Assembly (NCBI RefSeq): GCF_963506605.1
Contig: NC_083287.1
Coordinates: 36,022,001-36,086,000, forward strand
Reading direction: 5' to 3'
Source: Zootoca vivipara
Lineage: Eukaryota
Length of the DNA stretch: 64,000 bases
Shown: in pieces, positions 1 through 64,000 of the stretch
Layout: every line of letters starts with the position of its first letter
Numbering within the stretch: position 1 is the first letter of the stretch
Translations under genes and position numbers: made by a program
Notes under the pieces: generated by a model
The model's database searches: none
Told to the model about the DNA's origin: nothing
Seen by the model: only the letters and a program-made list of their open reading frames with translations

Positions 1-744
1 GTCCTGATTAGATCTTTAATTACTGTAAGCTCTCTCTCTCCGCCAGCACAAATAACAATGTCAAGCCTGTGGGCTTCTTGAGAAAAAATACAGCTTATGC
101 TATGGGCTTCCATGATTTGTAAGACTGCTAACATGCTTTTAAAGTACTAGTCTGTGTTGGCAGGTTGATGAGAGAAACTGAATAACATACATAATAGATG
201 GTTCAATGTGGTTGAGAACAGATAATGTCCAAGTTGAGATGATTATATCTCACTATAATAAACTGAGATATGAATAAGCTTTTTGCCCATGCATGCAGCC
301 TCTTCACTCCTTCCTTTGCAGCATGAGCAATCAAACCAGGAAGCCCCTAATCAATCATAGTTCTCTGTTTAATTTGGACCAGGAGCTTCTAGAGCAAGCC
401 ACAATATCCAACCAACTTTAAACCATGGCTTAATCTTCTGGCTTGTTCTGAAGCTGATAACCTGGTTGGAATGAAATGGGAAACTACAATCAGTTAGAGC
501 AGGGTGGTTCTTCCCAAAGCCGGGTAAACAAAACGCTGGGCTTTGGGAAGGAGGTGTGCAGGGCTCTCACAGGGTCCTAGAATTCCTTCCCAAAGCCTAG
601 TTAGCGCTTTGGGGAGGAGGTGGGTGTGCTCTAGCACCCTGTCAGAGCCTCATGCCTCCTTACCAAAGCCTGGCACCTCGTCTTTTATAAATAAATAAAT
701 GATCATTTTTCATAGTGTTTTCCTTTTTATCACAGAGCATTTAT

Positions 745-749
745 TGTGT

Positions 750-789
<40 letters not shown>

Positions 790-827
790 ATACACACACA
801 CACATACAAACAAACAAACAAACAAAC
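745..827. repeat. Compound microsatellite (GT)n-(CA)n-(CAAA)n
   Basis: Read directly from the sequence. Confidence 0.95.
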
Positions 828-867
828 GGTATGCAGCTAATTCAATGTATATAGGTAATTCAGTGCA

Positions 868-1058
868 TTGCTGCTGGCATCCATCTGTCTCAGGAGACAA
901 TGGAGGAGTGCACCGTCGGGTGTGAAGTCAAATTCTTGGAAGGTTGCAGTGCCTGCTGTGGTTGCAAAGACTGATACAGGAGATACATGTTTTGTTGCGG
1001 TTGGGGCAGATGAAGGCATCCTGTTGCACTGCTGCAGATGGAAACTCCGTGGTGCATA
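868..1058 (-). mobile_element. Degenerate 3' fragment of an RTE-clade LINE (not Bov-B)
   Basis: Minus strand 1020-943 reads DAFICPNRNKTCISCISLCNHSRHCN, resembling the C-terminal FxCxxC...SRIGLxSHxRxC motif of RTE elements. It is followed by a ccattgtctcctgagacagatggatgcc 3' end. Confidence 0.6.
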
Positions 1059-1066
1059 CATGGCAT

Positions 1067-1192
1067 CAGGGCTGGCTCTAGGGGTAGGCTGGGTGGCGCG
1101 GGGCACCAGGGCGTGGGGCTGGCAGGGGATGTCGCGCTGGAGCGATCTCCGCACCATGGCGCCCGGGCGCCCGACATGCTTCAGACGGCCTG
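1067..1192. mobile_element. GC-rich hAT-type MITE
   Basis: Imperfect TIRs CAGGGCTGGCTCT / TCAGACGGCCTG; 8-bp TSD catggcat (1059-1066) / tatggcat (1193-1200). Confidence 0.7.
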
Positions 1193-1939
1193 TATGGCAT
1201 ACAAATCCTTTATCTGTGCAAATTATCATGTGGTGCTTCATTAAGGAAGAAAAGCAGAGCACAGGTTCCCATTTTTGGGCAACGGTTCCACCCAATTTCA
1301 ATAACTTTAAATTATTCTTTTTAAAGACAATTTTCTATTAATGGCATGCATTAAATCTCTCAAACACATTCAAGACCAAGTAGGACTGGTCTCATGTAGC
1401 TTTAAATTTGCAGTTCTCTTACAAGTGAAATAATTAAACCAAAATAATGTGCAATGGTCTAGTCAATTTCAGCACCACATGGGACCAAGAGAAACAGTTG
1501 TAAATGAGGGGGAAAGGCATTTTCATTACAGCGAGTTTCATCCCTTCCTCCATCAGGCTTTCAAAGTTATCAAGCTACTATTGCTTGTTCAGGACTAGCG
1601 CTTCATTAGCGGTATATATGCACTAGTTGCAATGCAGAATTTGCTTTGTTTGCTCAATTTAATTGATCGTCTGTGCACCACATTAATTCCAAACATAGTT
1701 TACAACACTGTATAGGGCAATGGAAACATACTTTTGTCTTCCCAGATGAGACCTTATGTTCTAGCGCTGAAAACAAGCCTTGTGCTAATAGTGGGAGATG
1801 GGTGAAAAGGGAGCAGAGGGGTCTTCAGCATCAATCAGCATTTGAGCAATAAACGCCAGAGTGATCTCTTTGAGTAGTGCCAGTGGAAGAAGAGTATGGT
1901 AATTAATCCCTCCATGACTCAGCATGTAATGTCTCTTTA

Positions 1940-2293
1940 AAGGTAAAGGTAAAGGGACCCCTGACCATTAGGTCCAGTCGTGACCGACTCTGGGGTTGCG
2001 CGCTCATCTCGCATTATTGGCCGAGGGAGCCGGCGTATAGCTTCCAGGTCATGTGGCCAGCATGACAAAGCCGCTTCTGGCAGACCAGAGCAGCACATGG
2101 AAACGCCGTTTACCTTCCCGCTGTAGCGGTTCCTATTTATCTACTTGCATTTTGACGTGCTTTCGAACTGCTAGGTGGGCAGGAGCTGGGACCAAGCAAT
2201 GGGAGCTCACCCCGTCACAGGGATTCGAACCGCCGACCTTCTGATCGGCAAGCCCTAGGCTCAGTGGTTTAACCACAGCGCCACCTGGGTCCC
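1940..2293 (-). mobile_element. Sauria SINE, full length
   Basis: tRNA-like head (gggacccaggtggcgctgtgg...ggttcgaatccc on the minus strand), (ACCTTT)n tail, 12-bp TSD aatgtctcttta. Confidence 0.93.
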
Positions 2294-2602
2294 AATGTCT
2301 CTTTAGCTGGTTTCAAATCTAAGGGCCAAACTAGATGAGATATCCAGGGATCCATGTTTAGCTCTCATGCATTTTATTTAAAGTTAAAAAGCAGCCATAC
2401 AGGACGGTGGTGGAGGGGATGGATAAAAGTCTGATAGGAACAGTGGTGCTGGAAAGGATGAGAGGGTTCATAGTCCAAGAGTCAGCCTGTGAAGTTTATT
2501 GAGAATTTGTAAAACTTACTATGATTGGGTACAAATATAATAATAAACAACAAGGAGAACTTAAGAACCTAAGAAGAACCCTGCTGGATCAGACCAAAGG
2601 CC

Positions 2603-2728
2603 CATTCTGCTCTTACAGTGGTCAACTAGATGTCTATGGGAAACGCAAGCAGAAACTGAATGCAGTGTTCTGTTGTTTCATACATGAGCCTTGAGTTTGT
2701 GTGCTGTCCCCTCCCCACTCCTGGTGTG
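2603..2728 (+). repeat. Presumed source copy of a perfect 126-bp inverted duplication (partner 10708-10833)
   Basis: Exact reverse complement, checked base by base. The left part continues a CR1-like 3' UTR fragment starting near 2563. Confidence 0.95.
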
Positions 2729-3055
2729 GCCGTGAGGAAGAGATCTGAAATTTCAGCTTCCAATTTAATCTAACCTCAGTTAGCATTGTTTTTACCTCTA
2801 ATCATTATTATGATTTGTTGAAACAAGGAAGCTTCATAAACTATTGTTTGAAGTTGGCCTGCTTCAGTAAACTATAGATAAGATCAGAAACGGGGAGGGG
2901 GGGTTTCAATTCAGCTTGCACTTTGTGAAATTATATCTGAAGCAAAAATCGGTTGTCCTGTTAAATTTGCACTTTTTCCAATTCTCCACTTGCAGTTCTC
3001 TAGCCAAGTGATGTGTATTAAAAATATGTATATTAAAGTGTTTGTAAAAATGCAT

Positions 3056-6000
3056 TGTTGTTGTTGTTGTTTAGTCGTTTAGTCGTGTCCGACTCTTCGT
3101 GACCCCATGGACCATGGCACGCCAGGCACTCCTGTCTTCCACTGCCTCCCGCAGTTTGGTCAAACTCGTGTTCGTAGCTTCGAGAACACTGTCCAACCAT
3201 CTTGTCCTCTGTCGTCCCCTTCTCCTAGTGCCCTCAATCTTTCCCAACATCAGGGTCTTTTCCAAGGATTCTTCTCTTCTCGTGAGGTGGCCAAAGTATT
3301 GGAGCCTCAGCTTCACGATCTGTCCTTCCAGGGAGCACTCAGGGCTGATTTCCTTAAGAATGGATAGGTTTGATCTTCTTGCAGTCCATGGGACTCTCAA
3401 GAGTCTCCTCCAGCACCATAATTCAAAAGCATCAATTCTTCGGCGATCAGCCTTCTTTATGGTCCAGCTCTCACTTCCATACATCACTACTGGGAAAACC
3501 ATAGCTTTAAGTATACGGACCTTTGTCTGCAAGGTGATGTCTCTGCTTTTTAAGATGCTGTCTAGGTTTGTCATTGCTTTTCTCCCAAGAAGCAGACGTC
3601 TTTTAATTTCGTGACTGCTGTCACCACCTGCAGTGATCAAGGAGCCCAAGAAAGTAAAATCTCTCACTGCCTCCATTTCTTCCCCTTCTATTTGCCAGGA
3701 GGTGATGGGACCAGTGGCCATGATCTTGGTTTTTTTGATGTTGAGCTTCAGACCATATTTTGCGCTCTGCTCTTTCACCCTCATTAAAAGGTTCTTTAAT
3801 TCCTCCTCGCTTTCTGCCATCAAGGTTGTGTCATCTGCATATCTGAGGTTGTTGATATTTCTTCCGGCAATCTTAATTCCGGCTTGGGATTCATCTAGTC
3901 CAGCCTTTCGCATGATGAATTCTGCATATAAGTTAAATAAGCAGGGAGACAATATACAACCTTGTCGTACTCCTTTCCCAATTTTGAACCAATCAGTTGT
4001 TCCATATCCAGTTCTAACTGTAGCTTCTTGTCCCACATAGAAATTTCTCAGGAGACAGATGAGGTGATCAGGCACTCCCATTTCTTTAAGAACTTGCCAT
4101 AGTTTGCTGTGGTCGACACAGTCAAAGGCTTTTGCATAGTCAATGAAGCAGAAGTAGACGTTTTTCTGGAACTCTCTAGCTTTCTCCATAATCCAGCGCA
4201 TGTTTGCAATTTGGTCTCTGGTTCCTCTGCCTCTTCGAAATCCAGCTTGCACTTCTGGGAGTTCTCGGTCCACATACTGCCTAAGCCTGCCTTGTAGAAT
4301 TTTAAGCATGACCTTGCTAGCGTGTGAAATGAGCGCAATTGTGCGGTAGTTGGAGCATTCTTTGGCACTGCCCTTCTTTGGAATTGGGATGTAGACTGAT
4401 CTTCTCCAATCCTCTGGCTATTGCTGAGTTTTCCAAACTTGCTGGCATATTGGGTGTAGCACCTTAACAGCATCATCTTTTAAAATTTTAAATAGTTCAG
4501 CTGGGATATCATCACTTCCACTGGCCTTGTTATTAGCAATGCTTTCTAAGGCCCATTTGACTTCACTCTCCAAGATGTCTGGCTCAAGGTCAGCAGCCAC
4601 ACTACCTGAGGTGTACAAGACCTCCATATCTTTCTGGTATAATTCCTGTGTGTATTCTTGCCACCTCTTCTTGATGTCTTCTGCTTCTGTTAGGTCCTTA
4701 CCACTTTTGTCCTTGATTATGGTAATCTTTGTACGAAATGTTCCTTTCATATCTCCAATTTTCTTGAACAGATCTCTGGTTTTCCCCATTCTATTGTTTT
4801 CCTCTATTTCTTTGCATTGCTCATTTAAGAAGACCCTCTTGTCTCTCCTTGCTGTTTTTTGGAAATCTGCATTCAGTTTCCTGTATCTTTCCCTATCTCC
4901 CTTGCATTTTGCTTGCCTCCTCTCCTCCGCTATTTGTAAGGCCTCATTGGACAGCCATTTTGCTTTCTTGCATTTCCTTTTCCTTGGGATGGTTTTCGTT
5001 GCTGCCTCCTGTATAATGTTACGAGCCTCCATCCATAGTTCTTCAGGCACTCTGCCCACCAAATCTAAATCCTTAAACCTGTTCCTCACTTCCACTGTGT
5101 ATTCATAAGGGATTTGATTCAGATTGTATCTTACTGGCCCAGTGGTTTTTCCTACTTTCTTCAGTTTAAGCTGGAATTTTGCTATAAGAAGCTGATGATC
5201 TGAGTTACAGTCAGCTCCAGGTCTTGTTTTTGCTGACTGTATAGAGCTTCTCCATCTTTGGCTGCAGAGAATATAATCAATCTGATTTCGATGCTGCCCA
5301 TTTGGTGATATCCATGTGTAGAGTCGTCTCTTGTGTTGTTGGAAGAGAGTGTTTGTGATGACCAGCTTGTTCTCTTGACAGAACTCTATTAGCCTTTGCC
5401 CTGCTTCATTTTGAACTCCAAGGCCAAACTTACCAGTTGTTCCTTTTATCTCTTGATTCCCTACTTTAGCATTCCAATCCCCTGTAATGAGAAGAACATC
5501 CTTCTTTGGTGTCATTTCTAGAAGGTGTTGTAGGTCTTCATAGAATTGGTCAATTTCACTTTCTTCAGCACCGGTAGTTGGTGCATAAACTTGGATTACT
5601 GTGATGTTAAAAGGTCTGCCTTGGATTCGTATCGAGATCATTCTGTCATTTTTGAGATTGCATCCCATTACAGCTTTTGCCACTCTTTTGTTGACTATGA
5701 GGGCCACTCCATTTCTTCTACGGGATTCTTGCCCACAGTAGTAGATATGATAGTCATCCGAACTGAATTCGCCCATTCCCTTCCATTTTAGTTCACTGAT
5801 GCCCAGGATGTCAATATTTATTCTTGTCATCTCATTTTTGACCACATCCAGCTTACCTCCATCCATGGTTCTTACATTCCAGGTTCCTATGCAATATTTT
5901 CCTTTACAGCATCGGACTTTCCTTTCGCTTCCAGGCATATCCGCAACTGAGCGTCCTTTCGACTTTGGCCCAGCCGCTTCATCAGCTCTGAATCTACTTG

Positions 6001-6285
6001 TACTTGTCCTCCGCTCTTCCTCAGTAGCATGTTGGACGCCTTCCGACCTGAGGGGCTCATCTTCCAGCGTCATAACTTTTATATGCCTGTTGTCTTTGTC
6101 CATGGAGTTTTCTTGGCAGGGATACTGGAGTGGCTTGCCAGTTCCTTCTCCAGGTGGATCACGTTTAGTCAAAACTCTCCACTATGACCTGTCCATCTTG
6201 GGTGGCCCTGCATGGCATAGCTCATAGCTTCTCTGAGTTATTCAAGCCCCTTCGCCACGACAAGGCATTGATCCATGAAGGGGCG
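3056..6285 (-). mobile_element. Full-length Bov-B (RTE clade) LINE, about 3.2 kb
   Basis: APE endonuclease motifs (GTWNVRT, GISE, GDWNA, IDYI, SDH), RT YADD motif, C-terminus HGVTKSRTRLND, (CAA)n tail, 7-bp TSD aatgcat (3049-3055 / 6286-6292). Confidence 0.96.
3071..6103 (-). pseudogene. Bov-B endonuclease/reverse transcriptase ORF interrupted by one TGG>TAG stop at 4418-4420
   Basis: ORFs 4418..6172 and 3071..4309 are in the same frame. The copy at the end of the window reads KTQQWPEDW at this site. Confidence 0.92.
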
Positions 6286-6801
6286 AATGCATAGAATGGT
6301 GAAAATGCATAAAAATGCATAGAATGGTGAAAATGATATGCATAAAAACATTATACTGGGGGAAATTGGTTTGCGTGTGTGTGCATTAGGCAAAATTCTA
6401 TACAAAAATGCATGTACTTGGAGAAATTCACACAGAAATGCTGATGAATTTTCACAGGTTCTTAAAACAAAATACAACCTGCTGTGGCAGTTTCGCCAAT
6501 ACCCAGATAAGAGTAACCAGTTTGTCCACATTCAGACATAATACTTAACTGTTGTTCATTAAAAATGGAAGCAAAAACTTCTGATATTCCATGCCAGAGG
6601 AGAGGGGAGGATGAAGTGCACAAGCCAGAAACACACATAGGCTTGTATGCATAGGACATAATTTATTATTAGGTCTGAATAAGACCATACCAACAAGGCT
6701 TGAAGAAGAATGTCCCCAAGAAGTGCATTAAAGGCATGCTCATGTCATTTATGTTTTCAGGCAATGAATGTTCCTAACAACCTCCCTATTTTATATTTCA
6801 G

Positions 6802-6911
6802 GAACCTTTATTTATGTGACTGGCTCACCGGAGGCAAACACTAAGCCTATCATTTCTCGCCTCAGCAGCCCAGTCTTTACAAAACTCTCCAGCAATGCTC
6901 TATATTGCCAG
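6802..6911 (+). CDS. MALRD1: MALRD1 exon, MAM domain (GTFIYVTGSPEANTKPIISRLSSPVFTKLSSNALYCQ), phase 1-0
   Basis: tttcag|GA acceptor, CAG|gtaact donor, 110 bp open frame. Confidence 0.85.
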
Positions 6912-7031
6912 GTAACTTTGTGATATTTCCTTGCCATCCTTTGCATAAGCAGTTTTTGTCTTCCTGTTTAGCCAACCGAATTAGACCATATGTTGCTTTT
7001 AGCCCAGGGTTGGGAAACATATAGGCCTCCA

Positions 7032-7254
7032 TAGTTCTAGTTACAGGTAGGTAGCCGTGTTGGTCTGAGTCGAAACAAAATAAAAAAAATCCTTCAGTAG
7101 CACCTTAAAGACCAACAAAGTTTTTATTTTGGTATGAGCTTTCGTGTGCATGCACACTTGGTATCTGACGAAGTGTGCATGCACACGAAAGCTCATACCA
7201 AAATAAAAACTTTGTTGGTCTTTAAGGTGCTACTGAAGGATTTTTTTTATTATG
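7032..7254. mobile_element. Penelope-like element terminal fragment arranged as an inverted repeat, inserted in an older hAT-MITE-like repeat
   Basis: Arms 7079-7159 and 7171-7251 are perfect reverse complements; flanking duplication taggcctcca (7022-7031 / 7255-7264). The family is assigned from recognising the gtagccgtgttggtctg...gtagcacctt..agaccaac motif. Confidence 0.75.
7158..7201 (+). ncRNA. Minimal type I hammerhead ribozyme motif (Penelope-type)
   Basis: Helix I ttggtat/ataccaa; core CTGACGA (7165-7171); helix II gtgtg-catg-cacac; GAAA (7187-7190); palindromic AGCT in place of helix III; predicted cleavage after C7194. Confidence 0.7.
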
Positions 7255-7902
7255 TAGGCCTCCAGATGATGTTAGATTACAAGTCCCTTTATCCCCAGCC
7301 TGCATGGTCAACGGTCAGGGATAGGAATTTATACACCAACAACACCTGGAGGGCCAAGCCCAGCCCTAGCCCAATCCACCCCAACAGCAGCCTACAAGAT
7401 GCCTTTGGGGAGGGTCAACACCAAACCTCAAGGGGTCTTTGGCATGGTATAACAAATGCCCTCACTCCATTGCCAATGTCCCTGTCCTTGCTGACACTGG
7501 CACCCACCCCACCACTGGAGAGCCCCTTGTGTCCCCCATCTTTCTCTTTGCAGCAGCAGCAGCATTGCTACTGCCCTTTTCCCTGTATTTCCCCCTCTGC
7601 CAGCTCTTGACTCTGAGAAAAGGCCAAATAAAGGTTCTTCTTCAGAACCAGGCATTCTGAGTGAGATGGACAGGAGAATGCCTGTGCTGTAACCTCAAGG
7701 TTTCTAAGTATTTGACAATAACAGATTAAAAGCCCAGTCAGGTTTTTTTTTTGGGGGGGGGAGAGACTGGAGGATGCTTGCAGGTCAGTTACATTAGATT
7801 TGTGATTAAAGAGTACATAGAAAGATACTTTGCATTCATAGTTGATTGTTATGTGATCTATTGAAGGGATTCATAATTTCATTTTAAAAATCCTTCCAAC
7901 AG

Positions 7903-8082
7903 ATGAGATTTTGGTATCAGTTGTCCCAGGATGCCCAGCTGAGTGTCTTTCTTCGAACTCCTGTTGATGGGGATTTGCAAAGCTTACATAACTCAAAGCC
8001 TTTCAAGAGCACAATGCAGTGGGCAAAAGCAAATGTCCTTTTAAAAAATATCACTGGCGATGAAATTATAGGACCTTTTCAG
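7903..8082 (+). CDS. MALRD1: MALRD1 exon, MAM domain (MRFWYQLSQ...IIGPFQ), phase 0-0
   Basis: caacag|ATG acceptor, CAG|gtaagc donor, 180 bp; matches ORF 7903..8187 up to the donor. Confidence 0.9.
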
Positions 8083-9710
8083 GTAAGCCCCTTACCTGCA
8101 CCAAGGTGCAAGTGTACTCAAGTAGTTATTTGCTGTTGGTATTCCTCATTGCAAAATAACTTTAAAACTTTAACAATAACAATGTAGTTGGCTGGATCCG
8201 GATTAAGTCAGTTGTCCTAGTGGAAATAATTTGAAATTACTGTAAATCATAACTAATCTGTTCCATTGATCTAAGTAGGACTTAAATTCAACTAGCTTGA
8301 TATGGATCCAACCCAATAATTTACTTCAGCTGAAATTAAAAATAAAGGAGAATGCTGCTAAATAGTATGGCACGTGTTAATAGGTATCTAAGATTGGTTT
8401 AGAAACAATTGCAGAATATTCAGAATTTTGCATTTCTAGAGATCATATTTATTCTAGTAGATAGTGTTATGGTAAGTAGCATTTAGAGAAGGACTTGCCA
8501 ATTTCTCAGGAGCCATTATGATTTCTATACACTCATTCAGAGGCCAAACCCTTTTACAGCTAGTCAGACTCAGTAGGACAGTAGGAGGAAGAGCTTTCCA
8601 ATGGTGTTGATATTCAGTTATATAAAAATTTTTAAATGATGTGACATTAAAATGTGGAATATCTTTTCTTACAAGGTTTGAAAAATATTTTATTTTTGGT
8701 ATGAGTAAGACTTTCCACATACTTTGACTGAAATTTGGTAGGGCTGCCAGAGGCTAGATCAGGTTCATAGCAGGAGTAGGATCATCCTGATGTTGCTGGA
8801 CTACACCTCCAATCATCCCTGACCCTTCTGGATGTGGCTAATGGGAACTGGAGTCCAACAGGAGGACCATGGGTTCCCCATTCTAGTCTATGCAAAACTG
8901 ATCCTTTCAGCCACATTAATCATGCACAGCCTTTTTAGTAACTTCTTTTATGTTGTTCCACTTGCAGTGTTGTCACCATTTTTTGGTCCTGCAATATCCC
9001 AGTACCTGGCAAATATGATGTTATGTCTAAACTAACAACATAAGTAGGAATAGGCAAGCTCCCAACATCTCAATTCAGACTCGGCTGAATTGGACTTGTT
9101 CGACTTAAAAAATAAATAAATCAAATCTTGGGAAGGCCTGGTGAATTCTAGATGCTTTCTTCCCTGGTTGGACTCCGCTGCTGTGTACCTTCCCTACCTT
9201 CAGTTTTCCTCTGTCGCCTTGCAACTTCCTCCCTTTCCCTATCAGTGTGCAAAGGTGGGCATAAATGGCAGCTCTGTTGCCTAGGTTACCAGAGCCTTAC
9301 CAATAGGACGTTTTTGAAGCCAAGATTGATTGAATTGTACTTGGCTAGGGCTTCTTACTCAAAGGCTTTTCCCACTCAGCCACTCCTTAGCTGCATTCCT
9401 TTGTGCAGGTTAGTTTTTTTCCTAGTCTGAGGAGCAGAGAGTTGAGCAGCGTAGGAGAGCAGGTGACAATGCAGGCCTTTAGCCTTCCCACTCCTATCTA
9501 GGGGGTGTTACACCCTGTTGTCAGTGCCCTAAGTTGCCATACATGTGTGTTAATAACTTGGCAGCTTTCCCACCAGTGACAATTATGGTATTGTCATTGA
9601 CGGGCAATGTTTCTCTAGCCAAATTCTTTAAATGACATATGAATTCCTCAGAACACATCACTGCCGTTCCTCCCTTCCACTCCAACTCTCTGTGATTCTA
9701 ATGTGGAGCC

Positions 9711-10617
9711 TTGTTGTTGTTGTTGTTGTTTAGTCGTTTAGTCGTGTCCGACTCTTCGTGACCCCATGGACCAGAGCACGCCAGGCACTCCTGTCTTCCA
9801 CTGCCTCCCGTAGTTTGGTCAAACTCATGTTCGTAGCTTCGAGAACACTGTCCAACCATCTTGTCCTCTGTCGTCCCCTTCTCCTAGTGCCCTCAATCTT
9901 TCCCAACATCAGGGTCTTTTCCAAGGATTCTTCTCTTCTCATGAGGTGGCCAAAGTATTGGAGCCTCAGCTTCACGATCTGTCCTTCCAGGGAGCACTCA
10001 GGGCTGATTTCCTTAAGAATGGATAGGTTTGATCTTCTAGCAGTCCATGGGACTCTCAAGAGTCTCCTCCAGCACCATAATTCAAAAGCATCAATTCTTC
10101 GGCGATCAGCCTTCTTTATGGTCCAGCTCTCACTTCCATACATCACTACTGGGAAAACCATAGCTTTAACTATACGGACCTTTGTCGGCAAGGTGATGTC
10201 TCTGCTTTTTAAGATGCTGTCTAGGTTTGTCATTGCTTTTCTCCCAAGAAGCAGGCGTCTTTTAATTTCGTGACTGCTGTCACCATCTGCAGTGATCAAG
10301 GAGCCCAAGAAAGTAAAATCTCTCACTGCCTCCATTTCTTCCCCTTCTATTTGCCAGGAGGTGATGGGACCAGTGGCCATGATCTTGGTTTTTTTGATGT
10401 TGAGCTTCAGACCATATTTTGCGCTCTCCTCTTTCACCCTCATTAAAAGGTTCTTTAATTCCTCCTCACTTTCTGCCATCAAGGTTGTGTCATCTGCATA
10501 TCTGAGGTTGTTGATATTTCTTCCGGCAATCTTAATTCCGGCTTGGGATTCATCTAGTCCAGCCTTTCGCATGATGAATTCTGCATATAAGTTAAATAAG
10601 CAGGGGGACAATATACA
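9711..10617 (-). mobile_element. 5'-truncated young Bov-B copy with no visible TSD
   Basis: Nearly identical to the 3' 900 bp of 3056-6285; open RT C-terminal frame; (CAA)n tail. Confidence 0.95.
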
Positions 10618-10707
10618 TAATTTAGAACCCTTCAAAACTCTTCAGACGTTCATGTCCAGATATTGGTGCTTTTCTTTTTTTTAAACAACAACAGCAGCAT
10701 CCATCAA

Positions 10708-10833
10708 CACACCAGGAGTGGGGAGGGGACAGCACACAAACTCAAGGCTCATGTATGAAACAACAGAACACTGCATTCAGTTTCTGCTTGCGTTTCCCAT
10801 AGACATCTAGTTGACCACTGTAAGAGCAGAATG
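10708..10833 (-). repeat. Inverted 126-bp copy of 2603-2728
   Basis: Exact reverse complement. Confidence 0.95.
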
Positions 10834-11875
10834 TTTTTTGTGTACATTCTGGGGTGAAATCTAGATACATACAAAAAAACACTGTGAAAATGTTTTTTTT
10901 TTAAAAAAGTTTTAAAATATATATTGAATTTGCCATTAGCTCACAATCATCATCTAGTGTCACATTTGTATAATGTACTTAAAACACACTCAAAATGTTA
11001 TATTTGCAGCTGTATAGCTGAGTCCCAAGTATAGGTTTTTGTACAAGTACCTATGTTTAGAGGATGCCTTAGAATCATGCATGTCAGAGTTTACATTTAT
11101 TCAATGGCCAATGACAGATACTCAAGTATACCCTAAGAAGGGTGGGGCAAGCTTTGTTTGCCTCCATGCTGCCTTACATGCATGTCCAGTTGGTGCATAT
11201 GCACATACAGTTATGTACATAAAGACTCAAATCACATATTTAATCTCTAGACTGTATATTGGAGGTCTTGGACCTCACGATTTGAGCCTGTGTACAAGGG
11301 TTTGTACATGAGTATTCCCCAATTAGACATAAGGGCCCTATGTGAATAGCTAGCGGTATTCAAAACAGTGAAGGAATATCAAGTAGGGAGTCTCTCAGTT
11401 CTCACCTCATGCAGGAGAATAATTTACAGAAGTATAATCGATGTAGTCCAATGAATCACATTATTCTGTGATTCAGTATGTGCAGAATTTGGCATGTGGT
11501 ACAGAATCTGCTGACTGTCATGGAATCTGCAGAATCTAAGCTATGGATTTGTAAAGCCACCGAGCATTGATGGCCCACAAGATCAGGACAATTTTGCAAG
11601 CCTTTTTCCTGAGCACACAGCAACAAACATTGAATTGAACCCCCACTACTTCTGCAGACTGAAGAATGTATCGAATACATTAGCTGAAGGGAAATAAGAA
11701 GTATTGCTAGGCAGGAAAGGATTGGGGGTTATAGCCAACTAAAGTTTACTCATTGGGTGAAATTCAACTATGTTTTATTCAATGTAAACCTACTGGAATT
11801 AATGTGATTAAGAAAGTCATGCCCACTTATTTCAGTTGGTCTACTCTGAGTAGTACTAACATTGGAATCAAGCCA

Positions 11876-12070
11876 TAGGAGGTTGCCTTGTGCCAAGTCA
11901 GATTTTTGTCCATCTAGTCTAGTACTGTTTTCTCTGACTGGGAGCTGATCTCCAGGGTCTCAAGCAGAGATCTTTTCTACCTCCTGCTACCTGATCCATT
12001 TATCTGGAAATACGAGGAATTCAGCCTTGGAACTTTTTACATACAAAGTATATGCTCTACCCCTGAGCCA
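11876..12070 (-). mobile_element. Old tRNA-derived SINE with CR1-like 3' part (Squam3-like)
   Basis: Degenerate tRNA-like head on the minus strand (tggctcaggggtagagcat...); related copies near 29826-30040 and 31481-31630. Confidence 0.55.
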
Positions 12071-12095
12071 AAAATATGGCAAATGTGTTCTGTAG

Positions 12096-12312
12096 ATAAT
12101 ACTTAAGTTTTAGCCACTGTTTTTTTCTTGCAAGAAAATGTAACTGTGTTTTTTTAAGGGGCAACAATGTGGGAAACCTCTGATTCCTCATCTCTTTATT
12201 GTCCACCTGGATTGTTGGCATGTAAGAATGGAGACTGTATTACTTCTGACAAGTTTTGTGATTTTTGTGAAGTTTCCTGATTGCCCAGATGGCAGTGACG
12301 AAGCCCTGTGCT
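12096..12312 (+). pseudogene. MALRD1: Decayed MALRD1 exon (MAM C-terminus plus LDLa repeat), expected phase 0-1
   Basis: ttctgtag|ATA ATA CTT (IIL), then in-frame TAG at 12111 and TAA at 12141. ATV...NVTV and CPPGLLACKNGDCITSDKFCDF lie in a shifted frame that ends in TGA at 12278. PDCPDGSDEALC|gtaagt is back in the original frame. The expected DDI motif is absent. Confidence 0.8.
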
Positions 12313-12767
12313 GTAAGTGAAAACACATTGATCTGTAATTCATGCTTAAAGATCTTTAAATGTGCATGTCAATAGCCTTATGGCTATTCCATTAGGAGGA
12401 TCAGTTAATTAAGACAAACCACACAGAAGGTGAAGCACTTTCACCCAGTGTCTTTATTGATGTCTTTGTGTACAGTTGTGGCTACTTCTCAGATTAAAAC
12501 CAAAATTGAAAATGACTTGTCAGAATAACAGAACCTCAGAAAGTGATATTTAGAGCTTCACTTTTCAAAGGAGGAATTCAGCTTTACTTTCAGCTTTGCT
12601 TTCTTAAAACAGTCTCCTCTCTCTTCTTAATACAGACACTCACAGTAGGGATCTATAGAGTTCTAACTGATTTGATAAGGATGATTCACACATGTCTGGC
12701 ATGTGGAAACAGGAGCAAAGCTGGAGCTAGTGAACACGCCTTTTCAAAGCTAAATAATACTCTAGAT

Positions 12768-12903
12768 GAGGCTTCCTCAACCTTGGCCCTCCAGATGTTT
12801 TTGGCCTACAGCTCCCATGATCCCTAGCTAGCAGGACCAGTGGTCAGGGATGATGGGAATTGTAGTCTCAAAACATCTGGAGGGCCGAGGTTGAGGAAGC
12901 TTG
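12768..12903. mobile_element. 136-bp hAT (Charlie-like) MITE
   Basis: Long TIRs; 8-bp TSD ctctagat / ctccagat. Confidence 0.85.
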
Positions 12904-13248
12904 CTCCAGATCATGCATGGGCTTTCTTTGATCCCTTGGCCCACCAATTTGTTTATAAGTGTACAAGTTGTGCAAACTCTGTTTTGTTCACAGAACCAGA
13001 TGCTCTTAGGTCTCCCTTCCCTGTGCAATCCCTTGCACTTCCCAATAACTGCCTTGGAAGGTTGAGGAACCTGCCAGAACAGCCTAGGAAGTGGTGTGGT
13101 GGTTGCAGGAGAGCATCAGAACAGCACTTTCTAATTAGGCACCTTCCAATTCACCTGCCCTTCCAACTGCATCTTGTCCTTCTGTATACACTGGTTGCTA
13201 ACCTGTAAGATAAATTGATGCAGACTGAAATAAATATCTATATTCCAG

Positions 13249-13401
13249 CTGCTAAATGTGACTTTGAAACAGACAGCTGTGGCTGGATGGAAACAGCCAG
13301 GGGTGATGCATTTGATTGGGTAAGGAGCTCCAGAAGCAGTCTACCCCCTGCTTTCCAGAAGCAAGCTCCAGCACAGGACCACACCTATAACCAACCTGCA
13401 G
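13249..13401 (+). CDS. MALRD1: MALRD1 exon, MAM start (AKCDFETDSCGW...DHTYNQPA), phase 1-1
   Basis: ttccag|CT acceptor, G|gtaagg donor, 153 bp. Confidence 0.93.
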
Positions 13402-13942
13402 GTAAGGTCTTACTCATGGCCAGCTTCAGGTGTGACTGGGATCTCAGCACAATATTCTTTGGTGGCTCCTATCCTATATCAGGGGGTTTCTCTGGGATGT
13501 TTTCCTGATGGTTATGGTGAGCAGCAGCATCTGCACTCCAATTATCAGGGGATGACTAAGTCTTGGAGCCACCACCATTTTAATTTCCCACAATACAGTA
13601 TTGGGGGCATTCTAGGGATGAAAATGGCGGTGACTCCTAGACCCAGCCACCTGGCACTTATTGGCAAACCAGGAAAAAAAAGCATTATTTTAAAAGTAAA
13701 TACAGGACATGTGGCTAAGGTTGCTACATAGTCATGCCAGGGATGATCTCAATTAATCTAAGTAGGAAAACCATCCATAGGTGCAATTTTATGCCAGAAA
13801 ACTTTTCAAGGGATATGTATGGCTTTTTTTCTTTATTATGTTTTTAGATATGTTGTAAGCCACCAAGAGTTGCTGTGAAAACGCAGTCAGATGGGCGGGA
13901 TATAAATAATAAAATTATTATTAATAATAATTATTATATGTA

Positions 13943-14443
<501 letters not shown>

Positions 14444-14570
14444 TGAAGTTTGATTTTTGTGTTTAGGGAAAGACACGGCTGCCTTTGAAATGAAAAAGAG
14501 GATAGTGTTTGTCATTGTATGTGCTTTGTTCTACAATATGTGCAATGCATTTTTAGTATTTGTTTTGAAA

Positions 14571-14912
14571 GTAAAAGGTGAAGGGAACCCTGACCATTAG
14601 GTCCAGTCGTGACCGACTCTGGGGTTGCGACGCTCATCTCACATTATTGGCTGAGGGAGCCGGCGTACAGCTTCCAGGTCATGTGGCCAGCATGTCAAAG
14701 CCGCTTCTGGCAAACCAGAGCAGCGCACAGAAACGCCGTTTACCTTCTCGCTGTAGCGATACTTATTTATCTACTTGCACTTTGACGTGCTTTTGAACTG
14801 CTAGGTTGGAGGAGCTGGGACCGAGCAAAGGGAGCTCACCCTGTCACGGGGATTCGAACCGCTGACCTTCTGATCGGCCAGCCCTAGGCTCCATTGTTTA
14901 ACCCACAGCGCT
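14571..14912 (-). mobile_element. Sauria SINE
   Basis: Homologous to 1940-2293; boundaries approximate. Confidence 0.9.
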
Positions 14913-16191
14913 GTAGACTTGGTTAAATTCACTACCCAAGAAAAACATTAAACCCTTTGAACACATTTAGAGCTTCTACGTCTGACTATTTGGTATATTC
15001 TGATTATGGCCCATTTATACTAGTGTAACTCCTGGTTTATTACAATGATTCTATTACATTGATATAGCGCCAAGTCTTGCACCACTGCTCTGACATAATC
15101 ATTGATTTCAAACTATTCAAAGTATTTCATGTGGTAGTGTACTAAATTCTAGGCTGGATCTACACTGAACTGTTTAACGTTATTAGAACAATATTAGATA
15201 TATTGTTCTAAAATGTTACAGGACATACTTTTAAAGTAAAGCTTTTCTTACCTCTATCAAAACACTGTCTCCCTACTACTAGTTGCTGGTTGCTCTGTAG
15301 CACCCTCTGGTGTCACATTTTAATAAGGCATTATGAATGTTAAAAGTAGAACGTCATGTGGCCATAAGGTTATCAAAACCATTCATTAACCCTTAACATT
15401 AAAAATCATGAGTGTAGATCCGCCCCTAGACTCAATTGAATTAAAATCATTTAATTAATATTTTGTGCTATTTAAACAACAGCATCTCTATTATTTTGTG
15501 AATTCTAATTTTATTTTGGACTTCAGTCAGAAACCATTTCCTATTTCTTTCCGACTGGATTGTTTAAAGTTATTGGGACTAATTTTTCTGTTTTGTTCTT
15601 TCTGGCTTCAGCCTTCCAGCAGTCCTTCTTAAAGGAAATAGAAAGAGGATCATACCAGGGTGATTAACAATTAAACACGAACTCACTGACAGTTTTCTAG
15701 TTTTTGTATCCTTGAAAATGCCTTAGCCATTTCTGTCTCTGTGAGCCCATGACATTTTAAATTCCCTCCAAATATCCAAAGTTCTCTCAAATTCAAAGTG
15801 TTTAAATGATTAAAAATCTGAAGCCTGATTAAGAGGAGATAAGCCAGTGTTCCTGATCTTACGCACTTTAAATAGCACCAATTGGTTAGACTCATTTCAG
15901 CTATAATTCTGCTTAGTATTAATGAATTATACAGATACTGCATTTGTTTTTTGTAGGTAAATCTCTTTATATGCAATATTAGTATTAGAAGGGTCAAAAA
16001 AGGCCAACAATAATTGTAAGGAAAGACAGTCTATCCTCTGTGTGCTTCTCACATGATTAATCTGCGTCAATTCAAGTAACAACTTGGTGCCTCAAGCAAA
16101 GCATAGGCACACTACAAAAAAAATGTGTTTGAGAGCAAATTTGGTCTCACTGTGTGTATTTGTTCAGTGTGTTGATGGTGTTCATCCCTAA

Positions 16192-16698
<507 letters not shown>

Positions 16699-17199
16699 TG
16701 AGTACTTAGAAGAGGGAAGGATTGTACCCATAAAGAAACCAAGGTCTGTGGAAACTGAATTTTAGAAAATGCAGTCCTTTGCTCACTTTGGATTAAGATT
16801 TGCTGATTTCCTACAAACTTTTAAATGGTGCCTCATTCTTAGCATAGTGCTAAGAATAAGTAGGAAATCAGTTGAATCTTCTGCATGAGAAGCATAACAA
16901 TTTAACACAGCCCATTAGTTTACACTAACTAAAGGAAGTTAGTTTTCATTCGTCATTAAAAGTGTCCAAAAATAGATATATATGACAGTATTGCTTGAGC
17001 AAAAGTGGCCTCACCAAATTTGCTGCCTGCATTCACAGGTGGCTACTTCTGGGAGATGGGATCTATACAAGGTCAAGAGTGGGAGTGGGGGGGGGGCTTA
17101 CTGTTAGCAAGGGTGACAGCAGCCCTTTTCAAAACAACAAAGGTCTGTTTTTGAAGCTCTGCTGTCATGGATGCGAGTAGAGCTCCTCTCAGCAGCTGA

Positions 17200-17775
<576 letters not shown>

Positions 17776-19116
17776 TGAAACGTTTATGAAGATTTTTCCT
17801 TTCCTTTCCTTTCCAAATGAAATGGAAGTCTGACTGTTAGATCACATTTCTTTTGAACCAATTTCTTATCAAACATTAACTCGGCTTATCTTTTGCGGTT
17901 ATTTAGAAGCAAAATATATTGTAAAGCGATCACTAACCTTTAGGGGCCAGAGGGCACATTTTGAATTCTGTGGAAGTGTTGTGGGCACCAGTCACAAAAT
18001 GGCTGTGTGTGGGTGTAGCATAGCACAAAATGGCTGCCACATCTAAAAGATCATAAAATGAGGGAAGGCCACAATATGGTGTGGAATGGGCTGCAGTGGA
18101 AGGTGGAGGTGGAAAACTTCTGTTTCATAAATGTGAACTCATTCCATCCATGGAAGGGAATTTTGGATCTGGGCCATTCAGTCTTTGCTTTTCTCTTCGG
18201 TGGAAAATCAATTCCTGATGCAAAATTCATTCACAGAGTACAGTGCTACTCTATACGTTTATTTTTCATACAGTTGTTTGAGTTTCCGCTGTTGTTTCAG
18301 ACTAATCAAATATATTAAACATAAATGGCTAGCAGTGAAAAAATGGTATACATAAAAGTCTTTTGTATGCCTTTAATAATACGGTAGCTATAGAAATCTA
18401 AAGGCCTCTGTAATCAGGTACCCATAATCTTAGTTTGGGGCATCAAGTAGTTTGCTTGTTTATCACCTAACATTTGCTCCTAAACTGTGCTAGATTTTAT
18501 CCATTCTGTGTGGTTGGAAACTATGTTAATTGCCCCCATGTGGTGCTGCCAAATTATAAGAAACCACTAAAAATGCATTTGATCTCTTATTATTCCATAA
18601 TAACTGCTGCAGGTCTTTATTAACGACTCTTACAAAGTTCTGTTCATACGTAGCTACATCGTATAAGTTGATTACCCCTGCTGCTTTCTGTAATTTTCAT
18701 TATCCACATATCCTAGACTGAATTTGCTAAAATGCTGAGAATGGGAATTTAGTGTGCAATTTTGCATGAAAAACTGCAACAATGATTTACATAACATTAG
18801 AGAGGGAAGAATTATTCAGTACTTGAAAGAGCAACCTATTTAAATAACCAAATATTTATTCATACACTCTCAAATTTTAGATTCCTCTTGATGTCCCGCA
18901 GATACAGTTTTTTGTTAGTCACATTGCTATCCATAGGCAAATTACCAAAGTCTGAGCTGGAAGAAACTTGAAGTTTGCACTAGTCCCTTTGCTGTCAGAC
19001 TGCATTACTTTCATGTTGTTGAAGTCTAACATGCAATTCACAACATGCTATACATTTCTACTCAGACATAATTCAGCTGAGGTCTAAGGGACTTATTCTT
19101 GGGGAAGTGGTTAGAC

Positions 19117-19252
19117 CAGGCATCCCCAAACTGCGGCCCTCCAGATGTTTTGTCCTACAACTCTCATGATCCCTAGCTAACAGGACCAGTGGTCAGGGAT
19201 GATGGGAATTGTAGTCCAAAACATCTGGAGGGCCGAAGTTTGGGGATGCCTG
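19117..19252. mobile_element. 136-bp hAT (Charlie-like) MITE
   Basis: TIRs caggcatccccaaact / agtttggggatgcctg; TSD ggttagac / ggttagag. Confidence 0.88.
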
Positions 19253-20459
19253 GGTTAGAGTATTGCAGTCTCAGAAACAGGAAAGTTGTCTGCATCAAAG
19301 AAGCCATGTACAGTTGAACAGAAATCCAGAATACAAAATGGAAGAGATACAGCTCAGTTTTATTTGACAGTACAACTAGAAGTACATTGTTCATGTGGTC
19401 CCGGAACAATAAATTTGCCCATACTGTAAGTCTGTAGTACAATAAAAACTGTCCATGGGTCTCCAATCACAATGGGATAATTAGCAAACAACAGTGGCTC
19501 ACAGCAAGCTCTTGACACTTTTAGTACAGAGGGATAGCCAGTCCCTCTGATCTTCAGGTGTAAGCAAGACTTAACTTTTTTCTGAATTGTCCAGGGCAAG
19601 GCTTCACCAAAGGAACATTTGGTGTTGCTGAATAGGTTTTGCCATACAGTCTACATTAACAGTGCTTGCGAGGAAGTGAACTCCCTTACAGTCAGATCCT
19701 TGTCTACCAGATGCCCATCTTCTATGAAATCCTAGGCCTTCACATCTATTTCTGAAGAAACTTTCATTTCACAATACTTTTGACTTGTGAACCTGTGGAA
19801 AGGGTTCATTGTACATCACTTAGTTTTTTAGGAACATAAAAAAATGGGTTCACAAAAAAGCATTTAGTCACTACTGTACTGAAAAGATGGGGCAGGGAAA
19901 ACAGAAGAGGAGGAAGTAATAAGTTTCTAATTAGTTCCAATACAAAGACTTTTTGATTCAACTCCCACTGCGTTAAAATGAAAAATAGACCCAATTTTTG
20001 GCATTAGCAACAACGTGATGAAAAATGACATTGACTCGAAAGTCAATTTTCTTAATTTTGAAACACTGGATTAAAATTAATTGCTTTGCATTTATCATAT
20101 TTGCTTATATCTTATCTCATTTTTCATCTCACGGTTTCTTCTGTGTTGTTTAAAGGAATGAAGGCCTATCTCTGTTTGAAAAGTTTTCCGTGCCTTGGCT
20201 ACTTAGTTCAGTTTAATGATTTATTACCAGTTTAGCATTTGTTTCTCAAAATAGTTTTAGCTATAGGATGCCTTATATGATTAATCATATATAGCTGATT
20301 CGTTAAACTTTGGGGAGGAAAATGAGTGTGTTATAGACAAAGATATTTTATTTTGTTTTTCCTCTTACACAGTTCTGTAGAAAAAATTAACCAAGAAAAC
20401 TTGGTTTACATTTTGCTGTAAACACATAGATCTGGAAAAGACTGAATTGCCCAATTGTA

Positions 20460-20821
20460 CAGGTGAAATTCGGAAAATTGGAATATCGTCGAAAAGTGCA
20501 TTTATTTCAGTAATGCAACTTTTTATTTTTTATTTTAATTTTAATTTTTACAAATGCTTTCTTTTGAAAATTCCACAGTAATAAAGCAAATAGTTACAAT
20601 AATACAAAAAATAAACATCACTATTACATTCCAGTAAAATTACATTCCATTTATAATTGACCCGCCTAATGACAAATAATTACAATTACAACAAATAAAG
20701 GCTTGACATACCTTGCTTTGCATGTCATGCATCTATCTCATATATTGGTTTCACCTTTGAAGTTGCATTACTGAAATAAATTCACTTTTTGACGATATTC
20801 TAATTTTCTGAGTTTCACCTG
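20460..20821. mobile_element. Tc1/mariner-type MITE
   Basis: About 60-bp TIRs starting CAGGTGAAA; TA on both sides; second copy at 45907-46265 in the opposite orientation. Confidence 0.88.
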
Positions 20822-23059
20822 TATAACACATTCAGCCACAACAGGATGCACCATGGTGACAGCATAGAGAATAGGCAGAGATGGGGCGAGGATAGGACAG
20901 GAACAAGAGTGGGATGACTTGCATGGCATCTTTCCACCACCAGATCAGCTTGGTCTGTGTTCCATATGCACAACAACTAAATTGCAACAAAGAGGGGAAG
21001 AGATATTGCGACCCATTTGCAGACAGAGGCACTTAGGGGAGTGATGTGTCCTACTTTACAGAGGGCAGACCTCTGTTTGAAGGACTGTGTAACCCAAGTC
21101 CTGTTTACAGATAGGAAGTGACAGCAGGAGCCTTGAAGTTATCCACCAACCGTTGATACCTGGAGGCACAAAGTTCACCTAGTTTCAGTCTTCCAAATGC
21201 TGTTAAAATGGATTATATTTCTATGTAAATTATAGTAATTATTTCTTGATTTGCTTCTCTACAAATAAATTAGCATATGCAGATATGACACAAAACTATG
21301 TCTTCTTTTTTTGCTTTTTTGTGATGCATTGCCTTTTTTAAAAGTGATGCATCAGTGGCCACTCTAGAGGCAAAGGGACATGGGCTTTCCCTCTGCAGTC
21401 CTTTAAAGTGGCTTAGAACTCCAGCATCTGGGAGAAATTGGGGTCTGAATTAATTAACACAATTTCCCCCTTCCTTTTAGGCCTCAGGCTGACAAGACAG
21501 AAGCTGTTAGCACATGCTGCCTGTTAGTCTACGGTATCTTGCAACATCAAGACCCACACTTGTGCATTATTTCATGCTTCCAATATTCTGTGCCCAAACA
21601 AACAATCTATTCTGCTTTTGAAAATAGAATAGAAATAGAAGATGGCACACACACACACACCCAAATTAAAACAATAAGAAATGTAAACATATATATATAT
21701 ATATATATTAAAATACCATAAAACCACAGAATAAAACGAGCAGTAAAAAAAGTAAAAGAAAAATCCAGCAGCTATAAAATACAAAGTTAACATCACAAAA
21801 TCTCAGAACGTAGATTAAATAACTATACATTCTGAAGAACCACAGAAGTTATGGAGGAATTAGGAAGAACGGGTCATACTACTTTTGGAAGGAATTGCCT
21901 TCATGGTGCCTTCATATCTGCCAAGAGACATATTAACCTATTAATTTCCATAGCATCAGCTTTGTCCTTGCTGCGGCAGTTATAGATAATAGAAAGTTCA
22001 ATTTGTTCTAAAAATAATCAGCATTTCTCTTTAATATACGGTAAGTTAAATATAATGTATAATTCTCATTTACAGAGAATTATTTCTCATGTATGGTAAT
22101 ATTTGACCAACTACATACGAGCCTTGCATAAGTTTCATTCAAGCTGGATCTGCAAAGTTCTTAGAGCTAAAAGAAACTGGGAACTATTTATCCTCATTCA
22201 GATAATAAATGAGATGTGAAATTAGCTTCATGGTAAATGAGTTCCCTGGAGGATGGTATATATAATGGAATCTGAGGTTTGCACATACTCAGTTGGCAGA
22301 TGCTTTTTAAAATGGCTTGCCTTTTGGAACCGAATTTTGACAAATCTTTCTTCACTACAAAAAAAAAGTAGATAAGAAACCGATCCTATTTGCACCTTTA
22401 CATTGGTAACTATGGCAGAACATTTAATTTTTCTTTGGAGTTTTGTGAAAACCTCTTTGCCATGTATCACGAAGAGCAGAAATCAAGATTGCTTAGGCCA
22501 ACTTGTAAGAATTATCTTGGATATATCTAAGGGTCAGTTAACATGTTGTGCTATATTTTTACGTATTTGATTACAGGTGTGGTGGGTCTTTGTCCCTCCC
22601 TAAGCCTCAGGGGTGGGTGTGGGTGTGATTGGGATCACAGCTGGGAAGGAAAAGGTTAATCATCCCATTGCTTCGTACTGCAGTCCCAGTTAAAATCAGC
22701 CACCCCAGCACCAGTAAGTAAATATGGAAAAGAAAAGCACATAGTAATTTGCTATGCACTTAAAGTAACTTCTTGTTTGGACCTAAGAGCTGCCAGTTTG
22801 GAAACAGCAGAAACCGAACTATCGGGATTTTCTCAATTAATGACAATTAGTTTGAAGTCTGTGAATGCAGTTGAGTATAAGGATGAAAAATGGGCAAGAT
22901 GATATGGCAACTAGGTCAGATCCGGAATGTCAGGTCCAGAATGAATAGTAAGTAGTTCTAATTTTAAAAATAACACCCAGAAAAAAAACAGTTACTATTG
23001 GTTGGTGGTACTGATGGGTCTGGAAGAAGTATTCAACCTGTTCTAAAACTGCTTTTTTG

Positions 23060-23200
23060 TTAGGGGGTAGGTACTCTTGATTTTGCCTTAGTTACAAATG
23101 TGCAGGTGACAGTGGTAGCCAGGAATGTCTTTTGCCACCTCCATTTGGTTTGCCAACTGTACCCTTTCCTGAATGAAGACCTAGCTCCAACAGTTCATGC
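23060..23200 (+). mobile_element. Degenerate L2-like LINE fragment
   Basis: Translates to QVTVVARNVFCHLHLVCQLYPFL, resembling the L2 RT C-terminal region; boundaries approximate. Confidence 0.5.
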
Positions 23201-25876
23201 TACTGCCTCCTCCTCTATTTAATAAGAGACACAAATCTCTGTACACAGTACTGAACTTAAAACATAGCTAGGACAGATGCAGGATAGATATGGCTTGTGT
23301 ACACATGATGTGTACACTGCTTCCATGACCAGCCTGAAAGAATGTGTTCTACTTTATACTCAATATCCCATTACCCAAAGCAAGGCTATTATGAATCCAT
23401 AACATATTAAATAAAGGAAAACCCCAAATTGAATATTCAGGCTAATTTTGGAAATAATGTAGCATTGTACACAAATAATTTTGACTATATGTTTATTGTA
23501 ATGCAGTCTTGGTATTTTTCTTCCTTTGACAGTCTCTTAGGATGAATTCCTTTTACGTTATTATTCTCCCACACCCACACTTCTATTGGCAAATTTATTT
23601 TATCTGCACTGAATTGTAGCTAACTGGAGTTTGCCTGCCTGTCAAAGGAAAGCTCCTGGCATGTAAAAACAGTCACCCATCTTTTTTATATCTTGCAAGA
23701 ATTCTTCCTATTTGTTATTCATTGCTAGTTTTCCGAAAGTGAAAATATTTACAAGAACTAATTAGCTGTAGGAGAAAGGATGTAGCAATACATTATGTCT
23801 AAACATACATTCCCACATTTGACCTGAATCTGTTTACCACAGCCCCCATCCTTCATTCCCTCACCTAAATGCCAATGAAACAGAACTGAAAAGAACATCA
23901 TCTTATGTAAATGTCTGATGAGGAACATTTGTTTTTGAAAATATCAGTTGCATTACAATTTAAGTTGCACTTTTCCAGCTTATTTTTTTTCCCTGTCACT
24001 CTTTAGTTTTGAAAAATATGGATGTATTGTCTAAATTATCACCTGTAGCTTATGGCGCATGGAAATATAATATTGAAACTAAGATGTATCTTTCTGTTTA
24101 TCCAGACTGTGGGATTCATGTGTCTGCTTTTTATGATTGACGAGAGCATTATTGTAGGGCATGTGCATGCAAGGGTTTCTTTCATAGGCGTTCAATCATT
24201 TCCCCAAACCACATGACATCTGAATGTGCAGTTTTGATCTACTGCCTGTATTGCACAGCTGATGTTGAAAACTATGCTATCTACATGGATGGTACTACCC
24301 AGACTGGGAAAGGATATCTGCTGGTGTGCAATCTGTCAGTGTACTTTTCCAAAACAGGAAATTTATAAAATTTAAAGAGATGGGAGATCCAGTCCTGATT
24401 TTAATGTCATCTCATCCAGTTAGGCCTTGATATTGAAACTTGTTAAGGTGTGTAGGAAGGAAGAAACTGGTTCATACTCTTATGTAAAGCAAGAAAGGAG
24501 CTCACAGACACGTGAATCCTTATTTGGGAATCCTTATTGGGAATCCTTATTTGACCGTGTTCTCACTATTCTACCCTGGTTAGTTCTCTCCAGGTTGAAG
24601 GGCACTTGGCATAAATCCTTCATTTAAACTGTTTCCAATAATAGATTTTGGAATCAGACCAGATAATCAGGCTCTCCATCTTTTGTGCTGATAAAGAATG
24701 CCCAAATGCATTTAACAGTGTCCAAGACTAAGACAGAATATGAGCTCTCCAATCTAAAATACTGTGGACAAGATCTAAAAGATCTCATGAGAAAAAAGTG
24801 TCCCTCTGTCATTTGTATTCCTTCCCAGTGACAGTGCCTGGCATCTCATATGGCATGCCACTCTAGAAGCTTCTCCAGACTTCAGGGGCAGCTTAATTGT
24901 CTCTCTGTCAAGGCAAGTCCTTTAAACTCTGGACATAATGAAATATAACTGGGGGTATTTAACTAAATAAAAGCACTGGCAGAAGGATTACTGCCAGTAC
25001 AATGGGGCTTTATGTCTTGTCCCCCACATGCCCCACACTGTCCTCAAATATTCTCCATAGGGTGAGGGGAAACCCCAAAACAGATTTATGGGGTGCATGG
25101 GGTGAGGAGATGGAGAGAATGTTACATTGCACAAGTAGAACTCTTGTGCTGACCAAACCAGCAATTTAGTGTTATGTTGAGTCCAACCCATTGTATTTGA
25201 ACTGGAGTTTAATTTAGGTTGCACCACTTTATTTAGCATAAGATAAAAACCGTAATACCACGGATATTGATTATAGTCAGATATCTCTTAGATCTCTTAG
25301 ATCTTCTTTAGTCATTTGGGAGCTCCTTCACTCTGACTGGGGTGACATCTAAAGGGAACCTCCATATAGAAAGTTTGTTCTCTAATACCATTTCTTGAAA
25401 CATTATTTCTTTACTGTTCGTTGAATAATATAATCGCATCTTCATTTTGGTTCATTTTAATGGTATTCCCCTAATATTATGCTTCAGACACATGATCACT
25501 GAAATCATTAACCATGATTAATTATGTAATGATTACTACTGAATGTACTAACAATGATGAGGCTCTAACTATAGAATCTTGCCATAATTCTATATTACAG
25601 TGATATTTTAATGGGCTTACACATGGCTGTGTAGCCAACCACACTAATGCTTTAAGTGTTCCTTGTGATTAAAAGGAGCACCAGGGAGAGTTAATCATGA
25701 TTAGTTTCTCTCATAAACACAGTTTATCCTCAAGAAAGGCTATAAGCACTTCATAAAAAGTCAAAATTGTACCCTTTTGAGGGGAGGGGTATAAATGGAT
25801 ATTAACCATGTAATTAGAAGTGGAAATCCTCTCAGTGGTGGTGACAGATGGCTTTTTAATTATTGCTTTTTCTTAG

Positions 25877-25984
<108 letters not shown>

Positions 25985-26485
25985 TAAACTTTTAGCGTGG
26001 CCAAATTGTGACTTACAGTTCGCATGCAAATGAAGTTCCCAATCCCAGAAATGCAGGAAAATGAATAGCCATTTTGGAAGAAGTCATAGAATCTTTGAGT
26101 TAGAGAGAGCTTTGTAGACCACCTAGTCCAACCCCCTGCTCAAGGCAAGAATTCCATAGCTAGACTATCCCTCTATACAAGGGAGAGCCCACTGCCCTGC
26201 CAGGTAATTGGTTCCATGGTTGAATGGCTCTTAAGAGTCAAGAGGTATCACTTACTGTTCAACAAAAAAACCTATCCTCCTATAACTTAAGGGCATTAGA
26301 CCTTGCAAAGAGCAAACACCTATACCTACCCAGTTATTTGAATGTCGCCCACTCAGTCTTCTTTTCTCCAGCTTAAACCTTCTCTCATTGGGCTTGCTTT
26401 CCATGCTAAGGGCCATTCCTCATATATGAAAAAATAGGCTATTTGCGAAACTCATAAGAGATAACTGTAACCATTTGCTTCTTAA

Positions 26486-26680
<195 letters not shown>

Positions 26681-26687
26681 TAATGAA

Positions 26688-28160
26688 CTAGTGTATTTCA
26701 GCCCGTTCAATAACGGGTGCTAGAACATCCCGGGGTTCAGAGAAGCGCTTCTCCGAACCCTAGGACCTGTCCTTGCTGTCGGCGATGGGACCCTTGGTCT
26801 GACCTAGTGCAGCAGTTCTTGTGTTCCTAGGCAGCAATGATTTCTAGAAGAGTTTCACCAGAAGTGCGAGGGCAGCTGTGCCATTAAAGATCAAGGGACC
26901 ATAGATAGCCCCACCAGGTTTGGGGGCTCTTGCATTAGCTCAGCATTACATTAGCAATTTATTTCAAATTATAAATTCATTATAGTGAGAGAAGAACAGA
27001 GTGTGGGACACACTTAGAGGAGGAGTTCTTTGCATAATTTGCCTCCTGTAATGTGCGACTTTATTCTTGGATGCCAAAACCCATGATTGCAACATGGTGG
27101 ATTTTTTTTTAAAGCAAACTCTTTTATTTTCCAATATGTACTGTATGAATACAAAATACAAAAAAGAAGAAATACAAAAACTTTCCAACCGAAATACAGA
27201 GTCAACTTATAAAATAAAGGGGCGCTAGAACATTCAGCCTTTTTTGGTGGCAGCGGCACGTGGGGGGCTTTTATTCCTTGTCTAATTTATTGTTCCTTCC
27301 CCCCTCCCTTTGATCCTTAATTTATCCCTAATTTTATCCCCCCGTTCCCAAACCCCAAGCCAAAATCCCCCCCTTTTTTTACCTTTACAGCCCGGGCTCG
27401 GCTGGGGGGAGCGGGGGGTATTTCTTCCTTTACCCCCTCCGAAGCTTGTGTTTGGAGTGTGGATCCCTCCCCACCCTGTTTTCGTGCACTTTTTGCGCCT
27501 GCTGTTTGGTTCCTAATTTCCCCCCGTCAATAGCGCTGCTGCTGCCAGGGCCCAGTGACCGAATTCTGGCTCCTGGACGGCTCTGGGGTGTACGCCCAGT
27601 TTTTCGGTGGGGGGTGGTGGTGGCTCCCGCTACTTTTGTTGGCCTCCGCTGCTGTTTTTCAGTTGCCTGCTGCGTCCGGGAGGGAGCTTTGCTGTCCGGG
27701 GGGCTTGCGCCCACCCCGGCGCTTTCTGAGGGTCCCATGGTTGGCGCTGAGCATTCGGTGGCCTCCCCGCGCCTTTCCTGGCCGTTCCGGCCCAGCGGGG
27801 TTCTCCCGGTTGCTTGCGCTGTTTGGGCCTCAATTTTGGGCCTGTTAGTGAGGAGAAGCCGGGGCCTCAATTTTTTGGTCATCCCGGCTTCCTCCTCAGG
27901 CCCTTGGGCACGTTGAGAGAGGGCCTGCCCTGCTTAGGGGCCTTGCTGCCTGCTCCTGCCTTCCACCTGGTGGCCTCTGTTTTAACTGCTTATTGAGCCA
28001 GTGCAGGGCAGAGGGGTGGGGTGTGGGGTGAGGAGAGCGTGTGTGTGTGGGTTCAGTCTCTGCGTCCAATCCCTGTGTGCGTGGGGCACATGCTCAGTAG
28101 CGCGGAAAACGGGACACAGGGAATCTGGACGCAGAGACACTTGCACTTTATTATATAGGA
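26688..28160 (-). mobile_element. Non-autonomous Helitron, about 1.47 kb
   Basis: Minus strand starts TC (TCCTATATAATAAAG) and ends CTAG; subterminal hairpin cccgtt-caat-aacggg (26702-26717); inserted between A and T with no TSD. Confidence 0.85.
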
Positions 28161-29486
28161 TACTGCTGCATTAAGTTGACCTGATTCTTTCATGGTGCTA
28201 TTCCATGTTCATATTAGATTGCTATTCTATGTGCATATCTCAATTTTTTGGGGGGTATCTTCCCCATTCTCAAAGTAATTCAGATTAGGTTTTTCACTCA
28301 AAGAAACTGTTGTGTGCTCTTTTGTATGATGCTGGGATTTGAAATAGCAGTGATTTAGAAGAAATACCTCCAGCATGCACTGTTCTTCCCATTTCTAATT
28401 TTTAAAGTTACATTTAATTGTTCAGTTTACTAAACTGACCAATGACTACAAAGCACCTTTGCACTCATCTGCATGCAAAAGGCTATGGACATTTGAAGCA
28501 ATGAGTTGAAGATATATGACATTAAGTTATCTAGCTTGGTTTCTTATGCAAAATAAGCCTACAAGAGCACTATATAATCATTGTTGATTTCATAGTACTT
28601 GATAGAGCCAATTTATTAGCTCATACCCCAAAAGCTCAACCTAAAAATTTTGCTCTGCATAACACATGGTAGGTCTTAATAGTTCCATAACAGTTAATGA
28701 ATTTAATATATATATTCTGTTTCATTCTTGTTAAATAAATATTCTGGAGAGCAGTGGCTTTCAAAACTTGACAGGGATGCTCTGTGGTTTTATTGAATAA
28801 ATGAATTCTTTATTTATAAAAGGGAAAAGCCTTTACATCAGTTGTCATAACTAGGAAAATAACGAGCTGTCATGTCACCAGTACTATTGACAGCCTAAAT
28901 TTAGCAACAATTATTATAAGAACAAAACCCCAAACCCCTTCACTTATGACTACTGTTCAGAAGGAGAACAATATGTTGTTTAATACTACAAAAGCTACCT
29001 TTTTGATATGGAGGGAAGGGTTGCTTTTAAAGCAGAGCTATAGAAGAAACATTCAAGAAAATAGTATGTTAAATCTGCTCTTTTGGAAGAGACACAAATA
29101 CAAAATCAATAGAGGTAATCAAAGTAATCATGCTTTAACAATTGTGCTGATCATATTTAGAGCAGTAGCCAGCCAGAACCATTTTGTTGGTTGTTTGGTT
29201 GGCTTTGGAAATTTTAATGTCCCACCCTTCAGTGTAGAACACAACTTTCAATATATCATAAAAAGGCTAAAACTATCATGGGGGAAGAACATTTTGGGCA
29301 GGCTCTTATTGCTTGCAATAACAAAGTTTGCATTGCTCTGATGCAGAGTACTAGTGAGAGCATTCACACAGCAACTACTAGTGCCTTGTAAAGAAACTAG
29401 CCAAACTGCCCCTGGAAATGAAATGACATTTCATGTCTATATTGTTCAATATAACTCCAATGTTCTTTTCTTTCTCGTTTCAATAG

Positions 29487-29661
29487 CCTCAGTTGCTTGT
29501 GACTTTGACAGTGGAAACTTCTGTGAATGGTATCAGCCTGCTGCTCAAGTGGCAACAACAGCTTCAACCCATCCTGTTAATATATTCCAGTGGGGCCTTG
29601 GAAAAGGTGCCGGCATCCACCCAGGTGGAGAGGGCCATAGACCGTTGACTGATCATACGAT
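29487..29661 (+). CDS. MALRD1: MALRD1 exon, MAM start (SVACDFDSGNFCEWYQ...RPLTDHT), phase 1-2
   Basis: caatag|CC acceptor, AT|gtgagt donor, 175 bp. Confidence 0.92.
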
Positions 29662-29921
29662 GTGAGTGCAATGGTCAAAGTACTCAGAAATATATGTATT
29701 TCTCTTGGGCTGTGTGGATTTAGCCAGCTGTGATAGATTTTAACAGTGAGTGTGCTGCTGCTGCTTTGGTCTTCTTAACAGAGTTCTAAACAATTGGAAA
29801 CAGAAAACACAATTCATTTAACAGAGTTTTTCCAGGGTTTCAGGCATGAGTTTCTCCAGACATATCCAGAAATGCTGGGGATTGAACCTGGACCTTCTGC
29901 ATACAAAGCATGTCTTCTACC

Positions 29922-30015
29922 TATCTGACGAAGTGTGCATGCACACGAAAGCTCATACCAAAATAAAAACTTAGTTGGTTTTTCAGGTGCTACTGAAGGA
30001 ATTTTTTTATTTTGT
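29922..30015 (+). mobile_element. Penelope-like terminal fragment with hammerhead core, inserted in an old tRNA-SINE
   Basis: CTGACGA (29925-29931), gtgtgcatgcacac, GAAAGCTC; helix I truncated; TSD ttctacc. Confidence 0.75.
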
Positions 30016-30146
30016 TTCTACCACTTAGTTACAGCTCTTCCACTATCTTTACACTGGATGTCTTAGACTGCTAGTGTGTGTGTGGTGTGTTTGTGTGTTT
30101 GTGTTGAGATTATATAAATTGTATCTAGAGCCTCCAAAGTCTGGTG

Positions 30147-31480
30147 GTTGTTGTTGTTTAGTCGTTTAGTTGTGTCCAACTCTTCGTGACCCCATGGGCC
30201 AGAGCACGCCAGGCACTCCTGTCTTCCACTGCCTCCTGCAGTTTGGTCAGACTCATGTTGGTGGCTTCGAGAACACTGTCCAACAATCTCGTCCTCTGTC
30301 GTCCCCTTCTCCTAGTGCCCTCCATCTTTCCCAACATCAGGGTCTTTTCCAGGGAGTCTTCTCTTCTCATGAGGTGGCCAAAGTATTGGAATAGCCTCAG
30401 CTTCAGGACCTGTCCTTCCATTGAGCACTAAGGGCTGGTTTCCTTAACAATGGATAGGTTTGATCTTCTTGCAGTCCATGGGACTCTCAAGAGTCTCCTC
30501 CAGCACCATAATTCAAAAGCATCAATTCTTCGGCGAGCAGCCTTCTGTATGGTCCAGCTCTCACTTCCATACATTACTACTGGGAAAACTATAGCTTTAA
30601 CTATACGGACCTTTGTCGACAAGGTGCTGTCTCTGCTTTTTAAGGTGCTGTCTAGGTTTGTCATCACTTTTCTCCCAAGAAGCAGGCGTCTTTTAATTTC
30701 ATGACTGCTGTCACCATCTGCAGTGATCATGGAACCCAAGAAAGTAAAATCTCTCACTGAATCAATTTATTCCCCTTCTATTTGCTAGGAGGTGATGGGA
30801 CCAGTGGCCATGTTTTTTTGATGTTGAGCTTCAGACCATATTTTGTGCTCTCTTCTTTCACCTTCATTAAAAGGATCTTTAATTCCTCCTCACTTTCTGC
30901 CATCAGCATATCTGAGGTTGTTGATATTTCTTCTGGTAATCTTAAATCCAGTTTGGGATTCATCCAGTCCAGCCTTTCACATTATGAATTCTCCACATAA
31001 ATTAAATAAGCAGGGAGACGATATACAGCCTTGTCGTACTTCTTTCCCAATTTTGAACCAATCAGTTATTCCTTATCCAGTTCTAACTGTAGCTTCTTGT
31101 CCCACATAGAGATTTCTCAGGAGACAGATGAGGTGATCAGGCACTCCCATTTTTTTAAGAGCTTGTCAGAGTTTGCTGTGGTTGACACAGTCAAATGCTT
31201 TTGCGTAGTCAATGAAACAGAAGTAGGTGTTTTTCTGGAACTCTCTAGCTTTCTCCATAATCCAGCGCATGTTTGCAATTTGGTCTCTGGTTCCTCTGCC
31301 CCTTCGAAATCCAGCTTGCACTTTTGGGAGTTCTCGGTCCACATACTGCTTAAGCCTGTCTTGTAGAATTTTAAGCATAACCTTGCTAGTGTGTGAAGTG
31401 AGCACAATTGTGTGGTAGTTGGTGCATTCTTTGGCACTGCCCTTCTTTGGGATTGGGATGTAGACTGATCTTCTCCAATC
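30147..31480 (-). mobile_element. Older, 5'-truncated, frameshifted Bov-B copy
   Basis: Homologous to the other copies, with indels that split the RT over several ORFs. Confidence 0.93.
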
Positions 31481-32121
31481 ATTGAGTCAAACTGTTGGTG
31501 CACATTGAATAGCAGTGGCTCTCCAGAGTTCAGACAGAAGGCTTCTCCAGCCGTAGCTAGATATGCCAGGGATTGAATTTGGGGCCATTTGCATGCAGAG
31601 CAAATACTCTATTATGAAGCTATAGCCCTAATCAAGGTTTAGGGACTGGGATTGAGCTCAAGGATTGTCCGCACTGCGCCCTGTCCTCTGCTCTCAGGCA
31701 TGAATTCCTCTCAATCCACTTTGTGAGTTCCCTGTGTGCCTCCCCCACCAGTTCTATCAGAGTTTGTGATTATAACTGACCATCATAATCCCAGAACACT
31801 CACTCTGACACCCTGGGTTCAGTATCAGTTATATACTGCTTAACTCAGGATTACGGTGGTGGTGGGGATTCATGTGCAAGAAGGGATGCATGCTTAGGTT
31901 TTATAACTAAGGAAGGTTTGAGAACAGGCAATGGGAAGAATTCAGCATCGTGCTTTTTCAATCATTCCAACAGTGCAAGCTTGCCCAATGGAACAATCTC
32001 CCTTTTCCTTCCCCAGCATGGTGTTCCAGTGGTGCTCCATGTAGGGGGCCATGTAGGGGAGGGGGTCCCATTTCGCCAGCAGGATAGTGCACTAGATTTC
32101 ATTAACACGCCTACTGACTTG

Positions 32122-32478
32122 TAAAGGTAAAGGGTAAAGGGACCCCTGACCATTAGGTCCAGTCGTGACCAACTCTGGGGTTGCGCGCTCATCTCGCATT
32201 ATTGGCCGAGGGAGCCAGCGTATAGCTTCCAGGTCATGTGGCCAGCATGACAAAGCCGCTTCTGGCAAACCAGAGCAGCACATGGAAACGCCGTTTACCT
32301 TCCCGCTGTAGCGGTTCCTATTTATCTACTTGCATTTTGACGTGCTTTCGAACTGCTAGGTTGGCAGGAGCTGGGACCAAGCAACAGGAGCTCACCCCAT
32401 CACAGGGATTCGAACCGCCGACCTTCTGATCAGCAAGCCCTAGGCTCAGTGGTTTAACCACAGCGCCACCTGGGTCTC
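32122..32478 (-). mobile_element. Sauria SINE, full length
   Basis: Nearly identical to 1940-2293; TSD actgacttg. Confidence 0.93.
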
Positions 32479-34892
32479 ACTGACTTGAATCTGATGCAAT
32501 TTGAGGATAAACACTTGGAGCCCAGACTTCGTACAGCACCTACGGCAGACAATGTCTCACACACCCTCCCAGGTCTTCACATAACAGACAATGGAATTGC
32601 CTTGGACTCAAGGGGGGGGGGAGTGGCGATTGATTTCTGGTGGGTTCATTATGCAGCCCATCATTTCCTAGTAAAAAGATTATTTGGATTTGCACATGAT
32701 ATGCTGAACAATAAAAAGATTTAATGTGTGTTTTGTTGCGTGCTAGTTGTGTTTGCTTGTATATAAATATGAGGTCCTGCAATTATCTGTAAGCCAAACT
32801 GTGGCTCATTGGATCATTTAGGATCTATTTGTATGGATCACCCATTCACAGAAGGCTGTATCAAGTGCATAACTGCTAGTGGGAATGATTCTAAGAATCC
32901 TTATATAGCTTATATTGCAAGAGGCATCCTGTGGTGCTGTTTCCCAAGTGACTCCCACTGTTTTCTCAGATAGACTCTGTTAAGTTATTGGCTGAATGTC
33001 ATTGGGGTAATAGCTGCTCTCTGTTGGGTCTGGATCTGATTTGACATGACAGTCAAAAGCAGCAAGCACAGTCATATAATCTTATACCCTGACCAAGTGG
33101 GAAAAACTTGAACTGTTAAAGCATTTGCCAAGTGAAACCTCAATTTCATATTGTGCCAAACCACAGAAGAGTTGCAAAACTGTAAATAAATCATGCCAAC
33201 TGTGATTAGATGCTGTGCTGGAATGTCTGCTTCCATCTTTATTACTTGAGAGTGAGATTTTATCCCATTGTTTCCTTTTCCTTTCAAGCTCAGAGGATTT
33301 ATGATGGAATGTTAATGAGATGTGCTCTGTTTTGGATGAGCCACAGAAGAATTGTGAATTAATTTCAGCTCTTTGTCAGAAGCAGCCAAACTTAAAGCAC
33401 AACAAAATAACAGCAACAAAAAAGAACAGTAGAGAATTTTTTTTAGCTAGTATTCAGCAATAGTTGTGTTAAATATGGAATTCTTCATCTCTGGTGCCCT
33501 TTGGTTTGTGAGTTATTAACCATGCTGTATTTAATCAGGTAGTGGGAAACCTGAGAGCTTTTTGAATTATCAAAGGAAGAGAAGTGAGTTAAAATAAGTA
33601 AAATCAAAGGCATTGTGAAAGAAACAGGAATCACATTGATTACCATCCAGTCTTGGCTTATTTATGTGACTATAATATGTTTAATTTGGCTGCCATCAGG
33701 CTTATCCCAGTATCCTTTGTTGGTAGAAAATACGCTTATATTAGGTTATTTATTTATATTTACTCACATTTCTAGGTCACTGTAGTCACAAAAGATCTTA
33801 GGGGTAGCAAGAAGAACTTAAAAATTTATACCAATACACACCAACAACAACAACAACCAGTTTAAATCCATCTAAAACAAATAACATCTATTCAGATGTG
33901 ACCCGAACTCAAAAAGTGGAAACAGTCTCACAGCTGGAGCTTTGTCCTGTTTTTTTTTGTTTTGTTTTGTTTTTTTTTTTGGTATGTGTAACTGCAAAAT
34001 AGTTTCCACTACCTAGGGTTGCTATATTTCAAAGTGAAAAACTCAAATCTCAAAGAGATACGTTGCCTTTATACTTAACAGTGGCTTGCCCTTTGGGGAA
34101 TGGAAATTATGACAAAGCATATCTCTGGTTATGTGTGCAGGTCTTCCACAGCACTTTTTTGGTCATTAACTGCAAAACACTAAGGATTTCTCAGAATGAG
34201 CTAAATTCCTCTTTGCTCATCTGCTGAAAAGTCTGGGTACATTTTACCTATAGTGCATATAGTATATGATTGCATTCATAGATTAACCTGAGTAATTTTC
34301 TTCTGACAAGAAATTCATTTTGCAGTTAATTACGTTACTGTAGATTAAATGGTAATCATCCGATTCTCCAAGGGCTCTGATTTCTGTGGAAACAAGGGGT
34401 TTCTTATTGTGAGGGATATTGGAAAGTTTGCCTTCCTATTTTTGCAGTCTTCTTTTTGGACTAGTGGAGACTGACACAGTAGTTGATGTGACTTTCAAGC
34501 AATGATGGCACTGAATTAACGCCCCTCTCTCGGTTGAGGCAGGGAACTGAAAGAGAAGAACCAGCAGTCCGCACTAACTCTGTGGTTGAAGCTACATGTG
34601 GGAGAGGGGTTTACTGAGGGCTCAGTGAAACCCTCCAGGCTGCAACACATAGAGGAGGCAAATAGGCCCCAGCACATCTTTTCTGCATGCTTTTAAAAAA
34701 GCCTCTCCCCACCCACCCTGCCCCTTTTCAAAAAATGCTTCCATAGCCAGCCAAAGCAAAGGAGATGGAATGATCTCAGCACTTCCCCAACCCCAACATC
34801 CTCCAAAAACCCAAAGGTTTTTTCCTTTGGATTTGATTTGATTTATTATATTATATTTCTATGCTGCCTTTCATTTAAATCAATCCCAAAGC

Positions 34893-35126
34893 CTGGGGCG
34901 TAGCAAGGGGGGGCAATGTGGACGGGCCGCCTCGGGTGCCACCCTGGGGGGGGGGACACTTGGCCCGCCCCTCCCTGGCCCGCCCCTCGCCTTTGCCCGC
35001 TCAGGCACAGTCCGTACAGGCTGCCACTGGTGTGTGGCGGCCTTGTAGGGTGCCGCATGTGCGCAGTATGTACGAGGTGCCGCACAGGTGCCGCACCCGG
35101 TACCAGCTGGGCTAGGAACGCCACTG
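34893..35126. mobile_element. GC-rich hAT-type MITE
   Basis: TIRs ctggggcgt / acgccactg; 8-bp TSD cccaaagc / cccaaggc. Confidence 0.78.
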
Positions 35127-38100
35127 CCCAAGGCGGCTTACAAACAGTAAATAACAGTAACATTATAGAACATAATAAAACATCACAAGTACAGCATAAA
35201 TCATATGAAATAATTGACAAGTCACCAATCTAAAAAACATTGGAAACAAAGCAACAACTAAAAAAAATAAGCTAAACACCGCAATTAAAGCAAAAAGCAT
35301 ATTACCGTATGTGATTAACAGCATTTATAATCCATAAAACAATATTAACAAAATAGCAACCCAAAAATAAACTAATTGCTGTTAAGTTCATACACACACG
35401 CTCCACACCCCCATAACTCATAATATTTCACTCTATTCAGCTCAGTAAAATGCATATGCACATAATGCCTTTGGCAGCAATGCCCTTCTGGAAGTTCTTT
35501 GGGCAGGAAGTAGGGTAGCACAGGTGAAACCAACCACCCTCTGATGGCAAACAGATTCTCTCTTCCCTCAAGTTCTTCCTTTGGAAACAGCTCTCTTATG
35601 AAGGCTCCTGGGGCTGGAGGGTAGGGCAAGACAGGTGACAAAGGCCATTACCTGCTGGCCAACACAGAGTCTCTCTCCCCTCAACTATCTCATCCTATCT
35701 CTCCTTTGCTCTCCCATCTTTGTCCCACAACAGCTGCCCAGGCAACGTCTTTGGTTCAGAAAGAAAGGCATCATACCTGTCCCTCTGTTTGTGTCAGTGG
35801 ACTCACCTTGCTTAAAATGTTGCCTGCACAACATTATTTCTCGAAGGGCTAGAGACTTCATTAAAAAAAAAAAAGAACCTCAGAGTTTAGGGCCCCTTCT
35901 GGCATAAATCCAGTTCTGACTTCACTCATTGGCTAAAAACACTGAAAGGTAGGAGTAGCCAGGCTGGTTCATTTAACACAAATTGCTTAGCTAGATATCT
36001 GCACATTTTGCTTCATAACTTTCTTTCTATAAAGGTTAGAGACTTGGTTTGGTGTTTTTTTTTTAAAAAAAAGAAGAAGTAAGAAGTCAAAGTCTGGCAC
36101 CACTGTCTAACCATGATCTTATTGGATCAGCCTTTAATGATTTTATTGAGGAGCAGGAGAAATGATAAGTGAAAACAACACAACAAACTAGAAATACTAG
36201 AATTTCGCAGTTCATTGTAGTCATATCTCAAACAGATTCTCTCAGTCATTTGGTGCCCGTCAACCACAGGGGCCCTAATTTTACACATTCTGTGTTTACC
36301 TATAAATCTGCTACTGGTGCTTACCCGGCTGAATGCCTTTTGGGGAGAGACAGGGTTGGAAGAGGGCTCATGTATTTTGCCAGTCTCATGCCAAATGCAC
36401 AATAACTTGCAGGTTGTTTGACGATGGCTTCATGGTGGAACTTCCAAAGAAATAAGGCTGATTTGTGGGACACAACTATAAGGGTCTAGAAAAAGAAAAT
36501 CTGTAGAAACTCTTTAAATCGTAGACTGAGAATTATGAATCCGGGCATACTTGAAATTTAAAAGCAACATTATATACCATTGAGAGTGCATTTGTGTTTG
36601 CAATTTAGCTTTTCAGTATGGGTGAGTGGGTGGAATGAAAGGATAAATATTTTTCACTGCAATGTGTTTATGTTGGCTGCTTTGGGGTGGAATGTGCTGA
36701 CAGTATATATTTTTTAGATAGATGTCTCATTGAGATAGTGTGAAATTAATGGAAGTGCATTCAAATGACACTTTAAGAAACAGAGATCTTAAACAGTGCT
36801 GGAGAGTATTCTTTATGATGCAGTACTTGAATCTGTGCAGTGAAAATGGCTCTTATGTAGTGTTCTTTACCCTCCACATATCATTTTTCAATAGTTAGTG
36901 ATGTCTCTCTCTCTCTGTGTGTGTATGCATCTCTGTGCTATATAATGGTATGTATACTTCAAGCTCCATTAAATATAGTCACTTCAGACTATATTCTATT
37001 CAACATGTAATGGAATGTGTGACATTAATTTACATTGCCTACTTAGCATTCTTTCAATCAGTGTTATATTCTGCAAAAAAAAAAAAAAGCCCTGTTGTTG
37101 CATAAGGCACAAAAGTGGTGAAAGTGAGTCGCTCCAATTCTGCATCCCTACTCATTTTTTGTCTTTCAGTCAAGTCATGTACTTAAAGCATTGTGGGAAA
37201 GAGCATTCAAATCTCTTCTCAACCATGAAGTTCAATAGTGCCTTTGGGTAGGTCTCACTGGCTAAGGGTGAATGTCACAGTAAGCTATAAAATATGGATT
37301 ATCATCACCAGGAACGAGTAGTGTGCTGGACAGGGATGGATGAATCAGTCAAATCTGGGTTTTCTGTCTCTCCAATCATAAATTCAGTTCACCTCATTTC
37401 CACATCCGTTTACAAAACTTCTGTGCACAGCTCATACCAAACCAAGTCTGTTCTCTCAAATTAGCTGAAGTTAAAAACAAACAAATAAAAGAACAATGCG
37501 TTCTTTCTTCTTCAACCAGGCCTTGGGCTGATTAACATCCCATACCCTTTTAAATGTGTTGTGGGAGAGGGGGATTCTTGGTTTGTTTTTGTTCTTATTT
37601 TTGTTTTGTAGTTTGTGTTTTTTGTATTGTATTTTTATGTTGCACACCGCCCTGAGATCTATGGATGAAGGGTGATATACAAATTTAATAAATAAATATG
37701 ACTCTTCCACTGGCTGGCTAGTGACCACTGCAGAAAACAGGATGCTAGAAACTCTGAACCTGAGAGATTAAAAAATGGAAAGCTTGGGGGAGAAGAAGAA
37801 GAATGGAATGGGAAAACAGCATGTCTGACTTTAAAAGTAGCATGTCACAATGGAATTTTGTTGCATGCCCCAGTGACTATATTTAATCATCAAAAAGACA
37901 ACACAAGGTTTCAGCTTAGACACCCATGCTAGCCCTGGCCTTTACATACCAGTACAAGTTGACATTTGGATAACAACCCAGAAACTTTTGTAATTGCACA
38001 GGACCCTTTTCTTCTTTTGTAGTTGACGTTGAGGAAGCCCAGCTTGCACATGTGAAATCACCCCTCCTTGCGCTTGCCCTTGCCAATGATGTTATTTAAG

Positions 38101-39909
38101 GTGTACAGCTGTCATGTGCTATCTGGAGAGAGAATTCCATTCCCCCCCCCCCAAGGCCAGAAATGATGTGACTATGGTACCCAATAAAATCTGCTTCCCT
38201 AATAATTTTGAGAGAAGCCACGTGGACTGTGCTCAACAAATGAGACGGAAAAGCGTGTTTATTGTGAAATAAACTGGTAATGTGGAAAATCCTCCAGGCA
38301 CTTCAATGAAACCATTGCCACAAAGTATGCTTCAGAGTTGGGTTTTATATGCATAGCCTGTAACAGAATAACTTGCCTTTTAAAAACAATTCATACTTGA
38401 CAGATTATATTGGTTTTTCTGAATATTTGAACTGTAATAGGAATCTACATCTGCATTTACTTACCGTACTTCTCAACTGCTGCACATGGAAGTACTGGAC
38501 AGAATTGGTAAACTGTGCTGAGAGTTGAACCTGCATAGAAATTATAACCTTCCAAAATGGCTTTTACCTTTTTAAAAACGGTTTTTTAATACAGTAGTCT
38601 GGTTGAAAAATACTGAATTGCATGAGAAAGCAAATGTACTTATAATATAGACTTTGAAAACTTTAGATGTTCAGAATGTTGAGCTCCCTTCTTTACCCAA
38701 GTAAGGAAAGAATTATGGGGATAAACAGTGCAACAAAGCAAGGTCAAAATTGTACAGTTTATAGCATTCTTTCATAGGATCATTGAAGCGCATTAAAATA
38801 CTCTATGAGAGAACTCAGGAGACAGGGTAAAGAAATCTCACAGTATTGCATCTCTGCATCTTCTCTCGTAAGCATTACTGTCATGAGAAAAGAGAGAATA
38901 TGCTTAACGCCCACTTAGCAATTCAGGAGGAATTTTCCCAAGGGCAAAACAGCAGCAAGCATCATTTAAAAATAAAATAAAGACAACAACAGAAGACACA
39001 GATGGGTAAAATGTATCTTTTTTCCTCTGTTGGTGAGCATGCAAGCCTACATTTTGTACCCTCATAACCTGCAAAAATATCTGAAGTTAAATATTATTGA
39101 TTGGTACTTGGAAATATTTACATACAGATCTATTTATTTATTTAATACACACATATGCCATTCTTCAGTTAAATGAATTTCTTAGGGTAGCAAAAATATC
39201 AGGCTAACACTAAAAAATTGGTAAATAACATTGTATTAACACAGCAACAAAGTAACAATGCAGTGCATAAAAACACAGTATAAACAGGAAAAAATACCAG
39301 TAAGATATTAGCAGATTAAAAATCAGGGAGTATACTAGAAGTCTTGTCAAATGAAAATGTTTCTGCCTTGTATCTTTCCCCCTCGGCCCCATAAATCAAA
39401 CTTGGCACTAAACCAAGTGGGAAGGGCACTCCAAATTGGAAGCTGTAATTGAAGCCACATAAACTTGAGAAATATGCTCACTGGATTGGATAAAAGGATT
39501 CTTGGTGTACTGATAAGCAGACCAATGAAAATAATTGTTGGGGATCTCTTTACCACTAAGACTGACTTAAGAGTTGCCTTCATTTCATTTTAGATTATTG
39601 CTTTGTGAAATTTCTCCCAAAGTTGGTACCCACTTTATAAGTGGCAAAAAAATGAGGGTGACATTTAATTATTTTTCAGAATGAATTTTTTTGAGCTGTT
39701 TTGAGTGTGGGTTTGTGCATGCTTACTATTGGTAACTGAGCAGCAGATTCTTTTACAACATTTCCCACTGCTCCAGTGTAACACCTGCTGGAATTACTAT
39801 CCCAGAATTCCCCCGGAACAATGTTACATCAGTACATCAGCATGTAACCACATCTCAAGGGGCTTTTTTTTGGTGGGGTTATGGTGATTCCTGTCCAACT
39901 GCTAATAGT

Positions 39910-39910
39910 A

Positions 39911-39965
<55 letters not shown>
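39910..39965. repeat. (AAT)n microsatellite
   Basis: Read directly from the sequence. Confidence 0.97.
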
Positions 39966-40040
39966 TCACACTTTTGGTATCCCTAGCAAACTTAGCTGAA
40001 AGTTTGAAATGCTGAACTCTTGGCACACCCATACCCTATC

Positions 40041-40176
40041 CAGGCATGGCCAAACTTGGCCCTCCAGATGTTTTGGGACTACAATTCCCACCACCCCTGA
40101 CCACTGGTCCTGTTAGCTAGGGATGATGGGAGTTGTAGTCCCAAAACATCTGGAGGGCCAAGTTTGGCCATGCCTG
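40041..40176. mobile_element. 136-bp hAT (Charlie-like) MITE
   Basis: TIRs caggcatggccaaacttggccctccagatg / catctggagggccaagtttggccatgcctg; TSD degenerate. Confidence 0.85.
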
Positions 40177-40415
40177 CGCTATACATTGGACCACTGTGTT
40201 TGTTTATTTTAATAATTTATATCACACTCTTCCTGCCTAAGGAGATTAGAGTGGCATACACGAAAAACAGTAAAGTTATATAAATAAGCAACAACAGCAC
40301 AGAACCATACTTAAGGCAAAATTTATAGGACTCAAAAGCCTGATTAAAAATAACCCTTTAAACGGTCCTTCTAAATGCACACTTTGAATGAACCTTGCTC
40401 CATTAACACATTTTT

Positions 40416-40556
40416 TACAGGTAGGTAGCCGTGTTGGTCTGATGTAGTCAAAACAAAATTTAAAAAATCCTTCCAGTAGCATACGAGAGCTCATACCTAT
40501 GACAAACTTAGTTGGTCTCTAAGGTGCTACTGGAAGGATTTTTATTTTGTTTTGTT
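40416..40556. mobile_element. Penelope-like terminal fragment, inverted arrangement
   Basis: Same family as 7032-7254; 13-bp TSD ttaacacattttt. Confidence 0.75.
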
Positions 40557-41056
40557 TTAACACATTTTTGTATTGCTGCTGCCTTTTTTCGCAGCAGTTG
40601 ACGTTGTCTGCTTTCTCAAGGGAAAGAAGGTTTTCTCCATATTGTGGTCAGCATAGTGATTCAGTGTTTTCACTTCTTCCTGTTTCCACATGAAGATCCT
40701 GGAGAAGATTGGTGGGAGAGGGACACCGCAGAGCCAGCCCTCTAGATAGCAAAGCTTCTGGAGCACTGAGAAAGATTGGGAACGGCTGCTTACCTGGTCT
40801 GGAGGTGGGCGGTGATTGAGACCTGGCGCAGCAACCCCTCAAACCCCCAGAGGGCAGAATGACTTTACCGTGGTGCCTGGCCTATCAGGGGCAAGCTGAG
40901 GGGTGGAGTCTGGGTGGTAGACCAGGGTGGAAAACTATTCATTCTGGTTTACCTCCGGGAAATAAAGGTCAACTGGTCCTGAGCATGGCATCCACTCCTA
41001 CCCTTCACCCCAGGCATTTCTCCCAAAGCATTGATAGAAGTAGTATTATAGTTGTA

Positions 41057-41792
41057 AAGGTAAAGGTAAAGGGACCCCTGACTGTTAAGTCCAGTCGCGG
41101 ACAACTCTGGGGTTGCGGCGCTCATCTCGCTCTATAGGCCAAGGGAGCCAATGTTTGTCCACAGACAGCTTCTGGGCTGTGGCCAGTATAACAAAGCTGC
41201 TTCTGGTGAACCAGAGCAGCACACGGAAACGCCATTTACCTTCCCACCAGAGTGGTACCTATTTATCTGCTAGCACTTTGATGTGCTTTTGGGGACCCAG
41301 GTGGCGCTGTGGTTAAACCACTGAGCCTAGGGCTTGCTGATCAGAAGGTCGGCGGTTCGAATCCCTGTGACGGGGCGAGCTCCCGTTGCTTGGTCCCAGC
41401 TCCTGCCAACCTAGCAGTTCGAAAGCACGTCAAAATGCAAGTAGATAAATAAGAACCGCTACAGCGGGAAGGTAAACGGCATTTCCATGTGCTGCTCTGG
41501 TTTGCCAGAAGCGGCTTTGTCATGCTGGCCACATGACCTGGAAGCTATACGCCGGCTCCCACGGCCAATAATGCGAGATGAGCGCGCAACCCCAGAGTCG
41601 GTCACGACTGGACCTAATGGTCAGGGGTCCCTTTACCTTTACCTTTACTTTGATGTGCTTTTGAACTGGTAGGTTGGCAGGAGCAGGGACCGAGCAACAA
41701 GAGCTCACCCCATCGCAGGGATTCAAACCACCGACCTTCTGATTGGCAAGCCCTGAGCTCTGTGGTTTAGACCACAGTGCCACCCACATCCT
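41057..41792 (-). mobile_element. Older Sauria SINE interrupted by a nested SINE
   Basis: 13-bp TSD tattatagttgta (41044-41056 / 41793-41805). Confidence 0.9.
41292..41646 (+). mobile_element. Young Sauria SINE nested in the opposite orientation
   Basis: TSD actttgatgtgcttttg (41275-41291 / 41647-41663); near-identical reverse complement of 32122-32478. Confidence 0.93.
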
Positions 41793-42241
41793 TATTATAG
41801 TTGTACCAGGCTTAATTTCTTATAACAGAGTAAATATACCTAAGTATTAAGTTTGCAAATTATCCTCTACACACTTAACCTGGGAGTGAACTTTGTTGAA
41901 TGCAGTGCTTGCTTACCTCTGAGTAAACTTGCCTAGGATTACACTGCCACAGTCATTTTATATCTTTGCCATTAAAAATTGCATATCTTACGGAATAATC
42001 TGAGTTCCATCTATGGAGAATGTAGCCATTGTTTAGCATTGCTTTTCTTCTTCTGTAGTAATGGCACCTTAAAATTTTCAGAAAAAGCCTTTTAACTGCT
42101 CTTATACTACTTCTGCAATAAATGGCATTCATTTACCGTAAGTTCCCATTGAAAACTGCAAACTCAATAGAATCCATTCTCCTGCCCTCCCCAGGTGTGT
42201 TCATCTATGAAAAGTGGAACCACTAATATTCCAATAATTAT

Positions 42242-42242
<1 letters not shown>

Positions 42243-42288
<46 letters not shown>
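42243..42288. repeat. (GT)n microsatellite
   Basis: Read directly from the sequence. Confidence 0.97.
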
Positions 42289-42291
<3 letters not shown>

Positions 42292-42402
42292 TGCATGAAA
42301 CATGTCTTGATCTTAGAGATGTGTTTCTTTTTAATATATCTGACGGTGGTTTAGCCCTGTTCATATTTTCAGTACAACAGTAAAATAATTCATTTGATTT
42401 GT

Positions 42403-42462
42403 TACAGGTAGGTAGCCAAACTTAGTTGGTCTCTAAGGTGCTACTGGAAGGATTTTTTTTAT
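42403..42462. mobile_element. Very short Penelope-like terminal fragment beside an exon acceptor
   Basis: Same family motifs; 14-bp TSD ttcatttgatttgt (42389-42402 / 42463-42476). Confidence 0.75.
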
Positions 42463-42471
42463 TTCATTTGA

Positions 42472-42675
<204 letters not shown>

Positions 42676-44227
42676 TAAAAAAAAAAAGAATAATAATATT
42701 CACAACCTGCATGATGATGATGATGATGATTACATTTATATCCCACCTTCCCTTCAGGGAGCTCAAGGTAGCATACATAGCTCTGAGATTACACCCACAA
42801 GCTCCTTTGGGTGCAGCTCCTCAGGCCCTGGAGAGCTGAATTCATTTAAAGTACCACCTTTCTTCATATCTTGGGCTTCAGCTCCCTTCTTATATCATTT
42901 ATTCTGTTATCACCCCCTGAAGTGTCTCTATGGCAGCTATTCATTGTTTAAGAACTGAGTTTCCTCCTTCCCCCTTTTGCCTCCCTGTCCCTTTCCCCTG
43001 TTGCATTTTGGGGGGGGGGGATTGTAAGCCTGCAAGAGGGACTGTTTCAATTGATTATATGTAAGCTGCTCTGGGAGCCTTTGTTGGCTGAAGAGTGGGG
43101 TACAAATGTTATAATTAAATAAAAGAAATAATGCTGAGATGTGAGACTTCTCTGTCAATGAAAACTGTTCCATTTAAAGGGAATGGTTATTTCATTTTGC
43201 CATGTTATGTGCAACTGGGAGATGATTTTTCTTCTATTAAAATGAAAAGCCTCTAGATTGTCCCAGAGCTAAAACTGCAGATCATTATACCTGGTGATAA
43301 ATCCCAGAGAGGAAAAGCGTTTTGGGGAGCTGATGATGTACAGTTCTGTCAGCGCTGTCTAGAATCACAATTTGACATACATCACCATACTTACATCTCC
43401 TGATGTTGTCAGTTTGACTCAGTTAAGACACTTTTAGCTTCAGTGAAGCATGTTTAGGGCAGTTGACTCCTGGGAGCGACCCGTCACAATTCAATGCATA
43501 TTTACTGAGGCAGGAAGCGAGGAGGACGCCTCGTGCACCTTCTGAAGTCAAACTAAACAAGAGCTCTGGAACTTGATTGCAAAAGTTTTTTTATGCAAAC
43601 AACTGGATGTTTAATGTACTGCGAAACTAAAATTAGTTTTGAAACTGAATACAATCATGGGGTAATAGCAATTTTAACTGTTCTTGGTATTAGGATTGCT
43701 TTTCTTATTTCTTCGGCATACCAAAGGCAAGTGTCATTATTTGCTATTCAAACCAGTTGAAGTGGAAATGATCAAGCCTTGCTTACACAATCAAAATTTA
43801 AAAGTTTTTTTTATTCTGGGGCTCCTGTCCTCTCCCTTATGTGTTAATCTCCAGCCCTTTTCATGCATTATTCCCTCCTTCCCCTTCCTTGCCCCGCTAA
43901 TAACACTGTGCAAGGGCAAGCATGGGGATGTTCTCTAGTGTCCCATGTCATGCCCGCACAGGAGGACTGCTCAGTTGCAGAAAAGGACCCATCACCCAAT
44001 TTCTTGCTGTTGTGAATACTGGATCCACATGCGGAAGACCAATTCTGACCAGGAGCTCAGTGATTGGGTCAGAAACTATGGCTTTGCTCATGTGGTTCTG
44101 GTATTATTCAGACACTTTCTGCAAATCTTACTAGAAGAAAGCCATTCCCTTCTAGCACTACATGTGACTGCAAGTTAATGCTTTGAATGTGTAAATGACC
44201 GTTCCCCACATAAAAGGGGTCCGCATT

Positions 44228-45076
44228 TTGCACGGTCGCGTGCAGCCCCCTGGAATCCCCAGGACAGCCCTGGCAGCTTGGAGGCTGGCGCTGCCTTCCC
44301 AGGCTTGATGCTTGTGGTCTCCGCCCACACAGTCAGCCGTCTAATCCAGCCGGGGGAGGCGTTGCCAGGGTGATTGGCCAGGTAGGAGGAGGTAACCATA
44401 CAGTGCACACAGCAGAAGGAGAGACATACCCGGGAAGCAGCTGACGGCTCCAGAGCTTTCCTACCCTCCACTCCCAAAATTAATGCTTGCATTACAGGTT
44501 AACCTTTCTTTTTCCTCTTCCACAGGCGTACACACACGCAGGCGCTGCTATGACAAGGTCGCTGTTGAAGGGCCGGAAAGGAATTTCCCTGCATTGGCAG
44601 GTTTCGCCTTTCCCATAGCAATTCGTCACAACTTTGGCGGTTGCAGGCCTTGGGCGGAATCCTTTAGCCATCTACATAAATGGGGTGTGTGTGTGGGGGG
44701 GTGACCCCCTGTCCCATTGCGGCAGCGATACCAGGGTTCCTGAAAATGGATCTAGGGGGGAGGCATTGACCATAAGCCCAGAGGCTGTCATTGCCCTCCC
44801 CTCCAGCAGCGACGAAAAGTGGGGGCTGTCTGTCTGCTTGAACATATGTTCTCCAGAGCTAGCCCAACCCCCACACATTCTGGATAACCCTGAAATTACC
44901 CAGATCCCCGGCTGGGGGCTGGGAAGGATAAACACCCAATGCCTGAGCCAAGGTCTCCCTACATCTGAATCTTAATAAAGTTGTGGCCAATTTTTAATCC
45001 CATTGAACGTTGTCCTGTGTCGTTATTCTGCTCGGGGGCTGCCTGGGGTTTGGGGGGACTCAGCCTGACCGCGCAA
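44228..45076 (+). mobile_element. GC-rich LTR-like or DIRS/Ngaro-like relic with short inverted termini
   Basis: Ends ttgcacggtc / gaccgcgcaa; aataaagttgtggcc about 100 bp before the right end; no TSD; family uncertain. Confidence 0.5.
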
Positions 45077-45309
45077 TACCGGTAAATCAAAGGCTGGTGT
45101 GAGTTAAGAGGCTGCTATCCCAGATTCTGGGGGGAAAGTCATTCACCATAAACATACTGCATGTTCAGAGATCTGTAGGATAGTTATTATAACTATTTCT
45201 TTTCATGTAAAAATGAAACGTGGAGCTAAACTGAAGCTGTTAAAAGACTGTCTTACGATTTGCAAAACACGAGTTGCTCATTTTACTGTAGATGTTGTTT
45301 GATTTTTAG

Positions 45310-45420
45310 GTGCTCAGAAAAGAGGGAAACATGTCTTTTGAACTTTGGTCACAGAGTGGCCCCCAGGGTCCTCAGTGGAACAGAGCTGAAGTGCTTTTAG
45401 GTGTTCAATCTTATTTTCAG
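45310..45420 (+). CDS. MALRD1: MALRD1 exon, MAM (VLRKEGNMSFELWSQSGPQGPQWNRAEVLLGVQSYFQ), phase 0-0
   Basis: ttttag|GTG acceptor, CAG|gtatgt donor, 111 bp. Confidence 0.93.
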
Positions 45421-45906
45421 GTATGTGCAATTTTGTTTGCCTTCTCCCCTTACTATTTCAAGCTATTTAATGTTTCTGTTGTTCTGTGCTTGTAATGTCA
45501 GCCGTAAGACATCATTGCATTTTCAAGCAATCAAAATCAAAATGATGCCTCTGCTGTAGAATGAAGTTCATTCATTAATGGCACAAAGAAGCAGAAATTG
45601 GAGGCAGGATGTTTCTTAGGGAATCTGTTACTTGAACTGTCTGCTTTATTGTTGCTTTATGGCCAAGATAAGGAACCAGTGACTCTCCAGATGTTGTCAG
45701 ATACAATCAACCCCAGCCAGCATGACTAATGGTAATGGATGATGGACATTGTAGTTCCATAATATAGTCAGGGTCACAGATTCTCAATCCCTGCTTTATG
45801 ATGTCAAAACCTTACCACAGTTGGCAGCATCGCAGTCTTTGGAAAATAGAATAATTTGCAAGCAGATTTTCAAGACTCTTTATTTATTTTTTTAGTCCCA
45901 ATTGTA

Positions 45907-46265
45907 CAGGTGAAACTCAGAAAATTAGAATATCTTCAAAAAGTGCATTTATTTCAGTAATGCAACTTCAAAGGTGAAACCAATATATGAGATAGATGCA
46001 TGACATGCAAAGCAAGATATGTCAAGCCTTTATTTGTTGTAATTGTAATTATTTGTCGTTGGGCGGGTCAATTATAAATGGAATGTAATTAATGAAATGT
46101 AATAGTGATGTTTATTTTTGTATTATTGTAACTATTTGTTTTAGTACTGTGCAATTTCCAAAAGAAAGCATTTGTAAAAATTAAAGGAAAAATAAAAAAT
46201 AATAAGTTGCATTACTGAAATAAATACGCTTTCCGACCATATTCTAATTTTCTGAACTTCACCTG
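45907..46265. mobile_element. Tc1/mariner-type MITE (inverted relative to 20460-20821)
   Basis: TIRs CAGGTGAA..., TA flanks, internal sequence is the reverse complement of the first copy. Confidence 0.88.
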
Positions 46266-46738
46266 TATTTCTGTTTGTCTGTATATGTGTGCATGTTTTG
46301 TATTACAAAGTAATGGTGAGTCTGCACTGTGCCAATCTTTCCTGTTCCCTGTTCTGGCAGTAAAATATGAACAATGTTGACTTTGGAGTTGTTCACTCCC
46401 TACCAGCTATCTCCTTTGTGTTTCTCATGTAGCATTCTTACCAGTAGTGTCACTTGCGATGGAGGGAGCTTCCCTCCTGCTCCAGCATTGCTGCTGCTGT
46501 TTACCTGGATGGTTCAGAGTGGTGAAGTCGGGGCCATGTAGGTGCCCTGGTAGGACCAATGGCTTGGCAGCAGCAATCCCACTAGTGTACCTGTCCAGAC
46601 CTGAACTCTCCACCACTCTTCCCCTCCATATCTCCATACTGGTAAGCATTAGTAATATTGGTGTCGGGAGAGAAGCTCCACCTCACTGATGCTACTGATG
46701 CTCACCACTATCACATGGATCAGAACATTGCCTATTAA

Positions 46739-47044
<306 letters not shown>

Positions 47045-47807
47045 TAATGAGTTATCAAGTCTCTAGTGAATTATTTATATAGTAGCACTGCTGCCAGTTC
47101 ATTAGTGGTTCCGAAATGTAAATGAAAAGCAAAATTAATGATTTTGAAATGCTCGTTATACTGGAGCCTGCCTCACATACACCCACGTGTTCATACAAAC
47201 AGATGTCCCCACCTGAGAATTTGCCAACCTCCTGGGTGCCAAAATCCCAATGACTCCTGCCTCACCCATGTAAATGTTTTGGCAGGAGGCAGCTGATTAA
47301 ACCTTGGGATTTAGGCACCCAGGAGGTTGGCAACTCTAAGCTGTTTGTATGAACATGTGGCTGCATGTGATTCCAGTTGATATTAGTGATCATGTCGACA
47401 GGGCACCTGGAAGTTGTATTAACCAAATTAAATAATGTGCTTCAGGCAATGGTGTGATTGTTATCTTAATTAATGTAAAATAAGAAAAAAACGACTTGTT
47501 ATTTAGTGTACTGGTATGATGCTGCTCAGCTTGCAATAAGACACAGGGGGGCCCACCGGGCTATTACAGTAGCATTTTGGTTTTACCACAGTTGCAAAAT
47601 AAAATGTGGACCAGCCCTACACATACTTTTCTAGAGAATTGGGTTCCAGTGCAATGAAAACACATCTGATTCTCATTTGTTACACGGACACTGAGAATGG
47701 TGAGTTTTGGCAGCATCAAACAGGGTCCTCAGAGAACTATGTGGAACTAGGTGTTGTTGCCCCAGCACTGCTGCTGTTACTCTGTCATCTAGTGCTGTTA
47801 TGTTGCT

Positions 47808-47842
47808 TCAGCATCAGCATCAGCATCAGCATCAGCATCAGC
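47808..47842. repeat. (CAGCAT)n microsatellite
   Basis: Read directly from the sequence. Confidence 0.9.
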
Positions 47843-48646
47843 AAATGCTTCCCTGTTGCTTTCCTGGGTGGAGAAAGAGTGGGTGTATGTTAACAGTGTG
47901 CCCACTGGATTCGTTAGGTCATGTGCAAGTGAGGGTGTGTGGATGTCTCTACCTGTTTACCCAGGTCTTCCTACCACAATCTCCAACATATGCCCTTTGA
48001 CTTTCCTGCTGCTACTCATTTTGTGGTCCACAGAGACAGACAAATCCCAAACTTTCTGACGGAAATCATTTTGTATTTCCGCCAGTAACTTTCTTTCAGC
48101 GAGTTCATGTCGTGTTGATACTGCTGCAATCTAAGTCTTGAACCAGGTAACCATATTTTAAAATTCAAAAAAGTGAAATTGAGGTTATATATTCATAGAA
48201 ATTTATTCTGAGCAGAAGCAAGCTAATAAACTATTTATTGCATCTTAAACTTGACCATAAGCTGCTTCCAGCTAGTTAAAACGGAAATTAAATTGTACAT
48301 TGCTACATGTTCACTCCAGTGGCCAAGATTTAAATTGAGCAAAGGGCTTTGATTCATGTATTTTTAAAACAACTTTTAAAAGATAAAATTTCAAAAAAGA
48401 GAGTAGCTAATATCCCTAGGACATTCATCTACTTTCAGTGTTAAAGCATGTGAACGGATGATCAAGCAACAGTGGTCACAGATGACAGGACAAATCCCAC
48501 AAAAATAATGTGTTCTCTCCAGACCAAAAGGGGATACAGAAGATACACACTGTCCACCAAGCCCCGTTCTATGCCCGATAACTGCAGGACACCTTTGCCC
48601 GGTGGCGCTGTGGCCCATAGATTGCAGCAAAATACTGGGCAAGGCT

Positions 48647-49343
48647 TTGCCCAGTATCTTCTCTGTGTGATGGGCTCATGGGAAAAGCTTTCCAATGAGC
48701 CCTTGTTGAAGAGGAGAGGGGAAAGGCTATATAAGGCTGCTTCCCCTGGATCTCACAGCGATTTTGTTTGAGAGGTTTACGCACGCCCACCCTCGCCTTC
48801 ACTGAGCAATTTTGGGTTGTTGGTAGACACGGCAGGAAAGGATTTTTTTCTCTCTCAACCTGATTGGCACTTGGGTGGGGTGTTTATCGCCTTTCCCTCA
48901 GTGAAATTATGGCTTTCCTTTGTTAGGCGGAAGAACATTGTTTGTATGAGGGAGGAAATGGCATTGGTCAGGATCACCATAGTATAGAGGGGACTCCATA
49001 AGAGGCCTGAGGGGAGGATTAACCACAACAAACCCAAGCGTGGGTTCGGTATCTGCCTGGTTGGAATCTGCACCCTGGTCCCCCCAATGAGACCTTGCTT
49101 GAAAGGTTCAACACTGGCTGACTCCCATCATATAGGTTTGGAACGATCTAAACCCAGTGGATCCATTCCATCAACATGGGGCTTGTGGAATGATGAACTG
49201 ATCCTGGGACCCCAATGCCATGCCAACCCTTGCCCTGCCTACTGCTGTCAATAAAGATTTGGCCTGATTTTATCCCATAACCATTGTACAGTCTGGTCAT
49301 TTTGCCACTCTCATGGGTCACATAATGCGCCTCCCTGGGCAAT
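48647..49343 (+). mobile_element. LTR-like or DIRS/Ngaro-like relic
   Basis: Ends ttgcccag / ctgggcaa; TATA-like ctatataagg; aataaagatttggcc about 90 bp before the right end. Confidence 0.45.
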
Positions 49344-51379
49344 TGCATACCTACCCAGCAAATTGTAATTTGGTGCTCTCAAATTTGCAAGAAAACAAAG
49401 CAAAGCAAGGCCAAAACATTTTAAAAGATTTTGGAATGAATCCTATAAATATTTCCCAATATAACAGAAAGCTTTCCTGTTGAACACTGCATTTTATGCA
49501 TCCAAATATCTTATTTCTTTTTAACAAGGAATGCTAATTTGAAAATTTTAAGTACAGGCAACAAAAAAGGGAAGACTCCATGTTGCAACACAGCAAAATC
49601 ACATGTTGCAGTCCTTAGTTACATTATGGATGAGCTTGAGTAAAGCCTGTGCTTAAATAAAATTGTGTTATCCTGGAATTGCAGAGGCAAAAGAAGGGAA
49701 ACTTTGACCTCTCACTGGCTAGGACACTAAGGTGTACTAGGTGGTTTTACCTCCTGTCTTTCAGCAGGAGACCAACTTGGTCCCATCTTAAGTCTTTGCA
49801 ATAGATATTTGTATTTTTCAAGGGGATTTTGCTGTCATTCCTAACCTAACATTAGATCCCATCTCCCCTTGCATGCCCCAGTAATTTATCTTGATGATAA
49901 TAAGAATGTCTAAGAAAAAAAATGGACACAGTAGAACAATTCCTCAGCAGATAAAAATGTAATTAAGTTTAGAATATAATTTATTGTTGAAGAAAGGTCT
50001 TTTTTGACATAAGATAATCAGGTAGCTATGCTCACTTCAATTTCCAAGAGGAATATCATTGTTCAAAAAGTGTACCAAATGATGATGCCATCTTAGCTGT
50101 GATAATCTACTATCACAAAACACTGCTTGGGATGGACCTGCTTACATGGTGTTCTCACCCTCCAGAGAAGCATGACAAAGAGAATGCATTTCTTGATTAT
50201 TATTTTTTAAAAAATAAATTAAAATGAGAATGTACTCTGTACTGTCTCTTGACAGCAAATCACACTTGAGATTTATGAAACCGTGTGTTGACAATGCTGA
50301 AAGCGGACCAGCTGTGATGAACGTCTAATGTTTGGATTGAGTTTTGTTTAGTTTTTTGTTTGAAGTTCAGAATCAGTCTCTTAAAGCTGACATAATCATT
50401 GCATTTGGGATCTGCAGTGGCTATGTGGTGGTTCACTCGTTGATGTTTGCATCAAGCCCTGATTCTTTAAATCAGCAGGGCCCAGGAGGACCAGCAGGAA
50501 CATGTCTTTCTGATGGAAGTGTTGGCATAATACTTGGTATTTGTTTTGGAAACTTTGCTTTTTTTGGAGCTTGGGGGGCCCAAGACAGAGGAAGGGCAGT
50601 CTCAGTGAGATGTATTTATTATGTTTGTGAATTCAAACATGCACCAGGTTTTATTATTACCTATTGCATTTTATCCCACCCTTCCAAGGAGCTTAGGACA
50701 ACGTACAAGGCTCTTTCATGCCCATATTATTCTTAAAACTTCCCTAAAACATAGGTTAGGCTGAGAGTTATGGATGTATCAATTTCAGGTTGCATTCCAT
50801 GAAATAAAATGGGATGTTTGAGGATTAGAGTACTGTAGAGTATCTTTTGATGGTAAGAAAATGAAAAGCCTTTTCTTAGTCTGCTTAGGTGAGCTGCCTG
50901 CAGCAAGTTCGATTAAGTTCTCAACATGTGTTGAGAAGCACCCATGTATATGTGAGGTTGGATGGTCATTTGCCATGGATGCTTTAGTTGAGATTCCTGC
51001 GTTGCAGGGAGTTGGACTACATGATCCTTAGGGTCCCTTCCAATGACTGTTCTATGATTCTCTGCCTCCTGTGCAGCTGTCCTCTTTTAGTTGATGATGG
51101 CTCGTTCCATTATAGAGGTTCTCACTTGATGCAGCAGTTATCAAGTGACAAGCACGTTTCTGTGAGGCAATCCACCCTTGTTTCCCAATGAAACCTCAAT
51201 TCTGTTGGAAAAAAATTATCAGTTTTAAAGTAGCTCTAGTGCCTCTTTTTAAAAAGACCATACAACTTTCTTTTACACAAACATATTGGGGGGAACATAC
51301 ATTGTGAAACTTTAATTTGTCTCCTGCAATTCTCCAAAGCCTTTTCCTCATTAATTTAGGTAGCTAAAAGAATACTTCA

Positions 51380-52069
51380 GCATGAGTTTAGATTTCCCTG
51401 GTTGTAAGATGGAAGTACCACTTACCGCCAACCAGAGAGGGCGGTCCAGTGTAGCTGCAGTGGTGCCTGGTTGTTTTCTGGCTTCGGCATGGGATGACAT
51501 CACTTCCTCCTCCACTGGCTGCACCAGCTGCTGGGGCTCTCCCATGGTTGCAGCCAGTCGTGGGCAAGCCTCTCATATTTCTGCCCTTCATTTCTCTCTG
51601 TGTTCTGGGAGACCAGGGCGGAAGGAATCTGGTCACAGCAGGAGGGGGAGACTGGATTCTGGATTCTTCAGCAGCCTGCCTCCTCTCTCTCCTGCCACCC
51701 TTCCTCTCCTGCCTCTGAGTCTAGACTGCCCTCTGCCACAGCCTCTTCCTGCTCACTAAGCCCTGTTACTTCTGCAGCTTCTGACACCTCCTCCTTCCAG
51801 TCTGCCCCCTCTTCTCCCTCTGAACGTGCATCACCATCCCACCCCAAATCCCCTGCTTCTGAGCCTTCTTCCCCTGGGGGTTGGCTCTGCATCCAGCCAG
51901 TCCATGACAGCAGACAGACTGGTTGATACAGGATACACACCCAATGCCTACACCAAACCCTGATGACATCTCTAATAAATAAACTTGTGGCCTGTTTAAT
52001 CCCAAATGGTTGTTCTGTGCTTATTTCAACTTCCCACCGCCCACAGCATCATTGTGCCTGGACTCGCAA
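51380..52069 (+). mobile_element. LTR-like or DIRS/Ngaro-like relic (left boundary uncertain)
   Basis: aataaacttgtggcc...ttaatccc...gactcgcaa right end matches the pattern of 44228-45076. Confidence 0.4.
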
Positions 52070-52261
52070 ATTGTACCTTCTCTTTGAATATAAAAGAACA
52101 TCTCTAGTCAAGTTGTTTTTTGCTCTATTTTAATTATCTTTTTATATACTGAAGTAATTTTAAGTCCAAATATAACTAATTTCACAGGTAATTGCAATAT
52201 GAAATAAGCTGCACCCTGCTGTTTCTTTTAATAGTTGATCTTGCTCTCTGATGGTCTAATT

Positions 52262-52397
52262 CAGGCATCCCCAAACTGCGGCCCTCCAGATGTTTTGGCC
52301 TACAACTCCCATGATCCCTAGCTAAGAGGACCAGTGGTCAGGGATGATGGGAATTGTAGTCTAAAACATCTGGAGGGCTGAAGTTTGGGGGTGTCTG
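52262..52397. mobile_element. 136-bp hAT (Charlie-like) MITE
   Basis: Nearly identical to 19117-19252; imperfect TSD gtctaatt / gttaaatt. Confidence 0.86.
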
Positions 52398-52850
52398 GTT
52401 AAATTCCTATAGCTAGTATACTTCTGTATGTTACTATATAAAAAGTTCGTTCTCTTTTGCTTGTCTAGAAGAATTGGTTTGTTGTGATCTTTGAAACAAT
52501 GGTACTAGAAACTTAAAACAATAAGTTTAACAACTAAAAATTTAAAGCCTTCTGTTTTTCTCAAAATATTATGAAATAAATATCTAAGGTGCCGGATATT
52601 TTTGGTTTACCCATACCCATATTGCCTCTTATAAACATTCATTTGTGAATTGCAATTAGATACCTATTGGGTAAAATAAGCCTGAATTAAACAAAAGGCT
52701 GTTTGCTAATCTAAATTCCTTTTAAAATGATGTTATGATCACCATCAGCCTTTGCACGATAGAGCATCAGCCACCTGTTAAAAAGCCTTTCATTAGTTAA
52801 ATGAGACTCTCTCCATTTTGAGGATAAAGGCAGAATATGTTTGTTATTAG

Positions 52851-53297
<447 letters not shown>

Positions 53298-54083
53298 TAA
53301 TTAGCCGAGTGCTATTGTAAAGCAGTATTATGTTGCTTTCAGTGTAGAACCTCCAAAAAGGGAAATAGGTTCTGTTGAAAACTTCATTTGTTCTGAAGGA
53401 GATGGTACATTGCTTAAGTTTAATGTACATTGTACATTGCTTAATGTTTGGATCTTGGGGTGCTGGGTGTAGAAAACATCTTATGATAAAAAATGTACAG
53501 AATAATCTGTGTGCCTCTGATAAGCTATTGAAATTAAGCAAGGATAAACAAATCTTTGAATAAAAAATGGTTATTGCTGTTCAAATGTCATTTGGATTCG
53601 ACCCCCAAACATTTGGTAGTGGGAAATAAATGTTTATTTTTCAAAGGAAGTTGTTTTTTAATTAGATTTCTATGGTGCCCTCCTTGGGAACTCTCAAGGC
53701 AGTTTAGAAGCATATTAAAGCAACAAGAAACAATAAAAAAGTTAACTCAAAACAATGAAAAGAAGACAGTGTATTTTATTACACTGGATCTAAAATGAGA
53801 CTTCATGGGTAACACTGAACCAGTCTCCAAGAATTCAGTATCTCTATTAAGAAGTGTAACTACTTCATGCTCCGCTGCCCCACCACCTGCCCCTTAAAAG
53901 CTGGTCTTTACTGTAAAATCATTAATGGACTATAGATATTTAAATGGATAAATATTGCAAATCCACTGCACACTGACAAATAGTCTGTTGGATGCTTTTC
54001 TTATGGAACCATAAAACATGTTTTCACTATGAAGGGGGTATTATTTAATGTCACTGCTCCATATTTACTCCTCTTCATTTCAG

Positions 54084-54375
54084 GTAATATTCTACTACCA
54101 CATGTATGGAGCCAACACTGGATCACTAACTGTCTACCAGGTGACAGCATCAAATCCCCCCCAAGTATTGTTCAACCTCTCTGGAGATCAGGGAAATTTC
54201 TGGAAAAGAAAAGTGCTGCTATTAGAAGCCGATGAGGACTTCCAGATCACCTTTGAAGGGCGTGTTGGAAAAGGCTACAGGAGATTTATAGCCCTTGATG
54301 ACATCGTGTTTACAAGGGAATGCTTGCCATCATCACAGCTCTTGTCAGATGAACCTACAGCGTCACCCTCAACAG
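54084..54375 (+). CDS. MALRD1: MALRD1 exon, MAM end (VIFYYHMYG...IALDDIVFTRECL...SPST), phase 0-1
   Basis: tttcag|GTA acceptor, G|gtaatt donor, 292 bp. Confidence 0.95.
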
Positions 54376-56625
54376 GTAATTTCTCCCCACTTCACTTTTA
54401 TATTTCAGCAATATAGAGACCAACATATTGATGGGATGTGGTCATTGAAAAATATATATATTTAGTCGCTTTAAAGAGGGAGAATCTTTTTGAACTTCCC
54501 CATCACATATAAATTTGTAGATATATGGTGCATGCATGCATGCAGGTTGCACAGACATTTCCCCTGTGTAGCAATGGATCTCTGAAGATCACTGGATTAC
54601 TTCAGGCTTTTCTGAAATGTGTTAAATGAGGACGTTGCCCTAGTAATTAACAAAGTAATTCAAAATCTGCCGGGTGCAATGGAGCTGAGATGCTGGACAC
54701 CTTTTAAAATGAGATCCTCTAAAGTAAGAGATCACTTAAAATAAGGAGGTTGTTGTGGTTTTGTGTAGGAGAGAATTGTATCCAGAGAATTGTACTCCAA
54801 TTTGTTCTGGGTTGTTGCAGCCCATAGTTGAAGTCAAAGCCTTTATTTTATTGACTTCTCTTGACAGAACTCTTAAATTTAGTACTGATGAGTCTGTGCT
54901 TCAGGAAACAGAACAATCTTAGTTATATATACCCATATCAATGCATAAGGTTGCTCTCGGGGGCATGTTCTAAAAGTCTTGTTTACAATTATGAGTGCAA
55001 AAGTCTATTTTTAACGATGTTGCATTTATGGTTTAAAATGCGTATCAAAGTAGCTAAAGATACCGCCATAGTTCCTGAGAACTGTGAGCAGAAAGAGGCT
55101 TGCACAAGGGGACTTTCCCATCCCCTCTTCCCTACTGTTAGGGTTGCCATATTTCAAGAAATAAAAACCAGGGCACCCGGGGCGTTGTTGAGGGCCACTT
55201 GCATTAGGTGCTCCTACCTGATTCCCTTTCCCATTGAACCCTAGACCACATCCCCATACTTATCCAGAACGTTCCCTGACCCTGAAGAGAAACATTATTT
55301 CCCTCCCACCACAACCTAATATTTAAGTGAGTGTGCATTAGAATCGGAGCCTTAAAATTGATGGTGATTGTCAGACATATTTCTTGCATTTTACTGCCCC
55401 CTTTGACAAGGCATTTATTATTACAGGGAATTACTGAAGTCTGGAGATATGGGTGTGCTTGACAGGGAGGTGTATTATGTTCCATCTCCACTGGCCTTTT
55501 ATTTAGCATATGATACTGACATGGTGTTAAACTACACTAGGAATTATGAAAATTTATTATTCTTGTTGTAGACTTCTTTTTTAAAAGCGCTCTTGCTGCT
55601 TTGGAGACTCTGAACCAAAGTTCTGTGCTTTATTTTGAAAATAAAACAAAATCTTCTTGTCCACGTTCACCTGGCAGTTTGTAAGCAGTTGGGAGACTTG
55701 GGATGGTTGGAAATTCTAAATCAATTCTTTCGGACAGTGAAAGCTTTTCATTTCTTATCATCATGCCAGGGATGTTAAAGCCTTACAAACATTCATGTGG
55801 GACCCATTTCCTTTTATAGAATAACCAAGGTTTTAGTTATATGTGAGTGTGTGTATGAATATTTTCTAAACACTTTCAGATTAACGCAGTTGTACAGGAA
55901 GCTCATTAATCACTTCTTTTGTCCCATTCTTGTTCACCTGCCATGCTCTGGTACTCAAAAGTTTCAAGGTCAGTGCTTTTAATGTAACTTTTTGCTGGAA
56001 TTGTGGAGATCCAGAGACAATGAGATTAGCTGCACTAAAGACTCATATCTCTTTGATCTTTATTATGCTGAGCACAGCATGTTATAGTACAGGAAACTGC
56101 ACTGACAACAAAACTCAGCTTAGAAAAAAAGCACTCAGTTTTTTCCTAGCTCCCAGAAATAAAGTTTGCCAGCCATTCAGCATTGACTGAGTTCTTTATT
56201 TGAACAGTAGAATGACAAGGTTGTGAATAATTAAGTTCAATAAATTGAGATGACCCCCAATTGAGAAACACCCTCCGTCTGTTTACTGCAGCACTTCGAA
56301 AACTTAATCGTGCCTCAGGCATTTCAAATATAGCACACCTTTTTGTTTAAGACAATTGCCATCTCACGTCTCCAAAGGATATTTCTTCTGATTAAAAGTT
56401 ACAGCTATTACATTATGCTAAAAAAAACCAAGCATAATTAATTTTAGAGTATTGTATATAATTAAATATTTAATGTATTATATGTAATGTAAACACAAAT
56501 AACATAATTGTCCGTTGGTTTTGGAAACTGGTGCTACCCTCCATTATTTTTGAAAACGATTAACTTCCCAAAATCTATGTAGAGGATACATATGACCTTG
56601 AATACTTAGTACTACTAGAACATAT

Positions 56626-56768
56626 ACAGCTCAGTCAGCACAGCATGAGACACTTAATTTCAGGGTTGTGGGTTCAAGCTCCACATTGGGTGGAATATTC
56701 CAGCATTGCAGGGGGTTGGACTAGATGACCACCATGGTCCCTTCAAACTCTGTGATTCTATGATTCTA
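56626..56768 (+). mobile_element. tRNA-Lys-derived SINE with CR1-type 3' tail
   Basis: Head agctcagtc...catgagacacttaatttcagggttgtgggttcaagctccacattggg is a decayed tRNA-Lys(CTT). Tail ggactagatgacc...ggtccctt...(attctatg)n is CR1-like; a tail-only fragment lies at about 50990-51062. Confidence 0.8.
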
Positions 56769-57113
56769 CTATTAAGACACCATCAGGGTACATGGTATCT
56801 TATGAACTGAAGAAGACGGATAGAGAACTATAAGCAAGTATATCCTGCAAGGTGTTTACAGCAAGGAAGGAAGCTGTGTAAGCAGTAGAAGGAGAAGAAA
56901 AGATCATGAGAAAACAATTATATAAATCTATCCTATCCTGAATCTTTTAATATTTTTTAAAAATATTATGGATTTCTTGTTAATTTTACACCATTTTTTA
57001 AATTGTTAAGTGTTTTGTCCCAGGCAATGGTCTCATCTAGACTGATTTCTAGTCAGAGGAGGGTTAGTTCAGGCAGAGATCAAGTAAGGTGGGATCCAGT
57101 CCTACTGAAGGAA

Positions 57114-57129
57114 ATCTATCCATCCATCC

Positions 57130-57172
<43 letters not shown>

Positions 57173-57238
57173 ACCTATCTACCTATCTACCTATCTACCT
57201 ATCTACCTATCTTCCTATCTTCCTACCTACCTATCTAT
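57114..57238. repeat. (TCTA/CCTA)n compound microsatellite
   Basis: Read directly from the sequence. Confidence 0.95.
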
Positions 57239-58010
57239 TTTCAGCTTAGATGCTGTTTTTCAGAACTAAAGGTCCTCCCAAACTGGCTCACAGTCAGAAA
57301 ATTATTAGCAAAACAGCATCAAAATCACATCCCTCAAGTCACATGTAAATTAGACATTTGAAAAATCTACAACTGACAGAACAGTATTATTATTTTTTAT
57401 AAAACACACCATAGAAATCATAACAGCCAGGCTAACACCATCAGATCCCAGCAGTGTTCCCATATCTGTTCCCAAGCTTCCTGAAATACATCCGTCAGCT
57501 GACACAGCAACCTCCAAGTTTCCTGCTACCTTCTGCCTTCAGTAGCAAACCCAACTCTGTTCTCTCGTGTCCATGGATTCTCTCTTGGAAGATTGTTTGA
57601 CACAAATCTTTATCACCTTCTTCACACAGGTTGGCTCAGTTTTCTGCTTTCTCTGTGTGTTAGGGATTCTCCTCTAGCAGAACTGGCAGCCATACCTTCC
57701 AAAGGATGTGGTGTGTTTTCAAATACCCTATTATGCCACCTCTTCCCAACTGCAGCCCTTTGCCATCTCAATGCCAATTGGCCTACTAGCAAATTGGCCC
57801 TACTGGCAAAAGTCAAAATACAACACACTAAAGCAAAACAACAGTAATAACAGCAGATAAAAACCGTGCTTGGGTAGTCACACAACTATTTTGTTTACAC
57901 TGTTATAAAACAGACATGGACATTGGATCAAGTGATTTTAGTTTATCTATGTGTTTATTTTGTAATATAGGGAGAGGGAAGATGAATCAGAATAATAGAA
58001 CCAGACCCAG

Positions 58011-58149
58011 TTACAGGTAGGTAGCCGTGTTGGTGTGCCGTAGTCGAAACAAAAGAATTTTTTTTTTAAAAAAAAAATCCTTCCAGTAGCACCTTAGAGA
58101 CCAACTAAGTTTGTCATTGGTATGAGCTTTCGTGTGCATGCACACTTCT
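58011..58149. mobile_element. Penelope-like terminal fragment (single arm)
   Basis: Same family; truncated just before the hammerhead CTGANGA core on the minus strand. Confidence 0.72.
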
Positions 58150-59032
58150 GCTCAATGGATGCTAGCTTATTGACAACTGCAACAAAACTCATTGATGCTG
58201 GGTCAGATTCTTGGTGAGAAATAATGAGGGGAAGCAGAACTTTTTAGGTGTATGCTCTGAACAAACAGGCATGTATTGCTTAGAGAACATACTTTAGCAT
58301 GCTGTGTCTGTTCACAACAGAGCTGCAAGACAGAATATATGACCCAGTTCACTTCTAGGAATAAAGATTGTGGGATGAATAGAATTTAATGCGAGGGTAG
58401 AAAACTCTTCAAAAGCTTTGTTTTGTCTGCCTGCCCCCAATCTCTTTAACAATAACTTACAATATCCAGATCTGTCAGAGTTTACATGAGAGGACCTTTC
58501 ACCTTGTGAAAAACATGGCTCTTCTGTGCAAGCTTAAATATTTGTATTTTATACTTCCACTTCTCCTGATAACCTCTATCAGTGACCTTGTTATTGTTTC
58601 CACTTCACAAATATCAGTGTAAACTGGGGGTTTATAATGCTATTCATCCCATTTGCCTTGGTATAGTTATCTTGAAGCCTCTCAATACATACTAACTATA
58701 ATATACATGTTTTGTCAAAGGGGGAAAAAGACTGCCAGCTATAGAAGTCGAAATGTTGCTGTGCAAATGTTAGCAGTAAATTTCATTCTACAAGACAGAA
58801 ATGATTTGCAAGTCCTGCTGTGGACACCATTAGCAAAATGCCTTATTTGAAATTCTGATAGTCGTGTTTACAACCATACGATGCAATACAGGGACAGACT
58901 CTGTCTGTGCTCATGCCATTTTCAATGAATCTTCCGTCGCAGTGTTGAATAGTTTCAAAGAACTCTGCTTTCCTACTAAGTGAAACTGATTTTACAATGC
59001 TGCTCCTTTTCATGCGTCATCTTGGACTAGTC

Positions 59033-59762
59033 TATGGTTGCCAGATGTCCCCGTTTCCCCGGATTTACAGATCTGTCCCTGGACAAAATCTGTCCCTGGA
59101 ATGTCCCCAGATTTCATTTAACATCCGCGGATTTATATTTTAAGTGTTGTAGATTTATTAGTAGGGAATGAATGTTGTGGGATTGGTTTAACGGCACAAG
59201 ACACATCATATGGGGACTTCCGGGGAGGCAAAATGGCGGGCGCCACTGCTGAGGGGGAACCGGGGACGCCTGGCGCATCAACTGGGGGAACTGCTGACCC
59301 GCCCCCGTGACCCAAATTGAACCGGGAGTGAGAGCACCCAGCCACCAGGCTGACTGCCCAGCGGCGCTCTTGGGCCATGAAAACCCCGGAGCCAATGCAG
59401 GGAGAAGGAGGAGAGGAGGAGAAGGAAAAGAGAGAAAGAGGAAGGAGGAAAAAAAGAGGGGAGCCCCGACCTTGCCACGCCACTGGCGCCGCTCCCACTG
59501 AGGAGAGGTAGGAGAGCACCGGGAGGGCAAGGACATGTGGAGGAGCCCAGGCCTGACCTGACCTGAGCCTACTCCACGGTGGCTAGCACTCCAAGAGAGC
59601 AGGCTGGGGCCCAGAGGAAGGCCGCACGGCAGAGGAGACCACAGAAGAGAAGACATTACTTCTTAATTTTTTTTAAAAAAATAACTTTCTAAAAAATAAC
59701 TTCTTTTTCTTTTTTAAAAAAGTGTCGCCGGATTTTTTGAAAAAAAAAATCTGGTTACCTTA
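59033..59762. mobile_element. 730-bp non-autonomous hAT (Blackjack-like) element
   Basis: TIRs tatggttgccaga / tctggttacctta; perfect 8-bp TSD gactagtc; GC-rich interior. Confidence 0.82.
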
Positions 59763-60865
59763 GACTAGTCCACAATCCGATGTTTGGTTTCAACCCACTA
59801 ATTCAAGTACAGCAGAATACAACCCTAATTTTTTGTTCTCCAAACCACTGATTAGAATTTTATCTCAAATGGTGAAAACAGATTACACCCATTTAGTAAT
59901 TCTTAAATCTGGATTGATTCCAAGGTTTTCTCTTGTAGCTTGAGTGGTTTGGTAGGTAAAGTAAAATTCCTGCAGGAATAGGCTGGTAATAGAACTTTCT
60001 TCCTACCTCCAAAAGGCAGGAGAAGGTTGGTTCTGCCTGTGTGGCTGGCAAGATCTATTCTGCTCCAACGATTCTTGTACCATGTGGCCCATCATGTGTC
60101 TTAGAAACATTTTTTACAGCTGGGAATGGCTGTTGATGACTTCTGCTACCTTTCAACAATGAAACTATTATTAGCTGTTACTAATAGCCGGTTTCACAGG
60201 GAATGCTTATACCTGTCTGCAGTAGCTATTATTACAGCACAAGCAATCACCTTTTGCCATAGACATCTTATCACCTATCTTTCATCTGTTGAATGGGAAG
60301 TAAAGTGATTCATCTTGTAAAGGAAGAAGAACATAGTATAAAAATGAGCTGGAAAATAGATATTTTAAATTTTCTGGTTTTGGTCTTTGTTTGCCACTCT
60401 CTTCATTTCGTCTTATGTCTGTGTGTTCATTCACAAAAGTGTTGCCTGCTGCTATCATTTTCAGGAGAGAGAAGACTTTTCCTGCATTGCCTAAGATGGC
60501 TGCAGCCCTCTTCAGTCATTAATCTGGACACAAACAAAAGTACAATGAGAACAGAACAGGTCCCACCCTTGACCTCCATGTATTCAAGAGTCCTGTTTTT
60601 GGAACAGGCTATTGTATGCATGATCTTATTTTTCAGGGTTCTGAATCACATGTATGTACCTGGGTGTGCCTGGCTTTTATTTTGATAGTCTCTATACAAA
60701 CAGGAACCTTAAATGCATGGAGGTTGGGAGCAGGGTACCTGGATGTGGAACCCAGAGCCAGAGGGACTTCATTGAGGCTGCTCAGCTGCTGTGCAGGGTA
60801 GCAACTGGTGCTGTGCTTCCCCACATGTCAGCTGTTAGACAGAGAGGATGAGCAGCCTCAACAAA

Positions 60866-61012
60866 TTACAAGTAGGTAGCCGTGTTGGTCTGACGTAGTT
60901 GAAACAAACAAACAAAAAAATTCCTTCCAGTAGCACCTTAGAGACCAACTATATACCTACGACAAACTTAGTTGGTCTTTAAGGTGCTACTGGAAGGAAT
61001 TTTTTTTTTTTT
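60866..61012. mobile_element. Penelope-like terminal fragment, inverted arrangement
   Basis: Same family; 12-bp TSD agcctcaacaaa. Confidence 0.75.
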
Positions 61013-61899
61013 AGCCTCAACAAAGTTCTGCTGCCCCTCTGGCTCACAAGGAGATGCTTCCCAGAGCCCGAAGAGGACATCCTCTTTAAGCTTTGGGGAG
61101 AGTTTCCTCATAACCCACGAGGACTCCCCACTTATGTAAGGGTATCCCCACTTATGCACATTTCACTTAGGTGTGATGGCCCCGGAACATAATCCCCACA
61201 TAAGTGGGGAGTCGCCTGTATAGTGGTTGACGCCCAGTCTTTGGAGATACAAAATCTAGCAGTTTGGTCTGCCTCCACTACTATAAAAAGAATATAAGAA
61301 TTTACCACTACAAATTCCCCTCATTGGTAGGAAGTTTGTGATCCCCACATGTAGATGTGTGGAAGTACACTTCTTCCTTTATTCCTGTTCTGTTTCAAAA
61401 ATTGAGCAGTGTCATTTAAGAAATCACTGTGATGCTTAATATCTTACATCAATTACTTCTGGGCAACATGGTGACTTGCAATAATATTAAAGCTACAATT
61501 AATTAAAACATTGCAACCAGTAAACAATAGAAACTGAATAACACAACAGCAGAAGGAGTCGAACAGTAAAACTAGTGACCATAAAGCAACAAAATCACTG
61601 TGCATTTTGAAGACTTTGCAGCACATGCAAACTCTTTTTTAACATGGCACTTGAAGTAGGCACTGGGTGAATAATTGGGGATACAGAGTCCCAAAGCTAG
61701 GTCACCATGTCAGAAAAGACTCTGTCTCTGGTCACCATCTTCCTAAGATCTGGCAGTAGGAAGCCTGGTGAGGGATGTGGTGTTACTGTGGCAGCAGCAA
61801 CAGAAGAAGATAAAATCTGTGTGGTTGCATTGGGGATGTTAGGAATATGTTTTGGGGAGTCCATCAATGCCATATGTGAAGTCTGAAGTCTGGCTCTTA

Positions 61900-62000
61900 C
61901 TTTGCTTCCAAGTATTCTTCCAAGGCACCCCCAAGTATAGCCCATTGCAGTAGTCTACTATGGATGTTGCCAGGACATGAATACCATGTGGCCAAGCAAA
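61900..62000 (-). mobile_element. Degenerate L2-like LINE fragment
   Basis: Minus-strand peptide HVLATSIVDYCNGLYLGVPWK resembles the L2 HALVTSRLDYCN.LY.GLP motif. Confidence 0.6.
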
Positions 62001-62563
62001 CTCTGTCCAGCAACATGATATAAAACTTGTTTTCAAAAAGTTTTGTGGTTTTTTACTACATTGATTCTAAAAGTTTCTGTGTAGTCATTATCATTATTTG
62101 TTGTAAATCATCCTCAGTTCATGGATTTTATCTTAGAGACACTAACATTTCCTTGGAGTCTATTATGGTCCATGTCCCTGCCCTGTAAGAACAAAAAGTC
62201 CATTTGCTAACAGCTTCTGCAGTCCTCACATGTTTGCTTCAATTCAGTGTATGTGGCCTTAAAAGGCTTTTCTTCTTGATCAGTAGGTTTAGAACTCCAC
62301 CAGAGAGTGCAAGCACATGCATAAATACTTTATGTAGTTTCATTTTGCTCAGTATGGCTATTAATGTGTAAAGTTATTCCTGGGGACACACACACACACA
62401 CCCGGCACGTACCATTCACTTACATTTTCATGGAGACTTCTTTAGCAAGGCATACTTTTTCCTTTTCTTTTTTGTAGCTTAGTCTGAGCTTCAGATACTC
62501 CAAAAGGACTATCTTCCAGCCAAACGATTTCAGAAAAAGTATGATTGTTCCGCCTCCCTCCTC

Positions 62564-64000
62564 TTGTTGTTGTTTAGTCGTTTAGTCGTGTCCGACTCTT
62601 CGTGACCCCATGGACCATAGCACGCCAGGCACTCCTGTCTTGCACTGCCTCCCGCAGTTTGGTCAAACTCATGTTCGTAGCTTCGAGAACACTGTCCAAC
62701 CATCTTGTCCTCTGACGTCCCCTTCTCCTAGTGCCCTCAATCTTTCCCAACATCAGGGTCTTTTCCAAGGATTCTTCTCTTCTCATGAGGTGGCCAAAGT
62801 ATTGGAGCCTCAGCTTCACGATCTGTCCTTCCAGGGAGCACTCAGGGCTGATTTCCTTAAGAATGGATAGGTTTGATCTTCTTGCAGTCCATGGGACTCT
62901 CAAGAGTCTCCTCCAGCACCATAATTCAAAAGCATCAATTCTTCGGCGATCAGCCTTCTTTATGGTCCAGCTCTCACTTCCATACATCACTACTGGGAAA
63001 ACCATAGCTTTAACTATACGGACCTTTGTCGGCAAGGTGATGTCTCTGCTTTTTAAGATGCTGTCTAGGTTTGTCATTGCTTTTCTCCCAAGAAGCAGGC
63101 GTCTTTTAATTTCGTGACTGCTGTCACCATCTGCAGTGATCAAGGAGCCCAAGAAGGTAAAATCTCTCACTGCCTCCATTTCTTCCCCTTCTATTTGCCA
63201 GGAGGTGATGGGACCAGTGGCCATGATCTTGGTTTTTTTGATGTTGAGCTTCAGACCATATTTTGCGCTCTCCTCTTTCACCCTCATTAAAAGGTTCTTT
63301 AATTCCTCCTCGCTTTCTGCCATCAAGGTTGTGTCATCTGCATATCTGAGGTTGTTGATATTTCTTCCGGCAATCTTAATTCCGGCTTGGGATTCATCTA
63401 GTCCAGCCTTTCGCATGATGAATTCTGCATACAAGTTAAATAAGCAGGGAGACAATATACAACCTTGTCGTACTCCTTTCCCAATTTTGAACCACTCAGT
63501 TGTTCCATATCCAGTTCTAACTGTAGCTTCTTGTCCCACATAGAGATTTCTCAGGAGACAGATGAGGTGATCAGGCACTCCCATTTCTTTAAGAACTTGC
63601 CATAGTTTGCTGTGGTCGACACAGTCAAAGGCTTTTGCATAGTCAATGAAGCAGAAGTAGACGTTTTTCTGGAACTCTCTAGCTTTCTCCATAATCCAGC
63701 GCATGTTTGCTATTTGGTCTCTGGTTCCTCTGCCCTTTCGAAATCCAGCTTGCACTTCTGGGAGTTCTTGGTCCGCATACTGCCTAAGCCTGCCTTGTAG
63801 AATTTTAAGCATAACCTTGCTAGCGTGTGAAATGAGCGCAATTGTGCGGTAGTTGGAGCATTCTTTGGCACTGCCCTTCTTTGGAATTGGGATGTAGACT
63901 GATCTTCTCCAATCCTCTGGCCATTGCTGAGTTTTCCAAACTTGCTGGCATATTGGGTGTAGCACCTTAACAGCATCATCTTTTAAAATTTTAAATAGTT
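62564..64000 (-). mobile_element. Young Bov-B copy running off the end of the window
   Basis: Uninterrupted 463-aa RT ORF (62574..63965); (CAA)n tail. Confidence 0.96.

What the first reader, a model, noticed from the sequence alone, without database searches (positions are those of the whole stretch)
2603..10833. Perfect 126-bp inverted duplication 8 kb apart that brackets two exons
Seen: 10708-10833 is the exact reverse complement of 2603-2728. The unit starts inside a CR1-like fragment and runs into unrelated sequence, so it looks locus-templated rather than a dispersed repeat. Zero divergence implies recent origin or conversion. In pre-mRNA the pair could form a 126-bp duplex that loops out exons 6802-6911 (phase 1-0) and 7903-8082 (phase 0-0). 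Inference: skipping those two together with the dead exon restores a phase 1-1 join to 13249, so the duplex could promote frame-restoring multi-exon skipping. It could also promote a 290-nt circular RNA.
Basis: partly seen in the sequence, partly recalled or inferred. Interest (0 to 1): 0.7.

Follow-up and report, generated by a model that had tools for sequence, protein, structure and literature searches.

The report
Exon-deleting patch with frame-restoring indel
The perfect 126-base mirror copy in this lizard's gut gene MALRD1 is real but is likely a scar left when a jumping-gene copy from another chromosome was patched in and an almost universally kept exon was lost; a 7-base insertion in the next exon is predicted to put the damaged gene back in frame, and these changes differ between individuals.

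Summary
The repeat is real: exact, two full copies in the genome, and present in contigs of two samples. The gene is MALRD1 of a lacertid lizard. Arm 2 (10708-10833) is the last piece of a 1.1-kb composite insert: a truncated LINE plus 92 bp of its flank copied from chromosome C15, then an inverted copy of 2603-2728 joined by 2-nt microhomology, with no target-site duplication. Other samples lack the insert. A 38-codon exon kept in 100 of 101 orthologue models is missing here, likely deleted by the same event. The 'dead' exon is not dead in this context: joining 8082 to 12159 reads open, because its +7-nt change cancels the lost exon (696 open codons). Skipping only the two bracketed exons gives a stop. 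So the repeat is most likely a repair by-product, not a splicing device; the notable feature is an exon deletion paired with a frame-restoring indel, both polymorphic. Splicing, the order of events and selection are untested; one sample holds an unexplained third arrangement.

The parts
2603..2728 (+). Arm 1, the native template of the inverted copy (repeat fragment in its first ~62 nt, then unique intron)
   Evidence: a related species' contig holds this stretch with other flanks (X11 record 12)
3055..6283 (-). Near full-length LINE (RTE/Bov-B-like by its (CAA)n tail; clade not tested by tree); its 3' 904 nt form a 98.6% direct repeat with 9714-10617
   Evidence: Pfam RVT_1 E=1.6e-41
6802..6911 (+). 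MALRD1 MAM-domain exon, phase 1 to 0
7903..8082 (+). MALRD1 MAM-domain exon, phase 0 to 0; the 38-codon exon that follows it in orthologues is absent from this genome
9702..9712 (+). Left junction: 11-mer that also lies about 30 nt outside the tail of the C15 donor; an X1 contig ends at 9708; X4, X5, X11 contigs run on into unlike sequence
9711..10617 (-). Inserted 5'-truncated LINE copy, starting at its (TTG)6 tail, same truncation point as the copy at G000:C15 (L043:6064-5162)
10616..10709 (+). Flank of the C15 donor carried along, beginning with the donor's own 8-nt target-site duplication; ends in the 2-nt microhomology at 10708-10709
10708..10833 (-). Arm 2, inverted copy of 2603-2728, last piece of the insert; joins native intron at 10834
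12159..12312 (+). LDLa exon, 154 nt here against 147 in other samples; net +7 nt at 12265-12275; open when read from a phase-0 donor and back in frame from 12276
13249..13401 (+). Next MAM exon, phase 1 to 1; without the +7 the shifted frame would stop at about 13321

Best explanation
Arm 2 is the last piece of a composite insert in a MALRD1 intron, likely laid down in one germ-line break-repair or aberrant retrotransposition event that likely also deleted a conserved exon; the repeat is inferred to be a by-product, not a selected splicing switch. Shown: the insert reads tail-first through a truncated LINE and 92 nt of its flank from chromosome C15, then through a 2-nt microhomology into an inverted copy of 2603-2728, with no target-site duplication; it is absent from other samples; the 38-codon exon is missing; the +7 nt in exon 12159-12312 makes the remaining exons one open frame. 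Inferred: a reverse transcriptase or repair polymerase extended the broken end at about 9708 along the C15 template, jumped to the local template (both pieces have the polarity of cDNA made from sense RNA: the LINE RNA, then this gene's own pre-mRNA; I put RNA templates at 55%, DNA templates at 45%), and was joined to 10834, losing the intervening intron and exon. Predicted outcome: default splicing 8082 to 12159 gives an in-frame protein with one MAM domain lacking its last 24 profile positions and 39 shifted residues in place of the linker and most of an LDLa module, probably of reduced function.
For: Composite anatomy: 974 of 999 letters match C15 across LINE and flank; C15 has the target-site duplication and continues natively, so it is the donor; only 2 matches to the flank in the genome; microhomology at 10708-10709. 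Derived and polymorphic: contigs of X4, X5 and X11 (other species) leave the stretch at 9702 and run on unbroken for 819, 547 and 1,028 unlike letters, 3 of 4 runs laid; X1 and X3 hold the junctions. Exon loss: a Podarcis query matches its 4 flanking exons at E<=6e-14 but residues 149-183 have no match at the locus; 100 of 101 placeable orthologue models keep the exon; it ends the Pfam MAM domain (6-171 of the query). Frame: 696 codons open over 11 exons. Precedent: L1 insertions with sequence templated from DNA near the site and target-site deletions (PMC11702581, section 7 and passages); class 2 TSIPs (PMC5110952, passages). Inverted pairs are common in this gene.
Against: The lost exon was not seen directly in any same-species contig; its place in the replaced segment is inferred. 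X4 holds the right junction (contig 10804-10922, half depth) without the C15 junction, which a single event does not explain without a later deletion. The insert's LINE shares only 1 of the 16 differences of the assembled C15 copy, so the donor must be another C15 haplotype (an X5 contig is identical over 10578-10709) or a mixed template. About 29 nt of donor flank between the 11-mer and the tail are skipped. A by-product can still affect splicing: the arms lie 4,074 and 2,626 nt from the exons, inside the range where inverted Alu pairs are enriched around skippable exons (PMC13019027, passages).
Confidence: 0.75

Rival explanations
1. The repeat acts as an RNA duplex that loops out exons and was kept because it restores the frame. 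Its best form: on an insert-bearing haplotype without the +7, skipping exactly the two bracketed exons (290 nt) plus the lost exon (115 nt) is 405 nt, in frame.
For: Perfect 126-bp duplex, -258.9 kcal/mol; arms within 5 kb of the exons (PMC13019027 passages); X3 holds the insert junctions and shows only the intact LDLa exon, so such a haplotype may exist.
Against: On the window's haplotype two-exon skipping gives a stop and inclusion is open; the 405-nt sum follows from the phase-1 borders of MAM modules whatever brackets them; arm 2 is a piece of a polymorphic insert; X4 seems to keep only about 35 nt of it; a 187-nt hairpin (-142 kcal/mol) and many other inverted pairs lie in the same pre-mRNA.
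Confidence: 0.1
2. The right junction is older: an inversion or longer inverted duplication first joined reversed 2603 to 10834 and removed the exon; the C15 piece came later and cut the copy down to 126 nt.
For: X4 has the 10833|10834 junction, no C15 junction, and a 470-nt contig that runs unbroken from the 126-mer into its native flank; X4 depth halves over about 9216-9702.
Against: That contig ends at 10828, not 10833, which fits a 35-nt remnant (10799-10833) left by a secondary deletion; an imperfect repeat at 9234-9242 and 10793-10800 offers the joint. Its depth (48.5) is single-copy, against a long duplication. An inversion-first history needs a non-homologous exchange between homologues to give the window's order.
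Confidence: 0.12
3. Assembly artefact or chimeric read.
For: Three pieces from two chromosomes next to a high-copy repeat; X1 may be the source sample.
Against: Both arm-2 junctions and the doubled 126-nt contig stand in short-word contigs of two samples; the flank variant in the insert differs from the assembled C15 copy but equals an X5 contig.
Confidence: 0.03

Closest known systems
Non-canonical L1 insertions with locally templated sequence and target-site loss (PMC11702581; section 7 and passages read)
   Same: Insert starts at the element's 3' tail, is 5'-truncated, has microhomology at the junction, carries a piece templated near the site.
   Different: Germ-line, lizard, RTE-like non-autonomous donor with flank on its 5' side; template 7 kb away; likely kb-scale loss with a coding exon.
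Class 2 templated sequence insertion polymorphisms (PMC5110952; passages read)
   Same: Polymorphic patch from a distant, intact donor; no target-site duplication; microhomology and deletion at the site.
   Different: About 1.1 kb from two templates (one distant, one local and inverted), against single patches of 73-414 bp in the cited experiments.
Pairs of mutually compensatory frameshifts, pCFM (PMC8935012; abstract and passages read)
   Same: Two frame-shifting changes cancel; the stretch between reads in a new frame without a stop.
   Different: One partner is loss of a whole 3n+1 exon rather than a small indel; the pair is polymorphic within a species, not a fixed difference.
Inverted-Alu loop-out exon skipping, TBXT type (PMC13019027; passages read)
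   Same: Inverted intronic pair within 5 kb of the exons.
   Different: Not a fixed pair of SINEs; brackets two exons; no RNA evidence; looping out would break the frame on this haplotype.
MALRD1 / Diet1 (PMC8804323; passages read)
   Same: Orthologue; 83-96% identity per exon to Podarcis muralis.
   Different: One MAM-terminal exon lost and one LDLa exon shifted on this haplotype.

Membership tests
Canonical target-primed LINE insertion | Insert begins at the element's 3' tail | tested here: met
   (TTG)6 at 9711 against (TTG)4 at the donor
Canonical target-primed LINE insertion | Target-site duplication | tested here: not met
   No repeat shared by 9690-9710 and 10834-10860; the donor at C15 has one
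Non-canonical LINE insertion with templated piece and deletion | Extra piece templated near the site, joined by microhomology | tested here: met
   126 nt from 7 kb upstream, 2-nt overlap
Non-canonical LINE insertion with templated piece and deletion | Loss of target DNA | tested here: inconclusive
   Other samples run 547-1,028 unlike letters past 9702 and the exon is missing, but the replaced segment was not read
Non-canonical LINE insertion with templated piece and deletion | Made by reverse transcription (RNA template) | not testable with these tools
   Polarity fits; no host transcript over the C15 donor was identified
Class 2 TSIP | Distant donor left intact; no TSD or poly(A); microhomology | tested here: met
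Class 2 TSIP | Polymorphic in the species | tested here: met
   Junctions in X1 and X3; unbroken other sequence in X4 and X5
Inverted-repeat loop-out skipping / circRNA | Stable inverted pair within 5 kb of the exons | tested here: met
Inverted-repeat loop-out skipping / circRNA | Skipped or back-spliced RNA that depends on the pair | not testable with these tools
   Needs RNA of a carrier from an expressing tissue
Inverted-repeat loop-out skipping / circRNA | Pair fixed or conserved | tested here: not met
   Insert absent from X4, X5 and X11 contigs at the left junction
Compensatory frameshift pair | Two shifts cancel with no stop between | tested here: met
   -115 +7 = -108; 696 open codons; 115 nt is derived from 38 codons plus the phase change, not read from DNA
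Compensatory frameshift pair | Both on one haplotype, second arose after first | tested here: inconclusive
   Both in the assembly and in X1; +7 shown in 1 of 4 same-species samples; X3 has the insert and shows the intact exon; contigs may drop alleles
Compensatory frameshift pair | Restored transcript or protein is made | not testable with these tools
   No protein with the shifted stretch among the hits

The most novel reading that the evidence does not exclude
A wild lizard population carries a three-step allele series at MALRD1 caught in progress: a retro-templated patch deleted an exon that vertebrates keep, making a null; a later +7-nt change in the next exon was favoured because it restores the frame and yields a protein with 39 new residues; and a further haplotype has shed most of the patch. 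That would be a segregating, selected compensatory frameshift whose first partner is a whole-exon loss. If the +7 arose on the null allele, a random frameshift would rescue with only about 2% chance (237 of 6,600 nt, half of the classes), and it is the only other lesion seen.
Probability: 0.3. Interest if true: 0.72.

Novelty: new variant of a known kind. Interest (0 to 1): 0.45.

Why it matters
The repeat as such is ordinary: templated pieces at complex insertions are known. What is worth following is the allele around it. Compensatory frameshift pairs are rare (6 stringent cases in 100 vertebrates and 122 insects, PMC8935012 abstract) and are seen after fixation, when the intermediate is gone. 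Here intact, deleted and deleted-plus-restored states seem to coexist in one species, so the order of steps, the cost of the null intermediate and selection on the rescue can be measured by genotyping. It also shows a non-L1 LINE copy spreading with flank and removing a coding exon in a reptile germ line, and that the public gene models from this assembly (6 of 7 isoforms skip nine exons here) describe a damaged haplotype.

Tried and rejected
RNA: no RNA holder listed for the stretch. Of 23 runs listed, 6 were laid (X1, X3, X4, X5, X11, X21). The first lay was swamped by LINE contigs, so joints and loose ends at 9702 were not shown; the ancestral sequence and the size of the deletion were not read. 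Search for the lost exon with 45-residue pieces of orthologues over 164 kb: nothing at the expected place; with a 38-aa peptide in the genome: no candidate, uninformative without a control, repeated with built-in controls. Host gene over the C15 donor: 149 of 259 open frames from 70 kb scanned against Pfam, none above a curated cut-off, inconclusive. Protein search for a same-species product containing exon 7903-8082: 2 hits of 17 candidates, neither lacertid. Crude scan for a replacement exon in 8083-12158: 9 acceptor-like and 3 donor-like sites, no pair 40-300 nt apart. The shifted residues peak at hydropathy 1.49 over 19 residues, short of a clear membrane span. Gene conversion as cause of identity: not needed. 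A simple inversion of the 8 kb between the arms: rejected, the enclosed exons keep the gene's strand and order. Literature: 10 searches; none listed this allele; the search for exon deletion with second-site frame restoration in natural populations gave 1 paper, on Arabidopsis, seen as a listing only; the library lacks most subscription journals. Supplementary figures S9-S10 of PMC11702581 were not seen. Earlier findings of the scan: none near this place; 3 on MALRD1 or relatives in other genomes do not bear on it.
Full report
Observation. 10708-10833 is the exact reverse complement of 2603-2728. In the 1.44-Gb genome only these two copies are full-length; the other 38 of 40 matches cover letters 1-64 at 80-93%. 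Contigs of samples X1 and X3 hold the 126-mer as a separate 126-nt record at about double depth and both junctions without a difference, so it is not an assembly error. X1 may be the source sample; X3 is another sample of the same study.

Gene. The exons belong to MALRD1; exon 17338-17754 is 100% identical to named Zootoca vivipara models whose contig has the length of G000:C12. Mapping orthologues on the window and 100 kb upstream places every exon in order on the + strand, which rules out an inversion of the 8 kb between the arms. One exon is missing: the 38 codons that follow 8082 in all 8 Podarcis models examined and in 100 of 101 orthologue models where both neighbouring exons could be placed (the other stored proteins, about 130, were distant, partial or skip the region and were dropped). 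A Podarcis query found its four neighbouring exons and nothing at the locus for residues 149-183. The exon carries the end of the MAM domain and, from the phases of its neighbours, runs from phase 0 to phase 1 (115 nt, inferred).

Anatomy of arm 2. It is the end of a composite insert. 9717-10709 matches G000:C15 at 974 of 999 letters: a 5'-truncated LINE with the same truncation point plus 92 nt of flank. At C15 the element has an 8-nt target-site duplication and the flank continues, so C15 is the donor. The flank passes into the inverted copy through a 2-nt overlap at 10708-10709, the copy ends at 10833, and there is no target-site duplication. At the left end an 11-mer (9702-9712), found once in 164 kb of this locus, also lies about 30 nt outside the donor's tail; an X1 contig ends at 9708, so about 7 nt of it may be native microhomology that primed copying (inference). 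The LINE family has an RVT_1 domain; 'RTE/Bov-B-like' rests on the (CAA)n tail and on PMC13295347 (passages: such tails in RTE-clade LINEs, 52,041 Bov-B hits in Podarcis muralis), not on a tree.

Polymorphism. Contigs of X4, X5 (same species) and X11 (another species) follow the window to 9702, where the tool masks the tail, and run on unbroken for 819, 547 and 1,028 unlike letters. The insert is thus derived and not fixed; junction depths in X1 (10.4, 9.3 against 14-15) and X3 (14.5, 9.5 against 18-30) suggest heterozygotes but do not prove it. The inserted LINE differs from the majority of 7 aligned copies at 4 sites, one shared with C15; the assembled C15 copy differs at 16. An X5 contig of the C15 type is identical to the window over 10578-10709, so the donor was probably another C15 haplotype. 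At 3 private changes per 890 nt, identity of the arms has P=0.43: recent origin suffices.

Mechanism. One broken end at about 9708 was extended along the C15 template from the tail through the flank, jumped to the local template, copied 126 nt and was joined to 10834, with loss of the native segment and, likely, the exon. Read left to right both pieces are the complement of sense RNA (LINE RNA, then MALRD1 pre-mRNA), which fits reverse transcription with a template jump; DNA template switching gives the same product and explains the flanks on both sides of the donor as well. I put them at 55 to 45. Insertions with pieces templated near the site and with target-site loss are described for L1 (PMC11702581, section 7 and passages) and as class 2 TSIPs (PMC5110952, passages).

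Reading frame. The LDLa exon 12159-12312 is 7 nt longer than in X3, X4 and X5 contigs; X1 matches the window. Read in its old phase it stops early, hence 'dead'. But with the 115-nt exon gone, 8082 (phase 0) meets 12159, the shifted frame has no stop, and the +7 returns it to the old frame at 12276: 11 exons give 696 open codons. Without the +7 the shifted frame stops at about 13321. A random frameshift on a null allele would rescue with about 2% chance. Against reading this as selection: the LDLa exon is left out of many orthologue models (present by a loose pattern in 29 of 93; 7 of 8 Podarcis models keep it), so it may tolerate a frameshift on an intact allele, and then the match is near a coin toss. 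X3 has the insert and shows the intact exon, and the +7 shows in 1 of 4 same-species samples, which favours deletion first, but contigs may drop alleles. The rescued protein would lack the end of one MAM domain and carry 39 shifted residues; a Malrd1-deficient mouse sub-strain is viable with altered bile-acid control (PMC8804323, passages), so the cost of a null may be modest.

The duplex idea. The arms could pair (-258.9 kcal/mol) and lie 4,074 and 2,626 nt from the exons, within the 5-kb range of inverted-Alu enrichment around skippable exons (PMC13019027, passages). But 76 inverted pairs of at least 100 nt lie in 164 kb of this gene, 9 under 12 kb apart, the pair is not fixed, and on this haplotype its loop-out product is out of frame. 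An incidental effect on splicing or circular RNA is not excluded; a selected role is unlikely (10%).

Unexplained. X4 holds the right junction at half depth (10804-10922) while its 126-mer runs unbroken into the native flank and stops at 10828; its depth halves over about 9216-9702. A secondary deletion joining about 9240 to 10799 through an imperfect repeat fits, and would mean most of arm 2 is dispensable; an older inversion also fits in part. Neither was read.

Verdict. Observation confirmed; interpretation partly supported. The repeat is most likely a repair scar (0.75). The allele, a whole-exon loss cancelled by a small indel and polymorphic in a wild vertebrate, is a new variant of a known kind; I found no paper on it in 10 searches of a library that lacks most subscription journals. 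Interest 0.45; 0.72 if the rescue proves selected (probability 0.3).

Noticed in passing
window 3055-3958 and 9714-10617: The insert also made a 904-nt, 98.6% direct repeat that brackets the same two exons, a substrate for deletion by unequal recombination.
   Followed up: no
window 3055-6283 (-): Near full-length LINE whose frame (587 + 448 codons) is broken by a single stop at about 4418.
   Followed up: partly
window 7069-7255: Near-perfect palindrome, 88-nt arms, 5-nt loop, predicted -142 kcal/mol, about 160 nt after exon 6802-6911.
   Followed up: partly
window 9098-9184: Dense cluster of 7-8 substitutions and 8 gap letters with two forms in both X1 and X4; the other form shares its letters with the related species X11.
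   Followed up: no
window 8152-8942: Related species X11 has little cover here, so the intron differs; the lost exon's position in that species is not known.
   Followed up: no
window 16198-16212: Six of seven named Zootoca isoforms jump from an exon 28 kb upstream to an acceptor 14 nt before the orthologous one, skipping nine exons that are open; probably a modelling workaround.
   Followed up: partly
L043:6061-5063 (G000:C15): The assembled donor differs from the X5 form by a 6-nt indel and 3 substitutions in 132 nt, so deeply diverged haplotypes seem to segregate there.
   Followed up: no
P0225: The Lacerta agilis model begins inside the LDLa exon, so that assembly may also be irregular upstream.
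   Followed up: no

What the first reader, a model, noticed from the sequence alone, without database searches (positions are those of the whole stretch)
12096..12312. One MALRD1 exon is wrecked while all 14 neighbouring exons are intact
Seen: the exon ending at 8082 is phase 0 and the exon starting at 13249 is phase 1, so a phase 0-1 exon is needed between them. The only candidate I found begins IIL after ttctgtag. It has in-frame stops at 12111 and 12141, lacks the MAM DDI motif, and carries an LDLa repeat split across two frames. There are about 7 extra bases near 12266-12275, where tttgtga and aagttt recur locally. Skipping this exon alone shifts the frame, yet the 12 downstream exons are open and well conserved. 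Established: MALRD1/Diet1 is an intestinal regulator of FGF15/19-dependent bile acid feedback in mammals. Inference: several independent lesions confined to one exon point to local domain loss with a rescue route. Sequencing error or whole-gene death fit less well.
Basis: partly seen in the sequence, partly recalled or inferred. Interest (0 to 1): 0.8.

Follow-up and report, generated by a model that had tools for sequence, protein, structure and literature searches.

The report
Decayed exon in lizard MALRD1 gene
One exon of a lizard's MALRD1 (Diet1) gene, which should close the third MAM domain and encode the third LDLa repeat, has truly decayed while the 14 other exons in the window stay intact, so a useful protein needs a splicing detour that could not be observed here.

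Summary
Window 12096-12312 is the homologue of the MALRD1 exon that closes MAM domain 3 and encodes LDLa repeat 3. Compared with the intact 262-nt Podarcis exon it carries +5 nt, about -57 nt (which removes the VAVDDIS..C end of the MAM domain), an AAA>TAA change and +7 nt inside the LDLa.

The lesions are not an artefact. A read-derived contig of the same species is identical over 11003-12796. Two relatives about 3.5-4.5% diverged also lack the missing 52 nt.

The window's exons reproduce Zootoca vivipara RefSeq MALRD1 exactly. All 14 neighbouring exons are open, have GT-AG borders, and change no faster than in Podarcis. Whole-gene death is therefore unlikely.

Including the exon normally gives stop codons. 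Skipping it alone shifts the frame. How the gene gets round it is unresolved. A deletion-made acceptor at 12159 gives an open, in-frame 154-nt exon. The RefSeq Zootoca isoforms instead skip about 467 residues to an alternative acceptor at 16199. The only RNA run laid had no reads on the gene.

LDLa3 is absent from 82 of 108 vertebrate models, so losing it is ordinary. Losing the last MAM3 strand is not. Other first-stage notes on this same stretch had already proposed the cryptic acceptor and an internal start codon.

This is a real but modest case of single-exon decay.

The parts
12096..12312 (+). Decayed exon, 217 nt, phase 0 to 1. It is the homologue of the exon that encodes the last strand and closing Cys of MAM3, a linker, and LDLa3.
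   Evidence: A frameshift-aware alignment to the 87-aa Podarcis exon peptide gives +5, about -57 and +7 nt plus AAA>TAA. The two LDLa halves lie in different frames. The sequence was read.
12108..12112 (+). About 5 extra nt after IIL(K). They shift the frame and lie next to the entry-frame TAG at 12111-12113.
12141..12143 (+). Second stop (TAA) in the entry frame.
12155..12157 (+). TAA where Podarcis has Lys (..EQK|GAT..). It is a stop in the ancestral frame. Its last two bases with G12158 form the AAG of the cryptic acceptor.
12159..12312 (+). Candidate rescue exon of 154 nt. Its acceptor is tgtaactgtgtttttttaag|G. It is open in phase 0 to 1 and ends in FPDCPDGSDEALC.
   Evidence: It is the only acceptor with a good pyrimidine tract that gives an open, in-frame exon. 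Another real exon of this gene, 26487, also uses AAG|G. No junction has been observed.
12266..12275 (+). Site of the net 7-nt insertion inside LDLa3, between CDF and PDC, next to a local ttttgtga direct repeat.
   Evidence: Lacerta agilis and Podarcis proteins read CDFTPDC.
12228..12230 (+). ATG in the downstream-compatible frame, reading METVLLLTSFVIFVKFPDC... It is a possible internal start with a hydrophobic N-terminus.
Evidence: It was not tested.
7903..8082 (+). Intact upstream exon (body of MAM3), phase 0 to 0.
   Evidence: It differs from Podarcis muralis at 4 of 60 residues.
13249..13401 (+). Intact downstream exon (start of MAM4), phase 1 to 1.
   Evidence: It is identical to Lacerta agilis over the aligned residues.
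16199..16579 (+). Exon whose RefSeq Zootoca X2/X3 form uses an acceptor at 16198|16199, 13 nt upstream of the normal 16211|16212, when joined to an exon of MAM2.

Best explanation
The stretch is a genuinely decayed coding exon of MALRD1 (Diet1) in a lacertid lizard. The window's exons match Zootoca vivipara RefSeq proteins exactly.

In relatives with an intact gene (Podarcis) this exon supplies three things: the last beta-strand and closing cysteine of MAM domain 3, a linker, and LDLa repeat 3. Here, deletions of about 57 nt, a 5-nt gain, a Lys-to-stop change and a 7-nt gain have destroyed both canonical readings.

The shortening is inherited, because two diverged relatives share it. The rest of the gene is still maintained.

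Normal inclusion puts stop codons in the mRNA, and skipping the exon alone shifts the frame. A productive mRNA must therefore bypass it.

My preferred route is inferred, not observed. The deletions placed a T7 tract in front of AAG|G at 12158/12159. The 7-nt gain makes the resulting 154-nt exon exactly frame-compatible (0 to 1) and stop-free. The mRNA would then keep every other exon and replace the MAM3 end and LDLa3 with a 51-residue linker.

Approximate odds:
- real exon decay with the gene retained: 0.85
- the 12159 route is the main productive one: 0.35
- a multi-exon skip of the RefSeq kind: 0.25
- other routes: the remainder
For: - Lesions mapped against the Podarcis exon. The LDLa halves lie in two frames.
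- A 1794-nt read-derived contig of the same species is identical over 11003-12796. Contigs of two relatives span the exon with only 17 and 26 gap letters, so they cannot hold the missing 52 nt.
- Nine downstream junction peptides reproduce Zootoca RefSeq X2 exactly, all GT-AG.
- All 14 neighbouring exons are open. Window-specific against Podarcis-specific residue changes are 3:1 upstream, 2:2 just downstream and 12:9 in the rest, so no class is accelerated.
- The two exons just downstream differ from Lacerta agilis at 1 of 81 residues.
- Acceptor 12159 has a pyrimidine fraction of 0.71 with a T7 run, against 0.47 for the original acceptor. It is the only decent acceptor that gives an open in-frame exon. 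Exon 26487 shows that this gene does use AAG|G.
- My rough estimate: neutral decay since the shared lesion would give about 7-10 disabling hits in the 2.2 kb downstream, so P(none) < 0.002.
Against: - No transcript evidence. The one RNA run laid had zero reads on any exon.
- None of the 283 proteins fetched contains the 154-nt exon's peptide.
- The RefSeq Zootoca isoforms seen (X2, X3, X7) skip or start after this region.
- A at -3 is a disfavoured acceptor base (from general knowledge of splice sites).
- MAM3 without its last strand may not fold, and the new peptide has hydrophobic stretches.
- A net length that keeps the frame has a 1 in 3 chance by accident.
- The rate tests have little power (few changes per class).
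Confidence: 0.6

Rival explanations
1. Multi-exon skipping is the productive route. As in RefSeq Zootoca isoforms X2/X3, the first exon of MAM2 is joined to an alternative acceptor at 16199. This drops about 467 residues (the rest of MAM2, LDLa2, MAM3, the decayed exon and most of MAM4). The intact neighbours of the decayed exon would then be freshly orphaned exons.
For: - X2 and X3 read ...LKDRSSGTN|[10 protein letters not shown], which matches window 16199 onward exactly.
- An AG with a pyrimidine tract lies at 16197-16198, and the 13-nt shift fits a phase-1 donor.
- All four variable sites seen among the three species in exon 7903-8082 change the residue. This is my codon reading, table 3.
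Against: - These are predicted models, and I could not see their read support.
- The four skipped exons in the window (550 nt) are all intact. My rough P under neutrality is about 0.15.
- Two of them differ from Lacerta agilis at 1 of 81 residues, against about 4-7 expected if neutral.
- The chimeric MAM domain would lack about 21 residues, including a conserved Cys.
Confidence: 0.25
2. The product is truncated at the N-terminus. The upstream part is cut off. Translation, or an internal promoter, starts inside the exon at ATG 12228 (METVLLLTSFVIFVKF...). The 7-nt gain puts this ATG in frame with MAM4 onward, so the frame-shifted LDLa serves as a new hydrophobic leader.
For: - The frame is open from 12144 to the donor and contains an ATG followed by 12 hydrophobic residues.
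- The Lacerta agilis RefSeq protein starts inside this same exon (MLETSD...).
- Zootoca X7 starts further downstream.
Against: - There is no evidence for an internal promoter.
- The leader's n-region is acidic, not basic.
- The N-terminal exons in Zootoca RefSeq X2 are as conserved against Podarcis (8 of about 220 residues; polarised by eye against the Hemicordylus outgroup these split 4:3, with one unresolved) as the downstream exons. They are also intact, which argues that they are still translated into something useful (my count).
- Model starts inside genes are a common by-product of picking the longest reading frame in a transcript with a premature stop.
Confidence: 0.08
3. The whole gene is dying. 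This exon is just the first visible casualty of a recent loss of MALRD1 function.
For: - Canonical splicing gives a premature stop.
- Annotated lacertid and other squamate models are often truncated or fragmented.
Against: - The shortening is shared by species 3.5-4.5% diverged, so it is old.
- Yet about 2.2 kb of downstream exons has no stop, frameshift or splice-site hit.
- Residue change against Podarcis is 3.6% and symmetrical between the two lineages.
Confidence: 0.05
4. The lesions are an assembly or sequencing artefact, for example homopolymer errors.
For: The lesions lie in T-rich, low-complexity sequence.
Against: - A read-derived contig at depth about 15 is identical across the exon.
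- Relatives share the short exon.
- Stops made by substitution, and a 57-nt loss, are not homopolymer errors.
Confidence: 0.02

Closest known systems
The intact orthologous exon in Podarcis muralis and P. raffonei MALRD1 (e.g. RefSeq isoform X1, P0278)
   Same: Same position between the same flanking exons. Same start (IIL), the same LDLa3 residues (34/36 and 12/12 identical), and the same phase 0 to 1.
   Different: Podarcis has 262 nt and reads through IILQATVQSTKAFVAVDDISITKAC...CDFTPDCPDGSDEALC. The window has 217 nt with two frameshifts, stops, and no VAVDDIS..C.
Optional or lost LDLa3 in other vertebrate MALRD1 genes (short form made by an internal donor)
   Same: The LDLa after MAM3 is dispensable. 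It is absent from 82 of 108 models, degenerate in 7 (horse, deer, camel and bat isoforms), and intact in 19. Rhineura isoforms X1 and X4 differ by exactly this LDLa.
   Different: All 108 models keep the MAM3 end (..VA[IVL]DDI..C). In the window that part is destroyed. The place where the internal donor should be reads G|GG instead of G|GT.
Exon decay or exon loss in otherwise conserved multi-domain genes (a general, well-known phenomenon; from general knowledge)
   Same: One exon of a repeat-domain protein gathers disabling changes while its neighbours stay under selection.
   Different: Here skipping the exon alone is not frame-neutral. The lesions add up to a frame-preserving length and create a usable-looking new acceptor.
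Mammalian MALRD1/Diet1, an intestinal promoter of FGF15/19 levels, described as nine MAM domains interspersed with nine LDLa domains (PMC8804323)
   Same: The same gene family and the same alternating MAM/LDLa architecture.
   Different: Its function in reptiles is untested. This lineage cannot make the canonical MAM3-LDLa3 module.

Membership tests
MALRD1 / Diet1 orthologue | Alternating MAM (PF00629) and LDLa (PF00057) domains | tested here: met
   The window's exons hit both families (MAM up to E = 3.6e-31) in alternating order.
MALRD1 / Diet1 orthologue | Exon-by-exon collinear match to annotated MALRD1 proteins of close relatives | tested here: met
   Exons are collinear with Podarcis X1 and 97-100% identical to Zootoca RefSeq isoforms. 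Nine junction peptides are reproduced exactly.
MALRD1 / Diet1 orthologue | Intestinal expression and an effect on FGF15/19 and bile acids | not testable with these tools
   This is known for mouse and human only (PMC8804323). The one RNA run laid had no reads on the gene.
Decayed (pseudo-)exon inside a live gene | Homologous to a coding exon of relatives, at the same place | tested here: met
   There is no second copy in the intron.
Decayed (pseudo-)exon inside a live gene | Every canonical reading is disabled | tested here: met
   The long form has TAG 12111 and TAA 12141. The short form has lost its donor and holds the TAG. The ancestral frame has TAA 12155 and two frameshifts.
Decayed (pseudo-)exon inside a live gene | The remaining exons are still under purifying selection | tested here: met
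   In the window, 14 of 14 exons are open with GT-AG borders and change at the Podarcis rate. Power is low for the two upstream exons. Exons outside the window were not examined.
Decayed (pseudo-)exon inside a live gene | Left out of, or altered in, the mature mRNA | tested here: inconclusive
   The RNA run had zero coverage. RefSeq X2, X3 and X7 lack the exon, but they are predictions.
Rescue by a new 3' splice site | An AG with a pyrimidine tract that gives an open, frame-compatible exon | tested here: met
   12159: tract 0.71 with T7, 154 nt, phase 0 to 1, no stop.
Rescue by a new 3' splice site | Junction reads 8082>12159 | not testable with these tools
   Also, the RNA run it covered was empty on this gene.
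Unitary pseudogene (whole gene dead) | Disabling lesions spread over the gene, with neutral evolution | tested here: not met
   There are no lesions in the 14 other exons. Residue change is 3.6% against Podarcis and symmetrical between lineages.
Assembly artefact | Reads disagree with the assembly | tested here: not met
   A read-derived contig has 0 differences over 11003-12796, and relatives share the short exon.

The most novel reading that the evidence does not exclude
Two successive accidents turned a dead exon into new coding sequence. Deletions that destroyed the MAM3 end also built a T7-AAG acceptor at 12159. A later 7-nt insertion then acted as a compensating frameshift. The result is a 154-nt exon, mostly frame-shifted LDLa sequence, that reconnects the upstream and downstream halves of MALRD1 in frame. 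A variant of this reading is that the same shifted frame supplies a new ATG and hydrophobic leader at 12228.
Probability: 0.3. Interest if true: 0.55.

Novelty: new member of a known kind. Interest (0 to 1): 0.32.

Why it matters
If transcripts confirm a bypass, this would be a clean natural example of how a modular repeat protein survives the loss of one domain-closing exon. It would show the same mutations that destroy an exon creating the splice site and frame that rescue the gene.

It also shows that MAM3-LDLa3 of MALRD1 is dispensable in at least one lizard lineage. That narrows which modules matter for the protein's role in FGF15/19 signalling.

If no bypass exists, it marks an early stage of partial gene loss.

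Either way the practical lesson is for annotation. The fragmented MALRD1 models in lacertids seen here would be explained by this lesion, though that link was not tested.

Tried and rejected
- Library search with one MAM exon. The top ranks were taken by invertebrate proteins with many MAM domains. Orthologues had to be picked out by tblastn against the window.
- The look-up of encoding contigs, to fetch relatives' DNA. No nucleotide alignment or dN/dS was therefore possible.
- Read laying. The RNA run gave zero reads on any exon. The difference tables were truncated, so the exact state of the two relatives inside the exon, including whether they carry the 7-nt gain, could not be read. Only the total gap counts were usable.
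- Word search with the 40-aa LDLa reading, hoping for short reading frames called on relatives' contigs. No candidates.
- Search for a second, intact copy of the MAM3 end in the intron or anywhere in the window. Only noise and paralogous MAM ends.
- Relative-rate tests on residues. No acceleration in any exon class, but too few changes to separate the bypass models.
- Literature. No paper mentions both MALRD1 and lizard.
- A search of all fetched proteins for the cryptic-exon peptide. None found.
- The Rfam scan of 7000-13300 found nothing.
- A joined, spliced protein model was not built or searched. Exons were handled one by one by reference.

Full report
**What is there**

The + strand of the window carries 15 exons of a MAM/LDLa repeat gene. 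Pfam finds MAM (PF00629) and LDLa (PF00057) in alternating order in the exon translations.

A library search seeded with one MAM exon, followed by tblastn against the window and a word search, identified the gene as MALRD1 (Diet1). The closest proteins are lacertid. Members of the Podarcis muralis cluster include RefSeq isoforms of Zootoca vivipara, Lacerta agilis, Podarcis raffonei and P. lilfordi, and the amphisbaenian Rhineura.

Nine downstream splice junctions, all GT-AG, reproduce Zootoca vivipara isoform X2 residue for residue. The window therefore comes from that species, or from something indistinguishable from it at protein level.

The exon map is:
- ..-6911
- 7903-8082 (phase 0 to 0)
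- 12096-12312 (0 to 1)
- 13249-13401 (1 to 1)
- 14331-14436 (1 to 2)
- 16212-16579
- 17333-17754
- 25877-25964
- 26487-26663
- 29487-29661
- 42495-42651
- 45310-45420
- 46808-47021
- 52930-53177
- 54084-..

**Check of the observation**

- The exon has an AG acceptor at 12094-12095 and a T|GTAAGT donor after 12312.
- In the frame set by the upstream exon it reads IILKF*PLFFSCKKM*..., with TAG at 12111 and TAA at 12141.
- The LDLa is split. Pfam positions 3-23 lie in the frame of 12158 and positions 26-37 in the frame of 12159.
- Podarcis and Lacerta read CDFTPDC where the window has seven extra bases.
- At 217 nt, skipping the exon alone shifts the frame.
- One small correction: the upstream exon begins at 7903.

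**Nature of the lesions**

The intact Podarcis exon encodes 87 residues (262 nt). It reads IILQATVQSTKAFVAVDDISITKAC (the end of MAM3), then a linker, then CPPGLLACKNGDCITSDKFCDFTPDCPDGSDEALC (LDLa3).

A frameshift-aware protein-to-DNA alignment gives the following:
- IIL is kept, followed by about 5 extra nt.
- ATV is kept.
- Blocks of 15, 30 and 12 nt are missing.
- FVAVDDISI is replaced by FFLQENVTV.
- The closing Cys is deleted.
- AAA has become TAA at 12155.
- The N-terminal half of the LDLa has a single residue change.
- Seven extra nt follow, and then the C-terminal half of the LDLa is identical.

The net change is -45 nt, so the length is still 1 modulo 3. The placement of the three deletion blocks is ambiguous, and they could be one complex event. 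The sequence there is T-rich with short direct repeats.

No other copy of the MAM3 end exists between 8083 and 13248.

**Not an artefact, and not new**

A 1794-nt contig built from the reads of a run of the same organism covers 11003-12796 with no difference. That run may come from the same sample as the assembly, so it confirms the reads rather than a second individual.

Contigs from two other organisms cover the exon in one piece. They show 43 and 42 substitutions over 1257 and 949 nt, with only 17 and 26 gap letters in total. They cannot contain the 52 nt that the window lacks relative to Podarcis. The shortening therefore predates the split of these three species.

Whether those relatives carry the 7-nt gain could not be read, because the tool's tables were truncated. 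Lacerta agilis does not carry it. Its RefSeq protein begins inside this exon (MLETSD...), just after the position of the TAA. This hints that the MAM3-end lesion is older than the LDLa frameshift.

**State of the rest of the gene**

All 14 neighbouring exons are open. Residue differences from Podarcis muralis, and their polarisation with Hemicordylus as outgroup, are:

| Exon class | Differences from P. muralis | Window-specific : Podarcis-specific |
|---|---|---|
| Two upstream exons | 6/96 | 3:1 |
| Two exons just downstream | 4/81 | 2:2 |
| The other ten | 27/743 | 12:9 |

No class is accelerated. The two exons just downstream differ from Lacerta agilis at 1 of 81 residues.

A rough calculation uses the substitution and indel densities seen. 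Neutral decay since the shared lesion would have put about 7-10 disabling hits into the 2.2 kb of the eleven complete downstream exons. None is seen.

Whole-gene death is therefore unlikely. The power for the two upstream exons alone is low. The four variable sites seen among the three species in exon 7903-8082 all change the residue (my reading, table 3). That is compatible with either weak constraint or chance.

**How the gene may get round the exon**

This part is inference. Three routes are compatible with the sequence.

*(a) A new acceptor at 12159.*
- The site reads tgtaactgtgtttttttaag|G.
- Its pyrimidine tract (0.71, T7) is better than that of the old acceptor (0.47).
- The same gene uses AAG|G at exon 26487.
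- The resulting 154-nt exon is the only variant with a decent acceptor that is open and phase 0 to 1.
- The tract was assembled by the deletions. The frame fits only because of the 7-nt gain.

*(b) A multi-exon skip.*
- RefSeq Zootoca X2 and X3 join the first exon of MAM2 to an acceptor at 16199, 13 nt upstream of the normal one.
- This drops about 467 residues.
- These are predictions whose read support I could not see.
- The intactness and conservation of the skipped exons argue mildly against this being the only functional form.

*(c) An internal start at ATG 12228.*
- It reads METVLLLTSFVIFVKF..., in frame with MAM4 onward.
- The N-terminal exons of Zootoca X2 are as conserved as the rest, which argues that they are still used.

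A further frame-neutral skip (8082>25877, 1266 nt) is arithmetically possible. However, it drops exons that the RefSeq models include.

No RNA evidence was obtained. The one RNA run laid had no reads on any exon. No fetched protein contains the 154-nt exon's peptide. A word search for short reading frames found nothing.

**Comparison with what is known**

In mouse and human, MALRD1/Diet1 is an intestinal protein described as nine MAM domains interspersed with nine LDLa domains. It raises FGF15/19 levels (PMC8804323).

Across 108 vertebrate models, the segment between MAM3 and MAM4:
- lacks the LDLa in 82,
- has an intact LDLa in 19,
- has a degenerate remnant in 7 mammalian isoforms.

Rhineura isoforms X1 and X4 differ by exactly this LDLa, through an internal donor. 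Loss of LDLa3 is thus ordinary. The MAM3 end, however, is present in all 108 models, and it is what this lineage has lost. In the window the internal donor position reads G|GG, so the short form is also unavailable.

No paper links MALRD1 and lizards.

**Limits**

- The joined spliced model was deliberately not built or searched. Exons were treated one by one.

**Verdict**

This is a real, inherited, single-exon decay in an otherwise maintained gene. The rescue route is still a hypothesis. Interest is modest unless transcripts show that the frame-shifted LDLa sequence has become coding.

Noticed in passing
window 3071-6172 (- strand); also 9734-10680 and 62578-63967: A LINE-type retrotransposon lies in the intron upstream of exon 6801. 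It has long reading frames that hit endonuclease (PF03372) and reverse transcriptase (PF00078). Two truncated copies of its 3' part lie elsewhere in the window, one of them in the intron before the decayed exon. Read depth there reaches millions, and the RNA run holds reads on it.
   Followed up: partly
window 12690-13059: A second very high-copy repeat lies between the decayed exon and the next exon. Contig depth reaches millions in all three species, with thousands of RNA reads. Its family was not identified.
   Followed up: no
window 16197-16212: Two acceptors lie 13 nt apart (ttttag|AC and ctcag|GT). RefSeq Zootoca X2/X3 use the upstream one when joining from MAM2. The normal path from 14436 uses the downstream one.
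   Followed up: partly
proteins P0202 vs P0278 (Podarcis muralis): The UniRef P. muralis entry has Gly in place of the third Cys of LDLa3 (KNGDGITS). RefSeq isoform X1 has Cys (KNGDCITS). This could be a polymorphism or a difference between assemblies.
   Followed up: no
proteins P0216, P0235, P0238, P0240, P0242, P0244: Long isoforms of mammalian MALRD1 (horse, deer, camel, bat and two unnamed) carry an in-frame but degenerate LDLa3 remnant. It lacks the N-terminal cysteines.
   Followed up: partly
window 7158-7201: Another first-stage note calls this a hammerhead ribozyme motif. An Rfam scan of 7000-13300 at gathering thresholds found no family at all.
   Followed up: partly
proteins P0217, P0234, P0255, P0273, P0275: Several squamate MALRD1 models (Tiliqua, Pogona, Sceloporus, Rhineura, Lacerta) start at or near MAM3 or this exon and lack MAM1-2. 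This may reflect an alternative promoter or poor N-terminal assembly.
   Followed up: no
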